From: a virus
Taxonomy: Duplodnaviria > Caudoviricetes
Virus record (IMG/VR): IMGVR_UViG_2651870089_000025
Coordinates: 1 to 64,000 of that record
Direction: 5' to 3' (one strand)
DNA: 64,000 nucleotides
Shown here: piece after piece, positions 1 to 64,000 of the stretch
Position numbering within the stretch: the stretch's first letter is position 1
Layout of the letters: each line of letters begins with the position of its first letter
Notes under the pieces: model-generated
Databases searched by the model: none
The model's input: only the letters and a program-made list of their open reading frames with translations
What the model was told of the DNA's origin: nothing
Made by a program: the position numbers and the translations under genes

Positions 1-1450
1 CTCTTGCATCGGTATAGTATAAATTAGTACCTTCTGTTAAGTCATCAGTAGTCTTAGTTGCTAATCTTGTATCAAAATCAGCATTTGCTCTTGTTGTAGT
101 ATAATATAAATTAGTACCTTCTGTTAAGTCATCTGTGGACTTAGTTGCAAGTCTTGTATCAAATCGTGTATCTGTGTAATATAAGTTAGTACCTTCGGTG
201 ATATTACTTGTTGATGGAGTAGCAAAACTTAAAGTACCAGATCCGTCTGTTGTTATTACTTGATTTGGAGTTCCGTCGGCGGTTGGATATTCAATACTAT
301 TTATAGCAACCCCGATGCCATCTGCTGTGTTACCTAAGACTACTAAATTATTTGTTAGAGATAAAGTTATATAAGAAGTAGCCGTAGAAGTATTAGCGCC
401 TGTGTCGTCAATTGTAAAGTAACTAAACGGTAGATCACCGTCTTGTTCAATACCCATAACCCATTTGTGCCCAGATCCAGCAGTAACAGGAATATTTTTA
501 AATACTGTGCCAGCAAATGTAGGAGCAACAGTACCAGAACTGCTCGGAGTTGCTGATATAGTAACCGAAGCATTTCCTTCTCCACCAAACTGTGGACTAT
601 CAGTTGTACCTAAACCTAAGTTTGTTCTGCCTGTTGATGGTGCTACATTGCTTAGTAAGTCATCAGCAAAATAAGTTGCGTCATATGTAGCCGCAGTACC
701 TAAACCTAAGTTTGTTCTGCCTGTTGCTGGATCTACATTGCTTATTTCGTCATCGGCAAAATCAGTTGAGTCGAATGTAGCCGCGGTACCTAAACCTAAG
801 TTTGTACGTGCATCGGCTTCTGTTGTTGCACCAGTACCACCTAATGCAATACTAATAGGAGGAGTGATACCTCCCCAATTACCAGCATCGTTGTATAAGA
901 AATCACCAGGTGATGCTGGTACAGAAATATTGCTAGTAGAAATACCCGTAATACCTGAACCATCACCAAAGAGCCCTGCGGCCGCAACTGATCCTGTTGC
1001 TGTTATGTCGCCCGAAACCGATACTGCATTTTCTGCTAATGCTATTAAATCTGTATCTGTAACTGCTAGGCCTATTTGGCTTCCATCGATGTAGATGTTA
1101 TCTACTTGTAAACTAGTTAATGTACCGGGAATACTAGTTATTCCTGAACCAAGTGAAGTTGCACTTAGTACTGATGTACCATCGATAAAGTATTCTTTTC
1201 CTACTGCTAAATCTAAATGTTCGCTAGATGTCCAACTGTCGGTTGCATTTATCCAATTAAAGATTTTATCAGTACTACCTTTTACAGTAATACCACCACC
1301 GTTAGCGTTTGAATCTGTAGGAGAATCAACGTTGTTTAGAGTAATGTTTGGATCGTCAGTAGTTAATTGTTGCACATCAATTGATGTAGTACTACCTGAA
1401 ATAATAACATTACCGTCAATATTCAAATTTTTAATGGAACTGTTAGCCAT
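1..1450 (-). CDS. Tail-fibre/virion structural repeat protein (runs off the left edge; absent from the ORF track)
   Basis: ATG at 1450 gives MANSSIKNLNIDGNVIISGSTTSIDVQQLTTDDPNITLNNVDSPTDSNANGGGITVKGSTDK. The same frame reads EGTNLYYTDAR at the edge. It carries RTNLGLGTAAT and DDLTEGTNLYYT repeats typical of T4-like fibre proteins, with GATAAATA upstream. Confidence 0.85.
   Translation of the reverse strand, partial: MANSSIKNLNIDGNVIISGSTTSIDVQQLTTDDPNITLNNVDSPTDSNANGGGITVKGSTDKIFNWINATDSWTSSEHLDLAVGKEYFIDGTSVLSATSLGSGITSIPGTLTSLQVDNIYIDGSQIGLAVTDTDLIALAENAVSVSGDITATGSVAAAGLFGDGSGITGISTSNISVPASPGDFLYNDAGNWGGITPPISIALGGTGATTEADARTNLGLGTAATFDSTDFADDEISNVDPATGRTNLGLGTAATYDATYFADDLLSNVAPSTGRTNLGLGTTDSPQFGGEGNASVTISATPSSSGTVAPTFAGTVFKNIPVTAGSGHKWVMGIEQDGDLPFSYFTIDDTGANTSTATSYITLSLTNNLVVLGNTADGIGVAINSIEYPTADGTPNQVITTDGSGTLSFATPSTSNITEGTNLYYTDTRFDTRLATKSTDDLTEGTNLYYTTTRANADFDTRLATKTTDDLTEGTNLYYTDAR
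19..208. repeat. Intragenic repeat encoding DDLTEGTNLYYT units
   Basis: ATAAATTAGTACCTTCTGTTAAGTCATC occurs at 19 and 106 (87-bp period), with a diverged copy at 181. Confidence 0.85.
606..810. repeat. Three-copy 90-bp-period repeat (RTNLGLGT units)
   Basis: GTACCTAAACCTAAGTTTGT occurs at 606, 696 and 786. Confidence 0.85.
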
Positions 1451-1485
1451 GCTTCAAATCCTATAATTTAATAACTATATAATTG

Positions 1486-1493
1486 TATTTATC
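1486..1493 (-). promoter_or_regulatory. Late promoter GATAAATA
   Basis: TATTTATC on the + strand, upstream of the ATG at 1450. The same motif recurs before many structural genes. Confidence 0.7.
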
Positions 1494-1518
1494 TAAAAGC
1501 CGGCTGAAAAGCCATAAG

Positions 1519-1542
1519 GAAACCCGGGCATGCCCGGGTTTC
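1519..1542 (-). terminator. Probable intrinsic terminator after the major capsid gene
   Basis: Perfect GC-rich palindrome GAAACCCGGGCATGCCCGGGTTTC just past the gp23 stop, followed by a modest U-rich tail on the minus strand. Confidence 0.7.
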
Positions 1543-1564
1543 GATATGTAACTTGGTTTCTCTC

Positions 1565-2752
1565 TTAGAGGAAGCCTAAGTTTTGTACGGAAATACCTGA
1601 TACGTAGTCGCCTGCGTTACCGAAGGAGTTAGCTGTGTTTGTTAACTCTTTGTAACCGTAACGTGTCAAGAATGACACTGTTGGCTCGAATGTACCTGGA
1701 TCCATTACTACACCACTACTCATTAATGGAATGTATGGGCAGTAGAATGCAGCTGCGTCTGTTTCTGTTGAGCCTTTGTAGCCCATTAGAATGTCAGCAC
1801 CTGTACCGCCATCTGTGTAGTATGTGTCAACATAGATACGCATTGTACCATTCAATGTACCAACGTACTTAACGTTTGTTGGTGCTTCGAATGTACCTTC
1901 TGTTGTACGTGCGAATGCTGATGTTGTTGCACTTTGTAGTGCTGTAAGCACACTTGGTGAAACAACAGCCCAGTTAGCTGCACCGCGTCGTGTGCGAGCG
2001 GCAACTAGGTTTGCTTGCTCGTTCATTTGAATTGCTAGAACAGCGTGACGATCACCAACGAATGTTGGAGCACCTGTGAAGGTACCTGTTTGATTGAATA
2101 CTGCATCTTGACCTGCTAATGAACGTAGTGATGCTAAAATTTCTTGGTCAATTTCAGTTGTAATTTCTTGTGCTAGAGCAGCTAAAATTTCTGCTTCAAC
2201 ATCAAGGCCGTGCATTGCTTGTGCATCTTGAGCGGCTTCAAATGTCCAACGAGCACTCAATCTACGTGACTTTGCTTCTACAACTTCTTTGACGATTTGG
2301 ATGCTTAGACGGTTGCCTGCTACACCTTCTGCTGTTGCTGTGTAGTTTGCTTTATCGTCGGCTGCATTACCTGAATAACCAGCTGCAATTTTGAATGGGC
2401 TTAGAGCCTCTTCACCAGCTGTTGTGCTTGTACCACCTGAGCTTGTGAAAGCGTCAGCGTAACGTACACGCAATGTATGGATTTGGCCTACTGGGCCAGC
2501 CATTGGTTGAACGCCAATAATTTCGTTAGCGATAACTGTTGGCATTACACGTCTAATTACTGGAAGAATTACCTTGTTAAGAGCTGCAACGTTACCAGCT
2601 TGTGTTGTGGTAGCTAGTGCATTCTCAGCAAGATATTGCTTTGTATTCTCTAACATAACACTCATTGTTTGAGCGCGTTGACCGGAAAGGCCTTCCATTA
2701 GAGCTTCTTTAGTGGCTCCCCAGTTTTGACTTTCTGTTAGGTTTTCTGCCAT
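1565..2752 (-). CDS. gp23: Major capsid protein (T4 gp23 family)
   Basis: Motifs LPVIRRVMPTVIANEIIGVQPMAGPVG, VEAKSRRLSARWTFEAAQD, EIDQEI, GYKG and AAFYCPYIPL are gp23-family hallmarks. Confidence 0.97.
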   Translation of the reverse strand: MAENLTESQNWGATKEALMEGLSGQRAQTMSVMLENTKQYLAENALATTTQAGNVAALNKVILPVIRRVMPTVIANEIIGVQPMAGPVGQIHTLRVRYADAFTSSGGTSTTAGEEALSPFKIAAGYSGNAADDKANYTATAEGVAGNRLSIQIVKEVVEAKSRRLSARWTFEAAQDAQAMHGLDVEAEILAALAQEITTEIDQEILASLRSLAGQDAVFNQTGTFTGAPTFVGDRHAVLAIQMNEQANLVAARTRRGAANWAVVSPSVLTALQSATTSAFARTTEGTFEAPTNVKYVGTLNGTMRIYVDTYYTDGGTGADILMGYKGSTETDAAAFYCPYIPLMSSGVVMDPGTFEPTVSFLTRYGYKELTNTANSFGNAGDYVSGISVQNLGFL

Positions 2753-2764
2753 TTTAAATACTCC

Positions 2765-3841
2765 TTATTTAATACCTGCTAATTTTTTTAGATGTACAAT
2801 GTTACCACTGTCATCTACTTGCTTTGTTGTTTCTTCTGTTTGTGGTTTGTTGCCTGTCTTTTCAGTCAGTGTTACCTTAGAAGTTTCTTTTCTATCTACT
2901 GTCTCATTGAGTACAGCAGGTAGATATTTTTGGAAACTACTCTTAAGGTTCTTTGTTTGAACACTTTCAAGTAATTCTTCCATAATACCTCTCTTACTCT
3001 TTGCTAAAGGTGCAAGAATCTCACTCATAATTTCATCACGAGCAATTTTGTCGTTAAGTTTCTTAACTTCAATTTCTGCATTATCCTTTGCTTCTGTAAG
3101 GGAGGCAATATTTTTGCTTTGTTCCTCAATAGTACTATTGAGCTTGCGAACTTCTGTGCCTTCTGCGAGATATGATGTCATATACTCAGACGCAAAAGAT
3201 TCGAAAATCTTGCGACCAAAGTTATTTTCTCTGGCTGCTTTGATATCTTCTTTAAGTTGTGTCATTTCATTACGTAGTGCAGATTCAACAACCTTTTCGA
3301 CTGTTGTTGCCGCACGTTTAATGAAGTTTTGCTTTGCTTCGTCAAGTTTTTGACGACCACTAGCAATCAACTTTACTTTTGCTTCTGCGAGAGACTTCTT
3401 ATCCTCGTTGAATTCAGCAATCTCGCCTGCGAGTTGCTTTAGCACAAAACCCTCAAGTTTATTAAAATTATCGAATTGCTTATTACGATCTTCTCGGAGT
3501 TCGACGATTTCGTTACGCAATGATTCCATTACGAAACTAGATAAGGCTTCTGTATGTTCCTTCATGTTCTTTTTATATTGAACACGAGCTTCAATTAAAC
3601 CCTTACGGTCGTCAGCAAACTCAGCGATTTCAGTTTTGATAGCATCTGAAAGCATTGTGTCCATGGCTTCAACAAGTTGATTCTTGTCGTTTTCATAGCG
3701 GGTAGCAAACTCTTCTCTTAGCTCAACTGCTACTGCTTCGCGAGCCTCAACAAGGTTTTTCTCCCATGCTTCCTGAATGCTGGCCTTTGTGTTCTCATCT
3801 AAAAGATCGCTTTCGAGTAATTCTTTAAGTGCTTCGGCCAT
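2765..3841 (-). CDS. gp22: Prohead core scaffold protein (gp22-like)
   Basis: Coiled-coil, Glu/Lys-rich protein with many L-x-E sites, lying between the protease and major capsid genes. Confidence 0.8.
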   Translation of the reverse strand: MAEALKELLESDLLDENTKASIQEAWEKNLVEAREAVAVELREEFATRYENDKNQLVEAMDTMLSDAIKTEIAEFADDRKGLIEARVQYKKNMKEHTEALSSFVMESLRNEIVELREDRNKQFDNFNKLEGFVLKQLAGEIAEFNEDKKSLAEAKVKLIASGRQKLDEAKQNFIKRAATTVEKVVESALRNEMTQLKEDIKAARENNFGRKIFESFASEYMTSYLAEGTEVRKLNSTIEEQSKNIASLTEAKDNAEIEVKKLNDKIARDEIMSEILAPLAKSKRGIMEELLESVQTKNLKSSFQKYLPAVLNETVDRKETSKVTLTEKTGNKPQTEETTKQVDDSGNIVHLKKLAGIK

Positions 3842-3854
3842 AAATATTCTCCCT

Positions 3855-4496
3855 TTACTTCTTATTCAACTCTTCAATAAACTTTAAAATACCTTCTTTG
3901 AGATATTTTTGAGCTTTTTTATCATAAACCATTGCTTCTGCTAAATTATACATACTGTAACCATTACGCATATTCATTAGGCTTTCACGTATTGCCTTTG
4001 GATATGCATCAGGTGCGCTAGGTTGTGCTACAATGTCTACAGTAACAATCTCAAAATCGGAAACTTGTCCGCCTTCGTTTACGTTACCGCTTCCTCTACT
4101 TGATACGCCTAACTTCGCTCCACTTTCGAGTAATGTAGAAATGATGTTACCCATTGGTGTTGGAATAACTTTAAGTTTTCCATAACCGTTAGGTCCATCC
4201 ATCCACATATCTTCAATAATGTGGCTAACCCGGTCTAAGTTTACAGTTAATTCCTCAGGATGGTCCGCTTCTCCGAGAACTGTGTGTCCTTGCTGTAAGC
4301 GTTCGTTAATAGACTCAACTGCTTTGCTTATCTCTGTTACGGGATAAACACGCTCGTTTTGATTCTTAACGCCACCCTGAATAAAGATTCCTTTCATATA
4401 AAGGTCTTTACCGGAACCGTCAGTGCGTTCCCGGGCTTCAACTGCTACTCTAGCCTGATTAGGAGTTAAACGTTCAAATAATGGTTGCATTGACAT
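3855..4496 (-). CDS. gp21: Prohead maturation protease (gp21)
   Basis: Motifs GIFIQG..KNQNERVYP, GEADHP, RVSH, LGVSSRGSG and DIVAQPSAPDAY. Confidence 0.95.
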   Translation of the reverse strand: MSMQPLFERLTPNQARVAVEARERTDGSGKDLYMKGIFIQGGVKNQNERVYPVTEISKAVESINERLQQGHTVLGEADHPEELTVNLDRVSHIIEDMWMDGPNGYGKLKVIPTPMGNIISTLLESGAKLGVSSRGSGNVNEGGQVSDFEIVTVDIVAQPSAPDAYPKAIRESLMNMRNGYSMYNLAEAMVYDKKAQKYLKEGILKFIEELNKK

Positions 4497-4500
4497 TATC

Positions 4501-5346
4501 TTACCTTAGGTCCTTGTTTACTACTGCTGTAGTATTGTCTGAATGGTCACCGTTATCAGCTGCTTTAGCTGATGATAATTTAGCGTCTTGATTTGTTGTC
4601 ATGCCTTCGGCAGGTTTCTGTGCGGAACCGCCTTTTTCATCACCGCCTGCAAAATCTACAGGGCCACCTTCGAGTTCTTTACCGGTAACATTGCCGCCGT
4701 TAATTGTGCTTTTGGCACTAGCGTCGCCGTTATCGCCACCCTTTGGTGAACTTACTGCTGATAAACTTGCAGATTCATCTAACTCTTCTGCATCGTCATC
4801 TGACTCTTCTGCTTCAAATGCTACTGATTCTTCAGCTTCCATGTCCATATCCATGTCCATTTCTTCTGGGTCACTTTCGTCACCTGACATTAATTTGTCA
4901 AATTCTGCTTTGAGTTCTTCAACTGCGGCTTCTAGATCGTCTACTCGGTCTTCGACTTCTTCTTCACCTTCTGGTGATTCATCGTCGCCAATTTCCATGT
5001 CATCTAGATCGTCTTCTGCTTCGGCATCATCAATATCTTCTTCGCCATCATCGTCGGCTTCACCGACTTGTTCTTCGTGGTCGATTTCTTCACTGTGGGC
5101 TACGATTTCATCGTCTTCCTGTGTGATTTCATCTTCCCAGTCAGATTTGGCGGACTCTTCAACTTCTTCTTCATCTGTATCTGTATCTTCTAAAGCTTCT
5201 TCGATCTCTTCATCTTCATCTTCAATTAAAGATTCGTGAATAGAACGTGCTTTTTCTACGAATACAGTATGGAGCAAGTCTCGAGCCTTATCTTCTTCAT
5301 CATTAATAAGGTACTCTAGTACCTGTTCTAGTTTTTCTCTTGACAT
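4501..5346 (-). CDS. Highly acidic prohead core protein (gp67/68-like position)
   Basis: Strong SD (GAGGAGG), extreme D/E content, located between the portal and protease genes. Confidence 0.7.
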   Translation of the reverse strand: MSREKLEQVLEYLINDEEDKARDLLHTVFVEKARSIHESLIEDEDEEIEEALEDTDTDEEEVEESAKSDWEDEITQEDDEIVAHSEEIDHEEQVGEADDDGEEDIDDAEAEDDLDDMEIGDDESPEGEEEVEDRVDDLEAAVEELKAEFDKLMSGDESDPEEMDMDMDMEAEESVAFEAEESDDDAEELDESASLSAVSSPKGGDNGDASAKSTINGGNVTGKELEGGPVDFAGGDEKGGSAQKPAEGMTTNQDAKLSSAKAADNGDHSDNTTAVVNKDLR

Positions 5347-5387
5347 CCGATCCTCCTCTTCAAACCGCGAAAGAGTTTGTGTAATAT

Positions 5388-5395
5388 TATTTAAG
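5388..5395 (-). promoter_or_regulatory. Variant late promoter CTTAAATA
   Basis: TAAATA core about 40 nt upstream of the 5346 start, at the head of the core-protease-scaffold-capsid operon. Confidence 0.45.
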
Positions 5396-5522
5396 ATGTC
5401 TTACTTAAAATGAGGGCAAAAAGGTAGGTTTTTCGGCCTTTTTTGGCCAAAACATGAATAAAAGTATATTTAATCTTTATTTTTGTCTATTATATACAAT
5501 GTTAATGAAAACAATTTAACAA

Positions 5523-5747
5523 TTATGCGATATCTGCACCAGGTTCTGGTGCTGGAGCATAGACCATTTTTAATAATTCTTTACGGTTTTCTTGCTCATA
5601 ACGACGGAACTCTCTAACTTTACGTAGAGTATTAAGATGTTCTAGTGTAAACCTAGGACGACGAGTATCATCAATTAGCGCAACAGAATGTTTGTCTTTG
5701 CTAACATCATAATAAGCTTCGTTAAGTATAAAGTCACGTGCTCGCAT
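5523..5747 (-). CDS. Small head-module protein with an MRARDFILNE N-terminus
   Basis: 74-aa ORF directly after GATAAATA (5753-5760), co-oriented with the portal gene. Confidence 0.8.
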   Translation of the reverse strand: MRARDFILNEAYYDVSKDKHSVALIDDTRRPRFTLEHLNTLRKVREFRRYEQENRKELLKMVYAPAPEPGADIA

Positions 5748-5752
5748 AATGT

Positions 5753-5760
5753 TATTTATC
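5753..5760 (-). promoter_or_regulatory. Late promoter GATAAATA
   Basis: TATTTATC on the + strand, 5 nt from the ATG at 5747. Confidence 0.65.
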
Positions 5761-5771
5761 TTAGAAATGTT

Positions 5772-7481
5772 TTATGCGGGAGGTTCGCCACCGGGTGCGT
5801 TTTCAGCACCGCTAATTGGAGATTCTGCGCCTGGCTCGACACCTATACCTTCATCTCCGCCTCCACCTAAGTCTGGGGTTTCAGGTGGTGCTAAGTCAGC
5901 AGGTTCTGAAGGTCTAACGCCTACATCAATCATGCCAGGAGACATATCTGTCAATGGATGATCTTGTCCTGATTCTTCGACAAACATGCGTTCATTTTGT
6001 ACAATTTCGTCGTCAGTCCAACCAAGGTAACGTTTTAATGCATAGCGTTTGCTTATAAATGGTATTTGTACTGCTTGACCAAATACATTTAATTGTGCGG
6101 CATCAACTTCAATTTGTCGATACTTGCCAAAGTTTTGTGGCTCGATAAACACAAGTTCAAATAAGTTTGCTTCAACTTCAATACCTTTGTGTTTGCAGAA
6201 CATTTTAAACTCATGATCTAACCATGGCGCAACTAATTGTTGCAGTCGTTTACAATAGTTTGTAAAACGATACTCTTGAATAAATGCTGTACCAACTCTA
6301 CCGTCGTTGTATACAGCAGTACCATCTTCAGGGCCAGTAGGCAAATAAGAACTTGGAACACGTAAACCACGTAGTAGTTTATTGTTAAAGTATTTCAAGT
6401 CATCAATTTGTCCTAGGTTTTCACCGCCTGGAAGCGTTTCAACTTTAGAACCTCTGCCCTCAGAAGTTTGAGCAAAAAAGTAATCCTCAATCATTGATAG
6501 TGGATTATATGCGGCATCCATAATGTTTGCGCCGCCTCCTGTTTTGTTAGGAATACGCTTTTGATGGATTTCGTTTTTAACTTGCTCAATAAACGCCATT
6601 GCTCTTGTGCGAGGCATATCACCTACATCAATATAAAACACACGTCGTTCTGGTGCACGTTGTACACGATAAATTAAAATAGCATCCTCAAGCATTTCTT
6701 TTTGCTTGAAGATTTTATAAATTGGTTCTAGTATACTTGTGCCAAATGGCCAAGCATTGTCCAAGCCTTCGCTTAAACTTAAATGTATGATATGATCAGC
6801 AGAAATAGGAATTGCTGTTGAGAAACCCGAACCTGATGCTAAACCAAAGCCCTCTTGGCTTCCTACTACTGCACCGCCTTCTCTGCCCCTAACAGTTGGA
6901 ATAGCAGGGTTTGCTTTACTTGAGTAGTCTCTGCCTGAAAACATGTTGCTGGCAACAATTGATTGCATGTTTAAGTCCAAGTCTTTAACATGATATTCTT
7001 CAGTCTTTTTGCCATTGCCTTCATCAACGACAACTTTTTCTACTTTTGAAGGATCAATCCAATATAGTTTCCACGTTTCAGGATCTCTAATAAAAAATTG
7101 ATCGCCATATTTTAAAACACTACGTACCATGCGCCATGTGCGTCTATCTAAATCATTTAGATTGCACCATTGTTTTAATGCGCTTTGTAGCAACTTTACT
7201 TCTGTTTCTGTTGCGTCGTTTTTGTAATGTATTTCGTATGGTAGTTCTGTTGCTGAATCTGTTTGTGTACAAAACTCAGCAATAATGTCTAGCGCCGCAT
7301 TGATCTCACTATCCATGTCCATTTGGTCGTATTGCATATAACGTTCCAAACGATTTGGGGGACCAGTATATACTTCTGGTAACCAGGATGAATATTTATT
7401 GTTAAAAGCAGCCGAGTTTCCTTCTGCTTTTCCGCGATAGTTTGTTTGATCGTATACTTGAAAGTGTTTGCGCCAGCTCAT
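5772..7481 (-). CDS. gp20: Portal protein (T4 gp20 family)
   Basis: Motifs LEDAILIYRVQRAPERRVFYIDVG, EDYFF, GRGSKVETLPGGENLGQIDDLKYF and LRVPSS. Confidence 0.97.
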   Translation of the reverse strand: MSWRKHFQVYDQTNYRGKAEGNSAAFNNKYSSWLPEVYTGPPNRLERYMQYDQMDMDSEINAALDIIAEFCTQTDSATELPYEIHYKNDATETEVKLLQSALKQWCNLNDLDRRTWRMVRSVLKYGDQFFIRDPETWKLYWIDPSKVEKVVVDEGNGKKTEEYHVKDLDLNMQSIVASNMFSGRDYSSKANPAIPTVRGREGGAVVGSQEGFGLASGSGFSTAIPISADHIIHLSLSEGLDNAWPFGTSILEPIYKIFKQKEMLEDAILIYRVQRAPERRVFYIDVGDMPRTRAMAFIEQVKNEIHQKRIPNKTGGGANIMDAAYNPLSMIEDYFFAQTSEGRGSKVETLPGGENLGQIDDLKYFNNKLLRGLRVPSSYLPTGPEDGTAVYNDGRVGTAFIQEYRFTNYCKRLQQLVAPWLDHEFKMFCKHKGIEVEANLFELVFIEPQNFGKYRQIEVDAAQLNVFGQAVQIPFISKRYALKRYLGWTDDEIVQNERMFVEESGQDHPLTDMSPGMIDVGVRPSEPADLAPPETPDLGGGGDEGIGVEPGAESPISGAENAPGGEPPA

Positions 7482-7504
7482 TAAATCACCATAGGTAGAA
7501 TTAT

Positions 7505-7534
7505 ATTATACTATTATATTTATCGTTTTGTCAA
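7505..7534 (-). promoter_or_regulatory. Sigma70-like promoter with an embedded late promoter upstream of portal
   Basis: TTGACA (7534-7529), 18-nt spacer, TATAAT (7510-7505). GATAAATA lies at 7524-7517, inside the spacer. Confidence 0.6.
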
Positions 7535-7556
7535 GTTTTATTGTAAGCGAAAAATA

Positions 7557-10500
7557 CTAGGAAACGTATGGGCTTGATTCTTTAACTGCTTTAACGATAC
7601 TCTTTGAATTATACATGTCTGCTTGCATCTGATTTACTTGATCTACTTTCATTTGATTCATAATGTCTTTTATTTCGCCAAGTATTGCTAATTGTTCAGT
7701 ATTTGCTTGTTTTACATAATTATTCATTGATTCGGACATTGATGTCCAATTTGTTATTGCATTTTGTCCAAATGTTGCATCTTGATCAAATGATGTTTTG
7801 TATGCATTTAATGTAGCAGTTAAATCTGCAAGAGATCTTGTAATGTCCATAGCAGGCTGTACTTCTTGCTGTGATTCTATTTGCCCCCTCATGTTAGGTC
7901 TTACAGTACTCTTATAGTCGCTATCTTGCATGTTAACGTTTGGAGCAAAATTACCACCGCCAATTGTAGTAGCCTGTTCAGCGGCTTCTTGTGCAATCTC
8001 TTGAGGGCTTTTACCAACTAAACCAAAGGTTAATCCATTTACTAGACTACTGCCAGCGTTTAATAAACTTTCGCTAACGCCTGCATTTTCATCTGCATTA
8101 AATCCGGAAAATGCATCATATGCACCCATAGCTCCTGCGGCAAGTATACCAACACCTGGTATAAATTTAGCACCTCTCCCTGCTAATTTTAATAGATTAC
8201 CTGCTTTACCAGCACCTTTAACGCCAGCTGGCTTGGCACCTGGCTTGGCACCTGGCTTGGCACCCGGCTTGGCATCCGGCTTGGCACCTGGCTTGGCATC
8301 CGGCTTGGCACCTGGCTTGGCATCCGGCTTGGCACCTGGCTTGGCATCCGGCTTGGCATCTGGTTTTAAGTCTGTTGCGGCTGTTGCTAATTTTGCTTTT
8401 TCATATGCTTCTATTGCAGCTTTAGCCGCAAGTCGTGTTTCTCTACGACGACGTGCCATACCTTTACTTACTTTGTAGGCTCCATATGCAGCTGTGCCGC
8501 CAACAATTGCCTGGTCTACTGAACTTGCGGCTCCTTCTTCACCTTCACCACCGCCAACCCCTATAGAATTCAAAAAAGAGTTTTTCATATCAGTATACAC
8601 GTTGCTAAATGCGCCAGTAACCTTGTCGAGTAACATTGCGCCAATGTTTATAAATGCATCTACTATAATTTGTGTAACTTTTTCGCCAACACCGTCAAAC
8701 ATCTGGCTAAACCCATTTAATATTTCATCACCGGATTTAACTACCCAGGTACCTGTTGCCTTACCGTATTCGTCATAATCTTGCTTAAAGAATATACCGC
8801 GAATATATTCAAATCCTGCTTTAATGGCTTTACCGAACCCAATAATATAATTAGGTATGTTTTTAATCATATTTTTAAAGTCTTGCGTCATCATATAATC
8901 AGTTATAGACTCAAGCCCACTGATAAGATCAGGAGCGAGATCATTTGCAAGGCCGCGCATTGACTTCATAAAATCACCGTCTGGCTTCAGTATCTCTGTA
9001 AATTTGTCAGTAAATCCCTTCAGACTTTTCTGGAATGTCTCGTCGGCAAATAATCCTGCTACAAATGTAGTCCATGTGGACTGCATCTGATTCATTAATT
9101 CGTCAAACGAGCCTATTGCACCTTCGACGCCTCTGAGTGATATTGCGGCTCTTAATGCCTCAAAGTCTGCTTTTTGTAGACCTAATGCTAATGCTATTGC
9201 AGAGTCGGCAGTACCGTCGGTTACAGCAGCCAAAGCTGCCATTGCTTTCATACCTTTTTTATTACCGCGCATGGTTTCTAAAATCCGTGCCATTTCTAAC
9301 TGAGCACTTTTTGCGTCCATCTTGCCAGCATTAACACTATAGATCAGCCTATTCATTGCTTCTGCTTCTGCAGTAAATCCTGCTGTGGCTAAATTTCTAC
9401 CAAAATCTGTAAGCATTATATCGCCTCTACCTAAGCCATCCATAAAGTCTTTAGCAACCCCTGGGTCAATTGAAGCCATTAGGCCGTTTAATGCTGTAGT
9501 AGTTTTTAAATATGCCGCTCTCTGATCTTCGTCCATTGCCAACATACGTGCTTGCAATGCATTGCTTTCCATTGCTTGTTGCATATCTTTGGCCAGTTGT
9601 GATCTATGTTTACCGGTAACTTGTGTTAATCGAGTTAATGTCATTAAGTATTCTTGCTGATACCGTTGTTGCTGTAGTTGATCCATTGTACCTAGAACAC
9701 CAAGCATGCGTTGTGTTTCTAAGTAATCGCCCATGTACTCGTTTAATTCTGCTGTAGTTAAACCTAAACTACCCATAGGCAATAATGCTGTTCTAACACC
9801 TTTACTTAGATTTGCCATTGCATCAACACCAATTGCAACAGATACTCTAGAGTTTTCTGTAATAAAGTCTGCAAACGCACCAACAGACATTCTAGCATCA
9901 GAGGCTGCTTGTGTTAATCTTGCTAGACCTTGTCCGCTTTTTGTTGTGCCATCGGCTAAGTTAATACCTGTGTTGTACAGTTGCAAAAACGATGTGCCTA
10001 AAGAGTCTACAATTCCTAACAATCCAGTACCAATTGTAACAATACCACCTACAATACCACCTATTGCTGTGCCTAACATTCCTGCAATACTGCCTAAAAT
10101 ATTACCTACAAACGGGATCACTCCGAGTAAACTTGACACTACGTTTTTAACACTTGAGCCAAGTCCCATAAAGATGCCAGATACTTTTGTAAATGCATCG
10201 GACATACCGTTGACAGGTGCTAACATTAACTGCCCTGAATCTCGTAGTGCATCTTTAATGCTGTTAGCCTTTAATGCTTGTATTGTTTTATTAGCGTTAT
10301 CTCGTGAAGATTTCCAAAAGTCGCGTTGTCCTTTGTAAAAATCATCGTCGTCGCTTTCTTTACGTTTATTGTATTGTGATTCTTCTTCGGACTTTTTAAG
10401 TAACTTTTTTAGTGTGTCTGAATCTGTTTTTCCACCAGAATTTAGTTTGTTAAGTTGATCAATTAGTACATTAATATTGTTAATGCTTACGCCGCTTTTA

Positions 10501-10598
10501 GTTAATCGATCGATTAACTTTTCCATTTGATCTTGAGTCGCCCAGTGGTCGTATTCACCGTACGGCGCGTTTTCACCTTGTATTATTTTTCCGGCCAT
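7557..10598 (-). CDS. Tape-measure-like tail protein
   Basis: 1013-aa, Ala/Gly/Leu-rich and helical-looking, with Gly-rich hydrophobic segments (LLGVIPFVGNILG; KFIPGVGILAAGAMG). Lies next to the hub/chaperone genes. Confidence 0.7.
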   Translation of the reverse strand: MAGKIIQGENAPYGEYDHWATQDQMEKLIDRLTKSGVSINNINVLIDQLNKLNSGGKTDSDTLKKLLKKSEEESQYNKRKESDDDDFYKGQRDFWKSSRDNANKTIQALKANSIKDALRDSGQLMLAPVNGMSDAFTKVSGIFMGLGSSVKNVVSSLLGVIPFVGNILGSIAGMLGTAIGGIVGGIVTIGTGLLGIVDSLGTSFLQLYNTGINLADGTTKSGQGLARLTQAASDARMSVGAFADFITENSRVSVAIGVDAMANLSKGVRTALLPMGSLGLTTAELNEYMGDYLETQRMLGVLGTMDQLQQQRYQQEYLMTLTRLTQVTGKHRSQLAKDMQQAMESNALQARMLAMDEDQRAAYLKTTTALNGLMASIDPGVAKDFMDGLGRGDIMLTDFGRNLATAGFTAEAEAMNRLIYSVNAGKMDAKSAQLEMARILETMRGNKKGMKAMAALAAVTDGTADSAIALALGLQKADFEALRAAISLRGVEGAIGSFDELMNQMQSTWTTFVAGLFADETFQKSLKGFTDKFTEILKPDGDFMKSMRGLANDLAPDLISGLESITDYMMTQDFKNMIKNIPNYIIGFGKAIKAGFEYIRGIFFKQDYDEYGKATGTWVVKSGDEILNGFSQMFDGVGEKVTQIIVDAFINIGAMLLDKVTGAFSNVYTDMKNSFLNSIGVGGGEGEEGAASSVDQAIVGGTAAYGAYKVSKGMARRRRETRLAAKAAIEAYEKAKLATAATDLKPDAKPDAKPGAKPDAKPGAKPDAKPGAKPDAKPGAKPGAKPGAKPAGVKGAGKAGNLLKLAGRGAKFIPGVGILAAGAMGAYDAFSGFNADENAGVSESLLNAGSSLVNGLTFGLVGKSPQEIAQEAAEQATTIGGGNFAPNVNMQDSDYKSTVRPNMRGQIESQQEVQPAMDITRSLADLTATLNAYKTSFDQDATFGQNAITNWTSMSESMNNYVKQANTEQLAILGEIKDIMNQMKVDQVNQMQADMYNSKSIVKAVKESSPYVS
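8229..8366. repeat. 12-bp GC-rich tandem repeat encoding AKP(D/G)
   Basis: About 11 copies of (T/C)GGCTTGGCA(C/T)C. The protein reads KPDAKPDAKPGAKPDAKPG... Confidence 0.95.
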
Positions 10599-10627
10599 AT
10601 TCTCTAAAATCCATGATTATATACGTA

Positions 10628-10671
10628 GATAAATAATCATATAATTGTATTATTATATACTACTATTTATG
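10628..10671. promoter_or_regulatory. Pair of oppositely oriented late promoters
   Basis: GATAAATA on + (10628-10635) serves the 10695 gene. CATAAATA on - (10671-10664) serves the 10598 gene. Confidence 0.6.
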
Positions 10672-10694
10672 ATTTTACTTTCGGAGAAATTTTA

Positions 10695-11549
10695 ATGTCA
10701 AACAGTAATAACCCGCTACAGGGATATTTGCGTAATCCTAAACTATATATTATAGTCCCTAGCGGTGGTAAGTTTTCAAATTTAGAAACTATTAGCGGAA
10801 TTTCAGGCGAAATTCCTATTTACCCGTTAACAAGCATGGATGAAACTATGTTGCGTAATCCTGATGCATTGCTTAATGGCGAAAGCATGGCAAATGTTAT
10901 TAAAAGTTGTACCGGTTTAACTAACGCACACGAACTCACATCCAATGACGTAGATGTAATTCTATTGGCAATACGTTTTGCAACGTATGGTGATGAATTA
11001 GAACTTACTCTTACATGCCCTGCATGTTCAGCGACAGTTGAAACAACTATAAGCATCGAGCCTATCTTAGAAACTGTTACCCCATTAGAAGACCATTATG
11101 ATGTTACGTTAGACAATGGCTTAATTTGCGATTTAAAACCTTATACATTTAAAGACAGCCAAAAGGCCGCACTAGCCGCGTTTAGAGAAACAACAGAACT
11201 TAACAATTTAATTAATTCTGATTCAGACGAACTGGCTCGCCTTGCAACATTTAATAAAAGTTTTGTTGCAATGGCAGAGTTAAATATTGAAATTCTCAGC
11301 AACGCTATTACTAAAGTTACTATTCCTCAAGATAACGGGGAACCGGTTGAAGTAACAGAACACGAGTATATCGCAGAATGGGTTAGAGGCATTTCAAAAA
11401 CACATGCAGATGTTATTATTGATAAGTTAAACGAAATTAATGAGTTGGGTATTGACCGTGATGTTGATACTACTTGCACAGAATGCGGGCATGGATTTAA
11501 AACAAGAGTGGAGTTTAACCCCTCAAATTTTTTCGATCTCGCCTCTTGA
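10695..11549 (+). CDS. Baseplate hub assembly protein/tail chaperone (T4 gp26-like)
   Basis: Motifs YIIVPSGGK, D..LLAIRFATYG, two CxxC (CPAC, CTEC) and a C-terminal NFF. SD GGAGA. Confidence 0.8.
   Translation: MSNSNNPLQGYLRNPKLYIIVPSGGKFSNLETISGISGEIPIYPLTSMDETMLRNPDALLNGESMANVIKSCTGLTNAHELTSNDVDVILLAIRFATYGDELELTLTCPACSATVETTISIEPILETVTPLEDHYDVTLDNGLICDLKPYTFKDSQKAALAAFRETTELNNLINSDSDELARLATFNKSFVAMAELNIEILSNAITKVTIPQDNGEPVEVTEHEYIAEWVRGISKTHADVIIDKLNEINELGIDRDVDTTCTECGHGFKTRVEFNPSNFFDLAS
11528..11534 (+). other. Putative -1 programmed frameshift slippery site (T TTT TTC; overlapping A AAT TTT)
   Basis: Codons AAT TTT TTC lie near the end of the 10695 ORF. The -1 frame is open from there into ORF 11546-11764. 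Confidence 0.6.
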
Positions 11550-11764
11550 TGGAAGACAAGTCTGAAGTAGTAGCATACCTACAAAATTTAAATAGCGAAG
11601 CAAGAGGCATAGAAAAATCAATATTTGAAATATGCTGGTATATGCGCGGCGGCATAACACTTGAAGAAGCATGGCAGTTAAGTTACGATCAACGTACAAC
11701 TATTTCTGAAATTATTAGTAAAAACATTGAGCGCACAAAAGAATCCGGCTTGGCACTATTATAA
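11546..11764 (+). CDS. Small gp51-like/tail-chaperone C-terminal ORF
   Basis: Motif ICWYMRGGITLEEAWQLSYDQR. Overlaps the upstream stop (TGATG) in the -1 frame. Confidence 0.75.
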   Translation: MMEDKSEVVAYLQNLNSEARGIEKSIFEICWYMRGGITLEEAWQLSYDQRTTISEIISKNIERTKESGLALL

Positions 11765-12312
11765 ACTCAGAGTGATTCATTTGTTTATTACATCATATTA
11801 GGAATGCCTTAACAGGCATTGTAAGAAGTTTCATTTCATTCACTTCTTTATATCTTCTCTTTTAAGTTTCATGTAGATTGTTTGGTCAGAAGGAACCTGT
11901 ATACAGGTTCCATCTGTTCTAATGCTTCATGTGAGTTCGCCTAGCCTAGACCGGAAGTAGGTGTTTTTCTGCTACACAACGGGCTCTAACCTTTCCCTAC
12001 CTACGTTGACATCGCTTTCGCTACCCGCAGCCTCGTTCCCATTGCATGCGGTTTTTATGTGTAATATGCAGTTTCTCGATAGCCAACATGCTACCTATGC
12101 TAATACTTAACTTCTTTAGACTTGAATTACCAAGGGAAGTGTCTCAGCATGTACGTGTGCTCCTCTCGGATGCTTTTTCCACAGCGGAATTTTAACTGGC
12201 CCGCCAACCTTGTGTGTTGGTTTCAAAAACAATTTGCCGGTTGGCGGAATGTGATGTGTAGTTGCCTTTTAACGTGCCTGTAAAATTTTATTTGACTTTA
12301 TATTTTTTATGC
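11765..12312 (-). ncRNA. Candidate large structured non-coding RNA (family not identified)
   Basis: ORF-free ~550-nt segment, GC-richer than its flanks, with many nested helices and two GNRA tetraloops on the minus strand. A consensus sigma70 promoter points into it. Confidence 0.7.
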
Positions 12313-12320
12313 TATATAAT
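12292..12320 (+). promoter_or_regulatory. Sigma70 promoter for the resolvase gene
   Basis: TTGACT (12292-12297), 17-nt spacer, TATAAT (12315-12320). Confidence 0.75.
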
Positions 12321-12347
12321 AATACACTTATATTCATATGATGTCAA
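12319..12347 (-). promoter_or_regulatory. Sigma70 promoter driving the candidate ncRNA
   Basis: TTGACA (12347-12342), 17-nt spacer, TATTAT (12324-12319). Confidence 0.75.
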
Positions 12348-12362
12348 CCGTTTTTTTAATAT

Positions 12363-12893
12363 ATGTCAGGAACTAAATCAAAAAATAAAGGCAAGACGTT
12401 TGAGAGAGAAATTGCTAACTTTCTTTCAGAAACATACGACGCAAGTTTTACAAGGGTTCCTCATAGCGGTGCCTTTGTTGGAGGTAAAAACGTTGTTCGC
12501 AAAGAGCAACTAGACGAAGAGCAAATCCGTGCGTTTAAAAGTGATATTATTCCGCCAACCGGCTGGGCTAAACTTAATATAGAATGTAAGAACTATGCTG
12601 ATTTTCCGTTTCATGCACTACTCCGCGTAAACGATATTCCATTGTTAGATACATGGATATCGCAAACATTAGAAGCCGCAGACGAAGGCGACTTTAATTT
12701 AATTATTATGAAGTTTAATCGCAAAGGCCGGTTTGTAATGTTTGAAAAGGATGCTTCGGCTAGCCGCATAGGCTTTCGGCAGCACTTAAATCCTGGGTTA
12801 CAACATGCACATTACAAAGGGTGGCTTATAGTTGATTTTGATGAGTTTTGGGTAGCAAATAAAGACTTAGTTAGGGAATTGTCACAAGGGTAA
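12363..12893 (+). CDS. Holliday junction resolvase (PD-(D/E)xK, Hjc-like)
   Basis: Motifs SKNKGKTFEREIA, RVPHSGA, SDII and IECKNY. Confidence 0.85.
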   Translation: MSGTKSKNKGKTFEREIANFLSETYDASFTRVPHSGAFVGGKNVVRKEQLDEEQIRAFKSDIIPPTGWAKLNIECKNYADFPFHALLRVNDIPLLDTWISQTLEAADEGDFNLIIMKFNRKGRFVMFEKDASASRIGFRQHLNPGLQHAHYKGWLIVDFDEFWVANKDLVRELSQG

Positions 12894-12920
12894 AGTGTTA
12901 CAGCAATAATAAATATTTGT

Positions 12921-13454
12921 ATGAAAGGCTTAGAACAGTTTCAGTTTGGTAATGTATATTTACTTAATAAAAAATACAACCTAGAAAAAATATTAGAAGA
13001 AATTTCTACGCTTCCTGATCTTAGTTCCGAGAATCAAGTTATGTTACAGGGAACCAAAGAAAATTCTAATTACCATCTTCATTCAACGGAACAATATGAT
13101 ATAAATGATTCTGTGTTTTCTGAGTTATTGTTTGACATACCGTATATAAACAGTATAATAAAAGAATTAAATTTATATCGAACAAGAATAATGGGATTAA
13201 AGCCAAAGACTTGTTTAACTTGGCATCGAGATCGATTTAGACGCATACATATACCTCTTATTACTCACTGGAGATGCTTAGTTGTTGTTGAAGACAAAGC
13301 AATTCATCTACCTGCTGACGGTAGTGCTTACTACGTTGATACTAGTAAATTTCATACTGTTTTTAATGGTACATTTGATGTAACTAGATTGCATTTAGTA
13401 GGTAGTGTTTTGCCGCAAATTATCGATGATAAGATAACAAGTTGGGCTGGTTAA
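12921..13454 (+). CDS. 2OG-Fe(II) oxygenase, Asp/Asn beta-hydroxylase-like
   Basis: HxD motif (WHRD), RIHIPLITH, and distal HTVFNG...RLHLV. Confidence 0.85.
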   Translation: MKGLEQFQFGNVYLLNKKYNLEKILEEISTLPDLSSENQVMLQGTKENSNYHLHSTEQYDINDSVFSELLFDIPYINSIIKELNLYRTRIMGLKPKTCLTWHRDRFRRIHIPLITHWRCLVVVEDKAIHLPADGSAYYVDTSKFHTVFNGTFDVTRLHLVGSVLPQIIDDKITSWAG

Positions 13455-13500
13455 AAACGAGAAATTTTTAGTGTTGATTGCTCGAATACAAAAATAAAAT

Positions 13501-13508
13501 GATAAATA
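13501..13508 (+). promoter_or_regulatory. Late promoter GATAAATA
   Basis: Exact motif 7 nt before the desaturase ATG at 13516. Confidence 0.6.
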
Positions 13509-13515
13509 CTAGTAA

Positions 13516-14241
13516 ATGATAGGATTTAATAAAGAAAAAAGAAATACTCAAATATTTGCTTTATTTGGGCAACTTGTGTTAGGTATACATATATATCTTT
13601 TTGGACTTTATTATCTATTATATATAATCCCAATTAGTTTAATATGTTATCATGTTGGTCACAGTATTTTTATGCACCGACACTTAGCACACGGGCAGTT
13701 TAAGTTTACAAATAAGATGCAATTTATATTACATATTATTGCTATTACATGCAATATGGGTAAAATCCCAGGATATGTTGCAATACATACGCAACACCAT
13801 TTGCATAGTGGCGACAAGGAAGATCCACACGAATGGAGATTACACGGCTTTTGGCCAATTTTTTTTAGTGAATGGCACATAGAAAAATCCCCAATGTATA
13901 AAAAATGGCTCGTAAGTAGTTTTAAACTAACGCCATATATGAAGTTTTTTACAAATAATCATTACTTGTTATTATCATTAATGCTACCTATTACTGGCGG
14001 TATTGTAGCCATGTGTTGGTGGTGGAAGCAATTTAGTGTTATTGTAGTACATCTAAATTTAGGAGATATGAGCCATCGAAAAGGAAATGATACTAGTACA
14101 AATAATAGTTGGTTATGGCCTATAATGTGGGGAGATGAGCAACATACTGAACACCACTTATACCCTAGAAGAGAACGCTTATGTAAGTATGATCTTTTAT
14201 TTAGATTAGGAAAATTACTCGAAGGTAAAACATATGAATGA
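13516..14241 (+). CDS. Membrane fatty-acid desaturase-family protein 1
   Basis: His boxes HRHLAH, HTQHH..S...DPH and HTEHH, plus hydrophobic segments. Confidence 0.88.
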   Translation: MIGFNKEKRNTQIFALFGQLVLGIHIYLFGLYYLLYIIPISLICYHVGHSIFMHRHLAHGQFKFTNKMQFILHIIAITCNMGKIPGYVAIHTQHHLHSGDKEDPHEWRLHGFWPIFFSEWHIEKSPMYKKWLVSSFKLTPYMKFFTNNHYLLLSLMLPITGGIVAMCWWWKQFSVIVVHLNLGDMSHRKGNDTSTNNSWLWPIMWGDEQHTEHHLYPRRERLCKYDLLFRLGKLLEGKTYE

Positions 14242-14929
14242 TCTAACAAAGATACATATTATAGCAGTTATAGCACATATATTAACTATAGTATATGCAT
14301 TTATCTGGCCAGTAGCAACGTTAGTAATGCTACTTCCGGTTAGCCTTATTTGGTTTCATTTAGGCCATGGAGTTTTTATACACAGGTATTTTACACATAA
14401 ACATTTTAATTTTAGTAAGTTGGGAATTTTTTTAGGACATTTATTTTATATTCCTACAAACATGGGCCTTGCGATTATGTGGAGTAGCATGCATAATAAA
14501 CATCATATGTATTCCGGAACAAATAAGGATCCGCACGAATGGCGCCAAGTTGGTATTTTAAAAGCATTAGTAAGTGATTACGGCGATGCCTTTTCAGTAG
14601 ATGTACGAAATGCAGTTAAAGCAAAGAAAGAACCGTTTGCTAAGTTTTTTACAAAGGCACATTATATAATATTAAGCGTATTGGTAATACCACTTGCTCC
14701 AGTTGTTGCAATGAGTTTTTGGTGGAAACAATTTACTACAATTGTAGTGCATTTAGACATAGGTGATTACTCTAAAAGGGAAGGCAGTGATACTAGTACA
14801 AATATAAAGTTTTTACACTGGTTAATGTGGGGAGACGAAAAACATAATGATCACCACAATGATACTTCTTGTGCTAATTTAGGCAACGACTATCTTTATA
14901 AAATTGGAAAAGTATGGGAAAAAATATGA
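14234..14929 (+). CDS. Membrane fatty-acid desaturase-family protein 2
   Basis: His boxes HRYFTH, HNKHH..S...DPH and HNDHH. Paralogous to the upstream gene (shared DPHEWR, WWKQF, DTSTN, MWGDE). Confidence 0.88.
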   Translation: MNDLTKIHIIAVIAHILTIVYAFIWPVATLVMLLPVSLIWFHLGHGVFIHRYFTHKHFNFSKLGIFLGHLFYIPTNMGLAIMWSSMHNKHHMYSGTNKDPHEWRQVGILKALVSDYGDAFSVDVRNAVKAKKEPFAKFFTKAHYIILSVLVIPLAPVVAMSFWWKQFTTIVVHLDIGDYSKREGSDTSTNIKFLHWLMWGDEKHNDHHNDTSCANLGNDYLYKIGKVWEKI

Positions 14930-15198
14930 AACTAATTATTAAAACTTTTAAAGAAGAAGGATGGCTTAAAGAGTATAAAGATGGGTTTGTTAGATCACAC
15001 ATGGATGCCGCTGATATACAAGTATTACAAGATGCATTATCTCCGCGCCGTATTAAGTATATTGACGGTGATTATCTTGTAATTGAAGACGAGTATGATA
15101 ATAAAATATCTGCTTTGAGAGTTTTAGCAAAAATACAAAAACTACAAAAGAATTTGAGTAATACAGGTTTTGAGGTCACAGTTGATGTTCTTGAGTAG
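14926..15198 (+). CDS. Hypothetical protein (90 aa)
   Basis: ATGA overlap with the desaturase 2 stop; inside the operon. Confidence 0.7.
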   Translation: MKLIIKTFKEEGWLKEYKDGFVRSHMDAADIQVLQDALSPRRIKYIDGDYLVIEDEYDNKISALRVLAKIQKLQKNLSNTGFEVTVDVLE

Positions 15199-15760
15199 TT
15201 ACACATCACTGCCAGATACCTTACTAGAATATTGGCATAAACAACAACACATTTGCAATGATAGAAATAAAGATTGGTTTAATAACTTAATACAAGACCA
15301 TAAGAGGTACGAGTTATTTACTGTTATGTCAAATAACAATGATATAGTTTCTTTTAGTTTAGTTCAAATGCAAGGATTTCCTAAATATACTGCTAGAATA
15401 GGAACTAGAACTTTTATTGATCCAAAATATAGAAACAAAACGTCTAGTTTAGAAAAAAATAAAAAAACAATAATTTTTCAAATGCTCAGAGAACAATACA
15501 GTTGGGTTAAGCAGAATAATGCTAAGGAAAATTGTTTTTCTAGTATAGAATTTGGTAAAACAGCCGCAATTAAATCGTGTGCTAAAAAATTTCAACAAAT
15601 ACTTAACGTTAATGCTATTGTTTTACCAAACTTGTACAAAATGTTTCGGAATACTTCTGATCCTAGTTGCTTTCAAAGCGTTATATTGTTTCCTATTACA
15701 TCGTTAAAGTTTGATTTACCTTGCGTATCAAGAAATAAAACTAATATCAGAGATAAATAA
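15185..15760 (+). CDS. GNAT-fold acyltransferase-like protein
   Basis: ARIGTRTFIDPKYRNK resembles GNAT motif A, preceded by the DIVSFSLV strand. ATG at 15185 overlaps the upstream stop. Confidence 0.55.
   Translation: MFLSSYTSLPDTLLEYWHKQQHICNDRNKDWFNNLIQDHKRYELFTVMSNNNDIVSFSLVQMQGFPKYTARIGTRTFIDPKYRNKTSSLEKNKKTIIFQMLREQYSWVKQNNAKENCFSSIEFGKTAAIKSCAKKFQQILNVNAIVLPNLYKMFRNTSDPSCFQSVILFPITSLKFDLPCVSRNKTNIRDK
15752..15759 (+). promoter_or_regulatory. Late promoter GATAAATA
   Basis: Exact motif upstream of SD GGAG and the ATG at 15784. Confidence 0.6.
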
Positions 15761-15783
15761 TACAAAAGACACCGGAGACCACA

Positions 15784-16089
15784 ATGGTTACACAAGTTTT
15801 AAAAATTAAATCACTGATACATCCCGATAACGTATATTCGTCAGTAACTGAATTTTGGTCAGAGCATAATACACTCACTCCAACTGCACACAGCATTGTG
15901 CAGGAACAACAAGCACAAGGACTAATTATAGATGTAAAATCTGAGATTGGTGCTGATGGAAAACATTTATTACAAACTAAAATTTTTGCTGATCAAGAAG
16001 CGCAGGATACATGTCGTGCACAACTGGCAGCAAATGCCGCGGCAGTACAAGAAATTAGATCTACTTTTGAAATTACCGTAGCACAATAG
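15784..16089 (+). CDS. Hypothetical protein (101 aa)
   Basis: Good SD and its own late-promoter motif. Confidence 0.8.
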   Translation: MVTQVLKIKSLIHPDNVYSSVTEFWSEHNTLTPTAHSIVQEQQAQGLIIDVKSEIGADGKHLLQTKIFADQEAQDTCRAQLAANAAAVQEIRSTFEITVAQ

Positions 16090-16146
16090 TATTAACTCGT
16101 ATAATTGTTTAATTCCGCTTTGCACAGTGATGAATCTATAATTGTG

Positions 16147-16842
16147 ATGAATAAAATATTAAAAACAATGTTAATAACTGGAACCTCTAGAGGCATAGGA
16201 AAAGCAGTATACGACTATTTTTATAATACCTATAATGTTATAGGCGTTAGTAGAACAGGTAATCCTGATATTAAAGGAGACATTACTGATATTAATTTTA
16301 GAAATGAATTAACACAGTACTGTACTCCTGATGTTTTTATTAATAATGCTGGTATACGATCATATCGCTATATGGAAACTATGGAAACAAATTTTATAGC
16401 AGCCGGACATTTAATGACGGAATTTTATAAAAAAATGAGCCCGGGTAGTTCTATTATTAATATAACCAGCAGTTGTGCAGTAATACACGGATACCCAAGC
16501 ATGACAAATTGGCGTATTATGTACCAAACGTCTAAAAATGCTCTTAAAAAATTAAGTGAAAATTTAAGTGAAAGCAGAACTAAAAATATACGTGTTACAA
16601 GTTTAGAACCTGCACATGTAGATACTGAAATGACTAGTGGAAAAGAAAATGAAGCACTTAATGTTCCTGCAGAAAATTATAACAAACAAGATATTGATGT
16701 TTTTTTGCCGATGAAAGTAGAGTATATTGCAGAAACAATAGAATGGGTATTAAAGCAACCACCATGGGTACAAATAAGTAATTTAAGACTACTTAATATG
16801 CATAATAAAGAATTGGCAGAAATGCCAGTCGATACTAGATAA
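16147..16842 (+). CDS. Short-chain dehydrogenase/reductase
   Basis: TGTSRGIG, NNAG, catalytic YQTSK and P..VDT.M. ATG at 16147 is preferred to TTG at 16105. Confidence 0.92.
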   Translation: MNKILKTMLITGTSRGIGKAVYDYFYNTYNVIGVSRTGNPDIKGDITDINFRNELTQYCTPDVFINNAGIRSYRYMETMETNFIAAGHLMTEFYKKMSPGSSIINITSSCAVIHGYPSMTNWRIMYQTSKNALKKLSENLSESRTKNIRVTSLEPAHVDTEMTSGKENEALNVPAENYNKQDIDVFLPMKVEYIAETIEWVLKQPPWVQISNLRLLNMHNKELAEMPVDTR

Positions 16843-16846
16843 TAAA

Positions 16847-17581
16847 GTGAAGTATCCGTTTTTAGACAACAATGAGTTTATACTAATTGACTATCTACCA
16901 GGATCATCTGGACAACTATTGCTTAGACTATGGTCTGAATTAGATAAAAAAATTAATTATCATAACGAAGAAATATTATCAAGTTATACCATTAACAAGC
17001 ACCCTGCATCTCGAGAAGTAAACTATAATATTTCTGTTCCAAAACGTTATGTAAACTGGTTCTATGATAAATGCCTGCCACAGTCACTTGAAGAGCAGTT
17101 AACTTTTTACGAATTATTAGGAACTCAGTTAGTTGCACAACAACAGAAATGGAATTGGAACAACAAACAAGCAAAATTTTTCTATCCAAATAAAGAGTAT
17201 GAACTAAAAAACAATCGTGTACTGTATGGAATGCATTTATGGAATTACGACATTAGTTTTTTAGAATTAAGTAATAAAAAACCTAACTTAAAGTTTATTT
17301 CTCTTATCCCGCAAACACCACAAGGCATAGCATATCAAGTAAAAAGAGGTATAATATGTTACCCGGAAATAAAGGATTTGAATCAAATTTCTTATAATTT
17401 TAACAATCATAGTAGGCATTATAATAAATTTGATTTCCTTACATATCTAGTAGATAAAGAATTTAGTGTTATATTAGATTGGCTAAAAGATAATATAGGA
17501 GAGTCGTATATGAAGGAACAAGAAAATACATGTATTAAAATTTTAGATACATATTATAACGAGGTTGTCAGTAATGTATGA
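16847..17581 (+). CDS. Hypothetical protein, possibly sulfotransferase/P-loop-like
   Basis: N-terminal strand-loop-helix ILIDYLPGSSGQLLLRL. The family assignment is weak. Confidence 0.55.
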   Translation: MKYPFLDNNEFILIDYLPGSSGQLLLRLWSELDKKINYHNEEILSSYTINKHPASREVNYNISVPKRYVNWFYDKCLPQSLEEQLTFYELLGTQLVAQQQKWNWNNKQAKFFYPNKEYELKNNRVLYGMHLWNYDISFLELSNKKPNLKFISLIPQTPQGIAYQVKRGIICYPEIKDLNQISYNFNNHSRHYNKFDFLTYLVDKEFSVILDWLKDNIGESYMKEQENTCIKILDTYYNEVVSNV

Positions 17582-18143
17582 ACTATATCAAACTAAAAGA
17601 GGAAGTAGAGGTTCGGCTGCTGAGGTATGGATCGATAAAGAAAAAAGGCTAGTTAAAAAGTATTATAAACCAAACGGTATTACTATAACTGGCGGCGTTC
17701 CACTGCATAATACATTAGAAGAACTCAAACAACTGTATGAAGCAGAAGTTTTTTGGACTTCATGTTATCCAGATTTTACTTTAGAAATATACGAACACGG
17801 TTCATTGCAAACAGAGCAAGGTTTTTATGTATTACAAGAATACGGCGGAGATGACTTATTGCATCAAATTGGAAAGACAGTAAAGCGTAAAGATGTTCCA
17901 AATTTTTCTGAACAAATTGTAGAAATGTTTAGACAGTTCAAAGACAAAGACATGTATAAATTAAATAGTGCACTTTGTAACATGGTTTATGATACTAAAA
18001 GTAAAAAAGTTAAAGCAATTGATTTTAAGTACTCAAAAGTTCGTGAGGAAAGATTAAGAGAATTTGAAATATATTCAGTAACTGAATGGGTCTCTTCAAT
18101 TGACCCAAATTTACCCGCGTTAATAATTGGAGAGTTAGTTTAA
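17574..18143 (+). CDS. Protein kinase-like fold protein (atypical catalytic loop)
   Basis: SRGSAAEVW loop, LVKK, LQEYGG hinge, N at the metal-binding position and AIDF. SD GAGG precedes ATG 17574. Confidence 0.7.
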   Translation: MYELYQTKRGSRGSAAEVWIDKEKRLVKKYYKPNGITITGGVPLHNTLEELKQLYEAEVFWTSCYPDFTLEIYEHGSLQTEQGFYVLQEYGGDDLLHQIGKTVKRKDVPNFSEQIVEMFRQFKDKDMYKLNSALCNMVYDTKSKKVKAIDFKYSKVREERLREFEIYSVTEWVSSIDPNLPALIIGELV

Positions 18144-18146
18144 ACT

Positions 18147-18452
18147 TCAGTCATCGTCAGAATTAAACAGTTGTTTAATAGACATTGCCTTTTTTGGATC
18201 TACCCAACCTGGATCTGCCATGTTGGACAATTTTTGTATCATAGCATCTTCTGGCAGTGCGTGTATTTTTCGCACACCGTTGTACAGATATTTTCGCATT
18301 ACTTTTTCAAACCATACTACTCGTCTTGTTTCAACAAGTTGATTTTTGTTTTCATTTGCTTCGTATAAACGCACAGGATGCCATGCAAACCATTGATGCC
18401 AATCTTTTAATCTTGATTCGCGTTCTTTTTGTGTTTCTCTTTGCCATTGCAT
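18147..18452 (-). CDS. Trp-rich small phage protein
   Basis: WHQWFAWHPVRL...VVWFEKV motif; last gene of the minus-strand operon. Confidence 0.75.
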   Translation of the reverse strand: MQWQRETQKERESRLKDWHQWFAWHPVRLYEANENKNQLVETRRVVWFEKVMRKYLYNGVRKIHALPEDAMIQKLSNMADPGWVDPKKAMSIKQLFNSDDD

Positions 18453-18456
18453 AATA

Positions 18457-19479
18457 TCACCTCACAGCATACTTGTTTAAGTTGTGTTCAAACTCACTTA
18501 AACGTTTATAGATAGAACGTAGTTCGGTAATTGTTGTCCAGTTATGCAAGAACAACGCAAACCCACCATGTACTTTTTGGAACGCATTTGACACTTGCAC
18601 TACTACGCCCAACAACACAGCACCAGTAAACAAACTTGGGCCAACAATCAAGTAAGGTACAATAACCATTGCTTGATCATACATAATCATCCATGTATCA
18701 AAGTAGCCATAGTGCAAGTACAAACGCTGATAGTTGAAACGTATACCTGTAAACAAACTTGCTAATGTTTCCGGTTGTGCGTAGTTTACTTTGTCATCCT
18801 CGCCAAACACCAAGTCCTTTCTAAACGCGGCCTCAACACGCTGATTGTTATATTCAAGTCCTGGCAGTTTAATGCCGACAAACCATGAAATAACCAATCC
18901 GCCTACAGATACAAACAATGCTACCCATACAAGAGAGCCGGGGATGTCGCTAAAGAATGGAATAGTAACAGAAGAACTTAAACCCCACAGTACTGGAATA
19001 AACGCAACAAGTGTCATTATTGCTCGTACTACTTGCAAGCCTAAGTTTTCTACAATTCTTGCAAACCGGTTGCAGTCCTCTTGGATACGTTGCGACGCGC
19101 CTTCGATTTCTTCTTCTACACTACGCCAGCGAGGAATATAATCAAACGTAATTGCCTCACGCCAACGCAAACCGTATATACGAGTAAACCAGCCTGTGAG
19201 GACTGCTAACAGCACATATGGAAATGCTAATACAGCAAACGATGGCTCACCACCCTCAAAGTATTGCAAGCCTAACAGTTTGTCATAAAACAAACTAACA
19301 CCTTCGGCTGCGTTGTCTTTATACTCTCCGGACTTTTGTAGTAAATCATAAAAGCCGCCGTACCATGTGTTTATTGCTACAGTTAGTTGTACTTGTAGCC
19401 ATAGAGACACAATGAGCAAAGTGCCTCCTCCGTATGCCCACTTTGCCCATTTCTTTGTTTTGTAAAATGCTTTAAACAT
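18457..19479 (-). CDS. SbmA/BacA-like peptide transporter
   Basis: Multiple TM segments. EGASQRIQED..RFA, LPGLEYNNQRVEAAFRKDLVFGED and NWTTITELRSIYKRL are SbmA/BacA motifs. No nucleotide-binding domain. Confidence 0.9.
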   Translation of the reverse strand: MFKAFYKTKKWAKWAYGGGTLLIVSLWLQVQLTVAINTWYGGFYDLLQKSGEYKDNAAEGVSLFYDKLLGLQYFEGGEPSFAVLAFPYVLLAVLTGWFTRIYGLRWREAITFDYIPRWRSVEEEIEGASQRIQEDCNRFARIVENLGLQVVRAIMTLVAFIPVLWGLSSSVTIPFFSDIPGSLVWVALFVSVGGLVISWFVGIKLPGLEYNNQRVEAAFRKDLVFGEDDKVNYAQPETLASLFTGIRFNYQRLYLHYGYFDTWMIMYDQAMVIVPYLIVGPSLFTGAVLLGVVVQVSNAFQKVHGGFALFLHNWTTITELRSIYKRLSEFEHNLNKYAVR

Positions 19480-19481
19480 GA

Positions 19482-20741
19482 CTAAAACTCAAACAGTTTA
19501 TCAAAGGTTGTTTTTGTATTACTATCGGATGCACTATAAATCCATACTGGCTCTACAAGACATTCTTGTAAAGGATCACCGCCACCTTCTTCGTTTTTAG
19601 GACGAGGTTTCATCTTCATTCCAATAACTTCTTGTAATGGCATATCAAGCGATGCCATATAATCTGACATTGGATCGCAGATGTGATAGCGTTTGTTGTT
19701 CATTTTAACATCCATAATATTAATAGCAATAACACCATTGTCTTTTATTACGCTGTGGATATTTTTTAATGTTGCTAACAAATAATCGTTTAGCCACGCA
19801 TCGTGAGTTGGATACTTAAACCAACTTTGTTTTTCTTGATGCTCACCCTCAGCATATTTTTCAGTTCCGAAATAAGGAGGACTTGTAAATGCTAAATCGT
19901 ACTCAAGGTCTGGCCATTCAACATGCTCACTGCCCTCACAAAATATAATAACAGTTTTATATCCTTCAACAACAAAATAATTGCTGTATGTTTTTACTGT
20001 AGGTTCGCCCCCTAATATTTTTTCATAAAACATACATTGCTTGATATATGTTTCCCATACTGCTGGGTTTGGATCACATCCGACATATACTTCGGCGTTG
20101 CTTGTATAAAAACCTGCGAGTCTGTCTCCCCAACCACAACTGCTATCTAAAACAGTTCTAGCATTAAACCTATCGTACATATACTTTGCTACGTTAGGTT
20201 TAAACTGTGTTGCTACATAAGCACCAAGCCTAAATGCTTCTCTGTATTTACCCTCGTCTACAAACTTGACGATACCCTCACGCCAAAAGGTCCAGTTAAA
20301 TTTTGCTAACTTTTCTTCGTTTTGCCACAGTTTTAGAGGTGCTAATGTATTATAACCGCTACAAGAAAGACGGTTTATTTGTTGAAAATAATTGCTTATA
20401 TCGTTGTAGTAGTGTCCCAATTCAATAACAGTTTTACAGTATTCTTGTACAGAATATTTGTAATCGTTAAACTTGTCCGTGGGTGTTGTGTTTGGGGTTG
20501 TAAGCAGTTTTGCTATTTCAAATTGTTTCAACTTGTTGAACTTTGTAATAACATCTTGCTTAGTAATGTGTTGTAAAGGAAAAGGTATATTGTTTTTTAC
20601 AATGTATTTGGCAAAGCCTTCTTTGCCTTCTTTGACTGAAAATTGTTCTTTAAATGCTGTCCATTGATCGGCATTAAATACGGGCAAGCCGGTTTCGGTA
20701 CCGTGCTCTCGTAAAACCTTCAGGATGTCCACGGAACCCAT
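19482..20741 (-). CDS. SAM-dependent amino (N6-A/N4-C) DNA methyltransferase-like protein
   Basis: Motif I VLDSSCGWGDRL and catalytic TSPPYF. Confidence 0.85.
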   Translation of the reverse strand: MGSVDILKVLREHGTETGLPVFNADQWTAFKEQFSVKEGKEGFAKYIVKNNIPFPLQHITKQDVITKFNKLKQFEIAKLLTTPNTTPTDKFNDYKYSVQEYCKTVIELGHYYNDISNYFQQINRLSCSGYNTLAPLKLWQNEEKLAKFNWTFWREGIVKFVDEGKYREAFRLGAYVATQFKPNVAKYMYDRFNARTVLDSSCGWGDRLAGFYTSNAEVYVGCDPNPAVWETYIKQCMFYEKILGGEPTVKTYSNYFVVEGYKTVIIFCEGSEHVEWPDLEYDLAFTSPPYFGTEKYAEGEHQEKQSWFKYPTHDAWLNDYLLATLKNIHSVIKDNGVIAINIMDVKMNNKRYHICDPMSDYMASLDMPLQEVIGMKMKPRPKNEEGGGDPLQECLVEPVWIYSASDSNTKTTFDKLFEF

Positions 20742-22516
20742 TATAGTTCCTCTTTGCTAAATCCTGTAAAGCCGTTTTCTTTAATAACGTTTAGTACGTT
20801 TGATACTCTGCCCATAAGTTCTTCTCTGTGCGAGATTAAGAAAATATTTTTATTGCGATCTCTTGTAATCTTTTTCAGTACAGCGATAGCCGCTTCAACA
20901 CCGTTTGTGTCTGTACCGTTATCAATAAGTTCGTCGATAAACATTAAACTAATTGGAGAGTTTAAGTTTTCAAACACATCTCTAAATGCCCAACTTAAAC
21001 TTAAAATTAACCGGTTTTTCTCACCACGACTTAAATTGTCAAAGTCCAAGTCTCTACCTATTTCTGTTATTTCAACAGACAAGTCGTTCAGGAATCTTAC
21101 TTCGTGTGGCAATCCCATCTTTGTAAGATAATAGTCTAGTCTCTTGTTGAGATACAATAAGTTTTGTTCAATAATACTTTTGCGTATAAAACTGTCCTTG
21201 TTGAGTAGTAATTTAAGTAAGAAGTCTTGGTGATTCTTTAAATCCATGAGTTGATTAAACTTATCATGACTTATCGTTTGTAATCCACTTGACTCTAATG
21301 ATGCAATTTGTTCTAAGTGCGGGTTTTGTGTTTCTTCTTCTTTTTCTATGTTTGCTTTTGTTGTGTTAATACTTTGCTGATGTGAATATGCAGAGTCGAT
21401 ATCCTCGTAGAATGTTACAGGCTCCTCACCTAATTCACCGATGCTATCTATTTTACTTTGAAGTTTGCTGATTGCTCGTTCTGTTTCTTGTAAGTGCTCA
21501 TTTGTTTCTGCAATCTTTTTTGTTAAATTTTCAACAATGCTGTTGTGTTGATCGTCATGTAACTCTTGCCCACACGCATAGCATTGATGGTTCTTTGCTG
21601 TTTCTAAATTAGCACCGTCGGTTTCGATAGAAGATAGATAGTTTTGCTGGTGTGTTTTTGCTTGCGTTATTTCTCTTTTATATCGTCGCAAGTCGTTAAC
21701 TTTGTTATTGTAAATTTCTAACTGCTTGTGTTTTTCAATTTCGGTAACAATGTCTATGTTGTTAAGTTCTGCAAGTACTATGTTATAGTCTGCTATTTTT
21801 TGTTTGCGCGACTCTTCCCATTGTTCGCTACGCTTTTTAGATTGTTCAATTTGTGCTTGTATTTTTTCGTTAGCATCTTGTATTGACTTAACATTGTATT
21901 CTTCTTTTAGCAAATCATCTTTTGTTTCTTTAATGTACTCTTTTAGAATGTCTGCTTTTTTGCTTAACTCAGTGATGCCCAGCAAGTCCTCAATAAACTC
22001 ACGCTGATCTTGCGTTTTCATATTAAGGAAAGGTTCTGTGTAGGTGTTTAACGCAACAATATGTTTAAACAGCGTTGGACTCATTTTAATAATGTCTTCG
22101 ATTACTTGTTGCGTATGTCGCATTTCTCCTTGTGCTTCATCTGTTGCTTCGCTTTCCGAGTCGCTGCCTGATTCGACATTGTCAACGTAAAATTTAAGTT
22201 TGTTAGGTTTTCTGCCGCGCTCAATTTTATATGTGTGATTGTCTTTTTTAAACTCTAAACTAACAAGCATATCTTTGCCGTTTGTTTTGTTAATTAAATT
22301 GTCGCGTTTTATGTTTGTAATTGCTGTGCCGTATAATGCGTATGAAATAGCATTAACGATTGTTGTTTTACCAGTGCCGTTGCGTGAGCCATTGCCTCCC
22401 AGATCGGCGTTGTTTCCTAATACTAATGTTAAGGGATCATCGGTAAATGTAACGCCCTGCGTTACAGCACCAACGCTCATAAAGTTTTTTAATGTGATAC
22501 TTTGTAGTTCTAACAT
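20741..22516 (-). CDS. gp46: Recombination endonuclease ATPase subunit (gp46/Rad50/SbcC)
   Basis: Walker A NGTGKTT, zinc hook CYAC, signature LSRGE, Walker B FIDE, and SH. Confidence 0.95.
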   Translation of the reverse strand: MLELQSITLKNFMSVGAVTQGVTFTDDPLTLVLGNNADLGGNGSRNGTGKTTIVNAISYALYGTAITNIKRDNLINKTNGKDMLVSLEFKKDNHTYKIERGRKPNKLKFYVDNVESGSDSESEATDEAQGEMRHTQQVIEDIIKMSPTLFKHIVALNTYTEPFLNMKTQDQREFIEDLLGITELSKKADILKEYIKETKDDLLKEEYNVKSIQDANEKIQAQIEQSKKRSEQWEESRKQKIADYNIVLAELNNIDIVTEIEKHKQLEIYNNKVNDLRRYKREITQAKTHQQNYLSSIETDGANLETAKNHQCYACGQELHDDQHNSIVENLTKKIAETNEHLQETERAISKLQSKIDSIGELGEEPVTFYEDIDSAYSHQQSINTTKANIEKEEETQNPHLEQIASLESSGLQTISHDKFNQLMDLKNHQDFLLKLLLNKDSFIRKSIIEQNLLYLNKRLDYYLTKMGLPHEVRFLNDLSVEITEIGRDLDFDNLSRGEKNRLILSLSWAFRDVFENLNSPISLMFIDELIDNGTDTNGVEAAIAVLKKITRDRNKNIFLISHREELMGRVSNVLNVIKENGFTGFSKEEL

Positions 22517-22518
22517 AC

Positions 22519-23550
22519 TTATAATGAGTTGTAAATCGCAACAAGTACTCTGGAATCAAATGTTTCGCTTTGTATATCTTGCAAGTGCGAAATAACAAGT
22601 TGATCTATACTTTGAAACTGTATTTCTCCTATAACACCTTCTTCGTGCTCTGATTCTTTTATTGGCAGTAACGCAAACTCTCGTAATTTAAATACTTCTG
22701 TAAATAACTCCTTTAAAAAGTTTGCTTCATCGTAGGTAATAATAATATCTAAATTAATTCTTGCGTTTGTTTTATGTTTTAAAAACGCTTCAGGATCCTC
22801 TAGCAACGTGGACATTTTTAATGTTCTATATGTAGGCTGGTCTGGCCAACTTATAAACTCTGGCTCACTGTCCCACTCTAAGACCATCATGCCTCGTTCG
22901 TCGTCCCATGCATCACTGTAGTTGTGAGGGAAAGCATTGCCGATATATACAATTTTATTTTTTGCTTGACGCTTATGAAAGTGACCACTGAATACCAAAT
23001 CAGGGTGTGTGAATGTTTCTTCTTTTATTCCACCGTGATCGGGCATTTGTATCATTGCATTCATGTAAAATGTTGGCAATTCAAAATGCCCAAACATGTA
23101 TTTGCATCGTAGTTTTTGTATACGTTTCCATTCGTCGCCGACTAACCATGGAACAAATGCTACATTTCCTTCAACAAATGGTTCGTTAATTTGTACAAAG
23201 TTTGACAGTAGTTTATTAAACTCAATACTGTTTAATGCTCTTGTATCACGATAATATAAATCATGATTGCCATTAATAAAATAAATTTTTTCAAATGACT
23301 CGTTGAGCAATGTCAATGCCTTTAATGTATAGTTCATTGTACTAACATTAATGCTTGCTCGCTGATGATGCCAGTCGCCGAGAAAGATGCAAACTTCGCA
23401 ATTTTGCTTTTTTGCTGTATCTACAAACCACTTAACGAAGTTTAAACAATCCTCGTTATGATACTGACTGTTATTTTTTAAACCAAAGTGTATATCAGTA
23501 AAGCAAGCGGCTTTTTTAAATAGAACGTTACTTGTCGTCGTCTTTGCCAC
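22519..23550 (-). CDS. gp47: Recombination endonuclease subunit (gp47/Mre11/SbcD)
   Basis: Metallophosphoesterase motifs DIHFG, GD, GNHD, GH and SGHFH. Confidence 0.95.
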   Translation of the reverse strand: MAKTTTSNVLFKKAACFTDIHFGLKNNSQYHNEDCLNFVKWFVDTAKKQNCEVCIFLGDWHHQRASINVSTMNYTLKALTLLNESFEKIYFINGNHDLYYRDTRALNSIEFNKLLSNFVQINEPFVEGNVAFVPWLVGDEWKRIQKLRCKYMFGHFELPTFYMNAMIQMPDHGGIKEETFTHPDLVFSGHFHKRQAKNKIVYIGNAFPHNYSDAWDDERGMMVLEWDSEPEFISWPDQPTYRTLKMSTLLEDPEAFLKHKTNARINLDIIITYDEANFLKELFTEVFKLREFALLPIKESEHEEGVIGEIQFQSIDQLVISHLQDIQSETFDSRVLVAIYNSL

Positions 23551-24394
23551 TGTGCCTCTCTTGCATTTGTTCTACTCGGCGCTGATGTTGCTTTTCCATT
23601 TCTTCAAATTGTCTGGTAAAACTTGGCATAGCGCCTGCTTGTTGAAGCATATCATCTCTGATATTTTGATTACGTTTTTCAACATTTAATATTCTTGTAA
23701 AACTGTTGGTGATTGCGGCAGTGTAGTATGCAAAGGGATTTTGCGATTTGCTCTCATCAAACTGTAAACCTATCTGAGATAGTTGCAACAATGCTTGACC
23801 GCGCATATCGTCAACATACGTGTAACCGCGCCAGTTGCTACGCATACTATATCTTTCGACTAACTTTAAGTACATTAACGCAAGTTTGTCTGTTATTTGT
23901 CCGCGCTGACCTGGCCCTCGCTCGATGTCAAAGTGTCCATTCTTTAATCCGCCCTTCCAGTGACTGCGGCCAACTTCTGTAAGTTCGTTATTAACATACG
24001 CATAATGCTTAAACGGCGGGAAAGGAAGTTTGACGTGTTCATCTGCTATGGTTTTTGGTGTGCGCTTTCTTGCAGGGTCTTCTGGTATATGTTCAAATGT
24101 CATAACACGAAAAACTAAGTCCTCTAACGGAATATCTTCTGCTTCTACAACAACATCAGCCGCTTTAACGCCTGCTTTTTCTTCTTTAAGTTTTGCTAAT
24201 GTTGCTTCTTTAATTCTTTTTGCTCTAGTTTCTTTTGCTAGTTTTATATTTTCGCCGTTGATTTCACTAATATCGTCTAAAATAACGTCATATTGGTCAT
24301 ATTTTTTATCAATATAGTACGAATAATTGTTTTTAGACAAGTGAATTTCAGCGAGCATATCTTTGTTGTTTAGATAATTAACTCGTTTTGCCAT
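23528..24394 (-). CDS. gp55: Late-transcription sigma factor (gp55-like)
   Basis: Motifs NYLNNKD, NWRGYTYVDDM and FDESKSQNPFAYYT...NSF.R...EK; located upstream of gp47/gp46. Confidence 0.9.
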   Translation of the reverse strand: MAKRVNYLNNKDMLAEIHLSKNNYSYYIDKKYDQYDVILDDISEINGENIKLAKETRAKRIKEATLAKLKEEKAGVKAADVVVEAEDIPLEDLVFRVMTFEHIPEDPARKRTPKTIADEHVKLPFPPFKHYAYVNNELTEVGRSHWKGGLKNGHFDIERGPGQRGQITDKLALMYLKLVERYSMRSNWRGYTYVDDMRGQALLQLSQIGLQFDESKSQNPFAYYTAAITNSFTRILNVEKRNQNIRDDMLQQAGAMPSFTRQFEEMEKQHQRRVEQMQERHSGKDDDK

Positions 24395-24422
24395 TGAGTT
24401 TTCCTTTTTATAATAGTTAATT

Positions 24423-24452
24423 ATTATAATATAGAAAACTGGTTTAAGTCAA
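24423..24452 (-). promoter_or_regulatory. Sigma70-like promoter for the gp55-47-46 operon
   Basis: TTGACT (24452-24447), 18-nt spacer, TATAAT (24428-24423). Confidence 0.65.
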
Positions 24453-24486
24453 GTAGAATCTAGATTAACACGGGCTTTTATAATTC

Positions 24487-24494
24487 GATAAATA
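24487..24494 (+). promoter_or_regulatory. Late promoter GATAAATA
   Basis: Exact motif upstream of 24515, at the start of the baseplate operon. Confidence 0.65.
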
Positions 24495-24514
24495 AAATAA
24501 AGAGATTATAAAAT

Positions 24515-25081
24515 ATGCGAGCACGTGAAATACTTGAAGCACAAGAACCTTTTGCATTCACGTATGGTAGAATGAATCCGCCTACGATTGGACACGAAAA
24601 GTTAATTGATGCTGTTAAGTCAGCCAGCGGTAATTATGCAGTTTATGTTAGCCGGTCTCATGATCCTAAGAAGAATCCATTAGATGTGGATACTAAATTA
24701 GGATATTTAAAGACCATGTTCCCCAATGTGAAATTCGAGCCGGCACAACTGTTTTTACCGATACTAAGCAACTTATATGCATCAGGGGTGCGCGACATTA
24801 TTTTAGTAGTTGGCGATGATAGAGTTGCTGATATGGAAAAAATGATTAATGCATACAACGGAGTTAAAGACAAGCCTCACGGCTACTATAACTTTGACTC
24901 AATTCAAGTTAAGAATGCCGGGCAGAGAGATCCTGACTCTCCCGGGGCAGAAGGTATGTCAGCAAGTAAAATGCGGGCAGCCGCTGCCAACGATGATTAT
25001 AGCTCGTTTAAACTTGGACTTCCGCAAGGATTTAAGCAAGGCGAAAAGTTGTTTAAAGATGTTCAGCGAGGAATGAGATAA
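24515..25081 (+). CDS. Cytidyltransferase-like (HIGH-family) nucleotidyltransferase
   Basis: Motifs GRMNPPTIGH, KKNPL, VVGDDRV and GMSASKMR. Confidence 0.88.
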   Translation: MRAREILEAQEPFAFTYGRMNPPTIGHEKLIDAVKSASGNYAVYVSRSHDPKKNPLDVDTKLGYLKTMFPNVKFEPAQLFLPILSNLYASGVRDIILVVGDDRVADMEKMINAYNGVKDKPHGYYNFDSIQVKNAGQRDPDSPGAEGMSASKMRAAAANDDYSSFKLGLPQGFKQGEKLFKDVQRGMR

Positions 25082-25722
25082 TGCCAGGACCTGGAAGATT
25101 AGGAAGAACTACTGACAGGCGAGCCAGACTTACTTGTAAAGGAAGTCTCGAAGATACGTTCCCGGGCGCACTCGATGGGCCAATGCTGCCTTTGCGGAAT
25201 GATCGAGGCGTAGTTTTCCCGTATGTTCCTACTATAATGATGAATCATCAGGCCAGGTACGGTAGTCATCAACCGATACACAGTAATTTTCAATATAGAT
25301 ATTTTCAAAATTACGAATTAGCAGATTTTACTGTATCGTGTGACTTTACATCTAGTACGTCAACTGAAGCATTGTACACACAAGGCGCAATGCATTTCTT
25401 TAAATCTGCCATGAAAATAGGCTTTGGCGAAACAGATCCAAATGCTGGTGTACCACCTCCTGTATTAGAATTTAGTGCATGGGGACCGGGTTGGGCAGAA
25501 AGAATCCCAGTAGTTATCGCAAACTTTTCCTTTAACATCGACGGATCAGCCGATTGGACATGGCCAATACCTTATGCCAATACAGACGATCAAACAATGA
25601 TGCCTCTAAAGGTGACGTTTATTTTAACGTTATCACCAACTTACAGTACTAAGAGTTCAAGAAAAGAATACAACAGTGAATCGTTTTATAACGGAGCACT
25701 ATTAAGAAAAGGATATCAGTAA
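25081..25722 (+). CDS. Baseplate/tail-tube initiator-like structural protein
   Basis: GVVFPYVPTI and G.PPPVL.F...G motifs; directly upstream of gp53. Confidence 0.65.
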   Translation: MPGPGRLGRTTDRRARLTCKGSLEDTFPGALDGPMLPLRNDRGVVFPYVPTIMMNHQARYGSHQPIHSNFQYRYFQNYELADFTVSCDFTSSTSTEALYTQGAMHFFKSAMKIGFGETDPNAGVPPPVLEFSAWGPGWAERIPVVIANFSFNIDGSADWTWPIPYANTDDQTMMPLKVTFILTLSPTYSTKSSRKEYNSESFYNGALLRKGYQ

Positions 25723-26027
25723 TGCCAAGAAAATCGTCGTATGCATCAGACAGTTTTTATTCACGAACTAAAACAGTTGATTTTTATTTAGGATATTGGA
25801 ATATTGATCCGCAGGTTAATGCAAGTAAAGATCAAAAGATAGAAATTGAATCCAAATATCATTTACGCCCAGATTTAATGGCATATGACATGTATGGCAG
25901 CCCAAATTTATGGTGGGTGTTTGCTATGAAGAATAAGAGTTTATTAATTGACCCGGTAGAAGACTTTAAAACAGGATTAGTTATTGCAGTACCACCAAAG
26001 AGTGCTATTTCAGATTTACTAGGATAA
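25722..26027 (+). CDS. gp53: Baseplate wedge protein (gp53-like, LysM-like)
   Basis: Motif RPDLMAYDMYGSPNLWWVF..N. Confidence 0.85.
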   Translation: MPRKSSYASDSFYSRTKTVDFYLGYWNIDPQVNASKDQKIEIESKYHLRPDLMAYDMYGSPNLWWVFAMKNKSLLIDPVEDFKTGLVIAVPPKSAISDLLG

Positions 26028-26030
26028 GAT

Positions 26031-28712
26031 ATGGCAATACCGACAACTGAAGCAAATGCTAACCCAACTAACATAACTGATATAGTAAAACAATATGTTC
26101 AGCAAAATAAAGCAGAACTAAACGCCGGCCAAAACGACGCTCCTCTCGGCGGTGCAGTAGTTGGCGAAATTCCCGCAGGCACACTAGTAAGAGATATAAA
26201 TGTTGCCGCACAACGTGAAAGAAGTGTTGACTTAGATGCATTTGGCGGAGCAGGGACATCGTCCGCCGCTAAGGCGGCCGCTGAAGCAGCTAGTGAGACA
26301 GACAGTCGTCAGGTAACTGTTTCGCCACAGACGTCTCCAGACGCGTTTAGGACGGCAGAAGCATCAAACTTTGGCGCCCAGCCGTCTCCTGTACGTACAG
26401 GAGAAGCCGAATCAGTCGAAGAAGGGCGAAGTAAATTTGCTCCAAGCAGTTTTCCAAATGAGTTATATTACACAGCTGACGCAGACTATGAATTAACGGC
26501 TTATCAACTCACGCTTTTTATGATACCCGAAGCGGCAAATTTTGGTGTTCCAGTTGATGAAATAACAAAAAGATACAAAAACCCAAAAGCGTTAGGGGAT
26601 GCAATTATTTTAGCACAAACTTCGGTTACAGATAGTTTTATAATTGAAAGTTTAAGTTTCGAATCAGTTTGTGGCGGCGGCGGCATACCTGGAACAACAT
26701 TTGAGTTTTCGATAAGAAGCCCATATCGTGCAGATTTTTTAGATTATATGTTTAGGGCAGGGAAAAAACTTGGACATTCAAATACTAACGATCTTCCAGT
26801 TTACTTGCTTATAAATTGGAATGCAAGAGATAAAGAAACAGGAAAGCCAGTAGAATTAAAAACACGCAGATGTATGGCACTTCGAATAGCAACAGGAGGT
26901 TTATCGTTTGATGAAAGCGGCGGCACGTATGACTTTACTGCGGTTCGTGCCGGCGATACCTCCGTAAATCAAAATCATGCATTACTACAAGAGGATATTA
27001 CCTTTGAGGCATTTGATGTTAAAGAGGCGCTTGTGGCTTTAAGTTATGAAACTTCTCGCAGATACATTAAAGTAGGAGACACAACACGCAAGTCAGATGA
27101 TTATTTATTTTCGGTAGATCCTGTTTATCTTCCGTTAACGTTAGTTGACGCTAAACAAGACCTGTATAATAATCAGTCTGCCCATTTCCAAAATTTAGAA
27201 AACCAAACAACAACTTCTGTGCCAGATCCTGTTGGTCCCGGGCTTGTACCAGGACCGCATAGAGAAAGCGAAACAATTTCTGATTCGAGTGCTCGAGGTC
27301 AAAAACCAGGCTTAGTTGGCCAACCCAAAGGTCCGCATGCGTCGGTACCTTATTTCAATGATACTCGTTTTAGGAAACCATTTACTTTTGCAAAAGGAAC
27401 ACCAATACCTAAAATCATTGAAAGTATTTTGTACTCTACATTATTAGTACAAAAAGAAGCAACCGGTCACCCTGATCCAAGAGCCGAAGATGCACCAGCC
27501 GGATATGCCAAAGCCATTGACGCAGGAAACATTGAACGTTTTATACCTAAAATTATACCAGAAGTTATATATCATGGATATGACGACAACAGACGACAGT
27601 ATTACCGATCGGTAATGTATAAAGTATATCGTCATCAGGACCCGCAGTTAGCAGTAGACGAAAATAGTACTTTTGGAGACTTAGCTGTATCAAGAGCAAG
27701 ACATGACGCACTTAAAGGATCTCCCCATCTTTTGGCCAAATATTACGAATTTTATTATACTGGAAGAAATACCGAAGTTAAAAATGTAGATTTCAAATTC
27801 GATAATCATTATATCATTGCAAAGCAAATTAACTCAGGACTGAAAGGAAAATGGCAACACGGTATACTAGCAAATATCTATACGCACAAAGGAACAACAG
27901 GTGTTGAGTACAACCTTGCTCGTGACAAATATGTTCCAGAAAAAATTGCTGAACTTGCCGTTGAGGTGAACGACTTACGGGAAACTATTGCACAGGCAGA
28001 ATATGCAGATGATAAAAAAGTAGCAGCCAGCAGAATAAGTGCAAAAGAAGCCCAAATTGAAAAGTACCGAGCGAGCCAGCAGGTACTGACACAATCACTT
28101 GCGTCTGTATATGCACTCACTACAGACGTAAGCTCACGACTTATTGCAACACAAGGATCACAAGTAACAACTCGCCAAGTTGATAATCAATATGCTGAAG
28201 ATTTGGAAGTAGCCGGCTCGGTGGTACCTCCAATGTTTCAGCCTCCCTTTACTGACGTAGAAATACCAGATAATTACCCTCGAGGTACAAATGAGGACTT
28301 TGATCGCGGAGTAAATCTATTAGCACAAGTTGTACAACAACGCCTAGGTGGCGACATGGTTAAAGTAGAATTAGAAATTCGCGGGGATCCGTATTGGATC
28401 CCTTCAACTGACGATGGGGATATTACAATTAAACCTGCAGTAGGACAACCGTATTTTGTGTTGGATGCAAAGCAAGGAAAGGATATAAAAGCCACCGGAC
28501 TTATGGCAATTGATCAAAGAAATGCTTTAACTGCTGTGTATAACGTGTATACAGCAAAGCATACATTTGCTAACGGAGAGTATACAACAACACTCACGGG
28601 GATTCGGGATCATACAATTGATCTTGCTAACGTTATTGAACGACCAAATTTAAATGATGTTGCTATAGCTGCGGAGAATGTTAGAGCGGCAGAGGCAAGA
28701 TCTTTCTATTAA
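26031..28712 (+). CDS. Baseplate hub-like protein (gp27-like position)
   Basis: C-terminal LEIRGDPYWI...VYNV....HTFANG.YTTTL; lies between gp53 and gp5. Confidence 0.6.
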   Translation: MAIPTTEANANPTNITDIVKQYVQQNKAELNAGQNDAPLGGAVVGEIPAGTLVRDINVAAQRERSVDLDAFGGAGTSSAAKAAAEAASETDSRQVTVSPQTSPDAFRTAEASNFGAQPSPVRTGEAESVEEGRSKFAPSSFPNELYYTADADYELTAYQLTLFMIPEAANFGVPVDEITKRYKNPKALGDAIILAQTSVTDSFIIESLSFESVCGGGGIPGTTFEFSIRSPYRADFLDYMFRAGKKLGHSNTNDLPVYLLINWNARDKETGKPVELKTRRCMALRIATGGLSFDESGGTYDFTAVRAGDTSVNQNHALLQEDITFEAFDVKEALVALSYETSRRYIKVGDTTRKSDDYLFSVDPVYLPLTLVDAKQDLYNNQSAHFQNLENQTTTSVPDPVGPGLVPGPHRESETISDSSARGQKPGLVGQPKGPHASVPYFNDTRFRKPFTFAKGTPIPKIIESILYSTLLVQKEATGHPDPRAEDAPAGYAKAIDAGNIERFIPKIIPEVIYHGYDDNRRQYYRSVMYKVYRHQDPQLAVDENSTFGDLAVSRARHDALKGSPHLLAKYYEFYYTGRNTEVKNVDFKFDNHYIIAKQINSGLKGKWQHGILANIYTHKGTTGVEYNLARDKYVPEKIAELAVEVNDLRETIAQAEYADDKKVAASRISAKEAQIEKYRASQQVLTQSLASVYALTTDVSSRLIATQGSQVTTRQVDNQYAEDLEVAGSVVPPMFQPPFTDVEIPDNYPRGTNEDFDRGVNLLAQVVQQRLGGDMVKVELEIRGDPYWIPSTDDGDITIKPAVGQPYFVLDAKQGKDIKATGLMAIDQRNALTAVYNVYTAKHTFANGEYTTTLTGIRDHTIDLANVIERPNLNDVAIAAENVRAAEARSFY

Positions 28713-28758
28713 ATTATTGTGATATTAATAATAAGTAAGTAGGACATTATATTTTGAT

Positions 28759-31548
28759 ATGAGTTTTTATAAGATAAGAAAACAAGATACTCCGTCACTG
28801 GATCGTGCAAAATCTGCGCCTGGGTATTTCTATGGAGATACAGCCGACGCGCCGAGATATTACGGCGTTTATCTTGGCATTGTGAAAAGCACCCAAGATG
28901 TGCAACACATGGGACGTTTACAAGTTTTTATGCCAGACTTTGGCGGCGACGAAGATAATAAAAATGTTTGGCGTACAGTGAGTTATTGTGCGCCATTTGG
29001 TGGTTCATCTCCTGCAACTGAAAAACATTGGGAAAAAGGTAAAACAGAATACGACTATACACCAACAAGTTATGGGTTTTGGGCCGTTCCGCCCGATGTT
29101 GGAAACAAAGTTCTTATAATGTTTATTAATGGAGATGAATCCAGAGGTATCTGGATTGGCGTTCTGTACGATAATTTTATGAATTTTAATGTGCCCGGAC
29201 TTGCAGCTTACGACAAGCACAATAGTCCGGATCAAGTACATGTATGGCAAAATGTAACCGAGTATAACAAGTTTGATAAGGGTAACATTGATCCGCACGT
29301 TCCCCCTTTGCGCCCATGGCATAAAAGACAATACGAAAGAATGAGTCAAACTGCATTGCATGAAGATCCGTATAGAGGGTGGACTACAAGTTCTGCAAGA
29401 CGAGAAGCACCAAGTAATGTTTACGGAATGAGTACCCCCGGCCCTATAGATCCGTTGGCTGCAAACGTAGGACAAACATTTAAACGATCCGGCGGCCATA
29501 CGTTTGTTATGGACGACGGAGACATGGAAGGCAATAACAGACTTATACGTTTGCGAGCACGTGGTGGCGCCCAGATAGTAATTCATGACACGTTAGGATT
29601 TGTGTATATGAACAATAAAATGGGTACTGCTTGGCTTGAACTTGACAAAGACGGCAACGTGGAAATATTCAGCAATAACTCGATAAGCCTTCGCTCAAAT
29701 GAAGATATTAATTTACGATCGGATCGAGATTTTAATTTAGATATTGGTAGAGATATGAATATATACATGCCAAATGATTATGTACCAAATTTAGAGAAAG
29801 AAGAACAAATAGATTTAGATAAAGATTTTAAGTATGTAAAAGTTGCTGGATTAAAGTCACCAGTGCCTGATGGTTCAATTGTGTTGCATGTAAAGGAAGG
29901 AGAAGTGCATACATTTATTGAGACAGGCGATGCATATCATACAATGGGAGCAGGCGATTTCAACCATTTGTTACAAAATGGAAGTTACTATCGAACTATT
30001 GAGAGCGGCGTTTTTGAAGGCATCACACAAAGTCATCATTTTCAAAAAGTTAACGACGGTTATTTAATGCACTCAACTTCGTTGGCAACAATAATTTCTG
30101 ACAGTATATTGTCTACAGAAGGTAAAGTAGGTGCACAACATGCTTCGGGAGGCGAAATGCATATTCAAGCAGCCGCGTCTATTTACGAAGGAGCCGGTAT
30201 AGATATACATTTAACAGCATCTGCTCTTATTGCCGGCGACGCAGGATTTATCGCGTGGAACAATGGGGTTGCAGTACCGCCGACTGTAAACATTAATACT
30301 AGTAATGTATTTGCCGCTCCTCCTGCTGAATTGCCTTTATTGCAACCATTTGAAGATATGGTAGCATACGATCCAATGGCAGGCCCTGAAACAATGACAG
30401 TTGAACGCCGTTTAACAAGATATCCAACTATGGAACCGTATGGCGGCCTAAGAGGAAAGCCAGGAATGGGAACACTTTATCATATTGATGAAAAGATAAC
30501 AGGGTTTTTCCCCGGTGTTGAAGTTCAGGAGATACCAGACGAAGAGCCTCCTGTTATAGAAAACGAGCCCTTGCTCATAGGTAGATCAGTTCCAGTTGAC
30601 AGTTCAACTAGGAGGATTGATCCTATTGCACCAAACCCACATTTGGGAGAAAATATATTACCTGATCCTGTTTATGGAACACCTACACCAAATTTGCAAG
30701 AAGGACAATATGCAGGCATTGGATATGATGCATTTGGCAATCCGTTGTACGTACGAGTAGAAGATGTGAATCCGTCTGTGCCGGCTACTATTGCAGAAAT
30801 TTCTGGCAAGGGTATGGATATTATAAAAAGGTTTACAGGATTTGCACCTACGATAGAAGTGAATGACTTTGGCATAGAATATATTGGTTATGCACATAAA
30901 ATTGATAAAACTCCAGTACAGCAATCTCTCCCAGTTAATATAACAGCACAAGCAAGCAAAATACAATTACGATCTGTAAGCGGTTTGCCACCGTTTGGGT
31001 ACGGTAACATCGGATCAGAAACAATAGCGTGGTCCGGCTTATCTGAGAAGAACGAGTTAACAGGCGTGTTGCGTGGATTAGGAAAAACCCGTGCACAAGA
31101 ACACAAATCTGGTGCTGTGTTTAAATTTGCCGGCGAAGATTATTCTCGTGGCATAACAAGAACACAGGCTAATGTATTGCTTAGTGTTGAAGTTGAAAAA
31201 GCAATTAAAGCCGTTAATCGTTATGTAAAGAAAAACATTAATCAGAATCAAGCAGATGCGCTAGTTAGTCTAGCACATAGCCTCGGTAGTCAAATGTTTG
31301 CAACATCAACAGTTGTTACTGCAATAAACACAGGATATTTTGCAAAAGCAACAACAGAGTTTATGAGATATAACCATGTAAGGAAGGATGTTGTATCTTA
31401 TAAAGCAGGTTCTCTTGTAAAAACATCAGAAATCGTCGAAGATAGTAGTTTAACTAGTCGCCGCACAGCCGAAGCAAAGTTATTTGCTACCCCACCAACT
31501 GTAGGGTATAGAAATGCAGTTGCAAAAGTCATTCAAGAACGTTCTTAA
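28759..31548 (+). CDS. gp5: Baseplate central spike (gp5-like) with a C-terminal lysozyme-like domain
   Basis: OB-fold motifs (GIVK...D....GRLQV..P; PPDVGNKVL), GHTFVMDD, beta-helix-like repeats, and a GH24-like tail (IGYAH, NQNQADALVS, L..RR.AE..LF). Confidence 0.88.
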   Translation: MSFYKIRKQDTPSLDRAKSAPGYFYGDTADAPRYYGVYLGIVKSTQDVQHMGRLQVFMPDFGGDEDNKNVWRTVSYCAPFGGSSPATEKHWEKGKTEYDYTPTSYGFWAVPPDVGNKVLIMFINGDESRGIWIGVLYDNFMNFNVPGLAAYDKHNSPDQVHVWQNVTEYNKFDKGNIDPHVPPLRPWHKRQYERMSQTALHEDPYRGWTTSSARREAPSNVYGMSTPGPIDPLAANVGQTFKRSGGHTFVMDDGDMEGNNRLIRLRARGGAQIVIHDTLGFVYMNNKMGTAWLELDKDGNVEIFSNNSISLRSNEDINLRSDRDFNLDIGRDMNIYMPNDYVPNLEKEEQIDLDKDFKYVKVAGLKSPVPDGSIVLHVKEGEVHTFIETGDAYHTMGAGDFNHLLQNGSYYRTIESGVFEGITQSHHFQKVNDGYLMHSTSLATIISDSILSTEGKVGAQHASGGEMHIQAAASIYEGAGIDIHLTASALIAGDAGFIAWNNGVAVPPTVNINTSNVFAAPPAELPLLQPFEDMVAYDPMAGPETMTVERRLTRYPTMEPYGGLRGKPGMGTLYHIDEKITGFFPGVEVQEIPDEEPPVIENEPLLIGRSVPVDSSTRRIDPIAPNPHLGENILPDPVYGTPTPNLQEGQYAGIGYDAFGNPLYVRVEDVNPSVPATIAEISGKGMDIIKRFTGFAPTIEVNDFGIEYIGYAHKIDKTPVQQSLPVNITAQASKIQLRSVSGLPPFGYGNIGSETIAWSGLSEKNELTGVLRGLGKTRAQEHKSGAVFKFAGEDYSRGITRTQANVLLSVEVEKAIKAVNRYVKKNINQNQADALVSLAHSLGSQMFATSTVVTAINTGYFAKATTEFMRYNHVRKDVVSYKAGSLVKTSEIVEDSSLTSRRTAEAKLFATPPTVGYRNAVAKVIQERS

Positions 31549-31583
31549 TACCGGTTGACTTATAACCCATTATAATGTTTTCA

Positions 31584-31591
31584 GATAAATA
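31584..31591 (+). promoter_or_regulatory. Late promoter GATAAATA
   Basis: Exact motif upstream of gp25. Confidence 0.65.
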
Positions 31592-31610
31592 ATTAAAACG
31601 GTATATAAGA

Positions 31611-31985
31611 ATGGCAAATAAACCAAACTTTATTGGACTTAGTACAATTAATAAACAAAAACCACCGTATACTTTGGTTGATTTTGATTTAGTTAAACGT
31701 GACTTATTAAATCATTTTAACACAAGAAAAGGTGAGCGTGTAATGCTTCCTGAGTACGGAACTATAATTTATGATTTATTAATGGATCCGCTAGACACAG
31801 CAACTAAATCGTTAATATTGGAAGATGCTACTAGGGTTATTGAAGAAGAACCTAGAGTGACATTAGATAGTATTGAGTTAACCGACTTAGAAAGCGCAGT
31901 ATTAGTAGAAGCACAAGTAACATATTTGCCTTCTGGAATTACAGAAGAACTTGCTATACAGTTTGATATTGATGCACAGGAATAA
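31611..31985 (+). CDS. gp25: Baseplate wedge subunit (gp25 family)
   Basis: Motifs TRKGERVMLPEYG..I..LL.DP and EEPRV. Confidence 0.93.
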   Translation: MANKPNFIGLSTINKQKPPYTLVDFDLVKRDLLNHFNTRKGERVMLPEYGTIIYDLLMDPLDTATKSLILEDATRVIEEEPRVTLDSIELTDLESAVLVEAQVTYLPSGITEELAIQFDIDAQE

Positions 31986-31990
31986 AATAA

Positions 31991-34900
31991 ATGGCACAAG
32001 CACAACGACAAAGTAATTTATTTGCTGCCGAAGATTGGAGAACGATCTATAGAACGTTCAGCGAAATTAATTTTACCGCATATGATTTTGACACTATTAA
32101 AAGTGCAATGGTGGAATATATGCAAAATAATTTCCCTGAAGATTTTAATGATTATATTGAAAGCAGTGAGTTTATCGCCATTGTTGAATTACTTGCATAT
32201 ATGGGACAAACAATTGCATTTAGACAAGATTTAAATGTAAGAGAAAACTTTTTAGACACCGCAGAACGTAAAGAGAGCGTATTACGTTTGGCGGAAATGT
32301 TAAATTATAAACCAAAGAGAAACATACCAAGCACTGGCTTAATTAAAGTATATGCTTTAAGAACAACAGAGTCTGTGTTAGATAGCACAGGGCAAGAGTT
32401 AGCCAATCGCAATATTATATGGAACGATGCTAACAATACTGAATATTTAGAACAGTTTATTTTAATTTTAAATAGAGCATTACTTTCACGTAATCCGTAC
32501 GGTACTCCTGTTAAAAAAGGTACATTAAATGGTATTATAACAGAACTGTATCAGTTAAATTCACGTCCTAATACCAACGTTGTGTACAATGTATCTTCTA
32601 CAGTGAATAGTGTCTCTGCACCTTTTGAAGTAGTTAATGCAACGTTCGAAGATGAGCAATACGTAACAGAAATTGAGCCAAACCCAACAAGCAGCTTTGG
32701 TTTGCTTTATCTAAATGACGGATTAGGCAATAGCAGTGAATCTACCGGATTTTTTACTTATATAAAACAAGGATCGTTAGAATTTAAAGATTTTAATATT
32801 GCTGTTCCTCTTGCAAATAGAGCTATTAATGTTCCAGTTACGAATATCAATGAATTTGATGTTTGGGTACAAACAATTGATTCTACCGGTGAAGTATTAG
32901 CATCTTGGACAAAAGTACCTTCTGTATCTGGAACAAATGTAATTTATAATAGCGTAATACAAGGTACAAGAAATATTTTTTCCGTTGAGACACAAGCAGA
33001 TGACACAATTAATATTAGATTTGCTGATGGCAACTTTGGTGATATACCTTATGGTATTATTCGTGTATGGTATAGAACAAGTTTAAACCAGCAAATAACA
33101 GTAAGGCCGGAAGATGTACAAGTACAGTCTATACGTATACCGTATACTGATACTGAAGGATTACCGCAAACATTAACTGTTACTTTAGAATTACTTACAT
33201 CTATGGCTAATAGTTTGCCAGCAGAAACAGTAACCGAGATCAAAACTAACGCGGCACAAACATATTATACCCAGGATAGAATGATTACCGGCGAGGATTA
33301 CAACATCTATCCAATTTTTAAGAATCCAAATATTCTTAAACTTAAATCTGTTAACAGAACGCACTCCGGCCACAATCGAGGCGTTGATATAAATGACCCC
33401 ACCGGGACCATACAAAATTTAAATGTGTTTGCAGAGGACGGCATGCTTTATCGAGATTTACAAGATACGCAAGTAACTTTTAATTTAACAGCATCAATGA
33501 CTGCCAATACAATAATACAGCGTTATATACAGACACAATTAAGTGTTGATGAATTAACAAATTTTTATTATGATACGTATAGAAAAGAAGTACAAAGATT
33601 AGAAGGTGCTATAGCATGGAAATTAACGAACACGGAACAATTACAATGGGTTTGTTTGCCTAACTCTAAAGAATCAAACACTGGCTATTTTGTAGAAAAA
33701 GATAAAAGTTTTCTTACTACTAATTCGGTAACGATTGGCTCGTCTTTATCAACAGGTAAACGCCGATATCTTACTGAACAGTCTTTAATAGAATTTACAA
33801 ATCAAGCAGGTAATGATATCCAATATGCTACAATAGAAAATATTATAAGCAACGGCGATCCTGCAGGACTTACAACAGGTCCTGTTGAACTAAACAAAGA
33901 GATACCACAAGGATTTATACTAACAAGATTCTTTCCAACATTGCGTAGGCTTTTTAATCAAACAGAAAAAGTTGCTATTACTGCACAACTTGACTTAAAA
34001 AATACTTTTGGTATTGGTTATGATTACACAACTCTCGAATACTATGTTATTGCACCAAATAATTTAGATAATGTTACTTTAACATACAATAGAACTTTTG
34101 CTAGAGATGTTACTGGAGACAATAAAGATGCTAGTTGGATTATTAAAGTAGAATATTTTCCTGCAACCTCATCAACTTCTGCAAGTTATACTATAACAAC
34201 ACGGGGGTTGAGATACATTTTTGAAAGTGAGCAAGATGTACGATTCTATTTTAATAATGAATATAAAACAATTGACATTAATACTGGTTTTGCAAAGAAA
34301 GATTTATTATCCTTATTAAAAGTTAATGTTGACCGCCGCGCCCAAATAGAAAGTGTAACAATTACAAATCCAGGTTCGGGATATAGCTTTGCCCCTAGTG
34401 TGACATTTAGTGCAGCCGGCGAAGTAGATGAAGCGCAGGCTACTGCATATCTATCTTGGAACACAGTAACAGGTGGTATAGGCGGCAGTGGATATTTGCC
34501 AACTGATACATCGTTGACTTATTTAGATAGTACAGTAGTGGATGGCAACGGTAACCAAACAGAAATATCTATCAACAACGAGGGAGTTCTTGCGCCATGG
34601 GGTAGAAGTTTACAACTTAAAGCAAATCTTTCTAGTAACGCATCTGCTACAATATTAATGGCAAACGATGCAGTTGGTAGTATTACATTAACTAACGGTG
34701 GAGCAAATTATACCTCTCCGCCAACCGTGACTATTTCTGCACCAGCCGGCGTTGGAGGAGTACAAGCAACTGCTAGTGCTATTATCGCGCAGGAATTAAC
34801 AGGCTGGAATTTCACCGCAACAAATTATCAGGGCGGCGGTTATCAAAATGTACCAAATGTTTATATCGATCCACCCGGCTATACAGGTAGCACATGGACC

Positions 34901-37900
34901 GTTAATCATAATTTGAATCAGAAATATGTTAATTTCGAGATAGTAGATGAAAATCATCGAGTAATCAATACAGTATATAATCCCCCAACAGTGACGTTTG
35001 TTGATGCAAACACGTTAACTGTAAACTGGGGAGGTGTTGTTACACCAGGTTATATAAACATTATTAAATCACGATATGGCTTTGGCACGCTGATTCCTTC
35101 TTCTAATATTTGGGAAATAACGCATAACTTAACAGGTACAGACGGTATTGTTAATATAGATATTATTAATGCATTCGATGACGAGTCAATGCAGGCTAAA
35201 ACAGAATTTCCGTTAATTGAATATACAACAGAATCAACATGTCGTGTGATTTTCCCTTCGGGTGTAGCATTAAGTGGTTATGTAGTTGCACATAACAGCG
35301 CCGGCAATGCAGGTGCAACAGGATCAGGTTATGTACATGAACAACTTTCTCCTGCAACTACATGGACTATTTCACACAACCTTGGCATGAAGCATTGTAG
35401 TGTTGATATTGCTGTTTTAGGTACACACGTCGATGGCGCGGACTTTAGCGAATCGATTGATCCTACTTTGTATTATAACATTCGAGGATCATACAGTTAT
35501 CCAACAATAACATTTGTTGATGAGAACACATTAACAGTTACTTTTGCCACAGCAACACCAGGAAAGGCAGTTATTACTTACGGTGACTACCATGGTAGTC
35601 AACAGCAGTCAGTTGGTATTGCACATATGGAAGTAGGCGACGATGCAACAAATCCATCAGGGTGTCCTCCTGTTACAATTAATAGTGGCGGCTCGGGATT
35701 TGTTGCCGGTGATGTGGGAAAAATTTACACAGTAGTCGGCGGTACAGGAACGTCTGCAACGGTTACTATTGCTACTGTTGATACTGTTGGAGGTACATGT
35801 ACTGGTGTTACTTTAACCGACCGCGGAGATTATACTGCACTACCAACTGTTATTGGTTGTGCTACTAGCGGCGAAGCCGGTAGTGTTGGCGTTGGTTTAA
35901 CGCTCGATCTTAACTTTAGAGTTAAAACCGTAGAACTTACTGTCTCCGGAGATGGTTATCAATCAACACCAAACGTTATTATAGATCCGCCTATAGGTAC
36001 TTGCGGTACCGGAACACAAGCAGAAGGTGAACCAACACTTGACGGTGAAGTTGCAAGTATTAACGTAGACGATCCTGGTTCGGGGTATACCGGAGCTCCG
36101 GTTATTACTATATCAGGCGGAGGCGGTGTTGGAGCAACTGCCACAGCAACACTCTCAAATAGTGTTGTTGGTGCTACTATACTGAGCTCCGGCTCGGGCT
36201 ACAGGCCGACTGGCGAAATTTTAACGGTAGGTACTTTTGGAGCAGCAGATGCATCAAGAGCATCGGGTATTTACGGTGGAGTATCTGGTACATCAACTGG
36301 CGCTGGATTAAACGCATTATTTACTATAACAGTAGATGCTTCTGGTGCAGTAACAGCCGTTACTATACCATCTGGCGGATTTGGCTATGAGGTTGGTGAC
36401 ATAATTACAATTAGCGACGCAGTATTAGGCGCTGGCGGCGCCCCTGATTTTACAATGCTAGTAGCATCGGTGTATGAGTTGTCTGTTACTTTCCCTGCTC
36501 CGTCTAGTCCCGGTGCTATAACCCCTGTAACGGCAACAGGTACTGCTGTTGTTAATGCATCGGGCAACGTAACTGGAATTTCAATTACACAAGGTGGCAC
36601 AGGTTACAGTTCCCCGGCAGATGATAGTCAAGCGATTACTATACCGCCTAGTGGTGTTATCGAATCTATCGAAATTACTGATACAGGATATGGTTATACT
36701 TCACCACCGTTTATAACATACCCAACTACAGCAGGAGGAACTGGCGCATCACAAGCAGGCGTGTTTGGATTTGTAAGTAGAGTGCAAATGAATGATTTTG
36801 GAAGTGGGTACACTATAAACGATGCAGTAACATTTACTACACCGCCTGCACCGGGAACACAAGCACAAGGTACATTATTGGTACAAACAACAAAGCCTTA
36901 TACAGATAATATTAACTTTAATATGTCTAGTTTGTTAACTTACGAAGATGGCTATCGAGATCCTAAGAAGGTACTAGTCACATTTGCAGATAGCGACAAC
37001 GATTTAATACCAGATGATCCACTAAGTTTTGATAAGTTTGTTACTGGAAACAAGCACATTTTCCAGGAAACATATGTTGATTTTGATGGATATGTATATT
37101 ATAGATTAACAAGAAATGTTTTAGAAGCAGCCAGCCAAGCAGATGAAGATTTAATATTAGCAGATGGCGCAACGTTTGCCGGAAAATACATTTATAGAAC
37201 AGATACAACGCAGTTTAAAAAAATTAGCGTATCTGCGCCATATACTGCTACAGTTTTAGTAAATGATACCGATGGAACAACCAAGTTTAAAGCATATATT
37301 GGACGTAGTACGCATATTACGCCAACAGTTACTTCAACTGAGGTTATTGAACATCAACCCGATGACGTATTCTTCCAGTGGAAGCATTATGCACCAGTTG
37401 ATCAACGTGTAGATCCGAGTGCAACAAATCTTGTCGATTTGTTTGTACTAACTAGAACATATTATACGGAAGTATTGTCATGGAAAGCAAATAATAGATC
37501 CGTAGATGTTTTCCCTGCGCCTCCTACTACTGCTGAACTGGGAGTTTCAATGGACTTGCTAAGTACTTACAAGAGTATCAGTGATGAGATTGTTTATAAG
37601 CCAGTTAAGTTTAAGCTATTATTTGGTTCAGCAGCTGGTACAGAACTGCAAGCAAAATTTAAGGTTATTAAAGTAGTTGGTAGTACAATGAGTGACAACG
37701 AATTGCAAAGTAGTGTAATTGAAAAAGTGAACGAGTTCTTTGATATCACAAATTGGGATTTAGGCGAAAGTTTTTATTATACTGAATTATCAGCATATAT
37801 TCATCAAAACTTACCGTCACATTTAAGTAGTATAGTAATTGTACCAAAGCAAGCAGAAAGTAACTTTGGTAACTTGTTCCAGGTAAAAGCAGAACCTGAT

Positions 37901-37981
37901 GAATTGTTTTTGAGTGTAGCAACTGTTGCTGATGTTGAAGTAGTAAAAGGCTTTACAGAGCAAAACTTAAAGATTAGATAA
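31991..37981 (+). CDS. gp6: Baseplate wedge protein gp6-like, with a large repeat insertion
   Basis: Motifs DFDTIK, ELLAY, ENFLDTAE..SV, LNYKP, IRFADG.FG.IP and QDRMITGEDY. The middle ~840 aa are GxGY and HNL repeats. Confidence 0.88.
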   Translation: MAQAQRQSNLFAAEDWRTIYRTFSEINFTAYDFDTIKSAMVEYMQNNFPEDFNDYIESSEFIAIVELLAYMGQTIAFRQDLNVRENFLDTAERKESVLRLAEMLNYKPKRNIPSTGLIKVYALRTTESVLDSTGQELANRNIIWNDANNTEYLEQFILILNRALLSRNPYGTPVKKGTLNGIITELYQLNSRPNTNVVYNVSSTVNSVSAPFEVVNATFEDEQYVTEIEPNPTSSFGLLYLNDGLGNSSESTGFFTYIKQGSLEFKDFNIAVPLANRAINVPVTNINEFDVWVQTIDSTGEVLASWTKVPSVSGTNVIYNSVIQGTRNIFSVETQADDTINIRFADGNFGDIPYGIIRVWYRTSLNQQITVRPEDVQVQSIRIPYTDTEGLPQTLTVTLELLTSMANSLPAETVTEIKTNAAQTYYTQDRMITGEDYNIYPIFKNPNILKLKSVNRTHSGHNRGVDINDPTGTIQNLNVFAEDGMLYRDLQDTQVTFNLTASMTANTIIQRYIQTQLSVDELTNFYYDTYRKEVQRLEGAIAWKLTNTEQLQWVCLPNSKESNTGYFVEKDKSFLTTNSVTIGSSLSTGKRRYLTEQSLIEFTNQAGNDIQYATIENIISNGDPAGLTTGPVELNKEIPQGFILTRFFPTLRRLFNQTEKVAITAQLDLKNTFGIGYDYTTLEYYVIAPNNLDNVTLTYNRTFARDVTGDNKDASWIIKVEYFPATSSTSASYTITTRGLRYIFESEQDVRFYFNNEYKTIDINTGFAKKDLLSLLKVNVDRRAQIESVTITNPGSGYSFAPSVTFSAAGEVDEAQATAYLSWNTVTGGIGGSGYLPTDTSLTYLDSTVVDGNGNQTEISINNEGVLAPWGRSLQLKANLSSNASATILMANDAVGSITLTNGGANYTSPPTVTISAPAGVGGVQATASAIIAQELTGWNFTATNYQGGGYQNVPNVYIDPPGYTGSTWTVNHNLNQKYVNFEIVDENHRVINTVYNPPTVTFVDANTLTVNWGGVVTPGYINIIKSRYGFGTLIPSSNIWEITHNLTGTDGIVNIDIINAFDDESMQAKTEFPLIEYTTESTCRVIFPSGVALSGYVVAHNSAGNAGATGSGYVHEQLSPATTWTISHNLGMKHCSVDIAVLGTHVDGADFSESIDPTLYYNIRGSYSYPTITFVDENTLTVTFATATPGKAVITYGDYHGSQQQSVGIAHMEVGDDATNPSGCPPVTINSGGSGFVAGDVGKIYTVVGGTGTSATVTIATVDTVGGTCTGVTLTDRGDYTALPTVIGCATSGEAGSVGVGLTLDLNFRVKTVELTVSGDGYQSTPNVIIDPPIGTCGTGTQAEGEPTLDGEVASINVDDPGSGYTGAPVITISGGGGVGATATATLSNSVVGATILSSGSGYRPTGEILTVGTFGAADASRASGIYGGVSGTSTGAGLNALFTITVDASGAVTAVTIPSGGFGYEVGDIITISDAVLGAGGAPDFTMLVASVYELSVTFPAPSSPGAITPVTATGTAVVNASGNVTGISITQGGTGYSSPADDSQAITIPPSGVIESIEITDTGYGYTSPPFITYPTTAGGTGASQAGVFGFVSRVQMNDFGSGYTINDAVTFTTPPAPGTQAQGTLLVQTTKPYTDNINFNMSSLLTYEDGYRDPKKVLVTFADSDNDLIPDDPLSFDKFVTGNKHIFQETYVDFDGYVYYRLTRNVLEAASQADEDLILADGATFAGKYIYRTDTTQFKKISVSAPYTATVLVNDTDGTTKFKAYIGRSTHITPTVTSTEVIEHQPDDVFFQWKHYAPVDQRVDPSATNLVDLFVLTRTYYTEVLSWKANNRSVDVFPAPPTTAELGVSMDLLSTYKSISDEIVYKPVKFKLLFGSAAGTELQAKFKVIKVVGSTMSDNELQSSVIEKVNEFFDITNWDLGESFYYTELSAYIHQNLPSHLSSIVIVPKQAESNFGNLFQVKAEPDELFLSVATVADVEVVKGFTEQNLKIR

Positions 37982-37982
37982 C

Positions 37983-40900
37983 ATGGCAAAAGAAAGAGTA
38001 TTTAAGAAATTACCTGCGATACATCAGACTGATGTGCTGGATAAATTTTTTAAGCATACAATTGATCAATGGTTTGCTGAGGAAAAGTTAGTACGATCAA
38101 AAGGGTTTGTTGGCAGAAAGGATCCTGCTATTTATAAACCAGAAGTTGACTATTATATTCCTGAAGTAGATTTTGTTAGAGAAAACTACCAACTTGAGCC
38201 TGCTTTGATTACAAGAGATGTTAATACTGCATCTATTACTAACGCATTATTTTACGATGATGTACTTAGATTACTGTCAGTAGAAGGCAGTAATATTTCT
38301 AATCCAAATCGACTACTTAAATCAAAGGCCTATTCATGGTCCCCACCAATTGATGTAGATAAATTTATTAACTACGAAAATTACTACTGGTACGATGACG
38401 GCCCGGTACGATTGGATGTTACTGCACCATTGTCCGCACCTCTTGATATTACAACAGACATAATAGGGAAAGCAACATTTACTTCATCCAACGGTGTTAA
38501 GTTTTCTAGTGGCACGAAAGTTAGATTTACAGGGTCAAACATCACTCCAAGTAGTTATTTGAATAAAGACTTTATCGTTGAAGGGGTCGGCAAAAGTATT
38601 CAATTAATTGATGTAGATAGCGATGACTTTAATTCTGTTCTTCCATATACGATTTCAGACGATGCTGAGGTATATGAAAAAACAGATTACATTACAATAA
38701 AACGTGGCGCCACAAATCAAAACCCGTGGAGCCGCACAAACAGATGGTTCCATAAAGATGTTTTATTACAAGTTACTGGCAGATCTACTGGCGAAACTTA
38801 TACAACAGAGACGTTGCATCCGTGGGACGATGCATCTGAACCATATGATAGTAAAAAATGGGATGCAACGATTGCAATCAACAGCGAAGTATTTTCTTTA
38901 GACAGTTTAAGACAAGCAAAACGTCCTATTATCGAATTTGATAGCGAGTTAGAGTTATACAGATACGGGTTAGAGGGGTTAGGAAGTGTTACGGTAGTTA
39001 GTGTCGAAGAGTACGGCACAATACAAGGAGCAACAAATCCAGTAGTAGATATGCATACTCTTCAAACAGGAGATACGCTTATTTTCTTAAATGACGCCTT
39101 GCTAAATTTCAATTTATGGGATGCTGATAGCTTTGACCCGGGTTCGCATCCGTCAGGAACACAATCACCACCTGGACCTTATGCAGATATGCCAAGCGGT
39201 ACATCTGGGGACTGGGACGTGACTTTAGGCACTGGTGCTGTATCTTACGGTATAATTTATACAGCGTCAATTGACTCAGTTACTGGAGTATGTACACTAA
39301 CAGCAACAACAAATGTAGTAGAGTTACAGAAGGTATTTGCTACAGATGGGTTATACTACTCCGGTAGAGAGTTTTACTGGGATGGAAATAGATGGCAATT
39401 ATCACAGGTTAAAGATAAACACAACGATGAGCCGTTGTTTCAGTTGTATGATCGCGACGGTACACAATTAGATCAGTTTGTTGATACATTTTCTGGTAGT
39501 AAAGTTTTTAGTTATAAAGAGTATACCGGAACAAACGATCTTTATATTGGTAAACCTTTGCAGTATAAAGAATTTGGTCAGCAAGCAGATATAGTTTTTA
39601 CTAACAACTTGGAAAGTATTGACGGCTTTGGCGGTTACGGGTATTTAAATCATTACGCATTGTCTGGTAGTGCATCTTTACCTGCTGATCGAATGTTGTC
39701 AGTGTTTTTAAACGGATGGAACGAAACAAACGAATACAGTAAACAAAAAGTAAAAGAAATGTTTGTGGCCTCTACAGACGGCGAGCAAGAATTTACGTTA
39801 AGTGTTATACCAGTTGTTGATAGCACTGGCTATTCACCAGAATTTGTTGTAACAGTTGATGGTAAATTAGCAAAGCAATCAACTCCAACACGAGCATATG
39901 ATTATAATATTGTTAGTAATATTTTAACATTTTCTACTAATAAAATAATAAAAAAGAATCAGATAATTGATGTTCGGATGGTAACAGATAATATAGTTAA
40001 TTTAAACGAGAAGCATTTCTACGAAATACCAGATAACTTAGAAGCCAACCCGGATAACTTGGATGTGACAGAAATTACCCCAAGTGAATTACAGGGACAC
40101 TTTGCTTCAATTATAGAGAATCAAGTTACCTTTGCTGGCAATCAAATAGGAACAAATAATTATCGAGATACTGCACAGGACAGAAGCAAAGGTAGAAGAA
40201 TATTACAGCACGAAAGTTCGTTGCTTCCCTTAATGACGTTATTGTCAAAACATGATGATTTTGATATTACTTCTACGATAAGATATGCTCAGAATGAATA
40301 CGAAACATTTAAAGGCAAGTTTTTACAGAGAGTACAGTTCTTTGCTACGCAAACGGATGCAGCTAATATAAGCAATTTTGTTGATCTTGTTTTGGAAGAC
40401 ATGTACAAGTACAAAAGTAGCTTGAGTGCTTTTAAAGAAACAAAACCTTTTGCGTATGGTATTAATTATACAGAAGAAACGTTCTATCCAGAGTTTAATG
40501 TAACATACTTAGATTTAGAGAAGAATTTAATTACCGATGACGATTTAAAGTATAGAAATAAAATAGTTCATGTTTATGTTACTACATATACCGAACGTCA
40601 AGATGGCGGCACTCTTAAACTATTGCTAAGAGATTGGCAATACAAAATTAATAATAGGCTTGATGAGTCAACAGGTAATGCAATAACTAGAATTGATTTC
40701 CAGGGTGAATACAGTACTATTGTAAGGAATTCCCACGTTGAAGTTAGAATTTTTGAGAATATACAAAATTCTTTTGTACCATTAACACCAAGCATGGCAG
40801 GAATGCATTCTGTATTCATGCCACAATTTGTAGTGGATGATACTTATAGTGGTGGAGACCAGAATGTATTAATAGGGCACGACGGTTCAAGAACAATTTT

Positions 40901-43900
40901 ATTTGGTGACATAAGAGACGATGCATTATTTGAGTTAGAGAAACGTATATACAATGCTATTCCGGCAACGTTTACAAGAGAATACCTTCCTGATATAAAT
41001 TATTATGACCTAGCACCGGGTAAGTTTAGATTTACAGATTATGGTAGTAAACTAGGTTATTCTAGATATGAGTTTATACAGTTACTCACCCCTATTTTAC
41101 AAAGATGGGCAACAGAGCACGGTGTAGACTTGTATACAAATCGTGCATACGATGAGAGTTTACCATTTACTTGGAACTATAGTAAGGAGACCGACAAGGA
41201 CGGTGATACCCTGCCTGGTAGTTGGCGAGGAATTTATTTACACTACTATGATACTATTCGCCCTCATACGCATCCTTGGGAAATGCTTGGATTTGGTATT
41301 AGACCTTATTGGTGGAAAACTACATACGGAACTGATTATAGCAGTAATAATACTGCGTTATGGAATGATCTAGAAGAAGGTATTATACGTAATGGAGAAA
41401 GAGAAAATTTAACTGACAGTAGTTATAAAAACTCTCCGTTCCGACGTAAAGGACTGAGTGCAGTTATACCCGTCGATCATACTGGCGCATTGCTAGATCC
41501 AGTACAAGCAGGTATTCTTACAACAGGCGTTATAGCATCAATGGATACATTTGGCGCGGCAGACGTTTTAAGAGTAGCAGGTACATATACCGGTGTAACT
41601 GGAACAACTGATGGCTTTGGTATTGTTGGTAAATTTAATATTACAGTAGATGGCTCTGGCGAAGTTACAAATGTTACAGTAGTCAGTGGTGGCTCAGGAC
41701 ACAGCATTAACGATACAATTACAATTGCTGATGGACACTTAGGCGCCGGCGGTGCCGCAGACTTTACAATGGATGTTGCTACTCTTACACCAGTGATTGT
41801 TAGTGGCGAGTATAGCAAACCAAATACTGTTGATCGAGGCTTAGATTGGGAAATAGGAGACTTTGGTCCGGCAGAATTTAGTTTATTAACAAATTCAGTT
41901 TGGCCGTTTATTATTAACAAACTTCTTTATCTAGCAGAACCGGTTGAGTATGTTACTAAAGGCTGGGATTCGCTTGAGGGAGAATACGCTATTGCTAACA
42001 AAGCACAATATATCTTTAAAGACACAGGTAAGCGCAAACAACTAAAAGATTTTAATTTTTATTCAGGTACTAATGTCGTTTATGGTTACCAAACTTGGAT
42101 ATATGCATATCTATTAAATCAAGGCAAGACGTATGCAAATGTAATTTCTAATATATTTCAAACATCTGGTGTAGCACTAGGGTACAAAGTTGGCGGTTAT
42201 GTTGACAAAGATTTTACTGCTATTGCAGATAGTTATAGTACAACTCGTACAACTAACAGCATTTTTATACCAGACGAAAATAAAACAGTTATATTGTATA
42301 AAGGACAGAGCGAAGGTTTAAGGAGATATAGCGGAGTTAAAATTACTCTCACCGAAACTGGTTATTCTGTTTCTGGTTATGATCAATATAACTCGTCTTT
42401 TAGAATCATACCAAGTATTAAAGATCATGATGCTACTATCATCCAAGTAGGCAATCTGCGAGTGTCAAAGTATAATAATTCTTATAATGTAGTCGCAGAA
42501 ATACCATACAATGCAGAGTTTAGCAATCAGAAAGATGTAGTTGACTTTTTGATTAGTTATCAGCGATATTTAGAATCTGTTGGGTTCGTGTTTGACGATT
42601 ACGATCCTGATGTTCTCGATACTTACAATTTTGAATATGCAGCTAAGGAGTTTTTATATTGGGCACAATTGTCAACTTGGGAAATTGGAACATATATAAC
42701 ATTAAGCCCAGTAGCAAGAAGCATTAAACTCGATACTGAGAAACTAGGACAAATAGATAGTCTCAGCGAGATTATCAATTCAACGTATAGTGTAGTTGAC
42801 AAGGACGGGTCTGCATTGTACAGTCGTGATATAACAATAGATAGACAGAACGATTATATTACTGTAAAGGCGTTAGATAGCACCAAAGGAATATTTGGAT
42901 TGAAATTGAATCCTTATAGAACTGAACATGCTATTTTATTTGATAACAAGACAGATTTTAATGATTTAATTTACGATCCGTTGCTCCGTTTGAGACAAGA
43001 TCGTTTAAAATTGAATCTTTCCAAGACAGTTAACTGGAACGGACATTACGAAGCACCAGGATACATTATTCAAAACGACACAATTATTCCAAACTTTGAG
43101 ACAACTGCTAACGATTATCGTAAATTTTTTAATGCATATGATACACCGTTAACAAATTCGTTATTGGACAGCTCGAGACATTTGTTTGGCTATCAGCACA
43201 GAGAATATTTAGATAACATTACTGAAGATGAGAATATTAGTTTTCAGTTTTTTAAAGGAATGTTGCGACAAAAGGGTAACGTGGATAGTATTAATAAACT
43301 ACTTCGTAGCCGAACTTTGTCTAATAGCAATATGTCAATTTACGAAGAATGGGCATTTAAGATAGGCGAGTTTGGTTCTACTGCTACTAGCACACAAAAC
43401 GAAATACAAATAAAAGCATCTGACGTTAGAGTGCAAAATCCGCTAATTGAGTTTACATTTGAAAACGATAATATAGATAGCTTATACGACGACTTAATAC
43501 AAGTTAATTACACTAACGATCTTAGATGGATAGAAAAGCCAGAGCTTCCTAAACCGGGAGTTTGGCCAAAGTTACCAATTGGTTATAGAGACAGTAGTTG
43601 GCTTCCGACTGCCGGGTACGTGCACAATAATGATGTTGATACAAGAGCATTCGATGTTAACATCTTGGCAAGTTTAAATACATCACTAGAAGCAGACGTT
43701 GAACCAACTATTGGCAATTTGGCTCACATAGCAAAAACATATAATGATGAGTTTGCTATATTTAAATTAGTTGAGACAGATTTAACAGTTAAAAATATTG
43801 AATTACTGGGTACAGGAAAGACGCGCGTCAGTGTTATCGGGGAAGTTGTTCCGCAAATAGTAGGAAATACTAAAGACATAACACCCAAAGTTGGTGATAC

Positions 43901-46900
43901 TATTAGAATAACACTCGACGACATCGACGATGTCGTCGAGCTCGACGACATCGAATCTTATGAAATTGAGTTGTCATCGTTTGATTTTGAAGACGAATAT
44001 CCAGTAATGAATGTAACAGTTACAAATGCTGGACTAGTAAAACAAAATGATAGTATTTTTATAACAACAGCCGCAAGTTACGAAAATACAGTTGAAGTAG
44101 TATTTGATCAAATACCCGAAGGCCCAGTAACTATAATTGGGCAAGTGTATAATCCAACAATAACTTTAACCGGCGAAATTCAAATTGACAATGTTACGCT
44201 AACTGTTACCAAAGGCGATACGTTATTTCATTCTGCACCAACTGCGCCATATACCGGAGGTATTATTGGTAACATTACACAAAATGTTCCAAACGTAAGT
44301 GCGTATAGTAATAACGGCTATTTACAAATTACAACAACAAATAAGTCCATATCAATTGACTCGCAGGTGAACTTGTTTGATAGTGACGTGGGTATTGTAA
44401 GCGATACATACTATAATGAATTAACATTAGATGAAATTTATAACGGATTTATTGAAGCCAAGGTACCAGATTTATTCATTACAAAAGATGAAACAAGAAA
44501 AGAATTACAATTAACAGGGCAATATGCAAACAAAATACAAGTAAAGAAAGGTGTAGGCGGAGCATTTAGTGCGCTATTCTTTACAGACACATCTAATAAC
44601 GAAGTATCTAAAATTGATAATCGTATTGTAACGATGGAAAATGTTTTAAAGGATATAAATGCTATAGTAGCAAATGAGGATTTTCTTGCTACAACCGATA
44701 TCAATGGTAATTTAAAACTTGAGTACAACGGTTCTAAGTTGTCTGTTTCCGGCGAGGGTTTATCCACGTTGGGACTTATTGCACAAACTAGCACATTACA
44801 AGTAGACTCAGTTATTTCTCATCCTTTTTATAAAGATAGTGTTATTGTTTTGAGTAATGTTTTAACAGAAGACAAGAAAAGCACAGGTTTAGCAGGCGGA
44901 TATGTTGTTGAAGAAGAAGTACTTTATATTAATAAAGAAGTTAATATTACCGCTGGCGTTGTTACTATAAAAGACTTAGATACAGATGAAATAGAAACTT
45001 TAGTAAATGTTAATAAAATACCACTATACGATATAGTTGGCGCCGACCGTGATTATATAAAAGAAATAGAAATTGATATTCAGTTTCCTATGTTGCCAAA
45101 TAGAATTTTAGTCGGCGATACCGATAACCTAAGTAGAATATCAACCGGTATGTCCGGCGAAGTACAAACAGTTTTATTCGGCAAAATAGGACCGTATACA
45201 GGATTAGTAGGAAACAATGGCAATGTTGTTGTTTCAACCGAAGGTGGTTCAACATTTACCACTGGAAAATTTACTGTGTCCATAACAGTAGAAAAGCGTG
45301 GAGTATTTGTAATCGATGAATTCTTCAATGGCGAAGGTAATAATACTTCATCTAATAAGATAAAACTGTGGCATCCTAGACGGTTTAAAACAAAAGAAGA
45401 TGCATTTAGCGACACTAAAACTAATAAAAGTTTTTATTCGTTGCAAGATTTAGTATGGGTTGATAATGAACCAAATGGTTGGTTAGTAAGTAAGTTAATT
45501 GATACAGACACACATTATGGTTTATCTGGTGTTAGTTTAGCACAAGGCGGTAGAGGTTATACACCTGCTGATATTGGTAAACATTTTACGTTTGAAACGC
45601 TAATCGAAGGAACAAAAGTTCAGCCGGTTTGTAAAATTGATGATATATTATATGGCGTTGGTAGTATTACTGTTACGGCCGGCGGGTTAGGATATACAAG
45701 TCCTCCGGCGGTGGCTTTTTCTGGAGGAGACGAGCAAGAACCAGCATTTGCTAGAGCATATTTAGATTCGGTACTTTCTAGTATTACTATTACTGACCCT
45801 GGCGCTGGCTATCAGTACTTACCGGGTGTTGAGTTATACGAATCTCCACTATACGAAGGAAAAATATGGTACGTAGAGCACAACTTAAATCAGAAATACG
45901 TTAATTTAGAGTTATTTGATGATAATCATATAGCAGTTGGTCCAGAGTACGTTTCGCCAGTAATTACATATGTTGATGAAAATAATTTAACAGTTGATTG
46001 GAATGGCGTAATAACTAGAGGTTATATTGATGTTATTAGATCCGAATACGTAAGCCCGTTAAATGCATCGTCTCGTTTCTGGTCAATAGCTCATAATTTA
46101 GGACAGCAGTTAGTTAATGTTGATATTATATATGATAACGACATAGGAGCAGCCGGACATTTTGATCATCCTCTAATTGAGTATTCGGATACAAATACTC
46201 TTACAGTAGTTTTCCCAAAAGGCATAGAAAAGTCAGGGTATGTTGCTGTAACTTATAGTGATAATTATGCACCAGGGGCTGCATCTGGACCAGGCTACAC
46301 GCACGATCAAAGTTCTGCTTCGCAGACGTGGTCTGTAACACACAATTTAGGTAAGAGACACGTTAATGTGGATGTGGCTCTTCCTGGAAGTAGTGTAGAT
46401 TTAACCGACTTAGGTAACTGGGCAACAGTATCACATAACTTAAATTCACAGTATGTTAATATAGCATTAGTTGATGCTGATGACAATGCAGTTGGCACTA
46501 TATACGATCAGGTTGTTGTTACGTATTTTAGCACCACTGCATTCAGGTTAGAACGAGGGTCTACTGTTATTGATAAAGCAGTTGTTGTTAAACCTCGATT
46601 TGTTAGTACTGTACAGCCAACAGCAAATACATGGACAATTACGCATGGTTTAAATGAAGATATTGTTAACGTTGAAATCATCTACACAGATAATACATCC
46701 GCTATTGGAAAATATGACTATCCGTTGATCGAATATACAGACGCAAATACTATTAAAGTTTTATTTCCGCCTGGTGTTGCTAGAGCCGGCTATGTTGCAG
46801 TAGCGCATAACAACGATAATAATATCGCATCGGGCTCTGGATATGAACACACACAAAGTTCTGCTTCGTCGACATGGACTATTAATCATAATTTAGGACA

Positions 46901-49900
46901 AAAATATGTTGTTGTTGATGTAGCAATGTTAGGTAGTGACATCGATTGGACCGGCTACAGTACACAATTTGTTATATTGCATAGTCTAGCGCAAAAATAT
47001 ATTAATGTTGAATTTGTTGGCAGCAATGATAATGTTATACATAACACATATAATGAGGCAATTCTTTCACACACTGATAGCAATAACATAACACTTACAT
47101 ATAATAATTCGGCTGACGTAAATAAAATTGTAGCAGTACCATCAAACTATACAAGTGCGTTGCAAGGAACTGCAAATATTTGGACAATTACCCACGGACT
47201 AGGAGTAGATTTTGCAAATGTGGACGTTATTTACAGCGACGATACATCTGCAAAATCTTTATTAGATCAGCCATTGATTGAATATACAGATTCAAACAAT
47301 ATTAGAGTAATATTCCCAACTGGTATAACAAAATCAGGGTATGTAGCAATTAATAGTGCTGGCGCGTATCAGCATACACAAGCATCTGCAACAACCACAT
47401 GGACGGTTACACACAATCTAGGTAGTCAGTATGTAAATGTTGATATTGCAGTATTAGGCGCTAGTATACAAGACAGCGATGTTAGCGCATCAATTAATGA
47501 CACTTTGTATTATAATATTAGCGGGATGTATGATTACCCAGAGATTATTTTTGTTGATGCAAATACATTAACTGTTACTTTTGCTACAGCAATTGCAGGT
47601 AAAGCAGTTATTTCTACTGGTACAGTAATTAATGGTGCTAGTGGACTGTATTATAATACTAGAGGATTATACGATAATCCTGAAATAAAGTATATTGATA
47701 ACAATAACTTAACTCTTACTTTTCCTGGATCTATAGCAGGTAAAGCAGTTGTTTCTGCTGGCGCTGTGTTTAATACTGATGTAGGAAGTAGGTATTATAA
47801 TATTAAAGGAAACTATGATTTCCCAACAATTGTACATACATCGAGTAATACGTTGTTTGCTAAATTCCTAATGCCACAAGAAGGCAAGTTAATGGTTTCT
47901 GCTGGTAAAGGTATATTAGATGATGATGCTGTAGTAACAGCACACATGGAGGTTGGCGACGACGGCGGTTGTCTAGGCATGACAATTAATACAGCCGGTA
48001 CCGGTTATCAGATTGGAGATACTATTATAGTAACCGGTGGTGTTGGAACACCTGCAACGGGAACTATTACTTCGGCAACAATAGGCGAAGTTGATACTAT
48101 AACTATAAGTGACCCCGGCTCGGGATACTTGACTGCGCCTAACGTTACAATTGACCCACCAACAAGCGGCACAACAGCAACCGCTACAGTAACAATTGAC
48201 GGTACAGCCGGAGAAATTATTACAGTTGATACTTTTAGTGCCGCAGATCCGTTACGAGCAACAGGGACATACACGGGCGTAACAGGTACAACATCGGGCT
48301 CGGGCACACTAGGTACGTTTGATATTACAGTTGACGGTACTGGCGCAGTTACAAGTGTTACTGTAGTAGATGGCGGTAATAGCAATGCAGTAAATGACAC
48401 AATTACAATTGCTGATGCAGATTTAGGCGCCGGGGGCGCCGCAGACTTTACAATGGATGTTGCTACAGTTTATGCTGGTTCTCTGGCTACCATTACACTT
48501 ACAGATGGCGGTGATGGTTATACAGCTGCACCAACCGTTACTATAGATTCTCCGCCAGCGGGCGTTACTGCATTAGCAACAGCTACAGTAACCTCAATTG
48601 GTATACCTACTGCAATATCTGTATTAAACGGGGGCGATTACACAGAATTACCTAATCATACAAATGTAGCAACAACAGCATCTCCTTCTGGAGGGAGATC
48701 CGGATTAACATTAGACTTGCTGTTTAAAGTTAAGTCTATATCTATTGAAACAACAGAGTCATTCCAATCACCGCCCGATATAAAAATTGCCGCCCCAATA
48801 AATCCAGGCGGCGGGGGATGTACACCTAGACAAGCTACTGCGGTTGCGGCAATATCAGGAACAATAGATAGAGTAGAAGTATTAGATAACGGTCAGTATT
48901 TGTCAACACCAATTATTAGTTTTGTTGGCGGTGGCGGTGCCGGCGCGGCCGCTACTGCTAATTTAGCAGGTCCGGTGTCGGCTATTTCGGTAGTTAATCC
49001 CGGGGACATAACTAAACTGCCCGACCCTGCTACTAATTTACCAACAATAGAAGTTGATAAAATTGTCGGAACGGACATGAAAGTAAATGCTACTTTTGAG
49101 GATATTACAAGTTTTGACACATGGTACGAAACAGTTAGAAGAGAAGAAGAACGAGTAAATACAAAACTTTTTGATGTTGCTTCTCTTTATGATATTGCGG
49201 AAGATATAATTGATACTAAACCGTTATTATTAGATTTTACAAAAGGACTTATTCCTGGACTGGCAAGCACTGAAATTTCTTACAGAGTTAATAATGATCC
49301 TGCTAGATACAATGTGTCTAGCAACGAAAATGCGTTAGTAAACGAAGATTTACTATGGGGCAGTAAGCAAGAAGGCGTGTTATGGTGGGATACATCAACC
49401 GTTAGGTTTTATGATGCTGAACAAGGCGATAATAGGTATCGTAGACGTTATTGGAATAAAATGTTCCCAGGATCAAGCATAGACGTTTACGAATGGGTTA
49501 AAAGTTCAGTAGCACCGTTAAGTTATAAAGGAAATGGGGTTGTAAGAAGCACAACTGAATATTGTCAAGTAGAAGAATGGAATTCATCAACTAACAAATT
49601 TGTAACATCATATTACTTTTGGGTAAAAGATAAATCTACTGTACCTGCTATTAGTAGTCGTTCTCGAAGTGCCGCTACTGTTGCGTCGTATCTTTCCGAT
49701 ACGTCCTTGTCGGAATGGTATGCTCCGGTTAGCAATCAGTATGAAATAGCTGTACCGATAGTTATTACAAGTTCTTCGACTACGCAAGAAATATCTGCAG
49801 AAGGTGTAAATCCGTTAGATATAACTAAAGTTTTAATTAACGGTAATACACAAGCATATGAGAATGGTATTGTTGATAGTGATGGGTTGATTAAAACAAT

Positions 49901-52900
49901 TATATTATCTATTACACCTAACGTAAATGATTTTATGGAAGTATTCTATAAGAAACCCGGCGGTGCAATAATTATTAACGGCATTGATAGATTTATTACA
50001 CCAGAAAGTTCGCATTTACAACTAAAATATAAAATTAAGGAAACAGAAGGTAACGTACATAAACAATGGGTATTACTAAGAAAAAGCGATCCACGTAGCG
50101 TAATCCCGAATTATTTTATCAATAAGATGATCGATAGTTTAGTTGGATATGACAAGACAGGATTAGCAGTTCCTGATACTGAAATGTTGCATCCAACACG
50201 ACGATACGGTACATTATATCGACCAAGACAAACATGGTTTAAGGATGTGAATCTTGCAAGAAAGAATTTTGTTTATTTAATGAATAAAACGTTGATCGAG
50301 CTGCCAATTAACGACGATAAAACAGGGTGGGATGCAAATGTTTATAACAATGAGTTTATAACTTATATTGACTGGTGGGCAACTGGTTATTCGGCTAGCA
50401 CCGCAGTTAATCATACTGTTAATACAACATTAGAAAGAGATCGGTTAACTAACCTAGCAAACGGCGATGTTGTAAAAGTATTAAACGATGGTGCAAACAG
50501 ATGGCGTGTTTTTGAGTATAATAATACTACAAATAAATTCTTAAAAATAGGTGCAGAAAAGCAGACAGTAAACTTTACTACAGCAACATATACTGATACT
50601 CTTACCGTTGATCAAAGCAATAGTTTGCGTAATATTATTGAGGCTATTTTTAATAATGTATTTACAACCACGTGGCATGTGAAGTTAAATGAAATATTCT
50701 TTGGCATGTCGGCTTATGTTCTTGCTGAGCAGCCTGATGTGAATTGGATATTTAAGAGTTCGTATTTAAATGTATCGTCAGAAGAAGAAGATCTAGGACA
50801 AAGGTTACAATATAAAGTTGACTTATTGCCGCATTTGCAAGAGTACATAAGTGAAGTTAAGCCTTATACTACAAAAGTTAGAGAATATAGGGGCGTTAAA
50901 AGTTTATCTTTGGATATTGCACAATCTCATATAACTGACTTTGATAACCCGCCGTATTATAATCCAGAGACCGCCGCGGTAGTTCCTTTACAGGCAGGAG
51001 TTAATCCTGCGTATGATTTAATTCTACAAACAGGAATTTATAAAGATTATTTAGAAAATTATACCGATAACAATCTAGTTAGAGCATTAACTGTTACTGT
51101 ATTATTTGACAGAGTAGATAGAAATATTTTACCAGCAAAGACATATATAACTGCTGGTAATGCAGGCGCAGACTCAAGATCGGTGCATTATAAAACCGAG
51201 TATACTGATGCAGAGAGATTGCGTAATGCGATACGAGATTTAGCAACAAGGGACTCTGTAGGAGACTTAACAACAGGAAGTATATGGGATCATGCTTCAC
51301 AGCGTATAGCAAAATACTCTAGTAATATTGGCTATAATTTAGAAGCATTAGCAAATATGTCATTGATCTCTAATCAAAATATAATGGATCATCCTGTTAT
51401 TGTTAGTAATTCGTTAGACGCATTAGAGACTATTACATATGATCAGTTAGTAGGTAATGATACTTATTACACTATCACCGGTGGTTACCATAGAGATTTA
51501 TCGTTGAAAGTATTTGAGGCGGTTCTCTATTATGACTTTGTTAGAAGTGGCATTGACTTAACTGGCCAAAGTTCTGCATTTGATAATTTAGTCGACGGCG
51601 TAAACTTAGATGTTTCAGGAATATCTGACGCTGGACTTGATATGGTTACTTTTATAAGACAATATAATAGTATACAATCCATGTTTATCAGAGGGTTACA
51701 AGATGCTTTTTATGATCTCCGTAAAGTTCAAATTGAGAACGGCAATCGTTTTGATATCACAACATTTGAAAATGACGATCCATTGCCAAAAGAATGGGGT
51801 TGGGATAGTCAACCGTGGGATTATACGTATACAGAAAACCCTGAAAACTTTAGAAGAATTAAATGGGATCAAGGACAGGACTTACCAGTACTTTACGCAG
51901 AATTTCCAAATACATCATTAGTTGGCAATGCGTTCAAAGATTTTAGTGGTAAGTTTGCAGATAGAGTAGGCTGGCACATATTTAATAGAGAAACAAAGTC
52001 AGGCGTTGAGTTTGTAGATTATAGACGAGATTTAATTTATATTACAGCAAGTGGTATTCCTGATCATCCAACAAATTGGAATGATCCGTTGCGTCCGGAT
52101 TTAAGAACATCATCTCCGCGTATAACACATCAAAACATGTCTTGGAACATTCCAAATACTGTTTTTGTGCCAATTGCAACAGAAAAAGAAAGTGTCCCAC
52201 ATGGACCTGTTGGTGTATTTAGAAATGGCGTAGCATTATACAGTAGTAAAGCAATTGCTAGTTACTCTGATCAAGATGTTTGGCATTATAATACTATGCA
52301 TATTGATTCTGCCCGAACTGATACAGGATACGGACCAAGTGGTACTTCTGCTACATTAAATAGATTCTTCTGGTCCTTTAGAGACGAACACGGTGCTGGT
52401 GTTAGCCCATCGGGACAATATCATTATTATACTAATCCTACGTCAATTTATAATGATAACTTACAGCAACATAGTCCGTTGTTAGGTTATGCATTTGATG
52501 GAGTGCCAATTTATGGACCTCGGGTATATGCAAGTAAGCATTATATAGGTGACGGAACAACAACGGCATTTGCTGGACCAGTAGAACCTGATTATAGTTT
52601 AATTGACGACTCCTTTATAAAAGTTACAATAGATGGCGTTGTACAGGAAGAAACAACTAACTTTACATTTACAGGCGCTACAGACGCAAAATCAGAAATA
52701 ACATTTGTGTCAGCACCTGCCGCAGACAGCGAAATTCTGTTTACAGTTACAATTACTGTTCATAGAGTTCAATCAAGTTATAGATTAAAGACTGGAACTA
52801 GAACTGCTATAGGCAGCGAAACAAATCCTGGAGGCACATACGACGGCACATTCTACGAAGACTACGAATACGTTGCAGGCCTAGGCCATCTAGACGAGTA

Positions 52901-53702
52901 TAACGGCCGTTTTGCACATACGCCAGAGTATCCTGAAGGTGTGTATGCATATTATGTTACAGTTGATGATGTAAATAATCCTGTTTTCCCTTATGTATTA
53001 GGAACAAAATACTATGGAAAACCAGAAACAGCAAACTACATCTTTACTCCTGATCCTGTAGCGTTAAACTTTAGGACTTATACAAAAGGGTATCCTAACG
53101 TATCAACTGATAGACAAGAAAGAGACAGTAAAGGATTTGTTCGCCCAACATATGAACAATGGCCCGAGGAGTTAATTCCAATTAGTCCTAAGGAAGGATT
53201 ACAAATTACAGTACAAACTAACGACAGTGATGACTTGTCAACAGTAACAGATTCGATTAGTTTTAGAGTATATTATGATGCAGATGGCGAAACAAAATAT
53301 TATGCATTACCAAACGCTACAAAAACAACAGTTTCTACTGCAATTGGCAAAGATGATATTGAAATAGCGGTTGCTGATGTAACAGTATTGCCTGAACCGT
53401 ATATGAATTCATTAGGCACTGGTTATACAACACCGGGTGTTGTGTTTATCGGAAACGAGCGTGTTGAATATTTCGACATTGATAGAACAAATAATAAGTT
53501 ATTACATTGCCGTAGAGGAACCGGCACTACAAGTGCACAATCGCATGCAATAAGCACCTCTGTGTTTAGTGCCGATGTAAATAATATTTTAACATATGAG
53601 ACAGAAACTACCTGGAGCCCAGATAGCATCAACGGGTTATATGCCTCTACAAGTGAGCAAGCAATATTCTTCAAAGATAGACCAGGAAATGCATTAGCAT
53701 AA
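37983..53702 (+). CDS. Giant (5239 aa) baseplate/virion structural protein in the gp7-like position
   Basis: Single 15.7-kb ORF after gp6, with GxGY modules, HNL(G) repeats and a YHYH-like domain near the C-terminus. Confidence 0.85.
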   Translation: MAKERVFKKLPAIHQTDVLDKFFKHTIDQWFAEEKLVRSKGFVGRKDPAIYKPEVDYYIPEVDFVRENYQLEPALITRDVNTASITNALFYDDVLRLLSVEGSNISNPNRLLKSKAYSWSPPIDVDKFINYENYYWYDDGPVRLDVTAPLSAPLDITTDIIGKATFTSSNGVKFSSGTKVRFTGSNITPSSYLNKDFIVEGVGKSIQLIDVDSDDFNSVLPYTISDDAEVYEKTDYITIKRGATNQNPWSRTNRWFHKDVLLQVTGRSTGETYTTETLHPWDDASEPYDSKKWDATIAINSEVFSLDSLRQAKRPIIEFDSELELYRYGLEGLGSVTVVSVEEYGTIQGATNPVVDMHTLQTGDTLIFLNDALLNFNLWDADSFDPGSHPSGTQSPPGPYADMPSGTSGDWDVTLGTGAVSYGIIYTASIDSVTGVCTLTATTNVVELQKVFATDGLYYSGREFYWDGNRWQLSQVKDKHNDEPLFQLYDRDGTQLDQFVDTFSGSKVFSYKEYTGTNDLYIGKPLQYKEFGQQADIVFTNNLESIDGFGGYGYLNHYALSGSASLPADRMLSVFLNGWNETNEYSKQKVKEMFVASTDGEQEFTLSVIPVVDSTGYSPEFVVTVDGKLAKQSTPTRAYDYNIVSNILTFSTNKIIKKNQIIDVRMVTDNIVNLNEKHFYEIPDNLEANPDNLDVTEITPSELQGHFASIIENQVTFAGNQIGTNNYRDTAQDRSKGRRILQHESSLLPLMTLLSKHDDFDITSTIRYAQNEYETFKGKFLQRVQFFATQTDAANISNFVDLVLEDMYKYKSSLSAFKETKPFAYGINYTEETFYPEFNVTYLDLEKNLITDDDLKYRNKIVHVYVTTYTERQDGGTLKLLLRDWQYKINNRLDESTGNAITRIDFQGEYSTIVRNSHVEVRIFENIQNSFVPLTPSMAGMHSVFMPQFVVDDTYSGGDQNVLIGHDGSRTILFGDIRDDALFELEKRIYNAIPATFTREYLPDINYYDLAPGKFRFTDYGSKLGYSRYEFIQLLTPILQRWATEHGVDLYTNRAYDESLPFTWNYSKETDKDGDTLPGSWRGIYLHYYDTIRPHTHPWEMLGFGIRPYWWKTTYGTDYSSNNTALWNDLEEGIIRNGERENLTDSSYKNSPFRRKGLSAVIPVDHTGALLDPVQAGILTTGVIASMDTFGAADVLRVAGTYTGVTGTTDGFGIVGKFNITVDGSGEVTNVTVVSGGSGHSINDTITIADGHLGAGGAADFTMDVATLTPVIVSGEYSKPNTVDRGLDWEIGDFGPAEFSLLTNSVWPFIINKLLYLAEPVEYVTKGWDSLEGEYAIANKAQYIFKDTGKRKQLKDFNFYSGTNVVYGYQTWIYAYLLNQGKTYANVISNIFQTSGVALGYKVGGYVDKDFTAIADSYSTTRTTNSIFIPDENKTVILYKGQSEGLRRYSGVKITLTETGYSVSGYDQYNSSFRIIPSIKDHDATIIQVGNLRVSKYNNSYNVVAEIPYNAEFSNQKDVVDFLISYQRYLESVGFVFDDYDPDVLDTYNFEYAAKEFLYWAQLSTWEIGTYITLSPVARSIKLDTEKLGQIDSLSEIINSTYSVVDKDGSALYSRDITIDRQNDYITVKALDSTKGIFGLKLNPYRTEHAILFDNKTDFNDLIYDPLLRLRQDRLKLNLSKTVNWNGHYEAPGYIIQNDTIIPNFETTANDYRKFFNAYDTPLTNSLLDSSRHLFGYQHREYLDNITEDENISFQFFKGMLRQKGNVDSINKLLRSRTLSNSNMSIYEEWAFKIGEFGSTATSTQNEIQIKASDVRVQNPLIEFTFENDNIDSLYDDLIQVNYTNDLRWIEKPELPKPGVWPKLPIGYRDSSWLPTAGYVHNNDVDTRAFDVNILASLNTSLEADVEPTIGNLAHIAKTYNDEFAIFKLVETDLTVKNIELLGTGKTRVSVIGEVVPQIVGNTKDITPKVGDTIRITLDDIDDVVELDDIESYEIELSSFDFEDEYPVMNVTVTNAGLVKQNDSIFITTAASYENTVEVVFDQIPEGPVTIIGQVYNPTITLTGEIQIDNVTLTVTKGDTLFHSAPTAPYTGGIIGNITQNVPNVSAYSNNGYLQITTTNKSISIDSQVNLFDSDVGIVSDTYYNELTLDEIYNGFIEAKVPDLFITKDETRKELQLTGQYANKIQVKKGVGGAFSALFFTDTSNNEVSKIDNRIVTMENVLKDINAIVANEDFLATTDINGNLKLEYNGSKLSVSGEGLSTLGLIAQTSTLQVDSVISHPFYKDSVIVLSNVLTEDKKSTGLAGGYVVEEEVLYINKEVNITAGVVTIKDLDTDEIETLVNVNKIPLYDIVGADRDYIKEIEIDIQFPMLPNRILVGDTDNLSRISTGMSGEVQTVLFGKIGPYTGLVGNNGNVVVSTEGGSTFTTGKFTVSITVEKRGVFVIDEFFNGEGNNTSSNKIKLWHPRRFKTKEDAFSDTKTNKSFYSLQDLVWVDNEPNGWLVSKLIDTDTHYGLSGVSLAQGGRGYTPADIGKHFTFETLIEGTKVQPVCKIDDILYGVGSITVTAGGLGYTSPPAVAFSGGDEQEPAFARAYLDSVLSSITITDPGAGYQYLPGVELYESPLYEGKIWYVEHNLNQKYVNLELFDDNHIAVGPEYVSPVITYVDENNLTVDWNGVITRGYIDVIRSEYVSPLNASSRFWSIAHNLGQQLVNVDIIYDNDIGAAGHFDHPLIEYSDTNTLTVVFPKGIEKSGYVAVTYSDNYAPGAASGPGYTHDQSSASQTWSVTHNLGKRHVNVDVALPGSSVDLTDLGNWATVSHNLNSQYVNIALVDADDNAVGTIYDQVVVTYFSTTAFRLERGSTVIDKAVVVKPRFVSTVQPTANTWTITHGLNEDIVNVEIIYTDNTSAIGKYDYPLIEYTDANTIKVLFPPGVARAGYVAVAHNNDNNIASGSGYEHTQSSASSTWTINHNLGQKYVVVDVAMLGSDIDWTGYSTQFVILHSLAQKYINVEFVGSNDNVIHNTYNEAILSHTDSNNITLTYNNSADVNKIVAVPSNYTSALQGTANIWTITHGLGVDFANVDVIYSDDTSAKSLLDQPLIEYTDSNNIRVIFPTGITKSGYVAINSAGAYQHTQASATTTWTVTHNLGSQYVNVDIAVLGASIQDSDVSASINDTLYYNISGMYDYPEIIFVDANTLTVTFATAIAGKAVISTGTVINGASGLYYNTRGLYDNPEIKYIDNNNLTLTFPGSIAGKAVVSAGAVFNTDVGSRYYNIKGNYDFPTIVHTSSNTLFAKFLMPQEGKLMVSAGKGILDDDAVVTAHMEVGDDGGCLGMTINTAGTGYQIGDTIIVTGGVGTPATGTITSATIGEVDTITISDPGSGYLTAPNVTIDPPTSGTTATATVTIDGTAGEIITVDTFSAADPLRATGTYTGVTGTTSGSGTLGTFDITVDGTGAVTSVTVVDGGNSNAVNDTITIADADLGAGGAADFTMDVATVYAGSLATITLTDGGDGYTAAPTVTIDSPPAGVTALATATVTSIGIPTAISVLNGGDYTELPNHTNVATTASPSGGRSGLTLDLLFKVKSISIETTESFQSPPDIKIAAPINPGGGGCTPRQATAVAAISGTIDRVEVLDNGQYLSTPIISFVGGGGAGAAATANLAGPVSAISVVNPGDITKLPDPATNLPTIEVDKIVGTDMKVNATFEDITSFDTWYETVRREEERVNTKLFDVASLYDIAEDIIDTKPLLLDFTKGLIPGLASTEISYRVNNDPARYNVSSNENALVNEDLLWGSKQEGVLWWDTSTVRFYDAEQGDNRYRRRYWNKMFPGSSIDVYEWVKSSVAPLSYKGNGVVRSTTEYCQVEEWNSSTNKFVTSYYFWVKDKSTVPAISSRSRSAATVASYLSDTSLSEWYAPVSNQYEIAVPIVITSSSTTQEISAEGVNPLDITKVLINGNTQAYENGIVDSDGLIKTIILSITPNVNDFMEVFYKKPGGAIIINGIDRFITPESSHLQLKYKIKETEGNVHKQWVLLRKSDPRSVIPNYFINKMIDSLVGYDKTGLAVPDTEMLHPTRRYGTLYRPRQTWFKDVNLARKNFVYLMNKTLIELPINDDKTGWDANVYNNEFITYIDWWATGYSASTAVNHTVNTTLERDRLTNLANGDVVKVLNDGANRWRVFEYNNTTNKFLKIGAEKQTVNFTTATYTDTLTVDQSNSLRNIIEAIFNNVFTTTWHVKLNEIFFGMSAYVLAEQPDVNWIFKSSYLNVSSEEEDLGQRLQYKVDLLPHLQEYISEVKPYTTKVREYRGVKSLSLDIAQSHITDFDNPPYYNPETAAVVPLQAGVNPAYDLILQTGIYKDYLENYTDNNLVRALTVTVLFDRVDRNILPAKTYITAGNAGADSRSVHYKTEYTDAERLRNAIRDLATRDSVGDLTTGSIWDHASQRIAKYSSNIGYNLEALANMSLISNQNIMDHPVIVSNSLDALETITYDQLVGNDTYYTITGGYHRDLSLKVFEAVLYYDFVRSGIDLTGQSSAFDNLVDGVNLDVSGISDAGLDMVTFIRQYNSIQSMFIRGLQDAFYDLRKVQIENGNRFDITTFENDDPLPKEWGWDSQPWDYTYTENPENFRRIKWDQGQDLPVLYAEFPNTSLVGNAFKDFSGKFADRVGWHIFNRETKSGVEFVDYRRDLIYITASGIPDHPTNWNDPLRPDLRTSSPRITHQNMSWNIPNTVFVPIATEKESVPHGPVGVFRNGVALYSSKAIASYSDQDVWHYNTMHIDSARTDTGYGPSGTSATLNRFFWSFRDEHGAGVSPSGQYHYYTNPTSIYNDNLQQHSPLLGYAFDGVPIYGPRVYASKHYIGDGTTTAFAGPVEPDYSLIDDSFIKVTIDGVVQEETTNFTFTGATDAKSEITFVSAPAADSEILFTVTITVHRVQSSYRLKTGTRTAIGSETNPGGTYDGTFYEDYEYVAGLGHLDEYNGRFAHTPEYPEGVYAYYVTVDDVNNPVFPYVLGTKYYGKPETANYIFTPDPVALNFRTYTKGYPNVSTDRQERDSKGFVRPTYEQWPEELIPISPKEGLQITVQTNDSDDLSTVTDSISFRVYYDADGETKYYALPNATKTTVSTAIGKDDIEIAVADVTVLPEPYMNSLGTGYTTPGVVFIGNERVEYFDIDRTNNKLLHCRRGTGTTSAQSHAISTSVFSADVNNILTYETETTWSPDSINGLYASTSEQAIFFKDRPGNALA

Positions 53703-53723
53703 TATACCAATATAATAAGAATA

Positions 53724-53731
53724 GATAAATA
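53724..53731 (+). promoter_or_regulatory. Late promoter GATAAATA
   Basis: Exact motif upstream of 53752. Confidence 0.65.
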
Positions 53732-53751
53732 AGTAATAATGAGTTTTTATA

Positions 53752-54462
53752 ATGGAAAATAAAAATACACAAGACGAATTAAAAACTGAAAAACCGGATG
53801 AAACCGGCGGTGTTAGAATGGAAGGACATATTCTAATTCGTGATGTTACGGATGAAGAAAAACCAGTTGAATTAGTTAATAAAAGAAACGCAATTCATTA
53901 CGGTAATATGGCTAAACATCTTGCACAATCATTAGCAGGTAAGCCTAACTATGATATTCATTACATGGCTTTTGGTAATGGCGGTTCTAATGTTAATACA
54001 TTGGGAAAAATTACTTATAAAACTGCTAATGTTAGCGAAGCACCAGATGATTCATCCCCAACTTCTAATTTATATTCGATAAAATATTTTAAAGTTGTCG
54101 ACGACTTGGCTGCATCAAACGCGGCACCTTCAAAAAACAAACTAGAAGTGCTTTCAAGTTCAACAAGTTACACAGACATTAAAGTAACTTGTACATTAGA
54201 ATTTGGAGAGCCGTCAGGTGCACAGCAAAATTTTGATAATAGTACAGATTTTACAGATGATTTTGTGTTTGACGAACTAGGACTTTTTAGTCTGGATGTT
54301 GCAACAGGTAACGAGATTACAGGAACGGCAACAGATGCCGCAACATTACTTGACTTTAACTCAAAATGTTATATGCTAACACACGTTATTTTCCATCCTA
54401 TACAGAAATCATTAAATAGAATTATCGAGGTTGTGTATACAATCCGAATACAGATGCAATAA
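53752..54462 (+). CDS. Virion structural protein (baseplate wedge/fibre-attachment-like)
   Basis: Pattern MAFGNGG, FVFDELGL, F.PIQKS.NR.IEVVYTIRI; in the baseplate context. Confidence 0.7.
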   Translation: MENKNTQDELKTEKPDETGGVRMEGHILIRDVTDEEKPVELVNKRNAIHYGNMAKHLAQSLAGKPNYDIHYMAFGNGGSNVNTLGKITYKTANVSEAPDDSSPTSNLYSIKYFKVVDDLAASNAAPSKNKLEVLSSSTSYTDIKVTCTLEFGEPSGAQQNFDNSTDFTDDFVFDELGLFSLDVATGNEITGTATDAATLLDFNSKCYMLTHVIFHPIQKSLNRIIEVVYTIRIQMQ

Positions 54463-54477
54463 TAAAGAGAGAGAAAT

Positions 54478-56349
54478 ATGACATATACAATTAATACATT
54501 CGACGGTAATTTTTTAACGAATGTAGCTCCAGGTACAGTGGATACAAATACTTCTCTATCATTACTAGGCAAGAACTATAGTGGATACGGTCAGATTATT
54601 GCAAGTAATTTTGTTTACTTGCTTGAAAATTTTGCAAAAACATCTCCGCCGTCAAGCCCATTAAAAGGCCAGTTATGGTACGATAAGAGCGAAGATGTAC
54701 TTAAAGTTTGTTCTATAACTGGCGATACAAATTCATTTGAAAGATTACAAGTTTACGTTGGTACATCCGAGCCGGCAACTGCCCGCGACGGTGATTTGTT
54801 TTATGATACTGACGATTTACAATTAAAAATTCGTTCTTCGGCATCTTGGAAAAACGCAAGCATCCCAGGTGCAAATGGAACAGAGTTAGGATTTGTTAAA
54901 GTAACATCAACTACTGATATTAACAGTACAAACAATGCAGGTGAGAAAACAGTTGCAGTAATGTTTATACGTGATCCTGCAACCCCAACATCTGCTCTTA
55001 CAGCAGATAACATTGTTGCTGTTTTTGCCCAAGAAACATTTTGGTTTTTGGCAACCGAACCAACAGGGCAAGGACAACAAACACTAGTTACAGCAGTATT
55101 TGGTGCTATGGATACCGATGCTAATCTTACTAATAACAGTAAAGTTACACGTGGTATGAATATTAATACTGCATATACAGATGCTACAGTTAATAACGCC
55201 TCTGATTCTAATAGACTCGGCGGACAACTACCATCGTTTTATTTAGATTATGCAAACTTTACAAACAGCGCCGGCGCACCATTTGTTGCATTAAATGCGG
55301 ATACTGTACCAACCTCTGATAATGCTTTTGTTGTAGGTTCCGGTATTGCAAGATTTGCTAATATTTTTAGTACAACATTTACTGGGGATTTAGCAGGCAA
55401 CGCTACTACGGCAACAAGCACATCACAACTTAATGGCCAAACAGCTTCTTATTATACTAATGCAAGTAATTTATCAACTGGAACTGTACCTTCTGGAAGA
55501 TTAACAGGCTCATATACAATTAATATTAATGGTAACGCTGATACTGCTACAAATGCTTCTCAAATAGGTGGTGTTTCGTTATCGGGTATTGTATTAACTA
55601 CAGGAAACCAGAATATTGCTGGCATTAAGACATTTGATAACGATGTAGTTATTACGGGCGACTTGACTATTAATGGTACAACAACAACTGTTAGCACAAC
55701 AAATTTAGAAATTGAAGATGCAATAATACAGTTAGCACGAAATAATACAACTGCCGCAGTACCTTACATTGGTTTGCAAGCAGAACGCGGCGCAACTGAT
55801 GCGTATCTAGTATGGGATGAGGCATCCGATCGATGGAGATCTACAACATCCGCCGACGGCACTACACACTCAGATGCAGACATGCAATGTGCAGTATTGC
55901 ACGGCCAAGCAACTTCGGCACAATACGCTGACTTGGCAGAAAGATATCATGCAGACGAAACATTGAGTCCCGGTACAGTTGTTCAATTGGGCGGTACTAA
56001 TGAAATAACAAAAGCAGTTGGCTATTGCTCAACAGAAGTATTTGGCGTTATTTCAACTGAACCTGCTTATAGAATGAATGCCGATGCTGGTACATCAAAC
56101 ACACACCCTTATGTTACATTAACTGGTCGCGCACCTGTAACAGTAGTTGGTAAAGTTAAGAAGGGAGATCGCTTAATTAGTAGTGAAATTTCTGGTGTTG
56201 CACAAGCACTACCTCGAGACTTTATTAAGTATTGCACAGAGAAAGGTGATCAACTAACTCTTCTTTGGGGCGTTATTGGACGCGCTTTAGAAGATAAAGA
56301 CACTGACGAAATTGGTTCTGTTGAGGCATTTATACAAGTTAACTCATAA
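54478..56349 (+). CDS. Tail fibre-like protein with a C-terminal chaperone/peptidase G2-like domain
   Basis: N-terminal L.GKNYSGYG..NF..LLENF...GQLWYD, a Thr/Ala-rich shaft, and C-terminal ADLAERY..GTVV..GVIST.PAY.MN..GRAPV.V.G.V.KGD. Confidence 0.8.
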   Translation: MTYTINTFDGNFLTNVAPGTVDTNTSLSLLGKNYSGYGQIIASNFVYLLENFAKTSPPSSPLKGQLWYDKSEDVLKVCSITGDTNSFERLQVYVGTSEPATARDGDLFYDTDDLQLKIRSSASWKNASIPGANGTELGFVKVTSTTDINSTNNAGEKTVAVMFIRDPATPTSALTADNIVAVFAQETFWFLATEPTGQGQQTLVTAVFGAMDTDANLTNNSKVTRGMNINTAYTDATVNNASDSNRLGGQLPSFYLDYANFTNSAGAPFVALNADTVPTSDNAFVVGSGIARFANIFSTTFTGDLAGNATTATSTSQLNGQTASYYTNASNLSTGTVPSGRLTGSYTININGNADTATNASQIGGVSLSGIVLTTGNQNIAGIKTFDNDVVITGDLTINGTTTTVSTTNLEIEDAIIQLARNNTTAAVPYIGLQAERGATDAYLVWDEASDRWRSTTSADGTTHSDADMQCAVLHGQATSAQYADLAERYHADETLSPGTVVQLGGTNEITKAVGYCSTEVFGVISTEPAYRMNADAGTSNTHPYVTLTGRAPVTVVGKVKKGDRLISSEISGVAQALPRDFIKYCTEKGDQLTLLWGVIGRALEDKDTDEIGSVEAFIQVNS

Positions 56350-56372
56350 TAGAACATATAATGTCGATAATT

Positions 56373-56403
56373 AAAGCCAACACCGCGGTGTTGGCTTTTT
56401 TTT
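56373..56403 (+). terminator. Intrinsic terminator
   Basis: Palindrome AAAGCCAACACCGCGGTGTTGGCTTT followed by a T run. Confidence 0.9.
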
Positions 56404-56411
56404 GATAAATA
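56404..56411 (+). promoter_or_regulatory. Late promoter GATAAATA
   Basis: Exact motif directly after the terminator. Confidence 0.7.
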
Positions 56412-56414
56412 TAT

Positions 56415-56555
56415 AAAGTGACACTATATTGTTATTTGTACCTAGTGTGGAGCCTCAGACACTATAATAAACGTGGGTAATCGTGCCAGTCACGGGCGCG
56501 TAATCGAGTGACGGTTATCCCCACGTTAGAATGGGGGTAGATTTAGGAGAAAAAT
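56415..56555 (+). promoter_or_regulatory. Long structured 5' leader (candidate cis-regulatory RNA)
   Basis: Stems TAGTGT/ACACTA, AACGTGGG/CCCACGTT and GTCAC/GTGAC, with an alternative ATCCCCA/TGGGGGT stem just before SD AGGAGA. Confidence 0.5.
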
Positions 56556-57464
56556 ATGACGTACTCTGCCGGTAATACGATTCTAGCTAGTGATCTCAAC
56601 TCATTTATTGCTGATGTTGAAGATATTTTTGGAGATAACAACTCTGGAAGCACAGCCGCAGGATCGTTAATTTTTGGTTACGGCGAGACTATGCTTCAAG
56701 CAGATGTCTCCGCAGGTAACACAATTACAGCTGCACAATGGAATAATCTTTATATGATGATTCACAGATGTGCAGGACACCAAGGTTCTACTGTTAACAT
56801 TTCAGGAAGTGCATCCGCAGGTCCTTTCAGTGCAGGTGGAACAATTTCAATTGATTCAAATCTAGCAACTGATATTGCTACAATTCGTACTAACAAATTA
56901 GTATTCTCAGCTGGTAACATGACAACAGGCACAGCCAACTCAAAATCAGGTACAGCTTCGTGGTCATCATCTACACAGCACAGTTTTACACAAACATTTG
57001 CTAGTTACGATGCCGCTAGATATTTCTTTAATCAAGGCGGTGGTATGCTCTTTACTGCTTCACTTTCGGGCGGTACGGGCACACAAACAACTAACTGGGC
57101 AACACTTTTAAGTACTATGGGTACTATTACTGTTGGCGTTAACACAACAACACAAAGTGGCACAGGTGGTACAACAGGCGATAGTTTTGATGACATTGTT
57201 GGTAATGCTACAACCACTCGCACAATCTTTACACAAGCAAGCTCTGGTGCGTATGCAAGTAACAACTACAAGATTCAATGTTCTTGTGATACAAATAAGA
57301 CAGTATTTACGTGGACTGTTACATTTACAGACGGCCACACAAATGCTTTTTATGACACTGTAAACGGTACACTAACAAGTACTGCACAAGAAAGACGTGC
57401 AACTGGCACATATGTCAATAGCGCGGCACCTTCTTATAGTGCAGGAACATTTACTCAATCGTAA
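56556..57464 (+). CDS. Ser/Thr/Gly-rich virion structural protein
   Basis: Strong SD, own promoter and terminator. Motifs GYG...V..G..ITA.QW..L and ARYFFN.GG. Confidence 0.8.
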   Translation: MTYSAGNTILASDLNSFIADVEDIFGDNNSGSTAAGSLIFGYGETMLQADVSAGNTITAAQWNNLYMMIHRCAGHQGSTVNISGSASAGPFSAGGTISIDSNLATDIATIRTNKLVFSAGNMTTGTANSKSGTASWSSSTQHSFTQTFASYDAARYFFNQGGGMLFTASLSGGTGTQTTNWATLLSTMGTITVGVNTTTQSGTGGTTGDSFDDIVGNATTTRTIFTQASSGAYASNNYKIQCSCDTNKTVFTWTVTFTDGHTNAFYDTVNGTLTSTAQERRATGTYVNSAAPSYSAGTFTQS

Positions 57465-57494
57465 TAGCTAGTAAATTTTAAAATTTACCTTTTG

Positions 57495-57528
57495 ACCCTC
57501 TGTATAAGTAATTGTACAGAGGGTTTTT
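57495..57528 (+). terminator. Probable intrinsic terminator
   Basis: Stem ACCCTCTGTATA/TGTACAGAGGGT followed by TTTT. It contains TATAAGTA, a possible late-promoter variant for the next gene. Confidence 0.7.
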
Positions 57529-57530
57529 AT

Positions 57531-57875
57531 ATGTCTGATATAGAAAAAGCATACGAGTTTATTAATTTTAGAACAACAATAGTTAATCAGAAGCACTTGC
57601 TTTTAGCGCAAGTTGAAGAAAGGCTAACATGTTATTTGAACGGAGGCGTTTTCCGCGCCGAACCGGGGTTTATTGCGTTTATAGGTGATATAATTAACTC
57701 TGGATATGAGTCCGCACCCATACTAGATGTTAATAATAATCCAATATTAATCAAAGACTTAGCAGAATTTAAGAATACATTGCTATCTTCTTACATGGAA
57801 GTGGTGTATGATTACTGGAAAGATTGGGAAGATATTAGGGTTGAACGAGATTTAAAGAAAATAGCAGATGTCTAA
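57531..57875 (+). CDS. Hypothetical protein
   Basis: ATG at 57531 (MSDIEKAYEF). The TTG start at 57492 runs through the terminator hairpin, so it is not preferred. Confidence 0.75.
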   Translation: MSDIEKAYEFINFRTTIVNQKHLLLAQVEERLTCYLNGGVFRAEPGFIAFIGDIINSGYESAPILDVNNNPILIKDLAEFKNTLLSSYMEVVYDYWKDWEDIRVERDLKKIADV

Positions 57876-58662
57876 GGGTATAGTAATATTTGCTTTTAAC
57901 AACGAGCAAATAGATTATGAAAAAATTGCTCGGCTCAACGCAGCCATGATAGAGTATAACATGAATGTTCCTGTACATATTATTACAGATATAGGAGCAG
58001 TAGCACCGAGTAAACGGCACTATAAAGATTACAATCAAATTTTATCTTTTAATAATAGTTTACGATGGAATGCGTTTGAGTTGTCACCGTTTGACGAAAC
58101 ATTAGTATTAGATGCTGATTACTTAATAATGAATGATCGGTTTAACGCAGTGTGGGGAAGCAAAAACGAACTAATGCTCAACACGGATATTGTGCCATTG
58201 TTTAAAGATGAGTTTATTGAAGAGAAAAGGCTTAACGACTTTGGCATTACAATGGCGTGGGCTACAGCGATATATTTTAAGAAAACAACGTTAGTAGAAC
58301 ATTTTTTTAATATTATGAAACATGTTCACAGTAACTACGGGTATTATAGGCAAGTGTACGAATTTCATGGCGACTTATATCGCAACGACTTTGCGGCAAG
58401 TATAGCAAGGCATATGTTAAGCAGTTTCACAGAACACACAATGACAAGCATCCCGTTTTTGCCAGTTAGCAAAATGGTGGTTGCCAAGCCTGAGGATGAG
58501 ATTGTAGACTTTAAAGATGTAAATCATGTAAAAGTTAAAATAACTTTACCAAATAAACCCAATGAATGTATAGTCAATTCTATAAAGCATACTAATGTAC
58601 ATTTCTTAAACAAGAAAACAATTTTAGACAACAGCGATCGTATAGAGGAGTTGTATAAGTGA
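57868..58662 (+). CDS. Nucleotide-diphospho-sugar transferase (GT-A) family protein
   Basis: KGIVIFA strand and SPFDETLVLDADY (DxD). Confidence 0.75.
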   Translation: MSKGIVIFAFNNEQIDYEKIARLNAAMIEYNMNVPVHIITDIGAVAPSKRHYKDYNQILSFNNSLRWNAFELSPFDETLVLDADYLIMNDRFNAVWGSKNELMLNTDIVPLFKDEFIEEKRLNDFGITMAWATAIYFKKTTLVEHFFNIMKHVHSNYGYYRQVYEFHGDLYRNDFAASIARHMLSSFTEHTMTSIPFLPVSKMVVAKPEDEIVDFKDVNHVKVKITLPNKPNECIVNSIKHTNVHFLNKKTILDNSDRIEELYK

Positions 58663-59519
58663 ACGAACGAGGGTATCTTATTATAGCCCAGAATAATCAA
58701 ACGCACGATTATACACGCATGGCTTATGCTCTTGCGTTAAGCATAAAGAACACACAATCAAAAGTCAAAGGCGTAAGCATAGCGTTGCCAGGATCAGAAT
58801 CGCATTTGTTATCGGAAAAGCAAAGTTGGATATTTGACAATGTGATAGAATTTCCATGGGGAGATGCCGCCGCATTAGCAGATTGGAAGATTAACAATAA
58901 ATGGAAGTATGCTCACTTTACACCGTATAAAGAAACTGTTATACTTGATGCTGACATGTTGTTTTTAAGTGACTACAGTCACTGGTGGGATACAATGTCT
59001 AGACAAGATATTATGGCTACAACAAATGTACTAACTTATCGTAACGAAGTTGCCAAAAGTACATATTATAGAAGAACATTTGTTAGTAATCAGTTGCCAA
59101 ACATTTATACAGCGTTTATGTATTTTAGAAAAAACAGTAAGATTATTTGGGAAGTGACTAAGTTAACACAAATAATTATGGAAAACTGGGAAGACTTTTA
59201 TTTAAAATATTTAGATGCTACTCGTCCTACTTGGCTAAGTGCCGATGTTGCGTATGCATTGGCAATAAAATTATTAGGAGTAGAGGATGAGTGTACAAGT
59301 AAAATTTTAACACCAACCTTTGTACATATGAAAACTCGCATGCAAGATACAGGAAATTTAGCTGACGAAGATTGGACAAAATACATACCAACTTATTTTA
59401 CTAACGATTGTAAGTTAAAAATTGGCAATTATCAACAGTATTATCCGTTTCATTATCATGTGAAAGAATGGCTTACAGATGATATAATTAAAAAATTAGA
59501 GGATGCGTCTGATGGGTGA
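58659..59519 (+). CDS. GT-A glycosyltransferase-like protein
   Basis: RGYLIIA..DY..MA..LALSIK, TPYKETVILDADM (DxD), FVHMK and FHY. Confidence 0.78.
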   Translation: MNERGYLIIAQNNQTHDYTRMAYALALSIKNTQSKVKGVSIALPGSESHLLSEKQSWIFDNVIEFPWGDAAALADWKINNKWKYAHFTPYKETVILDADMLFLSDYSHWWDTMSRQDIMATTNVLTYRNEVAKSTYYRRTFVSNQLPNIYTAFMYFRKNSKIIWEVTKLTQIIMENWEDFYLKYLDATRPTWLSADVAYALAIKLLGVEDECTSKILTPTFVHMKTRMQDTGNLADEDWTKYIPTYFTNDCKLKIGNYQQYYPFHYHVKEWLTDDIIKKLEDASDG

Positions 59520-60072
59520 TCTATACGTTTATTTTAATGATAGCAACCAAATAGTTTCTGTATCTGGAAATAAAGATGTTACCTCGCCTAATCGTTATGC
59601 CGCATTTCCTGAAGATGAAGTTGCTGGCTTTATATTAGGTACAATGAATATGATGGAATATGTTGTACGAGAAAATCGGCAAACGGGTAAAGTAGTAATT
59701 GAAAAGAAAGTAACACAAGAAATATCAGTACGCACAGTTGATAATACGTTGTATGAAATACCAAAAAGCAATAACCAGTTTCAAATTAAAGTATTAAATA
59801 GTTTAAGCAACAATACTTTAACTTTTATTTTAGACAGCGGATTAAGAAATAGTTTAACACAAGCAGGGGACAGTATAACCATCAACGGTGTTAATACTTT
59901 ACATTTCTTTTTCACTGAACTTAATGATCCGCATTTTTTAAAGAAGCATGTTAGTTTTAGTGTTGAAGAATTTCTTAGCAAAGATATTGAAGTAGTATAT
60001 ACAGAAAATTTAACAAACGCAAGTGTATACACAAGAAGAATTTATGATGATTATATATATGAGGAAGTATAA
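59512..60072 (+). CDS. Hypothetical protein
   Basis: Coupled ORF within the operon; ATG at 59512 follows an SD-like GAGG. Confidence 0.75.
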   Translation: MGDLYVYFNDSNQIVSVSGNKDVTSPNRYAAFPEDEVAGFILGTMNMMEYVVRENRQTGKVVIEKKVTQEISVRTVDNTLYEIPKSNNQFQIKVLNSLSNNTLTFILDSGLRNSLTQAGDSITINGVNTLHFFFTELNDPHFLKKHVSFSVEEFLSKDIEVVYTENLTNASVYTRRIYDDYIYEEV

Positions 60073-61014
60073 ATGGCAAAACATAGTTTAAATGAGTTTG
60101 ATGTTTTTTATATTAGTTTTGATGAACCAAACTGCGAAAAGAACTACGCAGATTTAGTTAACAAAATACCATGGGCACAACGCATACACGGTGTTAAAGG
60201 ATTTGATAGTGCCCATAAAGCAGCCGCCGAAGCAAGTCGAACAGATAGGTTTATTACAGTAGATGGTGATAACATTGTTGACGAGAGTTTTTGGAACGGC
60301 GAATTGGAAATAGATCCAGAGAGACATGAAAAATCAATCTGGAGTTGGAGTAGCAAAAATATTATTAATGGATTAGTATACGGTAACGGCGGCATTAAAC
60401 TATGGCCAAAAGAACCTACGCTTGCTATGAAAACACACGAGCATGCCGAAAACGAATCTGCCGCAATTGACTTTTGTTGGGACTTAGACTATCAGCAGAT
60501 GAACGACATTTATTGCATGAATCATCCTAACGGTAGTCCTTATCAAGCCTTCCGTGCAGGTTTTCGCGAAGGCGTTAAAATGTCGTTAGCAGACGGCAAA
60601 AAAGTAAACCCAGCGCCGGGAGAATTTGAAAAAGCAATATGGCATAAAAATTATACAAGACTTCTCATATGGGCAACAATAGGAGCAGATGTTGAAAATG
60701 GCAAGTGGGCAATATACGGAACCCGGCTTGGATGCGAGTTATGTAACTTAGACCCGGAGTTTAACCATCATAATGTAAGAGATTATGAATGGTTTAGAGA
60801 GTTTTATGATAGCCGCGTAGCATCGGTTGTTAATGATGATAATATAGATAGACACACCGTCAACGTTGGCGACACTTTACGTACTCGTTTGGGTATGCAG
60901 TTGGGCGAAGTGGATGCAAATGCAAGCAAGTTTTTTAAACGAGTATATGTAAATCCTCCACGTGTTGGGGTTAATGTTACAGAAAAATGGATGGAAAAAA
61001 ATAATTTAGCATGA
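60073..61014 (+). CDS. GT-A-like (DxD) protein, paralog 1
   Basis: Motifs FYISFDEP, AHKAAA, FITVDGDN, NGLVYGNGGIKLW and AFRAGFRE. Confidence 0.65.
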   Translation: MAKHSLNEFDVFYISFDEPNCEKNYADLVNKIPWAQRIHGVKGFDSAHKAAAEASRTDRFITVDGDNIVDESFWNGELEIDPERHEKSIWSWSSKNIINGLVYGNGGIKLWPKEPTLAMKTHEHAENESAAIDFCWDLDYQQMNDIYCMNHPNGSPYQAFRAGFREGVKMSLADGKKVNPAPGEFEKAIWHKNYTRLLIWATIGADVENGKWAIYGTRLGCELCNLDPEFNHHNVRDYEWFREFYDSRVASVVNDDNIDRHTVNVGDTLRTRLGMQLGEVDANASKFFKRVYVNPPRVGVNVTEKWMEKNNLA

Positions 61015-62390
61015 CAGATTTTTTTCTCGAAGATGTAAAAAATATTAAGAAAAAACTGGACTCTGTTAGCAGTAGTTTCTGCTTGGCTAAATGGTATCAA
61101 GTAACAATACATTTACAAAATGGGCATACACATAGTTGCCACCACCCCGGAACACACAAAGTTCCTGTTGATGAATTAACTAATAATCCAACCGCATTGC
61201 ATAATACGCAGTACAAGAAAGAACGCAGGAAAGAAATGCTCGAAGGTAAAAGGCCGGCAGAGTGTCAATATTGCTGGAATGTCGAAGATAGCTCTGGCGA
61301 AAATTATAGTGATAGACACATTAAAAGTGCCGCTATGTGGTCAGCACCATGGTTCAACGATGCAGTAAAAAATCCATGGGACGACAATCCAAATCCGCGT
61401 TATTTGGAAGTTAGTTTTGGTAATGTTTGTAATTTTAAATGTATGTATTGCTATCCTAACATTAGTAGTCAGTGGTATGAAGAAGCAAAGCAGTATGGAC
61501 CGTATCCTACAAGCCAGAACTTTGGAAGTTTACAACATTTGGAATATAAAGGCACAACACCGATCCTCGAACGAGAATATAATCCATATGTGGAAGCATT
61601 TTGGAAATGGTGGCCGGACTTATATAAATCTTTACATACATTTAGAATTACCGGCGGCGAGCCGTTGTTAAACAAGAACACCTTTAGGGTGCTTGAGGAA
61701 ATTAATAAAAACCCCAGGCACGAATTAGAGTTAGCAATAAACACAAATATGTGTGTGCCTGATAAAAACTTTGATGAATTTATTTCTTTAATAAAACCAG
61801 TAACAGAAAAACTTAACAATGTAAGTGTTTTTACAAGTGTAGAAGCAACACATAACAAAGCAGAATGGATAAGATATGGATTAGATTATAATAAGTTCTG
61901 GCAAAATATTTCTAAACTTCGTGCAGAAGTTCCAAAGTTACATATTGATTTTATGTGCACTTACAATGCGTTAAGTGTTACTAGCTTCGCTGATCTCTTA
62001 AAAAAAATATATGAAGTACGTTGTAGTTCTCCGCACAACGATCCATGGCATCCGCCGCTGATGGTGAGCGTACCGTACTTGCGTAATCCTCCGTTTTTAA
62101 CAGTTAAAATTTTAGACAGTAGTTTTGAGGGATATATTATTGAAAGTATTGAGTTTATGGAGTCTCATCGCGGCAACGATGACACGCCAGGATTTATAAG
62201 TCATGAGATAGAAATGATGAAGAGAATTTTAAGTTGGTTTAGAACATCAATTGATGTTGCGCAATTAAATGTAAATCGTGCAGATTTTGTTAAGTACGCA
62301 GACGAATACGATAAAAGACGAGGAACTAACTTTTTAGAAACGTTCCCAGAATACACAGATTTTTATAACACGAGTAAAACATTATGCTAG
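61011..62390 (+). CDS. Radical SAM protein with an N-terminal twitch/SPASM-like domain
   Basis: CNFKCMYC (CxxxCxxC) and TGGEPL, plus N-terminal CLAKW..CHH..CQYCW. Confidence 0.92.
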   Translation: MTDFFLEDVKNIKKKLDSVSSSFCLAKWYQVTIHLQNGHTHSCHHPGTHKVPVDELTNNPTALHNTQYKKERRKEMLEGKRPAECQYCWNVEDSSGENYSDRHIKSAAMWSAPWFNDAVKNPWDDNPNPRYLEVSFGNVCNFKCMYCYPNISSQWYEEAKQYGPYPTSQNFGSLQHLEYKGTTPILEREYNPYVEAFWKWWPDLYKSLHTFRITGGEPLLNKNTFRVLEEINKNPRHELELAINTNMCVPDKNFDEFISLIKPVTEKLNNVSVFTSVEATHNKAEWIRYGLDYNKFWQNISKLRAEVPKLHIDFMCTYNALSVTSFADLLKKIYEVRCSSPHNDPWHPPLMVSVPYLRNPPFLTVKILDSSFEGYIIESIEFMESHRGNDDTPGFISHEIEMMKRILSWFRTSIDVAQLNVNRADFVKYADEYDKRRGTNFLETFPEYTDFYNTSKTLC

Positions 62391-63112
62391 AAGTTTTTCA
62401 TTTAAGTTATTACGAACCGTTCGCTGACGAGACATACGAAAAGTTAAAACAGCGTGTGCCGTGGGCAAAGCGAGTGCAAAACATTAAAGGTATATTTTAT
62501 GGGCACAAAGAATGTGCAAGGCAATCTCTTACTACAATGTTTTATGTTGTTGATGCTGATGCAATATTAGAAGATAATTTTGATTTTACATATAGACCAA
62601 GTAGCGAGTTAGAGTATTGGGACGGTGTAAAACAAAACGAATGTATTCATGTATGGCGTTGTAAAAATTCTGTAAATGACTTAGTATATGGATACGGTGG
62701 TATAAAATTATTTCCTCGAGAACCAGTCAGGCGCGCAAAGGATTGGCATATTGATTTTACAACAAGTGTATCTGGTAAGTTTAAAGCAATGCCAGAGTTA
62801 AGTAATTCGACATATATTAACGCAGATCCGTTAACAGCATTTCAAAGTGGCTTTAGAGAATGTACAAAGTTAGCGGCACAAGTAATTAAAGATCCAGAAG
62901 GGCATTACGATAGTAGTAACGATCCTCGTATATTAGAGTGGATCAACATATGGTGCAGTAAAGGTGCAGATCGTCCCAACGGCGAATGGGCGATACTTGG
63001 TGCACAGAAAGGTCGCGAGTACGGCGAAGCAAACAAAGGCAATACCAACGCCTTGGATAAAATAAATGACAGAGACTGGATACGAGAACAGTTTGACAGT
63101 TTAAACAATTAG
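62384..63112 (+). CDS. GT-A-like (DxD) protein, paralog 2
   Basis: Motifs FHLSYYEP, FYVVDADA, NDLVYGYGGIKLF and AFQSGFRE; clearly homologous to 60073-61014. Confidence 0.65.
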   Translation: MLEVFHLSYYEPFADETYEKLKQRVPWAKRVQNIKGIFYGHKECARQSLTTMFYVVDADAILEDNFDFTYRPSSELEYWDGVKQNECIHVWRCKNSVNDLVYGYGGIKLFPREPVRRAKDWHIDFTTSVSGKFKAMPELSNSTYINADPLTAFQSGFRECTKLAAQVIKDPEGHYDSSNDPRILEWINIWCSKGADRPNGEWAILGAQKGREYGEANKGNTNALDKINDRDWIREQFDSLNN

Positions 63113-63129
63113 TGTTATAATAACTTACT

Positions 63130-64000
63130 ATGGAAGCACATGAAATATTAGACAGATACGAACTACTATACAGTAGCCAAGCACCTATTCTAAGCGACAT
63201 TCGTCGTGTTGTAGTAGACGAAGATTTAAGCAGTATTTTTAGAATTGCATCAGATATAACACAACATAAAGAGTTAGTCGATGAGTTTCGTAAGTCCGTT
63301 ATTGAAAAAAACCCACATGCAATATTTCGTGTTGTTTCTCTTTTGTCCGCTGGAAACGAACCACATGAACAGATTGTAGAAGATTTACGAAAAGCAGTAG
63401 TAGAAGAAAATCATCGATCAATATTTAGAGTGTTCGAGCATGCCGGTGTTGGTATAGATGATTTGCGTAAAGCAATGACAGAAAAAAATCATCGAGCGAT
63501 ATTTAGAGTTTTTGATTATTTCGATTCTTCGGATAAATTAGATGATCTGCGTAAAGCAATTATTGAGAAGAATCATAGATCGATATTTAGAGTTTTCGCT
63601 CAATACGGACTTACTACTGAATTAGAAGATTTACGAAAAGCCATGACAGAAAAAAATCTAAACGCAGTATTTAGAATTTTTGAGGAGCACAAGAATGCAG
63701 ACATTGACGATATTCGTAAAACTATCATAGAAGAAAATTTACATGCATTATTTAGATTATTAGAGCATTATGAGTTAGATATACCGTTAGATGATTTGCG
63801 CCGTGCAATAATTGAAGACAATTTACATTCATTATTTAGATTAATCAAAAACGAAGAAACGTTGCCTGCTGAAGATATACGTAAAGCAATAATAGAAGAT
63901 AACCTACATTCGTTATTTAGGTTAGTTGATACTTTAAATACAGGCGAAACGGCTGTGCTAATAGATGATGTACGCCGCAGTATTGCTGAAAAGAATTGGC
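63130..64000 (+). CDS. Tandem helical-repeat protein (runs off the right edge; absent from the ORF track)
   Basis: ATG at 63130 (MEAHEILDRYELLY), open to the window end, with about 10 copies of DDLRKA.IE.N..(S/A)(I/L)FR. Confidence 0.85.
   Translation, partial: MEAHEILDRYELLYSSQAPILSDIRRVVVDEDLSSIFRIASDITQHKELVDEFRKSVIEKNPHAIFRVVSLLSAGNEPHEQIVEDLRKAVVEENHRSIFRVFEHAGVGIDDLRKAMTEKNHRAIFRVFDYFDSSDKLDDLRKAIIEKNHRSIFRVFAQYGLTTELEDLRKAMTEKNLNAVFRIFEEHKNADIDDIRKTIIEENLHALFRLLEHYELDIPLDDLRRAIIEDNLHSLFRLIKNEETLPAEDIRKAIIEDNLHSLFRLVDTLNTGETAVLIDDVRRSIAEKNW

Follow-up and report, generated by a model that had tools for sequence, protein, structure and literature searches.

Comparative sequence analysis indicated that the sole long intergenic gap of the window (the 64,000-nt stretch of Caudoviricetes DNA analysed here, positions 1 to 64,000 of IMG/VR record IMGVR_UViG_2651870089_000025) encodes, on its minus strand, a member of a family of structured non-coding RNAs that had not been described before. 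The gap (11765-12362, 598 nt) was bordered by a 72-aa ORF ending at 11764 and the PDDEXK_15 endonuclease gene starting at 12363, and all other intergenic gaps of the window were about 200 nt or less. Only ORFs of 38-53 aa were found within it, and its GC content was 0.45-0.47 at 11900-12199 compared with 0.32-0.39 in the flanks. The initial annotation, made from the sequence alone, had pointed to the same isolated, ORF-poor and GC-rich gap and to the minus-strand promoter directed into it, and these observations were all reproduced. The single-sequence fold energy of the gap was ordinary in comparison with shuffles (z = -1.48 for the minus strand and -1.20 for the plus strand); the case for an RNA beyond chance was therefore built on conservation and covariation, not on fold energy.

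Relatives of the endonuclease led to contigs in which the gap sequence was matched by nhmmer (E = 2e-10) beside baseplate genes. Viral contigs were scanned twice and metagenome contigs once for the core pattern, which gave 108 and 112 stretches, respectively, and an nhmmer profile search returned more than 110 copies with E-values from 1e-23 to 1e-145. Full-length copies were extracted in 180 cases, 71 of which were non-redundant at 96% identity, and the core length across copies had a median of 393 nt (range 315-477). Many positions of the RNA were invariant in the family, whereas the neighbouring proteins were merely 42-65% identical. The window copy aligned over its full length in both family alignments (A2 and A3) and contained every consensus helix except the weak P10 and the family terminator. 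The contigs carrying the RNA were exclusively of lytic jumbo-phage type, and some were very long (343, 229, 182, 162, and 155 kb); the window's own record has 107.5 kb and an estimated completeness of 29%. Near-identical DNA was found in sequencing runs of marine, estuary, and salt-marsh metagenomes. The carriers are jumbo phages from marine, estuarine, and salt-marsh habitats that are uncultured and whose recombination and baseplate genes are T4-like. The window's gp46-like protein had its best match, at 51.5% identity, in the jumbo Pseudomonas phage PA5oct, with other jumbo phages next, and PA5oct and its kin would, judged by gp46, be the nearest cultured relatives of the carriers.

The 71 copies were aligned with structure-blind MAFFT (alignment A2), and the structure was counted on this alignment with a model of 85 pairs in 16 helices, which was built from the top mutual-information pairs and inspection. 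The top mutual-information column pairs were Watson-Crick covariations (GC33/CG20/UA3, CG36/AU16/GC3, UA32/CG24, and UA35/CG19). In the proposed structure 91.2% of the cells were paired, compared with 34-42% when the 3' partners were slid by 1-3 columns. Compensatory changes occurred at 51 of the 85 pairs (653 cells), against 26-35 pairs after sliding and a mean of 38 after shuffling, and the covariation score was 0.315 against 0.05-0.08 for the slid partners; none of 500 shuffles reached the observed values. Both pseudoknots were supported, PK1 with 99.3% of cells paired and three compensatory pairs and PK2 with 92-99.5% and six. RNAalifold, applied to the 3' domain by itself, recovered P6, P6a, P8, and the closing triplet, and the weakly paired helices were P10 (72.5%) and P4a (59.3%). 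The RNA was assigned to the minus strand of the window because G-U combinations outnumbered A-C combinations by 381 to 109. GNRA loops and UUCG terminator loops also read correctly only on this strand across the family, as had been noticed for the GNRA loops of the window copy. The indel lengths relative to the relative L171 fell into the classes 1, 2, and 0 modulo 3 in the ratio 364:175:60, and since the indels keep no reading frame, the element was taken as not protein-coding. A large structured non-coding RNA on the minus strand, as first proposed, was therefore borne out by the covarying relatives. The size of ~550 nt proposed at first was corrected: the conserved core spans about 370 nt, and the transcript would have roughly 450-510 nt if it starts near 12311.

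Table 1. Features of the RNA, its surroundings, and related loci. Positions are those of the window unless another locus is named; pair counts are from the family alignment.
Feature	Position	Strand	Evidence or remark
Conserved core	11867-12239 (about 370 nt)	minus	nhmmer and alignment of 71 non-redundant copies
A/T-rich 5' leader, window-specific	12240-12311	minus	Not alignable; relatives have the end of the GIY-YIG ORF here
Pseudoknot PK1	12215-12220 with 12083-12088 (loop of P5)	minus	CG46/AU19/GC3, CG60/UA10, AU50/GC20
Hairpin P2	12201-12205/12183-12187	minus	99.4% paired; 4 of 5 pairs compensatory
P3	12180-12182/12155-12157	minus	UA63/AU8; encloses the variable hairpin P3a/b
P4	12144-12150/12097-12103	minus	96.5% paired; UA43/CG26, GC36/AU31, UA40/CG23; variable insert inside
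Hairpin P5	12091-12095/12078-12082	minus	95.7% paired; four compensatory pairs
Pseudoknot PK2	12068-12071 and 12058-12063 with 11969-11978	minus	GC41/AU23, UA42/CG23, AU50/UA15; crosses P6
Hairpin P7	12025-12029/12047-12051	minus	98.6% paired; GC35/CG29/UA4, CG48/UA21
P9, minimal GAAA hairpin	12014-12021	minus	Closing pairs covary: AU26/GC21/UA4, CG28/UA22/AU13
P6	11999-12004/11957-11962 and 12006/11955	minus	99.6% paired; 6 of 6 even in the most divergent members
P6a, inner hairpin of P6	11995-11997/11981-11983	minus	Found independently by RNAalifold
Weak hairpin P10	11932-11935/11919-11922	minus	72.5% paired; loop carries twin motif copy 1
Twin motif copy 1	11925-11936	minus	In P10 loop; changes in concert with copy 2
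Hairpin P8 (palindrome)	11888-11915	minus	10 bp; 94.5% paired
Twin motif copy 2	11867-11878	minus	Single-stranded 3' tail
Two window-specific hairpins	11803-11848	minus	Sit where relatives have the UUCG-loop terminator
Sigma-70-type promoter TTGACA-17-TATTAT	12347-12319	minus	Consensus scan 11/12; predicted start near 12311
Promoter TTGACT-17-TATAAT of the PDDEXK endonuclease gene	12292-12320	plus	Near-consensus
T4_baseplate-family gene	10695-11549		Followed by the 72-aa ORF
PDDEXK_15 endonuclease gene	12363-12893		Inverted relative to the upstream nuclease gene of the relatives
Nuclease-slot loci	window 12363-12893; L187 10495-10944; L234 8520-9017		
Second small hairpin	L004 1661-1685; L012 5869-5925 (two copies); L171 about 6683-6699		

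The covariation points to a fold with a 5' domain (P2-P5) tied together by PK1 and a 3' domain consisting of P7, P9, P6/P6a, P10, and P8 (Table 1). The 3' domain was nearly invariant and tied to the centre by PK2, and P6 with its inner hairpin P6a formed the nearly invariant heart of the family. Within P3, the variable hairpin P3a/b carried a GAGA loop in the window and showed compensatory changes at all five pairs across the family. The P7 loop of about 18 nt was conserved, and many relatives had, in place of P9, an inserted hairpin that can reach about 90 nt. The triplet 12008-12010 may pair with 11885-11887 and so close the 3' domain in the modelled structure. P8 had a stem of different sequence in the most divergent clade and was an unrelated hairpin in L004. 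In the clade of L012, both strands of PK2 were wholly different in sequence and still complementary. The 5' domain (P2-P5 and PK1) of L012 (5511-5668) was swapped for other hairpins, with P7, PK2, P6, P8, and the twin motifs kept; the 3' half looks essential because this clade keeps only that half. The 5' strand of P6 could alternatively pair with the stretch just before twin motif copy 2 (11870-11878) in 97% of the cells. This pairing was rejected as the main fold since it was lost in divergent members that keep P6; it may represent a conformational switch.

Five of the helices drawn in the initial annotation were kept across the family: 12159-12163/12168-12173 (P3a/b region), 12025-12029/12047-12051 (P7), the GAAA hairpin 12014-12021 (P9), 11957-11962/11999-12004 (P6), and the palindrome 11892-11911, which was extended to the full P8 at 11888-11915. 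For the helix 12086-12092/12146-12152, the 5' strand was placed correctly but the partner was not, because the covariation pairs 12144-12150 with 12097-12103. Both pseudoknots as well as P2, P3, P5, and P6a had been missed. The inner helices at 12110-12140 and the hairpins at 11803-11848 fell in variable regions. No U run followed either of the latter on the minus strand, and the 3' end of the RNA in the window is uncertain. In the 5' leader, the 9 nt at 12239-12247 can pair with 12201-12209, but this 9-bp helix was specific to the window and competes with the conserved P2. One metatranscriptome contig extended into the leader as far as 12296.

The two ACAUGAA sequences reported at first, which lie on the minus strand at 11868-11875 and 11926-11933 and flank P8, belonged to a 12-nt motif present in two copies around P8. 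Among the 22 sequences with a non-consensus 7-mer, 16 carried the identical change in both copies, and the concerted change was counted in at least eight separate cases. A change of CAUG to CGUG occurred in at least four separate lineages, one of which was 93% identical overall to a relative with the consensus motif, and five further variants were likewise common to both copies. A covariance model of the 3' domain detected the distant relative L004 (E = 5e-4, filters off), in which both motifs, the UUCG terminator, and the 5' start are retained and surround a hairpin that is unrelated in sequence. Base pairing of one motif copy with the other was rejected, as the changes were identical instead of complementary, also outside the short palindrome. 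No third strand covarying with the motif was found inside the RNA, and the motif was not enriched elsewhere in the window. The twin motif suggests that a single partner reads both sites, that one activity cuts twice, or that strands are transferred.

In the usual gene order, an Mre11-like gp47, a Rad50-like gp46, a small ORF, and a GIY-YIG nuclease gene preceded the RNA on the same strand, and the upstream nuclease was a 149-aa SegE-type GIY-YIG protein in 50 of 57 loci. Beyond the RNA, most relatives had variable genes followed by the convergent 72-aa ORF and a gp51-like baseplate gene. In 37 of 70 relatives the GIY-YIG ORF extended about 30 nt into the RNA, covering the 5' strand of PK1, so that ribosomes finishing this ORF would unwind that strand. 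The stop codon in these 37 relatives (L171, 6229-6290, and 36 others) was a UAA inside the RNA. At the other end, all 8 pairs of the relatives' terminator hairpin covaried, at least 7 of the 8 stem pairs were formed in 46 of 71 copies, the loop was CUUCG in 33 relatives, and about 6 of the next 12 nt were U. A sigma-70-type promoter at the equivalent place was found in 3 of 50 relatives, compared with 2 in a control stretch. The dedicated promoter of the initial annotation thus held for the window but not for the family, in which at most these 3 of 50 relatives had one, no more than the control. A recurrent TTGAC about 104 nt upstream of the RNA in the relatives was rejected as a promoter element; it belongs to codons conserved in the GIY-YIG gene, and its spacer is 23 nt long. 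In the relatives, the RNA appears to be produced as the last part of the transcript of the upstream nuclease operon.

The surroundings of the RNA were exchanged in several lineages. PDDEXK_15 took the place of the GIY-YIG gene in the L012 and L004 clades as well as in the window, where the nuclease gene was also inverted. Precisely in the window, whose RNA can no longer be transcribed together with the upstream operon, a near-consensus promoter precedes the RNA. This promoter and that of the PDDEXK gene, both near-consensus and of sigma-70 type, overlap back to back at 12292-12347 and may compete for polymerase. In the most divergent clade the RNA lay among unrelated genes, beside a DNA methyltransferase gene. 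The orientation of the RNA towards the baseplate genes was kept even when the nuclease gene was swapped or inverted. The context swaps and the window promoter argue that the RNA is a module of its own, transcribed in one direction regardless of what lies upstream. Near-identical pieces (12114-12296) and copies from the relatives were present in assemblies from three metatranscriptome studies. These assemblies held the flanks too at similar depth and their contigs carry no strand or end information, for which reasons the pieces do not show expression.

The explanation we favour, and consider probable, is a new RNA family made either as an operon tail or from its own promoter and acting in trans on one partner. 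In most relatives, the RNA would be the last part of a gp47-gp46-small ORF-GIY-YIG transcript ending at the UUCG-loop terminator, and in the window it would be driven by its own sigma-70-type promoter. The compact folded RNA would then act in trans: the single-stranded motifs of identical sequence, one on each side of P8, would be offered to a single sequence-specific partner, for which a protein dimer or a nucleic acid or nuclease present in two equivalents could be considered. It might serve as a scaffold, a decoy, or a precursor, presumably in the early-to-middle phase of infection in which the recombination genes are expressed. The trans role, with twin sites presented to one partner, is our best guess from the anatomy of the RNA.

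Because the relatives show no promoter of their own for the RNA, it might act on the nuclease mRNA in cis only, a reading that ranked first among the others. In that case the 3' untranslated region of the nuclease operon mRNA would contain the RNA as a cis-acting element without a trans role, which blocks 3' exonucleases, controls termination, or couples the end of GIY-YIG translation to folding. The upstream ORF, which in 37 of 70 relatives ends over the 5' strand of PK1, and the place of the RNA at the operon end, beside a terminator, agree with such an element. We nevertheless regard it as unlikely, since the window copy has its own promoter and no upstream ORF, the most divergent clade sits among unrelated genes, and near-invariant loops with two pseudoknots over ~370 nt far exceed the usual stabilisers and terminators. 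A self-processing ribozyme, which would cut itself from the operon transcript or cut at both motifs to free a ~60-nt hairpin RNA, came second and seems improbable. The conservation and double-pseudoknot architecture of the RNA are at the level of ribozymes, identical sites lie on either side of a conserved hairpin, and the 5' end is embedded in an ORF; however, there was no similarity to any Rfam ribozyme family, and no internal guide strand covaried with the motifs.

Lower again ranked a role in replication, as a structured primer transcript or an R-loop-forming origin RNA, with the repeats and the palindrome acting as DNA sites. The element adjoins recombination and replication genes and the baseplate cluster, direct repeats surround an inverted repeat, and the T4 origin oriF lies in uvsY near the genes of the baseplate proteins gp25, gp26, and gp51. 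Yet the covariation and strong G-U bias over 16 helices reflect selection on the fold of one strand and not on duplex DNA, the core is the GC-richest part of the region with no A/T-rich unwinding stretch, and there are two repeats only, which together make this reading very improbable. A template RNA for a polymerase that transfers strands between identical repeats ranked last and is scarcely credible: strand transfer enforces exactly such repeat identity, as in the at least eight concerted cases, but no RVT_1 gene was present in the window's record or in five other partial RNA-carrying genomes, and the 54-67-nt unit between the motif copies had no triplet periodicity and no frame open across the family.

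Searches for known RNAs were consistent with the reading of a new family. Rfam 15 gave no match at gathering score for the window and ten relatives, and at E-values up to 10 there were only chance snoRNA-like matches, in the element of the window and in L171. The covariance models of ROOL (RF03087) and GOLLD (RF01998) stayed below gathering in the window and the 10 relatives, and neither model matched the element, whether from the window or from L171, when E-values up to 10 were admitted. ARAGORN found no tRNA or tmRNA in the whole window, and tmRNA, RNase P RNA, and tRNA were also without an Rfam match. A group I or group II intron was rejected, as there was no Rfam match and no interrupted gene around the element; in the window the RNA lies between its promoter and a convergent gene's 3' end, and its neighbours in the relatives are variable unrelated genes. 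The initial annotation had likewise seen no hallmarks of tmRNA, RNase P, or group I/II introns. HEARO/IscB omega RNA, retrons, and other guide RNAs linked to nucleases or reverse transcriptases were rejected for lack of an Rfam match, and the neighbours of the RNA were GIY-YIG, PDDEXK_15, and baseplate genes instead of IscB, TnpB, or reverse transcriptase. By blastn, three versions of the element had no match in 50,697 GenBank phage records, a set that may lack entries for the window's own genome or its close kin; a degenerate pattern of the invariant core had 0 matches in 185,579 prokaryote genomes (one per species), and the gp51-like protein used as bait recovered no relatives in viral contigs. 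No description of such a jumbo-phage or marine-phage RNA was found in the literature. The suggestion that the RNA might form a new class was strengthened by the missing Rfam match, including to ROOL and GOLLD.

ROOL (roughly 580 nt) and GOLLD (roughly 800 nt) are often carried by phages and prophages, and assembly into RNA-only homo-oligomeric cages is a criterion of membership in these classes. Like them, the gap RNA was recognised by comparative analysis, resides in phages, and is large, highly conserved, and built of many helices, but it matched neither in sequence or structure and is smaller (about 370-480 nt). Unlike ROOL and GOLLD, it was not next to tRNA genes, had two pseudoknots and the twin motif, and was confined to lytic-type jumbo-phage contigs (0/185,579 prokaryote genomes). 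It thus resembles ROOL and GOLLD in kind only and is a strong candidate for a new class of large viral RNA. Bacterial and phage RNAs derived from 3' UTRs have in common with the RNA of most relatives the position at the tail of an operon transcript, the overlap with the upstream stop codon, and the intrinsic terminator, whereas the gap RNA is far larger and more structured, has its own promoter in the window, and occurs in unrelated gene contexts. The phi29 pRNA is also a phage-encoded structured RNA with short, single-stranded, co-evolving loops, and its function depends on two loops complementary to each other; the motifs of the gap RNA are in contrast identical and not complementary, and neither a link to packaging genes nor a sequence match was found. 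ColE1 RNA II and the RNAs of T4 oriF and oriG are similar as structured RNAs of several hundred nucleotides with a host-type promoter near replication or recombination genes, but no origin features were found for the gap RNA, and its conservation is that of a compact tertiary fold and not of a hybrid-forming primer. Repeats used in strand transfer are known from the defence-associated reverse transcriptase DRT2, telomerase, and retroviral R regions. In the DRT2 non-coding RNA and telomerase RNA, as in the gap RNA, identical short repeats bound a unit beside a pseudoknot and their identity is maintained, but no reverse transcriptase and no coding or fixed-length unit was found for the gap RNA.

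Large conserved structured RNA classes are rare (ribosomal RNA, RNase P, group I/II introns, tmRNA, OLE, ROOL, GOLLD, and raiA), and the earlier classes of large RNA each opened new biochemistry. The constraint on the gap RNA, with well over a hundred copies, two pseudoknots, and long invariant loops, is typical of ribozymes and ribonucleoprotein cores. It is conceivable, though somewhat short of probable, that the family forms a new class of large double-pseudoknotted phage RNA, being a ribozyme, an RNA-only assembly, or a ribonucleoprotein core, in which the twin motif marks a new mode of recognition or processing; if so, this mode could be, for example, the release or strand transfer of a ~60-nt hairpin unit. 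The confinement to uncultured coastal jumbo phages suggests that RNA serves a function in giant-phage infection which is seen in none of the cultured models. The concerted twin motif provides a concrete, testable handle on the mechanism, and the size of about 370-480 nt, together with the compact variants, suits chemical probing and cryo-EM.

Further observations concerned the neighbouring genes. The slot after gp47-gp46 was filled by unrelated nucleases, namely SegE-type GIY-YIG, PDDEXK_15, or, in PA5oct, RusA, which looks like non-orthologous replacement of a junction-resolving enzyme. In PA5oct (L234 9017-10531; record 75666-77180), about 1.5 kb lay between the resolvase and baseplate-hub genes, annotated only with hypothetical ORFs of 39-50 aa. 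This syntenic region had no similarity to the RNA by nhmmer, cmsearch, or Rfam, and the four non-coding RNAs reported for PA5oct map elsewhere in its genome (PMC7318152); the stretch could contain an unrelated non-coding element. A second small conserved hairpin, absent from the window, occurred in most relatives tens of nucleotides past the terminator. It had a covarying stem of 4-5 bp and a loop of 12-13 nt (GAGCG-NU-AGCGA) and may be a regulatory site for the next gene.
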